Shown: positions 1-64,000, counted from the stretch's first letter. The stretch: DNA of 64,000 nt from an uncultured Clostridia bacterium (GCA_948502395.1 CAOPES010000001.1:64957-128956), one strand, 5' to 3'. Translations and numbers: made by a program. Notes: generated by a model from the letters alone, not told the origin.

Positions 1-968
1 TTTTCTATCATATCTTTGCCAGCCAATCCGACATGCATTGCTGTACCACAGGCTACAAAGTAAATTTTATTTAGCCCTTGTAAATAGTCTTTTGTAAAGT
101 TTAGTTCTTCAAATTCACATTTTGAATTTTTATTTATTCTAGAGCCGATTGTTTCTCTAATAGCCTTTGGTTGTTCGTAAATTTCTTTTAGCATATAATC
201 CTCAAATTCGCCTTTTTCAGCGCTAGAAGCATTCCAGTCAATTAATTTGATTTCTTTATTAATTGGTTCTAAATTATTGTTATAGAATTTTGCATCATCT
301 TTTGATAAAACAACATATTCTAAATCATTTAAAAGATAGAATTCTTTTGTATATGAAAGCATAGCAGGAATATCAGAAGAAATATAATTTTCTCCATTTC
401 CTTTTCCTATAACAAGAGGGCTATCTTTTCTTACAACTATCATATTATCAGGATAATCTTTACAAATAATTTCTAAAGCAAAACTTCCTTTTAAGCTATT
501 GCAAGCATTTTTTACAGCTCTTAAAAATTTTAGATCATCATTATCAGTTTCTTTTTTATAATAGTAATCAATTAAATTTGGTATAATTTCTGTATCTGTT
601 TGAGAATAGAAAGTATAACCATTATCACATAAAAGTTTTTTTAACTCATTGAAATTCTCAACTATCCCATTATGAACAACACTAAAAGTTTTTGTATTAT
701 CCATATGTGGGTGAGCATTTTCTTTTGAAGGTTTTCCATGTGTAGCCCATCTTGTATGAGCAATACCAATTGTTCCTTCCAAATTATCAATTTCTGGAAG
801 ATTATATAAATTTTTAACTCTTCCTTTATCTTTCATAGTAGAAAGACCTGTTTTTTCAATAGTTGAAATACCAGCTGAGTCATAGCCACGATATTCCAAT
901 TTTAAAAGTCCATTAATAAGAATAGGACTAGCTTTTTTGTTTCCTATGTATCCTACAATTCCACACAT
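1..968 (-). CDS. glmS: glutamine--fructose-6-phosphate aminotransferase, N-terminal part (gene continues beyond window start)
   Basis: Minus-strand ORF starting ATG at 968-966, translating MCGIVGYIGNKKASPILINGLLKLEYRGYDSAGIS... This is the class-II glutamine amidotransferase N-terminus with Cys2. Confidence 0.9.
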   Translation of the reverse strand, partial: MCGIVGYIGNKKASPILINGLLKLEYRGYDSAGISTIEKTGLSTMKDKGRVKNLYNLPEIDNLEGTIGIAHTRWATHGKPSKENAHPHMDNTKTFSVVHNGIVENFNELKKLLCDNGYTFYSQTDTEIIPNLIDYYYKKETDNDDLKFLRAVKNACNSLKGSFALEIICKDYPDNMIVVRKDSPLVIGKGNGENYISSDIPAMLSYTKEFYLLNDLEYVVLSKDDAKFYNNNLEPINKEIKLIDWNASSAEKGEFEDYMLKEIYEQPKAIRETIGSRINKNSKCEFEELNFTKDYLQGLNKIYFVACGTAMHVGLAGKDMIE

Positions 969-1004
969 AATATTTATTCCTTTCTTTTTCAAGGTAACAC
1001 AAAT

Positions 1005-1190
1005 AAACGTCCCTTGAACATGTTTGGAATTGAAATTATGCAAAGCTTGTATGTATTAAATTTTGTTGCAATATTGCTATTGTTTTTGTAATAATACTTA
1101 TGACTTCAAGCATAGCCACTAGAGAATCCGCCGAAAATTCGATAACCCTAGACCTCGTCAACATCAAATTGATGTACTGGCGCTTAAACT
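1005..1190 (-). ncRNA. glmS ribozyme (glmS 5' leader riboswitch/ribozyme)
   Basis: Reverse complement of about 1000-1190 contains the conserved core words AGCGCCAG (cleavage-site region), GACGAGG and GUUAUCGAAUUUUCGGCGGAU. It lies directly upstream of the glmS start codon. Confidence 0.8.
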
Positions 1191-1346
1191 AAAACAAACT
1201 CCTTTCCTTTAAATTTATATTTGCAAATTCCAATTTGTATTATTATATTACACTAAAAAACAAAATGTCACAAGTACTTGTGAAAAAAATTTTTTTAAAG
1301 TATAATACAATTGAAATAATTTAGAGAGAAGGGAGTAAAGAGAAGT

Positions 1347-2054
1347 ATGAAAAAAATAGGAATAGTAGTAGCAATGGACGAAGAATTTGAAGCAGTCGAA
1401 AACAAAATGAAAGACATACAAACAAAGCAAATATATAATTTAAGATTTACAATAGGAAAAATAGGGAAAAAAGAATGCATACTAGTAAAAAGCGGAGTAG
1501 GAAAAGTCCACTCAGCAAGAACAACACAAGTAATGATAGACAACTTTGACTTGGAATTTATAGTAAATGTTGGAGCTGCTGGAAGTGTAAACGATATGTT
1601 ACAAATAGGAGATGTAGTAATAGGAAAAGAAGTAGTACAACATGACTTTGACATCACTGCATTTGGACATAGCAAAGGATATATAACAGGAGTGGGGAAC
1701 AGTATAAAATGTGATGAGAAATTAGTAGAAAAATTAAAAGAAACTGTAAAAAACGGACCAGAAAGACAATATCAAATTAAATTAGGAGTTGTAGCGACAG
1801 GAGACATTTTCTGCGAAGACATAGCAATGAAAAACAAAATAAGAGCAAAATTTGATGCCGATGTTGTCGACATGGAATGTGGAGCAATAGCCCAAGTTGC
1901 GTATTTAGACAATATTCCATTTATTGTTATTAGAAGCGTTTCAGATACTCCTGACGGAAAAAATGCTAACACATTTGACCAAAACTTAAAACTAGCATCA
2001 AAGAGATGCGCAAATTTATTGGAAGATTTTTTGGGACAGGCCAAAAAAATCTAA
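1347..2054 (+). CDS. mtnN: 5'-methylthioadenosine/S-adenosylhomocysteine nucleosidase
   Basis: 235 aa. Motifs IGIVVAMDEE, KSGVGKVH, GAAGS, DITAFG, TGDIF, DMECGAIAQV and IRSVSD are typical of Pfs/MtnN. A TATAAT -10 lies upstream. Confidence 0.85.
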   Translation: MKKIGIVVAMDEEFEAVENKMKDIQTKQIYNLRFTIGKIGKKECILVKSGVGKVHSARTTQVMIDNFDLEFIVNVGAAGSVNDMLQIGDVVIGKEVVQHDFDITAFGHSKGYITGVGNSIKCDEKLVEKLKETVKNGPERQYQIKLGVVATGDIFCEDIAMKNKIRAKFDADVVDMECGAIAQVAYLDNIPFIVIRSVSDTPDGKNANTFDQNLKLASKRCANLLEDFLGQAKKI

Positions 2055-2132
2055 AATCGAAACTTTTTGGGACAGGCCAAAAAAATCCAAATCCAAAACT
2101 TTTTGGGCCTGTCCCAAAAAGTTTAAAAAAGG
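2043..2132. repeat. intergenic repeat/hairpin (GGGACAGGCCAAAAAAAT x2 plus inverted copy), probable terminator of mtnN
   Basis: Direct repeat ttgggacaggccaaaaaaatc occurs twice, followed by the inverted copy ctttttgggcctgtcccaaaaag. It belongs to the GGGACA-word repeat family. Confidence 0.5.
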
Positions 2133-2191
2133 GCTTGTATAAAAAGTGAAAATAAGTATATAATTTAAGAAGAGTGAAAGGAGTGATTTTT

Positions 2192-3268
2192 GTGGATAGA
2201 AAAATCAAAGTAGTTCAATATGGAGCAGGCAAAATGAGTGTATACACAATGAGATATGTATACGAAAAAGGAGCTGAAATAGTAGGAGCAATTGATGTAA
2301 ATCCAGCAGTTATAGGAAAAGACATCGGAGAAATAATGGGAACAGAAAATAAGGGAGTAAAGGTAGTAGGTTTAGAAGAGGCAGAAAAAATGATGCAAGA
2401 AACTAAACCAGATATTGCAATTGTAACAACAATGAGTTTAATAAATGATGTAGAAGATGCTTTAATGTTATGTGCAAAATTAGGTGTAAATGCAATAACA
2501 ACTTGTGAAGAAGCATTTTACCCAGCAAACTCTAACCCACAAGTAACAAAGAAAATAGACGATATGGCAAAACAAACAGGATGTACAATAACAGGAAGTG
2601 GATATCAAGATATATACTGGGGACAATTAATATCTAGTATTGCAGGTTCAACACAAACAATCAAAAAAATAAAAGGAAGTTCAAGCTACAATGTAGAAGA
2701 CTATGGAATAGCTTTGGCACAAGCACATGGCGCAGGTCTTACACTAGAAGAATTTGATAAACAAGTTGCATCAGTAGATAAAATATCAGACGAAGAAAGA
2801 CAAGCCATAATTGAAAAAGGAGAATATTTACCTTCATATATGTGGAATGTAAATGGTTGGTTATGTGAAAAGTTAGGACTAACAGTAAAATCTCAAACAC
2901 AAAAAACTATACCACAAACACATACAGAAGATATATACTCAAGTACATTAGGTATGACTGTAAAAGCAGGTGATGCAACAGGTATGAGTGCTGTTGTTAC
3001 AACTGAAACTAATGAAGGTATTACAATTGAAAGTGAATGTATTGGAAAAGTATATTCTGAAAATGATTTTGATAAAAATGAATGGACTGTAATTGGTGAA
3101 CCTGAAACAACGTTGGTTATTAATAGACCAGCAACAGTGGAACTTACTTGTGCAACTGTTGTAAATAGAATTCCTGATGTTATAAATGCTAAACCAGGTT
3201 ATGTTCCAACTGAACAAATGGGGGATTTGGATTATAAAGTTAAACCATTAAATGAATATGTTGACTAG
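2192..3268 (+). CDS. NAD(P)-binding oxidoreductase, DapB-like / amine dehydrogenase (2,4-diaminopentanoate dehydrogenase-like) family
   Basis: ORF with N-terminal Rossmann motif KIKVVQYGAGKMS. The ORF track starts at GTG 2174, but RBS aaaggagtga favours GTG 2192. The family assignment is from memory of Ord-like proteins, so confidence is moderate. Confidence 0.45.
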   Translation: MDRKIKVVQYGAGKMSVYTMRYVYEKGAEIVGAIDVNPAVIGKDIGEIMGTENKGVKVVGLEEAEKMMQETKPDIAIVTTMSLINDVEDALMLCAKLGVNAITTCEEAFYPANSNPQVTKKIDDMAKQTGCTITGSGYQDIYWGQLISSIAGSTQTIKKIKGSSSYNVEDYGIALAQAHGAGLTLEEFDKQVASVDKISDEERQAIIEKGEYLPSYMWNVNGWLCEKLGLTVKSQTQKTIPQTHTEDIYSSTLGMTVKAGDATGMSAVVTTETNEGITIESECIGKVYSENDFDKNEWTVIGEPETTLVINRPATVELTCATVVNRIPDVINAKPGYVPTEQMGDLDYKVKPLNEYVD

Positions 3269-3337
3269 GGACATTTGGGGACGTTTCCTTTTGGACATTT
3301 TGTCCATTTAGGGACACATCTATAAAATAGGATAAAA

Positions 3338-3364
3338 TAAAAAAGCTCTTTATGAGCTTTTTTT
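3338..3364. terminator. bidirectional rho-independent terminator hairpin
   Basis: aagctctttatgagctt stem-loop flanked by A-run and T-run, lying between the plus-strand CDS and the minus-strand tRNA. Confidence 0.6.
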
Positions 3365-3440
3365 GGTAGCGAAGATGTGATTCGAACACATGACCCTTCG
3401 GGTATGAACCGAATGCTCTAGCCAACTGAGCTACTTCGCC
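3365..3440 (-). tRNA. tRNA-Met (anticodon CAT), elongator-type (could be tRNA-Ile2 if lysidinylated)
   Basis: The reverse complement GGCGAAGTAGCTCAGTTGGCTAGAGCATTCGGTTCATACCCGAAGGGTCATGTGTTCGAATCACATCTTCGCTACCA folds as a cloverleaf. It has anticodon loop TTCATAC, a T-arm GTTCGAATC and an encoded CCA. Confidence 0.85.
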
Positions 3441-3524
3441 ATATTTAACTGACAGTATCCATTATACCGATAGTTTTGCCATTTGTCAAGACAAAAATAC
3501 AAGAAATTAAAAATTTCTTGCATT

Positions 3525-3842
3525 TCATTCTCTTTCTTTTTCTGTTTTGTCTAAATAATTTTGATAATTATTTTCAATAGATTTATTATTTGATAGTTCT
3601 TGTCTATCTATTTTTGCTTTACTAGATTTTCTTTTTGTTTTTTCAACACTATGGTTATATAATTCTTTTTCTATTTGTTTTATATGTGATGATGTATCAG
3701 TTAATAATTTTTTATCTTCTTCTGATAGACAACTAACAGTGTTTAATTGAAGGTCTTCATCAAATGAAGTTTCAATCTCGTCAGGTATCCAAAAAGACCT
3801 AAGTAAATCTATAAAATTTGTTTGTCTTTCTCTTATTCTCAT
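3525..3842 (-). CDS. hypothetical protein (105 aa, charged, K/E-rich), divergent from agrB
   Basis: ORF only; no recognisable motif. Confidence 0.35.
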   Translation of the reverse strand: MRIRERQTNFIDLLRSFWIPDEIETSFDEDLQLNTVSCLSEEDKKLLTDTSSHIKQIEKELYNHSVEKTKRKSSKAKIDRQELSNNKSIENNYQNYLDKTEKERE

Positions 3843-4104
3843 TTAATTCCTTAAAGTTCCCTTTAAGTTTTCACCTCTCTTTTTCTATAATACATAACAA
3901 TTTTAACATAAAAACAGCGAAAAATCAAGTGTTTTAGGTAAAATGGCTGCAAAAATATTTAAAAATAGGGCATATAATGCTAATAAAACAATAAATTGAG
4001 AACAAAACGAATATTAACATAAACACACAAATAAAATGTTCACAAAAAGGAAACGAAGGGTTGATATAGAAAAATAAAAATTACACTAAAAAAAGAGAGT
4101 AGAA

Positions 4105-4160
4105 TTTTACAAAATAAAATAAAATTTTTACAAATAAAAAAACAAATTTGAGTATACTAA
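4105..4160 (+). promoter_or_regulatory. predicted AgrA/LytTR-box promoter of agrBD (P2-like)
   Basis: Two TTTTACAAA 9-mers at 4105-4113 and 4126-4134 (centre-to-centre 21 bp) lie just upstream of a TATACT -10 at 4153-4158. This matches the canonical 9-bp direct repeats with 12-bp spacer bound by LytTR regulators. Confidence 0.5.
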
Positions 4161-4195
4161 TGATAAAATTTGGATAGAGCAAAAGAGGTGAGAAA

Positions 4196-4822
4196 ATGAT
4201 AGACAAAATCTGTACCTTTTTAACAAATAGAATTAGGAAAGAAATGCCAGAAGTAGATGATGAAAAAGCAGAAGTCATATTTTATGGACTACAAAATATA
4301 GTAGGAGAAATCCCAAAGATATTCATAATGCTTGCAATTGCTTATGTATTAGGGATTTTTAAATGGGCGTTATTCACTTTTTTAGCATTATTTCCATACA
4401 AAGGCGCATCAGGCGGAGTGCATTTAAAAACACATATTGGATGCCTTACTTTTACAACAATATTTTATTGCATAATACCGTTTATATCTCAGCATTTTGT
4501 AATGTCAGGTATAATTAAATATGCGATGATTTTTGCAGTATGGATATTTGGAATGATAATGATAAAATTATATGCACCAGCAGATACAGAAAATGTACCT
4601 ATTCTAAATTTAAAGGTTAGAAAGAAAAAACAAATCTTTTCTTATATCACATTTACAATAGGATTACTAGTAGCAGCAATTATAAATAATAGTATAATTA
4701 CAAATATATTGGTACTAGCAAATTTATTCCAAACAATAACAATAACAAAATTTATTTATAAAGCAACTAATAATAAATATGGATATGAAGTATATGATAA
4801 TACTTCTTTAGAAACAGTTTGA
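4196..4822 (+). CDS. agrB: accessory gene regulator B (AgrD-processing membrane peptidase)
   Basis: 208 aa polytopic membrane protein. The N-terminus MIDKICTFLTNRI and the segment PYKGASGGVHLKTHIGC resemble the AgrB family (the R..GG.H...C region). Confidence 0.8.
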   Translation: MIDKICTFLTNRIRKEMPEVDDEKAEVIFYGLQNIVGEIPKIFIMLAIAYVLGIFKWALFTFLALFPYKGASGGVHLKTHIGCLTFTTIFYCIIPFISQHFVMSGIIKYAMIFAVWIFGMIMIKLYAPADTENVPILNLKVRKKKQIFSYITFTIGLLVAAIINNSIITNILVLANLFQTITITKFIYKATNNKYGYEVYDNTSLETV

Positions 4823-4891
4823 TATAAAATATATACCGGTTGTATTTTATATTATATAATTTTCACAATACTAACTAAGGAGGAATTTATT

Positions 4892-5005
4892 ATGTTCAAG
4901 TTTTTAGCAAGAGTTGCTGAAAAATATGCAAAATCAACAAATACAGCTTGCGCAGTACTTGCAATATTTCATCAACCTAAAATGCCAAAATGTATGATAA
5001 AATAA
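4892..5005 (+). CDS. agrD: autoinducing peptide precursor AgrD (37 aa)
   Basis: Small ORF with RBS aaggagga, not in the ORF track. It translates to MFKFLARVAEKYAKSTNTACAVLAIFHQPKMPKCMIK. This shows an amphipathic N-terminus, a Cys-containing core and an HQP..PK tail as in clostridial AgrD (cf. C. perfringens ...SACLWFTHQPEEPK). Confidence 0.7.
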   Translation: MFKFLARVAEKYAKSTNTACAVLAIFHQPKMPKCMIK

Positions 5006-5048
5006 ATAAAAGAAAGAGAAATTATTATAAAACTTCTCTTTCTATTTT

Positions 5049-6398
5049 TTATTTGTAATAAATTTCTAATTGTTGTTTAAAGAATTTATCATCTTTGATA
5101 GTGCGTAAATGAACATTTTGATTTTTGTTGACAAGTTTACGAACTTCCCATAATCCTAATCCAGTATGATTTTCTTTGCCAGAAATACCTTTTTCAAAAA
5201 TCTTTTCTGTATCAACTGTTTTATCAGCATATGTATTTTCTACGATTAATAACTGAGTATGATTTTTAGTGTCGTTTCTAAATATTAGATTTATAATTTT
5301 TTCTTCACACTCTGAACTTGCTTCAATAGCATTATCTAATAGAATTCCTAATATTCTTGCAAATTCGTAAATTTTCATATGTAAGGTATTTAAATCTAAT
5401 AAAAATGTGATATTTACTTTTATATCTTTCGAATCAGCTTCATGATATTTCTTTGTTAACAAGTTATAAATTCCATCATTGTTTACTACTTCTGGGTTTA
5501 AAATATATAAATTATTAACTCTTTCAGAATCATCCACTAATTCAGAGTAATATTTTTCTAAGCCTTTCATGTCATTAGTTTTAATATATCCGCCAATTGT
5601 TGTAACCATATTATCAAAGTCATGTTTAAATGCTCTAACACTATCATGTAATACACGTAATGAATGATTGTATTCTTCCGCACTTTGTAATTTTCTAGTT
5701 GTTAATATCAGTTTAAATGTTCTTGTTAAACCATATATACTAATTGCAAAATAAACTAATAAAGAAATAAAACTCAATAATGTTATAGAAATAGGTAGTT
5801 TATCTACATAGTAAAACAATATCACTGATTGTATAATAATAGCAATTATACCAAAGAATAAGTTAGAAATTATTATTGTTTTATCTTTTCTATCTATATC
5901 TTCTAAGAATTCCAATTTTACGTTTTTATATCTTAATAGAAATATCCCAACTATTGTAAAGGTATATACAACAAACATGTAAATAAATCTGTAAACAGGA
6001 ATAGAATTTAATTGGTAAGTATCTATGTGCAATAGTGTCAAAAAAGGATTTAATATGAAAATACCTATTAGATTAAATACAATTAGAGCTATTGCGTATG
6101 AAACCAGAGCCTTAAAAAATGATTTTTTAAAGATAATACATACAAGAATAATTGCAGTAATATAATTAACAAATACATTAAATGGACTAGGCATAAGTGA
6201 ATTTGCAATTAGTGTAATGCATGATGTTAGAAAAGTATAAATCAATTTCCTACACTTAGAAGAGTTAATATTTGCAATACATATGCAAAGTGACATTATA
6301 AGAAATATTTCGATAAAAGCAGTAGGTATTAGTAATATATTAATCAACCCTTCATTCGGCGTACTTACAGCCATCCATAAATTATTCAAAATTTCCAT
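5049..6398 (-). CDS. agrC: AgrC-like sensor histidine kinase (HPK10 family, GHKL ATPase)
   Basis: 449 aa with about 6 N-terminal TM helices and a C-terminal HATPase_c region (N-box NAIEAS, G-box GLGLW). It overlaps the downstream LytTR regulator gene. Confidence 0.75.
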   Translation of the reverse strand: MEILNNLWMAVSTPNEGLINILLIPTAFIEIFLIMSLCICIANINSSKCRKLIYTFLTSCITLIANSLMPSPFNVFVNYITAIILVCIIFKKSFFKALVSYAIALIVFNLIGIFILNPFLTLLHIDTYQLNSIPVYRFIYMFVVYTFTIVGIFLLRYKNVKLEFLEDIDRKDKTIIISNLFFGIIAIIIQSVILFYYVDKLPISITLLSFISLLVYFAISIYGLTRTFKLILTTRKLQSAEEYNHSLRVLHDSVRAFKHDFDNMVTTIGGYIKTNDMKGLEKYYSELVDDSERVNNLYILNPEVVNNDGIYNLLTKKYHEADSKDIKVNITFLLDLNTLHMKIYEFARILGILLDNAIEASSECEEKIINLIFRNDTKNHTQLLIVENTYADKTVDTEKIFEKGISGKENHTGLGLWEVRKLVNKNQNVHLRTIKDDKFFKQQLEIYYK

Positions 6399-7095
6399 AA
6401 TTTTTAATCACCTCCAATAAATCAGATTTATATTTAGGACCGATATCACAAAAACTATCATCCCTAAAAGTAATAGTTCCAGAAACCGGTTCAATATCCT
6501 TAATCTGCAAAACATTAGCAACACAAGACTTATGACATCTCATATAAAAATCAGGCAACCTATCCTGAAACTTAGCAAAAGAGCTATAAACATCATAATC
6601 ACGAGAAGCAGTATGAAAAACAAGCTTCATACCATCCCTTCTAATATATTGCACTTCATTTGCATCAACAACAGTACTCTTATTATCAAGCTTAATATAC
6701 CTTTTAGGAGTACCATTAACATCATCAAAAAGTCGACAAATAGTCTCAGACAACCTATCATAAGTAATAGGCTTAGCCAAATAATCAAAAGTTTTAAACT
6801 TATAAGCAAGCATAGCATATTCCAAATGACCAGTAGTAAAAATAATATAAGAATCCTTATTTACCTTTCTAATTGCCCTTGCCAAATCCAATCCAGTTTT
6901 ATCAGACTTCAAATTTATATCCAACATAATAACATCAGCTTTATTACCAGTAACAAAGTTAAGCATATCAGAAGAATTTGAAGTCTTATAAGAAACACAA
7001 GCTTCGAAATTATTTTTTGCAAAGATATTTTCTAACATTTTTTCTAGTCTATCCAAAAGACCTAAGTTATCATCACATAAAGCAAAATGTAACAT
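6382..7095 (-). CDS. agrA: LytTR-family response regulator (AgrA-like)
   Basis: 237 aa with an N-terminal receiver domain (CDDN...IMLDINL) and a C-terminal LytTR DNA-binding domain. Confidence 0.85.
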   Translation of the reverse strand: MLHFALCDDNLGLLDRLEKMLENIFAKNNFEACVSYKTSNSSDMLNFVTGNKADVIMLDINLKSDKTGLDLARAIRKVNKDSYIIFTTGHLEYAMLAYKFKTFDYLAKPITYDRLSETICRLFDDVNGTPKRYIKLDNKSTVVDANEVQYIRRDGMKLVFHTASRDYDVYSSFAKFQDRLPDFYMRCHKSCVANVLQIKDIEPVSGTITFRDDSFCDIGPKYKSDLLEVIKNYGNFE

Positions 7096-7702
7096 ACAAT
7101 TTTCTCCCCTTCAAAATAAATATAATATAAAAAGACAGGAAACGAGATAATTCGACAAAAATAAAAAAATTACCTTATTTTTCCAGTCAATACAATAATA
7201 TAATCCAAAATCTGCATATTGTCAATATTTATTTACAAAATTATCCAATTCTTAAAACAAACAGTATCACTACGATTTAGGAACTAATACTATAAATATC
7301 ATCAATCAAGATAACATAAAGTTTTGAGAATTACATTATACATCATAATTTACATAAAATCAAGAGCTGCCGAAAAAAGTCGATGAAAAGTTGAAAAAAA
7401 TTAAATAAAAAGATTGAAAAAATATATAAAATCTGATATATTAATAAATGTGCAGATTATATAGAATTTTTTGTATATAAAAGCATTATAACATTTTTAT
7501 TAATGCTAAAATCTGTATTAATTCTAATTTAAATTCGAGAAAATTTTTATCGAAACAAAAACTCAAAAAGCAAATAAAAATAAGAAAAAAGGTGATAAAA
7601 AAAGAAAAATAAAGCAAAGACAGAAAACAAAGATGTTTTTACTAATAAAGAAATATTGACAATAGAATAAAAATATATTAAAATGAAAGCGAGGAATAAA
7701 AA

Positions 7703-8758
7703 ATGTATTTATTTACATACAAAGAATATTTGAGATGTACAAAGCCAAGAGCGATATATGAATTAAGAGAAGAAAGTACAGAATATAATCTAAATATTGA
7801 GCAAGAAAAAACACATCAATATAAAGATAAAATTTTTAAAGAAATATTAAGCAATAAAAAAGAAGTTATAAATTTTCTGAAAAAATATTTCAAAGACGAA
7901 ATATTTGAAAAACTAACTGAAAACGACATAGAAAAATACAATAAAGAATTTATAACATCAAGATTTGAAAAGCAAGAAGCAGATATAGTATATCAAATAC
8001 CAAAAGAAAATTTATATATAATTATAGAACATCAAAGCAAAGTAGACTATAATATGCCTGAGAGAATGACAAAATATTGCATAGAATTAAGAAGAGACAT
8101 AAGAAAATCAAGCAAAAAATGGATTGAGCCAGATATTTGCCCAATAGTATTATATACAGGGCACAGAAAGTGGAATGTACCTAATGAAAAAGAAGTGAAA
8201 AGAAGATTTATAATGGAAATATTTCAATGTACAAAGTATAATTTTGTTGATATAAATAATGAAATAGAAGAAAATCTAGTAAAAGAAGATACAGGGATGT
8301 CAAAAGCATTACTGTTTGAAAGAATAAATTCAAAAGAAGAACTAAAAAAAGCAATGATTGAAATATTGAAAAAGAATTTAACAAAAGAAGAAAAGGAATA
8401 TATAGCAAAGATGCTTAAATATTCTAACAAAATCAGAGAAATTATGCCAGAAGAAAGAAAAGATTATATTAGAAAATTAGAAAAAGGAGAGAATGAAGAA
8501 ATGAGATTTGAAAAATATTTTATTGAATGGCTAGAAGAAAAAGAAATGGAAGGAGAGAAACGTGGAGAAATACGTGGGGAAAAACGTGGGGAAAAACGTG
8601 GAGAAATACGTGGGGAGAAACGTGGCGAGAAGATAGGAATAGCAAAAGCAATAAAACAAATGGTAAAAGAAATGTTACAAAAACAAATGAGTGATAAGGA
8701 CATAATGGACATAACTAAAATAGACGAAAAGGAGCTACAAAAATTAAAAATGGCATAA
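7703..8758 (+). CDS. Rpn/YhgA-like putative transposase / PD-(D/E)XK nuclease family protein with C-terminal GEKRGE(I/K)RGE tandem repeats
   Basis: 351 aa. The IIEHQS motif and overall N-terminal pattern match the YhgA-like 'Transposase_31' family. A C-terminal repeat region is present. Confidence 0.55.
   Translation: MYLFTYKEYLRCTKPRAIYELREESTEYNLNIEQEKTHQYKDKIFKEILSNKKEVINFLKKYFKDEIFEKLTENDIEKYNKEFITSRFEKQEADIVYQIPKENLYIIIEHQSKVDYNMPERMTKYCIELRRDIRKSSKKWIEPDICPIVLYTGHRKWNVPNEKEVKRRFIMEIFQCTKYNFVDINNEIEENLVKEDTGMSKALLFERINSKEELKKAMIEILKKNLTKEEKEYIAKMLKYSNKIREIMPEERKDYIRKLEKGENEEMRFEKYFIEWLEEKEMEGEKRGEIRGEKRGEKRGEIRGEKRGEKIGIAKAIKQMVKEMLQKQMSDKDIMDITKIDEKELQKLKMA
8552..8633 (+). repeat. in-frame 15-bp tandem repeat (about 5.5 copies) encoding GEKRGE(I/K)RGE
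   Basis: Periodic 15-nt unit gagaaa(c/t)acgtgg(a/g)g visible directly in the sequence. Confidence 0.8.
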
Positions 8759-8839
8759 TAGGCAATTGAAATTTGGCACTATAAAAAACCACAATTTTTA
8801 AATTATATGTTTAAAAGTTGCGGTTTTTTGCTATTAAAA

Positions 8840-9556
8840 TTAAATTAATACTTGTGATGTTTCAGAAAGAGCCCCTAACAAATCAGATTTATATTTTGGT
8901 CCAATATCACAAGAACTACCATCTTTAAAAGTAATTGTTCCAGATACTGGTTCAACATCTACAATTTGCGAAATATTAGCAATACAAGATTTATGACATC
9001 TTTTATAAGAGTCAGGTAATCTATCTTGGAACTTATTAAAAGAACTATAAATCTCGTAATCACGTCCTGCGGTATGGAAAACAAGTTTCATACCATCTCT
9101 CTTTATAAAGTGTACTTCTGAAGCATCAACAAGAGTATTTTTATTATCAAGTTTAATGTATCTTTTAGGAGTTCCATTAATATCTTCAAAAAGTCTTAGT
9201 ATAGTCTCTTCTAATCTATCGTATGTAATTGGTTTAGCTAAATAGTCGAATGTTTTAAATTTATAAGCAACCATAGCATACTCTAAATGAGCAGTAGTAA
9301 ATATTATATAAGCATCCTTGTTTACTTTTCTAATTGCTTCTGCTAGCTCTAATCCTGTTTTGTTACATTTTAAATTGATGTCTAACATTATTACATCAAC
9401 CTTATTATTGCTAACATATTCAAGCATATCTGTTGTGTCTGAACACTTATAAGAAACAGTAGCTTCGAAATTGTTTTTTACAAAGATATTGTCTAGCATT
9501 TTTTCTAATCTGTCTAAAATATTTAAATTGTCATCACATATAGCAAATTTTAGCAT
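8840..9556 (-). CDS. orphan LytTR-family response regulator (AgrA paralog)
   Basis: 238 aa, roughly 75% identical to the agrA product at 6382-7095. No kinase gene is adjacent. Confidence 0.8.
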   Translation of the reverse strand: MLKFAICDDNLNILDRLEKMLDNIFVKNNFEATVSYKCSDTTDMLEYVSNNKVDVIMLDINLKCNKTGLELAEAIRKVNKDAYIIFTTAHLEYAMVAYKFKTFDYLAKPITYDRLEETILRLFEDINGTPKRYIKLDNKNTLVDASEVHFIKRDGMKLVFHTAGRDYEIYSSFNKFQDRLPDSYKRCHKSCIANISQIVDVEPVSGTITFKDGSSCDIGPKYKSDLLGALSETSQVLI

Positions 9557-9711
9557 ATGATTTTCTCCCCTTTAAAATAATAATTATATAAAAAGACGGA
9601 AAGTAAAGGCTTTGATTGAACAAATTCCTAAATTTTCCAGTCATTATAATAATATAAACCATAATTCGACAAATGTCAAGAGATATTTACAAAATTATCC
9701 AGTTATAACTA

Positions 9712-9936
9712 TTATTTGATATAGCTTAAAACTTGTATATTTATAAAATTTAGCATAGCTTGTACATTTGTATAATCAACTTTTATATTTGTGATATTAT
9801 TTTCTTCTATATAATCCTTAACAGTACTAGCGATATAATTAAAATTGATGTATCTTTCGTCTTCCTTTTTTAAAGTACCTATTTTAGATTTTATATCTGA
9901 TTCCATTATTTTGGCGAGTTTTTCAATATTTTTCAT
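9712..9936 (-). CDS. hypothetical small protein (74 aa)
   Basis: ORF between the 209-aa ORF and the orphan LytTR gene, on the same strand, so likely co-transcribed. Confidence 0.35.
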   Translation of the reverse strand: MKNIEKLAKIMESDIKSKIGTLKKEDERYINFNYIASTVKDYIEENNITNIKVDYTNVQAMLNFINIQVLSYIK

Positions 9937-9954
9937 AATTACACTCTCCTTATA

Positions 9955-10584
9955 CTAGCGTTCTATTTCATCATAACAGTCATCTGCATTTTTAACATAG
10001 CCATCTTGCGTAGGACCACCAATGTTCTTAATTCCGTATCTTCTTGTTTGAGATTTAAAATCTCTTTTAAAGCTAATTGTTTCAATATTTTTTCCAACAT
10101 CTTCTCTTAATTGTGCTAATCCAGTTTCTTTAACTTCTTCAGGAGTTAAACTAGCAATAATTGAAGAGGTTTCAAAAAATAATTTACCTAAATTTTGACG
10201 TTCGTCAGAAGACAAATTCCTTATAAGTTTGATGTTATCTAAATAATTAATTCCATTTAGAGCAGAAAAATAAGCTCCATTTCCATTTAATTTTTTGATA
10301 TTTCTATTTAAAGTCATTGTTAAACGAATTCCTTCATCATGTTTAGTAGATCTTTTTTTATTTAAATCTTCCATTTCTGCACGGGTAGAGGGACTACTAT
10401 ATCCAGTAAATGCTTTTCTATAAGCAGTATGTTCCACAACAGCCATAGTATATTCAGCACAAGCATCAATCCACCTTAAAAAATCTTTTTTTGCCATAGG
10501 TTCATCATATTCATTAAAAGAAGAAATCAAATCTTTTATATCTTGTCTAAAATAAGCATACTTTTTTGTTCCCATAAAAATCAC
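9955..10584 (-). CDS. hypothetical protein (209 aa)
   Basis: ORF with RBS, preceded on the minus strand by an extended -10 TGGTATAAT. No family recognised. Confidence 0.5.
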   Translation of the reverse strand: MIFMGTKKYAYFRQDIKDLISSFNEYDEPMAKKDFLRWIDACAEYTMAVVEHTAYRKAFTGYSSPSTRAEMEDLNKKRSTKHDEGIRLTMTLNRNIKKLNGNGAYFSALNGINYLDNIKLIRNLSSDERQNLGKLFFETSSIIASLTPEEVKETGLAQLREDVGKNIETISFKRDFKSQTRRYGIKNIGGPTQDGYVKNADDCYDEIER

Positions 10585-10664
10585 CTCTACAAATATTATA
10601 CCATATTTTACAATTAAAGTAAAATGTGATATAATATTGATAGAGCCTAGGAGGAGGAAAGTTC

Positions 10665-10874
10665 ATGTACAATAAGAAATTAGAACAACTGCTGGAAACT
10701 TATGAACATTTGATCAAGGAGAAAACTCATATTGAGATTACTCCATACTCTAATTCCGAACTTCAGGAAAGAGTAGAAGCATATTTGGGAAGAAAAGTTG
10801 ATTTCACCAGAGAGCAAATGGTTAAGCTTGTTTGTGATGAAGTGAACAAACGTCTACCAAATTATACTTCGTAA
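10665..10874 (+). CDS. hypothetical small protein (69 aa)
   Basis: ORF with RBS aggaggagg and a divergent promoter TGTGATATAAT. Followed by a T-rich terminator-like sequence. Confidence 0.4.
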   Translation: MYNKKLEQLLETYEHLIKEKTHIEITPYSNSELQERVEAYLGRKVDFTREQMVKLVCDEVNKRLPNYTS

Positions 10875-11007
10875 AGAACCAAAATATTTGGTTCTTTTTT
10901 TGTGTATATATTCAACATCACTTAAATATAATTAAAAAAAGACAAATAATATACACAAATAGAAATTCATTCTAATTTGTGCCTTTAAGGGAGGAATGAG
11001 ACTAAAA

Positions 11008-11811
11008 ATGAAAAAAATAAAAATAGGAACAATATTTCTATTAACAATAGGAATATTCTCATTATCAGTAATATCAATGCAAAAAGGCAAAAGTACAATA
11101 AGCACAAACAGTGAGCCACTCAGCAACAAAAAAATAGGGTGGGGAATAAAAAGAAACGACAACCACGACCAGCCAGACGTAGGAGCAGACCGAAAGAAAG
11201 TACTAGAAGCAAACAACGGAATATGCTTAGGAAACAAAGACAAAAAATACATATACCTAACATTTGACGAAGGATATGAAGCAGGATACACACCCAAAAT
11301 ATTAGAAACACTAAAAGCAAATGATGTAAAAGCAACCTTTTTCCTAACAGCACACTTTATCAACACACAAGAAGGACTAGTAAAACAAATGATAGAAGAA
11401 GGGCATATAGTTGGAAATCACACAGTAAACCACAAAAGTATGCCAGACTTAAACGAAGAACAAATCAACTCAGAAGTAATGAAACTACATCAAACAATAC
11501 AAGAAAAATTTGGATATGAAATGAAATACATAAGACCACCAAAAGGAGAATTCAGTGAAAAAACGTTAAGTGTAACAAGTTCACTAGGATACAAAACAGT
11601 AATGTGGTCATTTGCATATGAAGACTGGAACGAAGACAAACAGCCAGACGAAGAAAAATCAAAAAAGAAGATATTAGACAACTTGCATAATGGAGAAATA
11701 ATGCTACTACACGGAAACTCAAAAACAAATACAAATGTATTAGATAGTGTAATAAAAGAAGCAAAAAATATGGGATATGAATTCAAATCATTAGATGAAT
11801 TTGAGAAATAG
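11008..11811 (+). CDS. polysaccharide deacetylase (NodB-homology; PdaA-like sporulation peptidoglycan N-deacetylase)
   Basis: Motifs YLTFDEGY, TFFLTAHFI and HIVGNHTVNH, plus a signal peptide/TM at the N-terminus. Confidence 0.75.
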   Translation: MKKIKIGTIFLLTIGIFSLSVISMQKGKSTISTNSEPLSNKKIGWGIKRNDNHDQPDVGADRKKVLEANNGICLGNKDKKYIYLTFDEGYEAGYTPKILETLKANDVKATFFLTAHFINTQEGLVKQMIEEGHIVGNHTVNHKSMPDLNEEQINSEVMKLHQTIQEKFGYEMKYIRPPKGEFSEKTLSVTSSLGYKTVMWSFAYEDWNEDKQPDEEKSKKKILDNLHNGEIMLLHGNSKTNTNVLDSVIKEAKNMGYEFKSLDEFEK

Positions 11812-11820
11812 GGAGGCAAA

Positions 11821-12102
11821 ATGAAAAAAAATAACAATAGATTAGATAGATTATTAGAATTACCAAAAGAAGTATATTCTAATGTACCAAAAGTAATAAT
11901 TACAGGATTTGACGAATTAATAGTAGAAAACTTTAAAGGAATATTAGAATATGAAGAATACTACGTAAGAATAAACACACACATAGGAATAATAAATGTA
12001 AACGGATATGGTCTAGATTTAGAAAATATGACAAATGATGATATAAAAGTTAAAGGAAAAATAGAAAGCATTGATATAGAAAGAACAATAGATGAAGGTT
12101 AA
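11821..12102 (+). CDS. yqfC: YqfC/YabP-family sporulation protein
   Basis: 93 aa. The pattern ITGFDELIVENFKGILEY...VKGKIESIDIE matches the YabP/YqfC fold family. It precedes a yqfD-like gene and ybeY, as in Bacillus. Confidence 0.6.
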   Translation: MKKNNNRLDRLLELPKEVYSNVPKVIITGFDELIVENFKGILEYEEYYVRINTHIGIINVNGYGLDLENMTNDDIKVKGKIESIDIERTIDEG

Positions 12103-12113
12103 AGGAGAAAACA

Positions 12114-13298
12114 ATGTTTATAAAGATATTATTAAGCTATTTGCTGGGATATTTAAGAATATCAGTAGAAGGATATTATATAGAAAGATTTATCAACATA
12201 TGTAAAACAAAGAAAATAACAATATGGAACTTAAAAAGAAGCAAAGACATACAGTTATATTTAAATGTAAGAATTGGAGAATTTAAAGAAGTATGTAAAA
12301 TTGCCAGAAAAACACAATGCAAAGTAAAAATAAAAAGTAAAAAAGGATTTCCATTTTTATTAAATAAATATAAAAAAAGAAAAATCTTTTTGATATTATT
12401 ATTTTTTATGATAGTGCTAATTGGGTTATCATCTAACTTTGTATGGAATGTGGATATTGTAGAAGAAAATAATAACGAAATGGAAAATATAGTACAAGAT
12501 ATTGAAAATGCAGGCTTAAAGACAGGAACACTAAAAAACAAAATAAACACAAAAGAGATAATAAACAAAATAAGGCTTCAAAGAAAAGATATTGCATGGA
12601 TGGGAATAGAACTAAAAGGAACAAATGCAATTGTAAAATTAGTAAAAGCAGAAGAAAAGCCAGATATTATTGACGAAAATGAATATTGCAGTATTGTATC
12701 AGACAAAACAGGAATTATTACAAAAATAAATGCACAAAGTGGAACTGCAAATGTAAAAGTTGGAGATACAATAAAGGCAGGAGACACATTAATAAATGGT
12801 TGGATGGAAGGAAAATTTACAGGTGTTAGATATGTACACGCAAAAGGCGAAATAGAAGCAAAAATATGGCACACAAAGAGTAAAAAAATTCCGTATAACA
12901 CTACGGAAAAAAGAGATACAGGGCAAGTTGAGAACAAGTATGCAATAAAAATAAATAATTTTGTAATAAATTTGTCAAAAAAGCTTTCAAAATTTGAAAT
13001 TTATGATACAATAGACACAGAAAATAAATTTAAGATATTTTCAGATTTTTATTTACCAATTTCGATAATAAAAACAACAAATAAAGAACAAGAAGAAATA
13101 GCAAAATCTTATAATTTAGAAGAAGCTAAAAACATAGGGATAGAAGAACTTCAAAAAGAATTAGATGAAGAGATTGAAAATAAAGAGAAAATAGTAAACA
13201 AAAACATAAACACATACGAAAAGGAAGACGGCGTAGAAGTTTTTGTTACATATGAAGTGCTAGAAAACGTAGGGACAAATGAAAAAATCATATTTTGA
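12114..13298 (+). CDS. yqfD: YqfD-like sporulation protein (stage IV sporulation), single TM
   Basis: 394 aa with one TM helix around residue 90 and synteny with yqfC. Confidence 0.55.
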   Translation: MFIKILLSYLLGYLRISVEGYYIERFINICKTKKITIWNLKRSKDIQLYLNVRIGEFKEVCKIARKTQCKVKIKSKKGFPFLLNKYKKRKIFLILLFFMIVLIGLSSNFVWNVDIVEENNNEMENIVQDIENAGLKTGTLKNKINTKEIINKIRLQRKDIAWMGIELKGTNAIVKLVKAEEKPDIIDENEYCSIVSDKTGIITKINAQSGTANVKVGDTIKAGDTLINGWMEGKFTGVRYVHAKGEIEAKIWHTKSKKIPYNTTEKRDTGQVENKYAIKINNFVINLSKKLSKFEIYDTIDTENKFKIFSDFYLPISIIKTTNKEQEEIAKSYNLEEAKNIGIEELQKELDEEIENKEKIVNKNINTYEKEDGVEVFVTYEVLENVGTNEKIIF

Positions 13299-13311
13299 AG
13301 GGATGATATAA

Positions 13312-14523
13312 ATGGAAGAAAGAAGCCTTAGAATAACAGGAGCAGACGGAACATTTTTTAATAAAATAACAAAAACTTTAACAAAAATATTAATACCAAC
13401 AAAAATAGGAATTAACGGAATGTTAATTTCAATAAAAAGAAATAACGTAATAAAAGCATTTGAAAACTTTAAAAACGAAGACACAAATTATGATAGAGAC
13501 GTGCTAGAGAAAAAATATGATACTGCATATGAAGCTTATTTAGATGCATTAGATAAATATGTAATGGACTCAATATATAAAAAAGTAAGAAACGGAACAG
13601 CGTCAGAATTCGAAAAAAATGCAATGTCAAAATATTATGAAGTAACAAGCCTAAAAGAAAATGAATTTATAGAATACAAAAACAGAAAACAAAAATACCT
13701 AATAGACTTAGACTATGAAGGAATAAAAGAAGGAACAAAAGAAAAATTAAAAGAAAAATACAATCAATTTTATATTTCAAAAATGGATTCACTATATAAA
13801 GCAATCTTAAAAAACTACTCAATAAAAGTAGCAGATACAACAAATACATATGACTCCGCAAAAGAATGGATATACACAAAAATTTTCTATACATTAGAAG
13901 ATTATATAAAAAATATACTATCACTAAAAATAGAAATAGGCTATGGTGACAACTTAAAAGAAGTAATGGCAGATTATGAAAAATTTGAAACATACTGTGT
14001 TGGAAAATTAGACACAAAAGACAATATCGAAAAAAATATGATATTACTAGGAATAAGCAGGAAATTATTCACACACAGTTTACCACTAATAGTTGCAGAA
14101 CAATGTTATGAAAAACTATTAAAAGACGCAAGAAACTTAGTGCAAGACACTAAAATTGCAGCAAAAAGAGAAAAGACATATTCAATGTTAATAAATTTAA
14201 TAGAAGACTACAATATAAAACTATTATCAACAAAAGTATATTGGGAATCAACAAAACAAAGAGAAGAATATAAAAAATTCTGGAACAAGTATAAAGAAAT
14301 ATCAAAATTAAAAGAAAAAGATTTTATAGAATATATAAAACAAAAAGAGATATTATTTATAAAAGACGATATAAAGAAATTAGACAAAGGAAAAATTGAT
14401 TATAGCAAACTAGAAAAATACTATAAAAGAAAATTAGTAGATTATGGAGCTATAAGAGAAATAAGAAATTCATATAAATCAGAAGGAAAATACATAAAAC
14501 AACTAGAAAGTGTAGAACTATAA
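13312..14523 (+). CDS. hypothetical protein (403 aa, K/E/Y-rich, no TM, no P-loop)
   Basis: Occupies the position where phoH is found in Bacillus, but lacks a Walker A motif. Confidence 0.5.
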   Translation: MEERSLRITGADGTFFNKITKTLTKILIPTKIGINGMLISIKRNNVIKAFENFKNEDTNYDRDVLEKKYDTAYEAYLDALDKYVMDSIYKKVRNGTASEFEKNAMSKYYEVTSLKENEFIEYKNRKQKYLIDLDYEGIKEGTKEKLKEKYNQFYISKMDSLYKAILKNYSIKVADTTNTYDSAKEWIYTKIFYTLEDYIKNILSLKIEIGYGDNLKEVMADYEKFETYCVGKLDTKDNIEKNMILLGISRKLFTHSLPLIVAEQCYEKLLKDARNLVQDTKIAAKREKTYSMLINLIEDYNIKLLSTKVYWESTKQREEYKKFWNKYKEISKLKEKDFIEYIKQKEILFIKDDIKKLDKGKIDYSKLEKYYKRKLVDYGAIREIRNSYKSEGKYIKQLESVEL

Positions 14524-14541
14524 AAGTAAAGGAAAGACAGA

Positions 14542-15015
14542 ATGTTTGAAATAATTTATAAAGAAATAGAAGAAAAAGAAGAATATGAAAAAATAATAAA
14601 AAGAGTTTTAGAACAATGTTTCAAAGAAGAAAAACTACTAAACTCAAAGTTATATATAACAATAACATTAACAAACCCAGAGAATATAAAAGAAATAAAT
14701 AAACAATATAGGAACATAGAAAGAGCAACAGATGTTCTTTCATTTCCTATGTTCGAAAAAGACGAGCTAGAACAAAAAATACAAAATGAAGATTTTGAAT
14801 ATCCAGATGTACTAGGAGATATCATAATATCAATAGAAAAAGTAGAAGAACAAGCAAAAGAGTATGAGCATAGTTTTGAAAGAGAATTAAGCTATATGAT
14901 AGTACACGGATTTTATCACTTAATGGGATATGACCACATAAAAGAAGAAGACAAAAAGAATATGAGACCAAAAGAAGAAAAAATCTTAAACGACTTAAAG
15001 ATAAAAAGAAATTAG
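14542..15015 (+). CDS. ybeY: rRNA maturation RNase YbeY
   Basis: 157 aa with the HGFYHLMGYDH metal-binding motif. Confidence 0.85.
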   Translation: MFEIIYKEIEEKEEYEKIIKRVLEQCFKEEKLLNSKLYITITLTNPENIKEINKQYRNIERATDVLSFPMFEKDELEQKIQNEDFEYPDVLGDIIISIEKVEEQAKEYEHSFERELSYMIVHGFYHLMGYDHIKEEDKKNMRPKEEKILNDLKIKRN

Positions 15016-15087
15016 AATAAGCTAATCTATAAGCAAGCATATATAAGATAAGACAAAAATATAGAAAAGCAAGTTAGGAGAAAAATT

Positions 15088-16170
15088 ATGAGAACAAGTG
15101 AAAAAGGTGGAACAAAAGCACTATTTATAATATTAATAATATTAGTAATTGCAGCAGGAGGAGTACTTGCATACAAAATAGTAAAAGATAAAGATAACAA
15201 AGAAGTAGCAACAGAAGAACAAAAAGATGTACTAGTTACAACAATAGAAGAAAAAGAAGTGCAAATATTTAAAGGTGATGACAGACCAATAGCAGTAATG
15301 ATCGACAACCACAAAGATGCTTGGCCACAAGGTGGAATACAAAAAGCATATATGGTGTATGAAATAATAGCAGAAGGTGGAGAAACAAGACTAATGGCAC
15401 TATTCAAAGGACAAGAAATAGACGAAATTGGACCAGTAAGAAGTGCTAGACATTATTTTATAGACTATGTAATGGAAAATGACGCAATATACACACACTT
15501 TGGACAAAGTCCACAAGCTCAAAGCGACTTAAAGAAATTTAGTATAGACGACATAAATGGAATAGCAGAAGACGGAACAACATTCTGGAGAACAAAATCA
15601 AAAGCAGCTCCACACAATGCAATGACAAGCACAGAAAAACTATTGCAATCAGCAAAAAACAAAAAATATAAAACAACATCAAAAGAAAAAAGCGTATTAA
15701 ACTATGTAACAGACGAAGTAAATTTGGAGAATGGCCAAGGAGCAATTAGTATAACAATACCACACTCTAACCTACAAACAGTAGAATACAAATATGACGC
15801 AGAAAATAAAGTATATGAAAGATATGCAAGAAACAAAAAACAAACAGACTTAAACACAAAAGAAGCAATAACAGTAAAAAATATAATTATAACATTCTGT
15901 GAAAATTACACATTAACAGATAAAGAAAACAAAGGAAGACAAGGTTTAAAAAATATCGGAACATTTGACGGATATTACATAACAAACGGAAAAGCAATCA
16001 AAATAAAATGCGAAAAAACAGCAAGAGACGAAAAAACAGTATATAAAGACTTAGACGGAAACATAATAGAAGTAAATGATGGAAACACATTTGTAAATAT
16101 ATGTGCACCTGATGCAAAAGTAGTCATAGAAGCACCAGCTGAAATGGAAGACGAACAACCAGTAGCATAA
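15088..16170 (+). CDS. DUF3048-family (YerB-like) membrane-anchored protein
   Basis: N-terminal TM. Segment PIAVMIDNHKDAWPQGGIQKAYMVYEIIAEGGETRLMALF matches the DUF3048 signature. Confidence 0.55.
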   Translation: MRTSEKGGTKALFIILIILVIAAGGVLAYKIVKDKDNKEVATEEQKDVLVTTIEEKEVQIFKGDDRPIAVMIDNHKDAWPQGGIQKAYMVYEIIAEGGETRLMALFKGQEIDEIGPVRSARHYFIDYVMENDAIYTHFGQSPQAQSDLKKFSIDDINGIAEDGTTFWRTKSKAAPHNAMTSTEKLLQSAKNKKYKTTSKEKSVLNYVTDEVNLENGQGAISITIPHSNLQTVEYKYDAENKVYERYARNKKQTDLNTKEAITVKNIIITFCENYTLTDKENKGRQGLKNIGTFDGYYITNGKAIKIKCEKTARDEKTVYKDLDGNIIEVNDGNTFVNICAPDAKVVIEAPAEMEDEQPVA

Positions 16171-16196
16171 AAGGTGAAAAGAAAGAAGGAGAAAAA

Positions 16197-16529
16197 ATGA
16201 ACATATATGATACAGCTAATAGATTAGCACAAGAAATAAAACAATCAGAAGAATATATGAATTATAAAATGGCAAAACAAACATTAAACTTAAACACAAG
16301 TTTAAAGGAAAAAATGGTGGACTTTGATAAACTTAGATATGAAGTTCAAATAGAAATGATGCAAACAGGAAAAAATGACGAAGAAAAATATAAAAAAATG
16401 CAAGAACTATATGCAGAACTAATTGAGAACAGTGAAGCAAAAAGTTTCTTCGAAGCAGAAACAAAATTCAATGTAATGATTGCAGATGTAAACAAAATAA
16501 TAGGTGAGGCAATAAGAGACGTGATGTAA
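16197..16529 (+). CDS. YlbF/YmcA (UPF0342) family regulatory protein
   Basis: 110 aa with N-terminus MNIYDTANRLAQEIKQSEEY. Confidence 0.5.
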   Translation: MNIYDTANRLAQEIKQSEEYMNYKMAKQTLNLNTSLKEKMVDFDKLRYEVQIEMMQTGKNDEEKYKKMQELYAELIENSEAKSFFEAETKFNVMIADVNKIIGEAIRDVM

Positions 16530-16532
16530 AGA

Positions 16533-16630
16533 ACATTTGGGACAATTGGGGACGTTTCTTTTTGGACAAAATGTCCATTAGGAAACGTCCCAGATGGACA
16601 TTTTGTCCACTTTGGGACACATCTATCTAT
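16533..16630. repeat. GGGACA-word palindromic repeat element
   Basis: Sequence acatttgggacaattggggacgtttctttttggacaaaatgtccattaggaaacgtcccagatggacattttgtccactttgggacacatctat, made of nested inverted repeats. Near-identical to the copy at 3268-3322. Confidence 0.7.
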
Positions 16631-16645
16631 TTTAAAGGAGAAAGT

Positions 16646-17335
16646 ATGGAATTTATAATAATTGCAATAATTTCGGTAATATGTATCCTTATTTTAGGAT
16701 ACATATTTGATTATAATATGAAAAAAATCAAGCATATAGCAGATGATAAAGAACTAGATGAAGTTGCTAAAAAGTATCCAAACAACATACAAATGTGTAA
16801 ATATTATCTTAAAAAATTGAATAATGAAAAAGTGAAAATAGAAGAAAATACCGAAAGTGAAGCTAGCTTATACATAGCAATTACTGACAAAATTTCTATT
16901 GCAAATATAAGTAATACATATACAAGAATTCAAACTATTGCACATGAGTGTTTACATTCAATTCAAAATAGAAAAATATTGATGTTTAATTTTATATTTT
17001 CAAATATATATATTTTATATTTTATTGTAATTTGTGCATTAGGATTGTTTAAAGTGTTGCCATATAAAATGATGTTTTTATCAATTTTTTTGATTTTGAG
17101 TTTGATTTATTATGTGGTTAGAATTTATTTGGAAAATGATGCTATGATTAAGGCTAGATATTTAGCAAAAGATTATATGGAAGATGTTAAAATTTCTGAT
17201 AAAGATGAGATTGATAGATTAGTCAATGGTTTTGATAAGATTAATGAAGTGGGGATTAAGTGTGTCAATTACAGTTTTTTCTTAAATATTATGATTAAAG
17301 TCTTGATATTTTCAGTTATTTGTATAATAAGATAA
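16646..17335 (+). CDS. membrane protein with HExxH motif (putative zinc metallopeptidase)
   Basis: N-terminal TM and C-terminal TMs with an AHECLHSIQ motif. The track start at 16562 would span the repeat, so ATG 16646 is preferred. Confidence 0.4.
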   Translation: MEFIIIAIISVICILILGYIFDYNMKKIKHIADDKELDEVAKKYPNNIQMCKYYLKKLNNEKVKIEENTESEASLYIAITDKISIANISNTYTRIQTIAHECLHSIQNRKILMFNFIFSNIYILYFIVICALGLFKVLPYKMMFLSIFLILSLIYYVVRIYLENDAMIKARYLAKDYMEDVKISDKDEIDRLVNGFDKINEVGIKCVNYSFFLNIMIKVLIFSVICIIR

Positions 17336-17362
17336 CAAAAAACCGCAATATGCTTTGCGGTT

Positions 17363-17911
17363 CTATTTATCTTTTAATAATAAATTTAACATTTCTGGGT
17401 AAATTGTTTTTGCATTTTTGTTCCAGTTATCAACAATGCGTTTAGCTCTTTCACGAGAGCCTGCAAAAGTTCTAACTTCAAAAATTGTTTCATTATTTTC
17501 TACAATTTTACATTTTATAGTATAATCATTCTCATTTTTTGGAATGAATTCAGCAATAACAGAAGACTCTTCTTCAATTAAAGCAAATTCTTTTTCAAAA
17601 ATATTATCTGCTTTTAATTTCATAAGTCCTGGTAATACGTCTTTTGTAAGAATATATGCATTTTTCCCTTCAGAAGTTATTCTGATAACTTGTTCTTCTT
17701 CTTTTGTATATGTTCCTACTAGCTTTGAGTCAATTAAATCTGTTAGTACTTGTTTAAAATAAAAATAGTTAATATTATTTATAGATGTAATGATTTTAAA
17801 CAAATCATCTTGTCTTGTATCGTTATCTATTAGATTTAATATGTATAAGATTAAAACCTTATTTTCTGCCAAAGTAGTAGCATTATTTGAATTTGAACTC
17901 ATAAATAGCAC
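17363..17911 (-). CDS. hypothetical protein (182 aa)
   Basis: ORF only. Confidence 0.45.
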   Translation of the reverse strand: MLFMSSNSNNATTLAENKVLILYILNLIDNDTRQDDLFKIITSINNINYFYFKQVLTDLIDSKLVGTYTKEEEQVIRITSEGKNAYILTKDVLPGLMKLKADNIFEKEFALIEEESSVIAEFIPKNENDYTIKCKIVENNETIFEVRTFAGSRERAKRIVDNWNKNAKTIYPEMLNLLLKDK

Positions 17912-18048
17912 TCCTTACTTTGCTTTCTTGTTGGAATTATATCACAACTTACAGAAAAAGTAAAATAATTATTGAAAAAAACTTTTAAAATTAAATAAAA
18001 AGTGATATACTATATCCGAAAAATTTTAACAATTAGGAGTGATGATTT

Positions 18049-19005
18049 ATGAAAAAAGGTAAAATTGTATTAGTAGGAGCAGGATTTGTCGGAATGAGTA
18101 TGGCATATTCTATGTTAAATAGAGGAGGTATAAATGAGCTTGTACTAGTAGACATTGATGAAAACAAAATTAAAGGTGAAGAAATGGATTTATCACATGG
18201 ATTACCATATGCACCACAAAAAATGATAATAAAAGCAGGAAACTATTCAGATTGTAAAGATGCACAAATAGTAGTAATAACAGCAGGAATAGCACAAAAA
18301 CCAGGTCAAACAAGATTAGAATTAGCAGAAGTAAACACAAAAATAATGAAACAAATAACAGAAAGTATAATGGCTAGTGGATTTGACGGGATTATAATAG
18401 TAGCAAGTAATCCAGTGGATTTAATGACACATGTTGTATCAGAAGTATCTGGACTACCAAAAAGTAGGGTAATTGGATCAGGAACAGTGCTAGACACAGC
18501 AAGACTACGTTATTTAATTGCAGATTATTTAAAAGTATCTAGTAAAAATGTGCATGCATACATAATGGGAGAACATGGAGATTCTTCATTTGTTCCTTGG
18601 AATCATGCATATATAGGATGTAAAAAAGTTGTAGATATAATGAAAGATAACAAACATCCAATGGAAGATTTAAATAAAATTCATGAAGGTGTTGTTAATG
18701 CAGCATATGAAATAATTGAAAAGAAAAGGGCAACATATTATGGAATAGGTATGGCTTTAAATAGATTAGTAAGAGCTATTTTAGATAATGAAAATTCTAT
18801 TTTGACAGTTTCTACTTATTTAAAAGATGGCCAATATGGTCAAAATGATATCTATATTGGTGTTCCAGCTATTATAAATAGCAAGGGGGTTAGAGAGCTG
18901 ATAGAACTTGATTTGAATGAAGATGAACAAGCTAAGTTAAATCATAGCTGTGGATTGATTAAAGAAATGAGAGAACAATCAATTGATAAAATTATAAAAG
19001 GATAA
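18049..19005 (+). CDS. ldh: L-lactate dehydrogenase
   Basis: N-terminus [17 protein letters not shown] with IMGEHGDSS and the catalytic region. Confidence 0.9.
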
Positions 19006-19007
19006 AA

Positions 19008-19052
19008 ATACGATAGTCTAAAAAGTAAAAAATAACTTGTTTAGACTATCGT
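19008..19052 (+). terminator. rho-independent terminator of ldh
   Basis: Hairpin acgatagtctaaa...tttagactatcgt followed by T-rich sequence. Confidence 0.6.
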
Positions 19053-19060
19053 ATTAATTG

Positions 19061-19096
19061 TTGACGTAAAGCCTTTCTAAAAAGTAAAATTATAAT
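19061..19096 (+). promoter_or_regulatory. TTGACGTAA-type promoter (same module as upstream of the pilin-leader/FGE genes)
   Basis: TTGACG at 19061-19066, then a 17-nt spacer, then TAAAAT/TATAAT. Confidence 0.55.
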
Positions 19097-19123
19097 AAAA
19101 CTAAAATAGAAAGGTGGATAAAA

Positions 19124-30184: not shown

Positions 30185-30268
30185 TAGGGTAATCACATAT
30201 TCATAAGGGGAAGGGACATTCCTTGAACCACAGTGAATAGGCTAAAAAGCAAAGGTGTGTCCCTTGTC
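30185..30268 (+). repeat. about 85-nt structured repeat element, copy D (5' of rpsE)
   Basis: Sequence GGGTAATCACATATTCATAAGGGGAAGGGACATTCCTTGAACCACAGTGAATAGGCTAAAAAGCAAAGGTGTGTCCCTTGTCG. Confidence 0.65.
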
Positions 30269-30299
30269 GAAAAAGAAAAAGGAGGAAAAACAAAGACTC

Positions 30300-30785
30300 A
30301 TGGAAGAAAGAAATGAATTAAAAGAAAAAGTTGTTGCTATCAACAGAGTTGCAAAAGTTGTTAAAGGTGGTAGAACTTTTAGATTTAGTGCAGTAGTAGT
30401 TGTTGGAGACGAAAACGGTCACGTTGGAGTTGGAAATGGTAAAGCAGCCGAAGTTCCAGATGCTATCAGAAAAGCAATCCAAGAAGCTAAAAAGAATTTA
30501 GTAGAAGTACCAATTGTTGAAACAACAGTACCACACGAATTTGTTGGAACTTTTGGTAGTGCAAAAGTTATGTTAAAACCAGCTGCTATCGGTACTGGAG
30601 TTATCGCTGGAGGAAGCGTTAGACCAGTATTAGAGCTTGCAGGATATAAAAACATCAGAACAAAAGTTATTGGAACAAACAATCCAAGAAACGTTGTTTA
30701 TGCTACAATTGAAGGATTAAAATCAATGCAAACACTTGAAAGCGTAGCTAAAAAAAGAGGTAAAAAAGTAGAAGAGATTTTATAA
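30300..30785 (+). CDS. rpsE: 30S ribosomal protein S5
   Basis: [18 protein letters not shown]. The start is taken at ATG 30300 after RBS aaaggagg; the track ORF extends upstream through element D. Confidence 0.9.
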
Positions 30786-30822
30786 GAAAATACAAATAAA
30801 AGAAGAGGAGGTGCAAGCTCAA

Positions 30823-31257
30823 ATGAAATTAGACGATTTAAAACCAACTGCAAAAAAAGTAAAAAGAAATAGAGTAGGTCGTGGAATGGCTTCTGGAAAC
30901 GGAAAAACATCTGGAAGAGGTCATAAAGGACAAAAAGCAAGAAGTGGTGGTGGAGTAAGAAGAGGCTTCGAAGGAGGTCAAACACCATTATATAGAAGAT
31001 TACCAAAAAGAGGATTTACAAATATTCATGCTAATACTTATACAGAAGTAACATTCAAAATGTTAAATCAATCAAAAGCAACAGATGTTACAGCTGAAAG
31101 TCTATTAGAAGAAGGAATTATAGGAAAAATCAATGATGGTATCGTTGTATTAGCAACAGGAAAATTAGAGAAAAAATTAAATGTTAAAGCTACAAGATTT
31201 ACAGCGAAAGCAAAAGAAGAAATCGAAGCTTTAGGCGGAAAGGCAGAGGTGATTTAA
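30823..31257 (+). CDS. rplO: 50S ribosomal protein L15 (no L30 gene between S5 and L15)
   Basis: MKLDDLKP...[22 protein letters not shown]. Confidence 0.95.
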
Positions 31258-32577
31258 TTGTTTAAAACAATAAAAAACGCGTTAAAGACACCTGATGTAA
31301 GAAAAAGATTATTATATACATTGTTATTAATAGTAATATTCAGATTAGGATGCTATATAACAGTACCAGGAGTAAATAGTGTAGCATTAAACGAGGCTAT
31401 GGGAGGAACAAACGGAATTGCAGGATTAATAGATATGATATCAGGAGGAGCTTTCTCAAGATTTTCTGTTTTCGCAATGACAATAAGTCCATACATAACA
31501 GCTTCAATTGTTATTCAATTATTAGCAATGATAATTCCATCTTTAGAAAAATTAACAAAAGAAGGTGGAGAAGAAGGAAGAAAGAAGATAAATAGATATA
31601 CAAAATTCTTAACAATAATACTTGCTGTTGTAGAAGGTATAGGTATTTATCTATCATACAAATCTACAGGAATATTTGTAGACAACACATTCTTAACAGG
31701 GCTACTAGTAGTAACAGGACTTGTAGCAGGTACATCAGTACTAATGTGGTTAGGTGAAGAAATCACAAACAAGGGAATTGGTAATGGAATATCATTATTA
31801 ATTTTCATAGGAATCATATCTAGATTACCAAGCGGAGTAGTAACAGTTTGGAATCTAATAATGACAAGCACAGGATTTAGCACAACAGGATTACTAACAG
31901 CAATAGGAGTTATAATCGGAGCAATAATCTTAGTAGCAGGAGTTGTATTCGTACAACAAGCAGAAAGAAGAGTTCCAGTACAATACTCTAAAAAAGTAGT
32001 AGGAAGAAAAATGGTAGGTGCACAAAGCACACACATTCCATTAAAACTTGCTATGGCAGGAGTAATGCCAGTAATCTTTGCAAGCAGCTTTATGACATTC
32101 CCAGCTATGATTATACAAATATTTGTACAAGATATAGCAAATCAAACAGGATTTTTAGCAGGGTTATATAAATTCTCAATCGCTACATCAACATCAAGTG
32201 TAGGATGGGGATACTCTCTAGCAAACGCACTTGTTTATTTACTATTAATCGTAGCATTCACATTTTTCTATACTTATGCAACATTCAACCCAGCAGAAGT
32301 ATCAAATAATATTAAGAAAAATGGTGGATTTATTCCAGGAATTAGAGCTGGAAAACCAACAACAGAATACTTATCATCAATCATATCAAAACTAACATGG
32401 TTTGGTGGACTATTCTTAGCAGTAATTGCTATACTTCCAATGTTATTAAGATTTACAAATCTAAACATAGCATTTGGTGGTACATCAATACTAATCGTTG
32501 TAGGAGTTGCATTAGAAACTGTTCAACAATTAGAATCTCAATTAGCAATGAGACACTATAAAGGATTCTTAGAATAA
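31258..32577 (+). CDS. secY: preprotein translocase subunit SecY (TTG start)
   Basis: 439 aa with 10 TM helices, synteny, and the GG.NGIS/IFAGI-type regions. Confidence 0.9.
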   Translation: MFKTIKNALKTPDVRKRLLYTLLLIVIFRLGCYITVPGVNSVALNEAMGGTNGIAGLIDMISGGAFSRFSVFAMTISPYITASIVIQLLAMIIPSLEKLTKEGGEEGRKKINRYTKFLTIILAVVEGIGIYLSYKSTGIFVDNTFLTGLLVVTGLVAGTSVLMWLGEEITNKGIGNGISLLIFIGIISRLPSGVVTVWNLIMTSTGFSTTGLLTAIGVIIGAIILVAGVVFVQQAERRVPVQYSKKVVGRKMVGAQSTHIPLKLAMAGVMPVIFASSFMTFPAMIIQIFVQDIANQTGFLAGLYKFSIATSTSSVGWGYSLANALVYLLLIVAFTFFYTYATFNPAEVSNNIKKNGGFIPGIRAGKPTTEYLSSIISKLTWFGGLFLAVIAILPMLLRFTNLNIAFGGTSILIVVGVALETVQQLESQLAMRHYKGFLE

Positions 32578-32580
32578 AAT

Positions 32581-32682
32581 AAAAATTGCCAGAAGGGACG
32601 GACCTTTTTGGCAATTTTTTGCCACTGGGGACGGACCTTTTTGGCAAAAAATTGCCAAAAAGGTCCGTCCCCAGTGGCAAGA
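32581..32682. repeat. long perfect palindrome / GGGGACGGACC repeat element (probable strong terminator)
   Basis: Sequence gccactggggacggacctttttggcaaaaaattgccaaaaaggtccgtccccagtggc with flanking partial copies. Related copies occur at 47425-47512, 61657-61712 and 42363-42400. Confidence 0.75.
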
Positions 32683-32758
32683 TTTTTACGTTTTAGTCTA
32701 TTGAAAAAAAAGAAAATTTATGATAATATAATAGGCAAATAAAACCAAAAAAAAGGGG

Positions 32759-33121
32759 ATGTGTAGAAAAATGGATCTACAAGAAGCAAGCAAAGAATTA
32801 AACATTGATTATAATGCTGCGCTAACTAGATTTGGCGGTTCAGAAGCAATATATCAACGTTTTTTAAAAAGATTTTTACAAGAAAATACTTACAATGAAC
32901 TAGAACAAGCATGGGAAAAAGGCGACTACGAAGAAATTGAAAAAAAAGCACACACACTAAAAGGAGTAGCAGGAAATCTAAGTCTAGAAAATTTATTTTC
33001 TATTAGCAATGAACTTGTACAAACAATAAGAAACAAACAATATGAAAACACACAAGAAATCTATCAAAGATTGCAAGAAGACTATAAACACACTATAACA
33101 GTAATTGAAAATATAAATTAA
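32759..33121 (+). CDS. Hpt (histidine phosphotransfer) domain protein
   Basis: 120 aa with an HTLKGVAGNLSLENL motif (H..KG....G). The alternative start is ATG 32771. Confidence 0.65.
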   Translation: MCRKMDLQEASKELNIDYNAALTRFGGSEAIYQRFLKRFLQENTYNELEQAWEKGDYEEIEKKAHTLKGVAGNLSLENLFSISNELVQTIRNKQYENTQEIYQRLQEDYKHTITVIENIN

Positions 33122-33137
33122 TGAAAGGGTGGAAAAA

Positions 33138-35660
33138 ATGCAAAAAATAAGAAAAGAAATAGATAGAAAAAATCACAAATTTTTGATAACAGCTTTTTTA
33201 TTAGTTGGGTTTATAATAGGTGCAGTCCTTTTAATAACTGCAAGTGGGCAATTTACAAATAGTTTAGAAGATATGGGAGGAGAAATACCACAAAAAATAA
33301 AATCAACACAAGAGACATATCTTAGAAAAAATGAAGCATTACTAAAAACGGTAGCAGTAAAAATACAAGAATTAAAAGAAGAAAATAGAAGAAATATAAA
33401 TAAAGACCAATTAGAAAAAGTTATTAACAATTATGGAAAAATATTAGAAGTAGACAATGCAAAAATATATGCAGTAATAGATAATAAATATTATACTGCT
33501 GATAACCAAGAAAACGAACAAGATTATACTAAAACAGAATGGTACCAAAAAGTTAAAGAAACAAATAATGGTGAAATAATATACACAAACGCTAAATATT
33601 CTAGCCAAACAAAAGAGCCAATAGTAACAGCAGCGATGAAAATAGCAGGCACAAATGATATGTTAGCAATAGATATTTTCCCAGAACGAATAGCAACATG
33701 GTCAGATATAGAAATATTCCCTAAGGGTACAAGTTACTACATAACAGATGCAGCAGGAAATATAATACACCAAGGTGATAGTGAGCAAAACACAAAAACA
33801 AACCAAGAAGAGAAACACATAGATGAAATATATTCAAAATTAAAAATTAAAGAAGAAGAAATTGTTAATTTATCTTCACAAGGCGAGAGAATAAGCTCAA
33901 AAGCAGGATTATACACAATAGAAACATATAATGGCTGGAAAATTCTTGTGAAAACATCATATGGAGATATGTTAAACAGCACCAGAGTTATATTAATTGC
34001 TTATTATAGCACAACTGTACTATTCTCAATCTTAATATTATATTTAGCATTTTCAGAAAGAAGAGCAGAAAAAGGAAAATCATTATACTCAAGAATAACA
34101 AATGTGCTAAGTGACTCATATTATGCACTTTACTTAGTAGACTTTGAAAAAGAAGAATACACAATACTAAAAGGTTCAGAATATATACAATCTATTCCAC
34201 AAACAGGAAACTACAACTCATTTGTTGAGTTTACTCAAAATATAATGGAAAAAGAAGCATACGAAGAATTTAAAGAAACATTCTCAATAGAAAATATACG
34301 TAGATTAGTAAGAAATAACGTAAAAAGCTTTGGTGGAGATTTTAGAAGAGCATTTAACAGTGAATTTAAATGGGTAAATGTTAGAATGTTATATAGCGAA
34401 GAATATGTAAGAAAAAATAGAACAGAAGTTATATTTGCATTCCAAGACGCAGATGCAAGAAAAGAGAAAGAACTAGAAGAAAAAGAAGTTTTAAGAGAAT
34501 CACTTACAGCAATGAGATCAGCAACACAAACCAAAAACAGATTTTTCTCAAATATGTCTCATGATATGAGAACACCATTAAACGCAATTATAAACTTCTC
34601 TAACATGGCAATATCACAACCAGACAACAAAGAAAGAGTAATGGACTATTTAAGAAAAATAAACATATCAAGTTCACAATTATTAGAACTTATAAACAAC
34701 ATACTAGAAGTTTCTAGAATTGAAGAAAATATGCCATTAATCACAAAAAATCAATTTAATATTGCAAAATCATTAGAAGATACACTTATGGTATTTAAAG
34801 AACAAGCATTTATACAACAGAAGAACTTTGAAATTGAATGCAACATAAAACATGACTATGTTTTAAGCGACTGGGGAAAAATAAGACAAATTATAAATAA
34901 CATAATATCAAATGCGTTAAAATACACAAGAAAAGGTGGAAATGTACGTGTTGAAATAAATGAAATTGAAGGTAAATTCGTTTCTAAATATACATTCAGA
35001 ATAGTAGACGACGGAATTGGAATGAGTAAAGAATTCTTGAAAAAGATATATGTACCATTTGAAAGAGAAACTAGATTCCACTCAGAAGAAATGAATGGAA
35101 CAGGTCTAGGTATGGTAATTGTACAAAACAATGTACAAACATTAAATGGACAAATAGAAATAAACAGCGAACCAGGAAAAGGTAGCGAGATATATATTGT
35201 ATTACCACTAGAAACAATAAAAGAAATAGAAGAAGAAAATAAAGATGAAAGCAAAGAATATTTACAAGAACTAAAAGGCAAAAGAATTTTACTTGTAGAA
35301 GACAATGAGTTAAATATGGAAATTGCAACAGAAATACTTGAAATGCAAGGAGTAAAAATAACACAAGCATTTGACGGAAAACAAGCAGTAGACATATTTA
35401 GAAACAGTGTAGAAGGATATTTTGACGCAATATTAATGGACGTACAAATGCCTGTTATGGACGGATATGAAGCAACATCATGTATTAGAAAATTACCAAG
35501 AAGAGACGCAAGAAGCGTAGTAATATTAGCAGTTACAGCAAATGCCTTTGCAGATGATATAATTCAAGCAGAAAAAGCTGGAATGAACGAACATATATCA
35601 AAACCAATAGACTTCAAAGAATTACAAAAAGCATTAACAAAGTTTATGAAGAAAGGATAG
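33138..35660 (+). CDS. hybrid sensor histidine kinase / response regulator (two TM helices flanking an extracytoplasmic sensor domain; HisKA-HATPase-REC)
   Basis: H-box FFSNMSHDMRTPLNAI. GHKL N, G1 and G2 boxes (NALKYT, DDGIGM, GTGLGM). A C-terminal receiver domain (LLVEDNELN...ILMDVQMPVMDG...KPI) is also present. Confidence 0.85.
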   Translation: MQKIRKEIDRKNHKFLITAFLLVGFIIGAVLLITASGQFTNSLEDMGGEIPQKIKSTQETYLRKNEALLKTVAVKIQELKEENRRNINKDQLEKVINNYGKILEVDNAKIYAVIDNKYYTADNQENEQDYTKTEWYQKVKETNNGEIIYTNAKYSSQTKEPIVTAAMKIAGTNDMLAIDIFPERIATWSDIEIFPKGTSYYITDAAGNIIHQGDSEQNTKTNQEEKHIDEIYSKLKIKEEEIVNLSSQGERISSKAGLYTIETYNGWKILVKTSYGDMLNSTRVILIAYYSTTVLFSILILYLAFSERRAEKGKSLYSRITNVLSDSYYALYLVDFEKEEYTILKGSEYIQSIPQTGNYNSFVEFTQNIMEKEAYEEFKETFSIENIRRLVRNNVKSFGGDFRRAFNSEFKWVNVRMLYSEEYVRKNRTEVIFAFQDADARKEKELEEKEVLRESLTAMRSATQTKNRFFSNMSHDMRTPLNAIINFSNMAISQPDNKERVMDYLRKINISSSQLLELINNILEVSRIEENMPLITKNQFNIAKSLEDTLMVFKEQAFIQQKNFEIECNIKHDYVLSDWGKIRQIINNIISNALKYTRKGGNVRVEINEIEGKFVSKYTFRIVDDGIGMSKEFLKKIYVPFERETRFHSEEMNGTGLGMVIVQNNVQTLNGQIEINSEPGKGSEIYIVLPLETIKEIEEENKDESKEYLQELKGKRILLVEDNELNMEIATEILEMQGVKITQAFDGKQAVDIFRNSVEGYFDAILMDVQMPVMDGYEATSCIRKLPRRDARSVVILAVTANAFADDIIQAEKAGMNEHISKPIDFKELQKALTKFMKKG

Positions 35661-35664
35661 CCAT

Positions 35665-36634
35665 ATGGAAAAAAATCATGAACTAAAAAGATATAATATA
35701 AAGCCTATCAGAGAACTTACACAAGTTGAAATAGAGCAAATTGCAAGAGAAGTTATAAAGAAAATAGAGACAATAATGGTTGATTTTGACGGAAACTATA
35801 TGTATGAGCATATCGTAAAATCAAAAATGTATTTAGCAAAAATACCAGAACAATATACAAATGTTAATTATATAGTTTCTACAAACTCAATTTATATTAG
35901 AGATGAAGAAAACATAAAAGAAATAGATGAAATAATGTTTCATGAAATAATTCACTACATACAATGCAACCAAGAAAACAACATAGGGGCAATGCCAGAA
36001 CAAATGGGACTATGCAAATTACACGGATATATAATAACTGGCCTTGCCATAAACGAGGTTGCTATACAACTAATAATTTCACTTGTATTTAACAACAAAC
36101 AAGAAAACACAAACTACTTTGGAATAAAAGTAAAAGCAATTCAAAATAAATCTTTCCCAATCTTGTGCGCATTATTACAGCAAATAACATATGTACTAGG
36201 TTACAAAGAATTGTTGACAAGTATATTAGAAAATACAGACGATTTTAAAGAAGCTTTTGAAAAATTTGCAGGGAAGAAATCATATGACTTTTTAAGAAAT
36301 TCATTTGACAAAATGATGAATGCAAGAGACAAAATTGCTAGCGATAGAAGAGCTTTAAAAAAAGAGAAAAACATAAAAAATAGAAGAATGATTGAAAAAA
36401 GAATAAAAATATACACTCGGAGAAATCCAAAATCACTTTTTAGCAGTACAAAAATTGTGCTATACAGAATATTTTAAACCATTGTTTAAAAAAGTAAAAA
36501 ATAAGGAAGATTTAAAAAAATTAAAAGAAGAAATTCTTAGGTATGATAGTCATATAGGTCAAGTAGGCGAAAAAAATGAATTTGTAATTTATACTCAAAA
36601 ACAAATTCAAAAATTAGATAAAAAATTTAAATAA
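35665..36634 (+). pseudogene. HExxH-motif protein (putative zinc metallopeptidase-like), interrupted by a +1 frameshift at about 36418
   Basis: The 270-aa ORF (35665-36477) contains MFHEIIHYIQ. Removing the single C at 36418 (actCggag) extends the reading frame to a stop at 36632-36634. Confidence 0.5.
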
Positions 36635-36809
36635 ATATATTTAGTATTGTTAATACAGCTCCAGCAAATATGGATTTGAAACTAACTGTTAAGCTTTTGT
36701 TGAATACTTTGTATGTTGTTTGAATTTGATATTCTTTTCTGATTGTTAATGCTAAACAGTTATTTTGGAAAAGAGCTTGATTTGTTTCATCTTCATATAC
36801 TAGTGACAT
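36627..36809 (-). CDS. hypothetical small protein (60 aa)
   Basis: Minus-strand ORF MSLVYEDETNQALF... preceded by RBS ggaggtataaat. The track ORF 36627-37103 is an over-extension antisense to the adk start. Confidence 0.3.
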   Translation of the reverse strand: MSLVYEDETNQALFQNNCLALTIRKEYQIQTTYKVFNKSLTVSFKSIFAGAVLTILNIFI

Positions 36810-36987
36810 ATTTATACCTCCATCTATTTTTGCTTTACAAAAATAATTATAACATATAATGATATAAACTGTAAATATGTGATTGACAAAATAGTTCAAA
36901 TGAGCTAAAATATAAATGTTAAAAAAAGGAATTAAGCCTCTAACAAAATTAGGGGCAAAATTTTTTGACAAGGAGGATATAAAAAAT

Positions 36988-37656
36988 ATGAATATTATCA
37001 TGTTAGGAGCACCAGGAACAGGGAAAGGAACAATTGCGGGAATTTTAGAGAAAAAACTAAAAATACCACAAGTATCAACAGGAGACATTTTTAGAAAACA
37101 CATGAAAGAAGGAACAGAACTAGGAAAGCTAGCAGAAAGCTATATATCAAAAGGAGCATTAGTTCCAGATGATGTAACAATAGGCTTAGTAGAAGACAGA
37201 CTAAAAGAAAAAGACGTACAAAGCGGAATTATACTAGACGGTTTCCCAAGAACAGTAAAACAAGCCGAAGAACTAGATAAAATGTTAGAATCAGAAAATA
37301 AAAAAGTAGATATAGTAATAAATTTAACAACACCAGAAGAAGAAATAATAGAAAGAATAGTAAATAGAAGAGTATGCTCAAACCAAGAATGTAAAACAAT
37401 TTTCAACTTACAACTAAACCCACCAAAACAAGAAGGAATATGCGACAAATGCGGTTCAGAGCTAGTGCAAAGAAAAGATGATACAGTAGAAACTGTAAAA
37501 TCAAGATTAAATAGCTATTTTGAGCAAACAAGCCCACTTGTAGAATATTACGAGAAAAAAGGAAAGTTATATTCAGCAGTAGTTAGCAAAAGTATCAACA
37601 AATTGGGGAAAGATGTAGCAGAAGACGTAGTTAAATATATAGAAGAAAATTTTTAA
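36988..37656 (+). CDS. adk: adenylate kinase
   Basis: MNIIMLGAPGTGKGT with the zinc lid C..C...C..C. The start follows RBS caaggagga. Confidence 0.95.
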   Translation: MNIIMLGAPGTGKGTIAGILEKKLKIPQVSTGDIFRKHMKEGTELGKLAESYISKGALVPDDVTIGLVEDRLKEKDVQSGIILDGFPRTVKQAEELDKMLESENKKVDIVINLTTPEEEIIERIVNRRVCSNQECKTIFNLQLNPPKQEGICDKCGSELVQRKDDTVETVKSRLNSYFEQTSPLVEYYEKKGKLYSAVVSKSINKLGKDVAEDVVKYIEENF

Positions 37657-37756
37657 ATATAATATGAAGAAAATTAAGTAATATAAAATTTTTATAAGCT
37701 TAGCTTATACTAAATTAAAGACAATAAGTAAAGAATTAGAAAGAAGGCGTCAAAAA

Positions 37757-38530
37757 ATGGTAACAATCAAATCAAAAAAAGAAATAGAACTAATGAGAGA
37801 AGCATGTAGAGTTGTAGCCGTTTTATACGACAAACTAGAAAAAGAAATAAAACCAGGGATGTCAACATGGGAATTAGACCAAATAGCAGAAAAAATAATA
37901 AGAGCAGAAGGTGCAATTCCAGCAGAAAAAGGATATGATATCGGAATAAAAGGAATCCCGCCATATCCAGCATCAATATGTGTATCAATCAATGACGAAG
38001 TAATACACGGAGTTCCATCAAAAAACAAAATTATAAAAGACGGAGACATAGTAAGTATAGACACAGTAGCTTTAAAAAATGGATTTAATGGAGATGCAGC
38101 AAGAACATTTATGATAGGAAATGTATCAAAAGAAGCAAAAAGACTAGTAGAAGTAACAAAACAAGCATTTTTTGAAGGAATAAAATATGCAAAACCAGGA
38201 TACAGAATTGGTGACGTATGTCACGCAATTGGAGAATATGTTCATTCACAAGGATATTCAGTAGTAAGAGAATTCCAAGGACATGGAATTGGTAGAGAAA
38301 TGCACGAAGACCCAGGAATTCCAAATTACGGAAAAGCAGGAAAAGGAATTAGACTAGAACCAGGTATGACCCTTGCGATAGAACCAATGGTTATACAAGG
38401 AAAGCCTAATATTTTAGAGCTTGACGACGGTTGGACAATCATAACAGAAGACGGTTCTTTATCAGCTCATTATGAAAATACAATTTTAATTACAGAAAAA
38501 GAACCAGAAGTGTTGACAATCCTTAAATGA
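37757..38530 (+). CDS. map: methionine aminopeptidase type I
   Basis: Synteny after adk. 257 aa with conserved metal-binding residues (D..D..H..E..E pattern). Confidence 0.9.
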   Translation: MVTIKSKKEIELMREACRVVAVLYDKLEKEIKPGMSTWELDQIAEKIIRAEGAIPAEKGYDIGIKGIPPYPASICVSINDEVIHGVPSKNKIIKDGDIVSIDTVALKNGFNGDAARTFMIGNVSKEAKRLVEVTKQAFFEGIKYAKPGYRIGDVCHAIGEYVHSQGYSVVREFQGHGIGREMHEDPGIPNYGKAGKGIRLEPGMTLAIEPMVIQGKPNILELDDGWTIITEDGSLSAHYENTILITEKEPEVLTILK

Positions 38531-38615
38531 TGATGTATAATATAGTAGTTATTATGTGTAATTGCCAAATTTTACATAATGACTACTAAAAAACTCTTAA
38601 TAGGAGGGGAAAAAA

Positions 38616-38834
38616 TTGGCAAAAGAAGATGTTATAGAAGTAGAAGGCACAGTAGTAGAAGCCTTACCAAACACAAACTTCAAGGTAGAACTTGAAAATG
38701 GACATCAAATATTAGCTCATATATCAGGTAAATTAAGAATGAACTATATTAAAATCTTACCTGGGGACAAGGTAAAAGTAGAACTTTCACCATATGACTT
38801 AACAAGAGGAAGAATTACATGGAGAGCTAAATAA
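38616..38834 (+). CDS. infA: translation initiation factor IF-1
   Basis: [19 protein letters not shown]...[16 protein letters not shown]. Confidence 0.95.
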
Positions 38835-38898
38835 ACAAATGAAGTAAAAAATTAACCCAAAAATATATTAACAAAGCAAACCAAGGAGGTGCTAGGTA

Positions 38899-39012
38899 AT
38901 GAAAGTAAGACCATCAGTAAAACCAATATGCGATAAATGCAAAGTAATAAAAAGAAAAGGTGTAATTAGAGTAATATGCGAAAACCCTAAACACAAACAA
39001 AGACAAGGTTAA
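38899..39012 (+). CDS. rpmJ: 50S ribosomal protein L36
   Basis: [37 protein letters not shown]. 37 codons, not in the ORF track (too short). Confidence 0.9.
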
Positions 39013-39217
39013 TTCCTTAAACAAGTTAACAACACAAATTAGGTAGCGGCTGTGAACCCTGAAAAACATTTTAGGGGATACATATCAAATTTGTGTTTAT
39101 ATATATGTTTTGAAGAATTCCAAAGCGGCTAGAGTAAACGCTAGTGCATTTCACCTTTGGAAAGCTAAAAACAACTAATAATAAAAACAAAAAAATATTT
39201 TGGAGGTGCAAAAAAAT

Positions 39218-39586
39218 ATGGCTCGTATAGCAGGAGTAGACTTACCTAAAGAAAAAAGAGTAGAAATAGGACTTACATACATTTATGGAATAGGTGTATC
39301 AAGCTCTAGAAAAATTCTTGAAAAAGCTGGAGTAAACCCAGATACTAGAATAAAAGACTTAACAGATGATCAAGTAAACGATATAAGAAAAGTAATTGAC
39401 GAAGCTTATACAGTTGAAGGTGATCTAAGAAGAGAAGTAGCATTAAACATCAAAAGACTTACAGAAATTGGATGTTACAGAGGTTTAAGACATAGAAAAG
39501 GATTACCAGTTAGAGGTCAAAGAACTAAAACTAATGCTAGAACTAGAAAAGGTCCTAGAAAATTAGTTAGTAAGAGTAAAAAATAG
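39218..39586 (+). CDS. rpsM: 30S ribosomal protein S13
   Basis: [26 protein letters not shown] after RBS ggaggtg. Confidence 0.95.
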
Positions 39587-39611
39587 ATAAAATCAAGGAG
39601 GAAGATGCAAA

Positions 39612-40007
39612 ATGGCTAAAAACGTAACAACAAAAAAAGTAGCTAGAAGAAATAGAAAAAACATCGAAAAAGGTGCAGCACATATTCATTCTAGTTTTAA
39701 TAATACAATAGTTACAATCACAGATACACAAGGAAATGCAATAGCATGGGGAAGTGCTGGAGAACTAGGATACAAAGGTTCAAGAAAAAGCACACCATTT
39801 GCCGCAGGTCAAGTTGCAGAAACAGCTGCAAAAGCTGCAATGGAACATGGTTTAAAATCAGTTGAAGTATTTGTTAAAGGACCAGGAGCTGGTAGAGAAG
39901 CTGCAATCAGAGCACTTCAAACAGCAGGTTTAGAAATAAGTGCAATAAAAGACGTAACACCAATACCACACAACGGATGTAGACCACCAAAAAGAAGAAG
40001 AGTGTAA
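39612..40007 (+). CDS. rpsK: 30S ribosomal protein S11
   Basis: [16 protein letters not shown] motif. Confidence 0.95.
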
Positions 40008-40068
40008 AATAAACGAAATATAAACGGGAGAAAAGAAAATCCCACTGTCAAAAGAAAGGAGTAAAAAA

Positions 40069-64000: not shown

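Follow-up and report, generated by a model that had tools for sequence, protein, structure and literature searches.

The secY and adk genes of this genome are separated by about 4.2 kb that encode an Hpt phosphotransfer protein, a hybrid histidine kinase, a frameshifted HExxH protein and a convergent 60-aa protein. The best explanation, to which we assign a probability of roughly 0.6, is that these form an autonomous four-gene phosphorelay/HExxH cassette which was inserted between secY and adk in one clade and whose position beside the ribosomal genes is incidental. We found no description of the cassette itself in the literature. All coordinates refer to the window, i.e. the complete stretch of 64,000 nucleotides that was analyzed.

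Organization of the secY-adk locus

The following features were assigned in and around the insert:

31258–32577, plus strand: secY, a 439-aa ORF with a Pfam SecY match in identical metagenome copies; last gene of the spc block upstream of the insert
32581–32686, no strand: REP-like cluster of three units (TTGCCAnnnGGGACGGACCTTTTTGGCAA), two direct and one inverted, from repeat search and folding
32701–32729, plus strand: predicted promoter of the cassette operon (TTGAAA, 17 nt, TAATAT, with TG extension)
32771–33121, plus strand: Hpt phosphotransfer protein, 116 aa, Pfam PF01627, motif HTLKGVAGNLS
33138–35660, plus strand: hybrid sensor histidine kinase, 840 aa, with TM1, dCache/PDC-like sensor, TM2, cytoplasmic linker, HisKA (H475), HATPase_c and receiver
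35665–36477, plus strand: HExxH...NE (gluzincin-like) protein, 270-aa ORF in frame 0, continuing 3' in another frame to 36634
36415–36423, plus strand: frameshift site ACT CGG AGA, with one extra nucleotide relative to cassette copies elsewhere
36419–36634, plus strand: last 71 codons of the HExxH protein, read in the +1 frame, from codon-column comparison
36627–36809, minus strand: convergent 60-aa protein, NNCLALTIRKEY motif conserved, C-terminus hydrophobic; preceded by a ribosome-binding site and a promoter of its own
36846–36875, minus strand: predicted promoter of the small gene (TTTACA, 18 nt, TATAAT, with TG; 11 of 12 matches)
36883–36911, plus strand: predicted promoter facing adk (TTGACA, 17 nt, TAAAAT; 11 of 12 matches)
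36988–37656, plus strand: adk, 222 aa, Pfam ADK; first gene downstream of the insert

That secY and adk are normally adjacent and are interrupted here was confirmed: the spacer measures 39–444 nt in 63 of the 71 relatives with both genes on the contig. The start of adk lies at 36988 and not at 36916, as relatives align from MNIIMLGAPG and adk of L093 is called as 222 aa. ORFs and Pfam matches place the stand-alone Hpt, the hybrid kinase and the frameshifted HExxH ORF where an earlier reading of the sequence alone had put them. That reading counted three genes and overlooked the 60-aa minus-strand ORF; its hybrid kinase is correct in kind, but the protein has 840 aa from an ATG, a form recorded in 24 independent contigs, instead of 843 from a GTG. 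Gaps between the genes are short (16 nt between Hpt and kinase, 4 nt between kinase and HExxH gene), and the 60-aa gene shares 8 nt with the 3' end of the HExxH gene. Taken as a whole, the Hpt, kinase and HExxH genes make up an operon, and the convergent, 3'-overlapping small gene completes the cassette.

Comparison with cassette copies elsewhere places the common portion of the insert at about 32698–36910. The palindrome upstream of it, previously regarded as the boundary of the insert, turned out to be a dispersed REP-like repeat that also occurs at 47472 and 61668 (the window has 5 copies of the unit against a chance expectation of 0). Downstream of secY the cluster is predicted to form two hairpins (-81.5 kcal/mol, z = -14.8), with a T-run after them (GATTTTTACGTTTT). 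A search against Rfam gave no match at the gathering score of any family. The cluster is likely a terminator or 3' stabiliser of secY.

The proposal that the kinase and the Hpt protein form a phosphorelay module (HK-REC to Hpt) was supported by Pfam domains above their cut-offs and by the presence of the phospho-accepting residues. The Hpt protein matches PF01627 with 39.2 bits (cut-off 24.6, E = 8.5e-10), and H61, K64 and G65 of its HxxKG phospho-accepting motif are invariant in four aligned cassette copies. For the kinase HisKA scored 61 bits, HATPase_c 84 and Response_reg 85, all above cut-off; H475 lies within SHDMRTPLN and the receiver contains ILMDVQMP. Catalytic motifs of kinase, receiver and Hpt are all intact, and a phosphorelay-type module is supported by these sequence features. 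The sensor region, about 245 aa between two hydrophobic segments, is the fastest-evolving part of the kinase with identities down to 26–59%. It reaches 22.2 bits against PF22673, below the cut-off of 27; kinase homologues at 94–96% identity carry a precomputed PF02743 dCache_1 assignment. An extracytoplasmic ligand would be sensed by this dCache-like domain, and phosphate would pass from H475 to the receiver Asp, to His61 of Hpt and on to a response regulator encoded elsewhere. With phmmer we found no further receiver, kinase or Hpt domain in the window, and no terminal response regulator adjoins any cassette copy examined.

Distribution and transcription of the cassette

The same arrangement of Hpt, kinase, HExxH and minus-strand small gene is present at five other, unrelated loci in relatives:

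L007: kinase 72% identical, other genomic context
L008: kinase 64% identical, large serine recombinases and a restriction-modification system at its flanks
L009: kinase 52% identical, other genomic context
L104: kinase 49% identical, other genomic context
L011: kinase 47% identical, other genomic context, without Hpt

The copy in L012, at 40% identity, had no cassette. We then surveyed the secY-adk junction in 80 GTDB species representatives whose Adk is 56–96% identical. Only two of them (L013 and L014) carry the cassette there, i.e. the insertion is not universal in the family but restricted to one shallow clade of low-GC, uncultured Clostridia from the gut. The secY-adk arrangement is stable across four lineages with kinases 93–100% identical. 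Seven genomes have other insertions of 0.5–2.7 kb with unrelated genes in the same spacer. The site looks like an insertion hot spot, and the position beside ribosomal genes looks incidental. The autonomous cassette would have entered the spacer in the ancestor of the shallow clade, the family spacer being one that may already have had a terminator and a promoter and that seems to take up foreign cargo repeatedly. Neither a transposase, integrase nor recombinase gene was found within the cassette, and no transposase or integrase borders the insert at secY-adk; direct or inverted repeats at its flanks did not exceed chance, and a target-site duplication or terminal inverted repeats were absent from the flanks of the insert. 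Movement of the cassette between loci is inferred from its variable locations and from the serine recombinases flanking L008.

Transcription signals were assigned as consensus predictions, and for promoters the total in the region (26) is close to the shuffle expectation of 25.1. L093 and L007 retain the promoter of the cassette operon and L008 retains its -10 element, although these copies lie in other genomic contexts. Alignment of six cassette copies from five genomic contexts shows the -10 element of the small gene, TGTTATAAT, conserved in every one. The hairpins after secY, the operon's own promoter, the convergent gene and the separate predicted promoter of adk argue against co-transcription with the ribosomal genes and point to a transcriptionally autonomous cassette.

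On these grounds we could not support the further suggestion of the sequence-only reading, namely that the phosphorelay is embedded in the ribosomal superoperon and possibly ties expression of adk-map-infA-rpmJ to a signal; what stands of it is the inserted HK-REC/Hpt module. The insertion does physically part secY from adk, and the arrangement has persisted over the four lineages. Furthermore the predicted adk-facing promoter and the small-gene promoter stand back to back, the former in sequence whose homologue in L007 is the right end of the cassette, and therefore regulation of the cassette could in principle spill onto adk. However, an output domain that binds DNA or RNA is missing from the cassette, and adk is shielded from operon read-through by the convergent small gene. 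The same cassette occurs at the five unrelated loci, and the spacer takes in unrelated cargo generally. In addition the cassette-free relative L017 already has a predicted terminator and a TTGATA-17-TAAAAT promoter in its spacer. We consider functional integration very unlikely and retain the reading of an autonomous insertion.

The HExxH protein, its frameshift and its small partner

Residues 1–251 of the HExxH ORF are homologous to full-length relatives of 322–324 aa. H93, E94, H97, N130 and E131 are invariant in 28 sequences; in 50 diverse members of the wide family E94, H97, N130 and E131 are at least 90% conserved. This family-wide combination of HExxH and a downstream Glu as third zinc ligand is that of the gluzincin MA(E) motif. 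The family comprises about 300 unannotated clusters, and no Pfam, NCBIfam or PDB sequence match was obtained even with a 50-member profile. In Foldseek searches with the N-terminal domain of an AF2 model (pLDDT 91.5) the top matches were nearly all zinc metallopeptidases (among them selecase, jannalysin, anthrax lethal factor, an M48-like protein, LasB, IrrE and ColG), none of them significant (best E = 0.3, range 0.3–4; TM 0.2–0.48). Since no structural or sequence match is significant, the protease assignment rests on the motif and on this weak enrichment of matches. The protein has no signal peptide, and its one weakly hydrophobic helix is the predicted active-site 'glutamate helix'. We regard it as a putative zinc metallopeptidase.

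The frameshift noticed earlier is real and fixed: a 1-nt insertion outside any homopolymer run is present in all diverged copies of the lineage, and the site ACTCGGAGA is identical in all four lineages. Its CGG is the rarest sense codon in the window (4 of 17,231 codons), which makes the site a candidate for programmed +1 frameshifting. We asked in which frame the tail evolves by counting variable codon columns that are synonymous-only or amino-acid-changing. The +1 frame gave 15/9 in contrast to 3/23 and 3/22 in the other frames (Fisher p = 1.2e-5). The synonymous excess starts right at the site, the first 57 nt past it giving 5/0. Compared with the intact head (62/17), the ratio shows no significant difference (p = 0.18). 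Selection acts on either half of the split gene, and the tail still evolves as coding sequence under purifying selection.

This bears on whether the gene is merely a pseudogene here, with a decaying cassette that yields a 270-aa stub or nothing and no frameshifting at all. Such decay would fit the broken frame, the 270-aa product given by gene callers everywhere, and the fact that the site has no slippery heptamer, homopolymer or canonically spaced upstream Shine-Dalgarno-like stimulator. Yet four lineages inherited the same lesion, and their later substitutions are mostly synonymous in the tail frame, at a ratio not significantly unlike that of the head; the strict identity of the site and its rare CGG speak in the same direction. 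The TTG at which a separate 59-aa ORF might begin is TTA in L010 and L014. We therefore judge decay unlikely. In this lineage +1 ribosomal frameshifting probably still yields the full-length protein despite the 1-nt insertion fixed at the rare CGG.

The 60-aa gene is the most conserved gene of the cassette (72–92% identity), and its differences between copies are distributed over codon positions 1, 2 and 3 as 162:80:294, a coding-like pattern. Its product has a conserved hydrophilic N-terminal region of 44 aa and an invariant Cys. In distant relatives of the HExxH protein (28–31% identity) seven of seven keep a homologous convergent small ORF with NCLALTI[KR]xE and a hydrophobic tail; none of the seven has a kinase or Hpt gene nearby. 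The tail of these distant small proteins contains His and Lys and for this reason may not span the membrane. From this co-occurrence the HExxH...NE and 60-aa proteins can be read as an older two-gene module, kinase-free in distant relatives, that would later have been recruited to the kinase operon. Most likely the module would act as effector or modulator in regulated proteolysis, with the small protein's hydrophobic tail anchoring it to the membrane.

Two other roles were weighed for the pair. In agrBDCA a peptidase, a small precursor and a sensor kinase are combined, and the gene content here parallels this logic, with the 60-aa protein as precursor, the HExxH protein as maturation protease and the kinase sensor as receptor of a quorum-sensing peptide. 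The invariant Cys and hydrophobic C-terminus of the small protein and the rapid evolution of the sensor would suit such a system. However, ligand and receptor would be expected to diversify together, whereas the small protein is the most conserved part and the sensor the most variable. Moreover, no exporter is present, the HExxH protein lacks a signal peptide and has just the one weakly hydrophobic helix, and distant relatives retain the pair without any kinase, which makes peptide signaling highly improbable. We give equally little credence to a toxin-antitoxin-like addiction pair that stabilizes the cassette wherever it has landed. Here the product would be a membrane-active toxin curbed by convergent antisense transcription or by proteolysis. 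The convergent, 3'-overlapping arrangement kept over large distances and the small product with its hydrophobic tail recall the type I toxin-antitoxin loci txpA/RatA and bsrG/SR4, and in L008 and L011 the cassette lies on or beside mobile DNA. Conservation, though, covers the hydrophilic N-terminal region and not only the hydrophobic segment, and most loci are ordinary chromosomal contexts. No PADLOC or PHROGs family matched the pair at E ≤ 0.001, the best being one PHROG of unknown function (E = 0.0011). Across the cassette the sole PADLOC match was a weak one of the receiver domain to SduA (E = 1e-4), with none for Hpt, HExxH protein or small protein. A recruited protease-like module remains our preferred reading of the pair.

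Comparison with known systems

The multistep His-Asp-His-Asp phosphorelays LuxQ-LuxU, RcsC-RcsD and Sln1-Ypd1, in which a hybrid kinase works with a separate Hpt protein, and the unorthodox kinases TorS, ArcB and BarA have the same HisKA-HATPase_c-REC order; here, too, Hpt is a separate polypeptide, encoded immediately upstream. The closest NCBIfam similarities of the kinase are to TorS, BarA, LuxQ and ArcB. Because the best score, 238 bits, stays far below the TorS equivalog cut-off of 676, and the scores for BarA, LuxQ, ArcB and RcsC are far below theirs too, the kinase is not an orthologue of any named system. Further differences are the lack of a linked terminal response regulator, the operonic pairing of the kinase with a metalloprotease-like gene, and the host, an uncultured member of the Clostridia from the gut.

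Minigluzincins have been linked to the catalytic domains of M48/M56 peptidases. Like selecase, jannalysin and M48/M56 proteins (HtpX, BlaR1/MecR1), the HExxH protein carries HExxH on a helix, and about 33 residues further the following long helix bears a conserved NE. The predicted N-terminal beta-sheet and the 'backing', 'active-site' and 'glutamate' helices fit the zincin layout of minimal gluzincins. None of these has anything corresponding to its C-terminal bundle of long helices, which covers about 120 aa. The protein is soluble and not integral to the membrane, and it has an obligate convergent small partner.

Programmed +1 frameshifting at a 'hungry' codon is known from prfB (CUU-UGA) and yeast Ty3 (GCG-AGU-U). 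The present site resembles these in a very rare A-site codon, in strict conservation and in selection on the downstream frame. By sequence, P-site ACU cannot re-pair on CUC in the +1 frame, therefore the mechanism would be Ty3-like, without slippage. There is no known stimulator and, in contrast to prfB, no upstream Shine-Dalgarno-like element at prfB spacing. The site arose recently in one lineage, and all relatives encode the HExxH protein in a single frame.

MgrB and SafA are small membrane proteins modulating PhoQ. The 60-aa protein is likewise very small, has one hydrophobic segment and is encoded beside a sensor kinase, but shows no sequence similarity to either. As its segment lies at the extreme C-terminus it has, unlike MgrB and SafA, no extracytoplasmic part, and its primary, older partner is the HExxH protein and not the kinase.

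Insertions of a few unrelated genes within an otherwise highly conserved cluster, e.g. tusDCB, bfd-bfr and nrdHEF, are described in the available part of an earlier study, which proposes duplication, transposition or horizontal transfer as their cause. The cases given in that part are from Gammaproteobacteria and Bacilli and lie between gene pairs other than secY-adk. Here the cargo is a signaling cassette and the site is the secY-adk spacer in Clostridia, with different cargo at the same place in sister species.

Gene content of the secY-adk interval

The window is low in GC (about 30%) and bears the S10-spc-alpha block of ribosomal genes. Between secY and adk the sequence-only reading had placed three genes, and the Hpt gene, the hybrid histidine kinase (HK) gene and the frameshifted HExxH ORF could all be located there. 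A fourth gene, a 60-aa ORF on the minus strand, had been overlooked. We refer to the four genes together as the cassette.

Features of the secY-adk interval (window positions)
to 32577: secY (end)
32581-32686: REP-like cluster of three 33-nt units, two direct and one inverted
32771-33121: Hpt, domain above the Pfam curated cut-off
33138-35660: hybrid histidine kinase, with HisKA, HATPase_c and receiver above the Pfam curated cut-offs
35665-36477: HExxH ORF, homology running on in the +1 frame to 36634
36627-36809, minus strand: 60-aa ORF
from 36988: adk (start)

The longer adk ORF that an in-frame ATG opens at 36916 is spurious, since relatives align from MNIIMLGAPG. The operon genes are tightly spaced (16 nt between Hpt and HK, 4 nt between HK and HExxH), and the small gene runs into the 3' end of the HExxH gene, with an overlap of 8 nt in the window and four aligned loci and of 11 nt in L104 (L-numbers denote related loci or genomes compared with the window). 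The kinase had been described with 843 aa, from a GTG start; an exact look-up of this form gave no match, and the form on record has 840 aa and an ATG start. Its phospho-accepting histidine (H475), the receiver Asp motif and the HxxKG motif of Hpt are intact. Hydrophobic segments at residues 12-40 and 282-305 flank a putative sensor, whose dCache/PDC match is sub-threshold in the window and whose assignment is on record for homologues at 94-96% identity. This sensor is the fastest-evolving part of the kinase (26-59% identity versus 62-88% for the receiver). By sequence, kinase and Hpt fall within known domain families as ordinary members and are orthologous to no named system. Within the 64-kb window we found no response regulator, kinase or Hpt beyond the cassette's own.

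Distribution of the cassette among genomes and loci

The cassette is a self-contained unit that, judged by its varying locations, moves between loci, and at secY-adk it is limited to one lineage. The synteny comparison proposed with the sequence-only reading was run by searching the window Adk, one genome per GTDB species, which gave 80 relatives. These are all uncultured Clostridia of the gut; Clostridium sp. CAG:575, CAG:343 and Candidatus Merdicola are among them. The cassette is present at secY-adk in just two, L013 (Adk 96%) and L014 (Adk 95%). In the genomes that rank next in similarity (Adk 81-84%, SecY 87-92%), secY and adk are separated by 151-368 nt, so the insertion is limited to one shallow clade and not family-wide. 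Across this clade (window, L096, L010/L013, L014, L093/L094) HK identity is 93-100%. The exact kinase sequence was found in 24 metagenome/MAG contigs, always in the secY-adk context.

The secY-adk spacer is a recurrent landing site, or insertion hot spot, in these gut Clostridia. It measures 39-444 nt in 63 of the 71 genomes with secY and adk on the contig, and different insertions, 0.5-2.7 kb long, occur in seven genomes. Of the six that were examined (all but L067), five hold unrelated ORFs and L065 a short ORF only. The cargo (L034 4969-6891; L063 5195-6913; L050 6576-6929; L033 6179-6577; L074 6145-6780) comprises a 640-aa leucine-rich-repeat surface protein with a prepilin-type N-terminus, a HicB-like protein, a membrane-anchored protein and a pair of 423-aa and 117-aa proteins, the 117-aa protein also occurring alone in L050.

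More distant copies of the kinase lie elsewhere, mostly with the complete cassette.

Related kinase loci outside secY-adk (locus, HK identity, content, surroundings)
L007, 72%, cassette complete, between TauE and DUF2752/sigma-factor genes
L008, 64%, cassette complete, between large serine recombinases, adjoining a restriction-modification system
L009, 52%, cassette complete, adjoining a BcrAD/DUF2229 gene
L104, 49%, cassette complete, between HU and sortase/adhesin genes
L011, 47%, cassette without Hpt, near ParAB, sortase and SpaA pilin genes
L012, 40%, no cassette, kinase alone

At L011, a diverged second paralogue of the small protein (7511-7678, minus strand; 47% identity over 44 aa) lies upstream of the kinase, in the usual place of Hpt. 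A search for terminal inverted or direct repeats, a target duplication or a recombinase bounding the secY-adk insert gave nothing convincing. Since REP copies occur near both insert ends and near the L007 copy, REP-mediated recombination is a candidate route of the cassette to secY-adk.

Repeats and predicted promoters around the insert

The large palindrome that had been taken as the upstream boundary of the insert is instead made of units of a dispersed REP-like repeat (TTGCCAnnnGGGACGGACCTTTTTGGCAA), each a small hairpin, which occurs singly or in direct or inverted clusters after genes. Its core GGGACGGACCTTTTTGGCAA is present in five copies in the window versus zero expected by chance: three at 32581-32686, one at 47472-47491 (minus strand) and one at 61668-61687 (plus strand), the latter two likewise intergenic. 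A further copy upstream of the L007 cassette (about 2315-2350 in L007), at a different locus, shows that the repeat is shared with a related species. Native post-secY hairpins of cassette-free relatives also include GGGACG...CGTCCC. The cluster varies among sister lineages: from secY to Hpt, L093 has 125 nt, the window 193 nt and L010 689 nt. The REP cluster of L010 is interrupted, between secY and Hpt, by a MITE-like element of ~500 bp (about 5050-5590), which the window lacks and whose terminal inverted repeats (GCTGCGCTCTCGCGAGATTTCTGACTTGCTGGCCGGGAGCTTTGGTCTGCCATATATATGTGTACATTTTCATGTAGC ...) measure ~85 nt. Folded as RNA, the window cluster is predicted to form a pair of hairpins (-81.5 kcal/mol, z = -14.8) with a U-rich stretch after them, which fits a terminator or 3' stabiliser of secY. 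In Rfam the cluster had no match at any family's gathering score, and the sub-threshold hits that the long hairpin gave, to a miRNA family and rncO, were judged chance matches. Upstream of the adk ribosome-binding site, 18 nt match a REP flank at 83%; they may be what is left of a REP copy, but the similarity is too weak to build on. A weak hairpin, GCCTCTAA-CAAAA-TTAGGGGC, followed by AAAATTTTTT, lies at 36936-36956 (plus strand), past the predicted adk promoter and ahead of the ribosome-binding site; it could act in transcript attenuation or be a degenerate REP remnant, and the adjoining GGCAAAATTTTTTGAC is similar to the REP flank GGCAAGATTTTTAC.

Predicted promoters of the interval (consensus matches)
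Cassette operon: TTGAAA-17-TAATAT, extended -10, 40 nt upstream of Hpt
Small gene: TTTACA-18-TATAAT with TG
adk: TTGACA-17-TAAAAT, facing adk, back to back with the small-gene promoter

Promoter matches in the region are no more numerous than in shuffled sequence, so the argument for transcriptional autonomy rests on conservation across copies and not on the promoter scan. L093 and L007 keep the operon promoter, and L008 its -10 element alone, in differing contexts; the small-gene element TGTTATAAT is kept in all six aligned copies. Because the homology between window and L007 spans the adk-facing element, reaching to about 36910, the promoter now serving adk probably arrived with the cassette. 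The native spacers of cassette-free relatives have a hairpin after secY, and that of L017 also a good promoter match before adk; in L017 at least, transcription of adk probably does not strictly require spc read-through. The same 368-nt spacer holds, read by eye, an apparent small Cys-rich ORF (about 6700-6890, minus strand) equipped with a GGAGG ribosome-binding site and a TTTACT-17-TATAAT promoter for itself. Upstream of adk the cassette-free L015, L016, L018 (6060-6100), L019 (6940-6985) and L020 have a common motif, ...TTTTTATCATGT.TGTTAT...ATGATAAAGATTATT(loop)AATAATCTTAAAACAAAAGTAGAGGAAGTG, which includes, directly ahead of the ribosome-binding site, an exact 9-bp inverted repeat (AAGATTATT / AATAATCTT). 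This motif may be a leader or regulatory hairpin; in the window cassette-derived sequence stands in its place.

The position of the cassette beside ribosomal genes appears to be a local accident. From the earlier interpretation the phosphorelay genes and the insertion stand; the link to the ribosomal superoperon, with a signal possibly coupled to adk-map-infA-rpmJ, is not supported.

The HExxH gene, its small partner and a possible output module

Full-length HExxH relatives have 322-324 aa. A word-indexed search recovered only 31 clusters; with an exhaustive profile search the number rose to 294 at E <= 1e-3 (108 at E <= 1e-30), members being typically 320-390 aa long, giving a family of about 300 clusters at 50% identity. 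Fifty diverse members matched no Pfam family, and profiles of 28 and 50 members matched no PDB sequence. Neither for this protein nor for the small protein did Pfam, NCBIfam, PADLOC or PHROGs offer a usable family, the nearest matches being a PHROG of unassigned function (E = 0.0011) and an NCBIfam entry far below cut-off (E = 0.015). Positions H93, E94, H97, Q100, G115, N130, E131, S186 and F194 are conserved, and HExxH together with NE about 33 residues on, in the next long helix, is the gluzincin signature. In the confident AF2 model (pLDDT 91.5, pTM 0.88) the N-terminal domain is alpha/beta, and long helices form a bundle at the C-terminus. Since the full model gave only coiled-coil, BAR-domain and long-helix noise against the PDB, the N-terminal 204 aa were modelled alone (pLDDT 83.5). 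The top PDB matches of this model were almost all zinc metallopeptidases (selecase, jannalysin, anthrax lethal factor, the M48-like peptidase 3c37, LasB, IrrE/PprI and collagenases G and H), none of them significant (E 0.3-8), and a viral structure library gave the same pattern of metallopeptidase matches without significance. The protein is probably a divergent minimal gluzincin; none of these searches places it in a curated peptidase family.

Across cassettes the small protein is 72-92% identical, compared with 47-72% for the kinase, 47-72% for Hpt and 58-83% for HExxH, so that the tiny partner is conserved more than any other gene of the unit. Substitutions between copies fall on codon positions 1, 2 and 3 as 162:80:294, and window and L010 differ by 11 synonymous changes and 1 non-synonymous change; from this third-position bias and 11:1 excess the 60-aa ORF reads as a real gene under strong constraint. 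The protein has an acidic N-terminus, an invariant FQNNCLALTIRKEY stretch, alternating hydrophobic segments and a hydrophobic C-terminus of 16-18 residues. That the sensor evolves fastest and the small protein barely changes argues against the latter as kinase ligand.

Partners and neighbouring kinases were examined at 15 loci of the roughly 300 HExxH clusters. A convergent downstream ORF was present in 7/7 metagenome loci with HExxH relatives at 28-31% identity, recognisably homologous to the small protein (tblastn E 1e-5 to 3e-9), its last ~46 residues reading TTNCLALTI[KR]EEHKLVAVKNV.LHSLKV.WKV.ASTIALHILK.FF; no kinase or Hpt was found near these seven loci. As the distant relatives keep the partner without kinase or Hpt, this comparison identifies the protease-like gene and the convergent small gene as an old two-gene module, which the Hpt-kinase pair joined only in the window's subfamily. 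Convergence kept down to 28% identity suggests an obligatory functional or antisense relationship. Distant pairs lie directly downstream of very large repeat-rich surface proteins (L098 70-4275, with 1401 aa; L099 272-2164; L101 813-2261), and sortase, SpaA or CLIPPER adhesin genes also adjoin the cassette in L011 and L104; there may be a recurring tie to cell-surface genes.

At the split of the HExxH gene, L007, L008, L009 and L011 read AC-CAAAGAAAT and similar, and window, L010, L014 and L093 all ACTCGGAGAAAT, which is one extra nucleotide outside a homopolymer run. L096 shares 93% identity with the 270-aa frame-0 ORF, as would be expected of a copy in this frameshifted state. Past the lesion, frame 0 (the head) continues for 18 codons to a stop at 36475-36477, and the homologous C-terminal 71 codons (the tail) lie in the +1 frame. 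Sequencing error was rejected as the cause, the lesion being outside a homopolymer and seen in independent assemblies and in lineages with HK identity of 93-100%. Recent inactivation of the gene in the window's lineage would leave such a split, and has to be weighed against the substitutions among the four lineages with the lesion.

Variable codon columns among the four lineages (synonymous-only; amino-acid-changing)
Tail, tail frame: 15; 9
Tail, second frame: 3; 23
Tail, third frame: 3; 22
57 nt after site, tail frame: 5; 0
57 nt after site, head frame: 1; 4
Intact head, own frame: 62; 17

The synonymous excess in the tail frame is significant (Fisher p = 1.2e-5), and the ratios of tail and head do not differ significantly (p = 0.18). 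Both halves of the split gene are under selection, and we regard inactivation as unlikely. A separate start for the 59-aa tail ORF was rejected, its TTG being TTA in the sister lineages L010 and L014. The frame-0 codon at the lesion is CGG, the rarest in the window (4 of 17,231 codons, one being the lesion site). The use of arginine codons there is extremely skewed (AGA 541, CGT 48, AGG 47, CGA 13, CGC 8 and CGG 4); two of the remaining CGG codons lie in the ORF 46930-47406 and one near the end of the ORF 47573-49297. As the simplest reading we infer that ribosomes stall at CGG and resume at GGA. With ATATACACTCGGAGAAATC as candidate site, the product would read ...IKIYT-G-EIQNHF..., where relatives have T-K-E, and its predicted junction peptide is ...IKIYTGEIQNHFLAVQK.

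In the mechanism that we consider most likely, ligand binding to the extracytoplasmic domain would control autophosphorylation, and phosphate would pass from His to Asp to the His of Hpt and on to an unlinked response regulator. The protease-like protein, co-expressed with the kinase, would act on the small protein at the membrane, or be positioned or inhibited by it there, and convergent overlapping transcription would let operon and small gene antagonise each other's expression. We assign a probability of only about 0.12 to the full reading that HExxH...NE protein and 60-aa partner form a new two-gene regulated-proteolysis module, which in this subfamily would have replaced the response regulator as output of the Hpt phosphorelay or would control its kinase at the membrane level, and which in the secY-adk lineage would be expressed via a recent programmed +1 frameshift at CGG. 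If true, protease dose would be tied to the availability of tRNA-Arg(CCG), hence to translational state.

Of note is the link of kinase and Hpt to an unannotated metalloprotease-like family, one with no Pfam model, and a tiny partner. With no response regulator linked to it, the unit hints that phosphorelays in Firmicutes, a group in which hybrid kinases have received comparatively little study, may have a non-canonical layer of output or control. Because the organisms are uncultured and everything rests on prediction, the impact for now is modest.

In the literature we found no description of this cassette or of a secY-adk insertion, nor of an Hpt-kinase pair associated with a gluzincin-like family and a conserved small partner in the absence of a linked response regulator. 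Insertions of a few genes into the ribosomal operon cluster are documented in Gammaproteobacteria and Bacilli, with duplication, transposition or horizontal transfer proposed as causes (PMC8046335); the present insertion is a further example, at a site and in a class that do not occur in the consulted passages of that paper. Adjacency to ribosomal operons can mislead when function is inferred. Since both of its halves remain under selection, the split gene is a natural test case for rare-codon-driven +1 frameshifting. In the Ty3 model a +1 frameshift takes place without P-site slippage, and the candidate shift in the HExxH gene would be Ty3-like in this respect.
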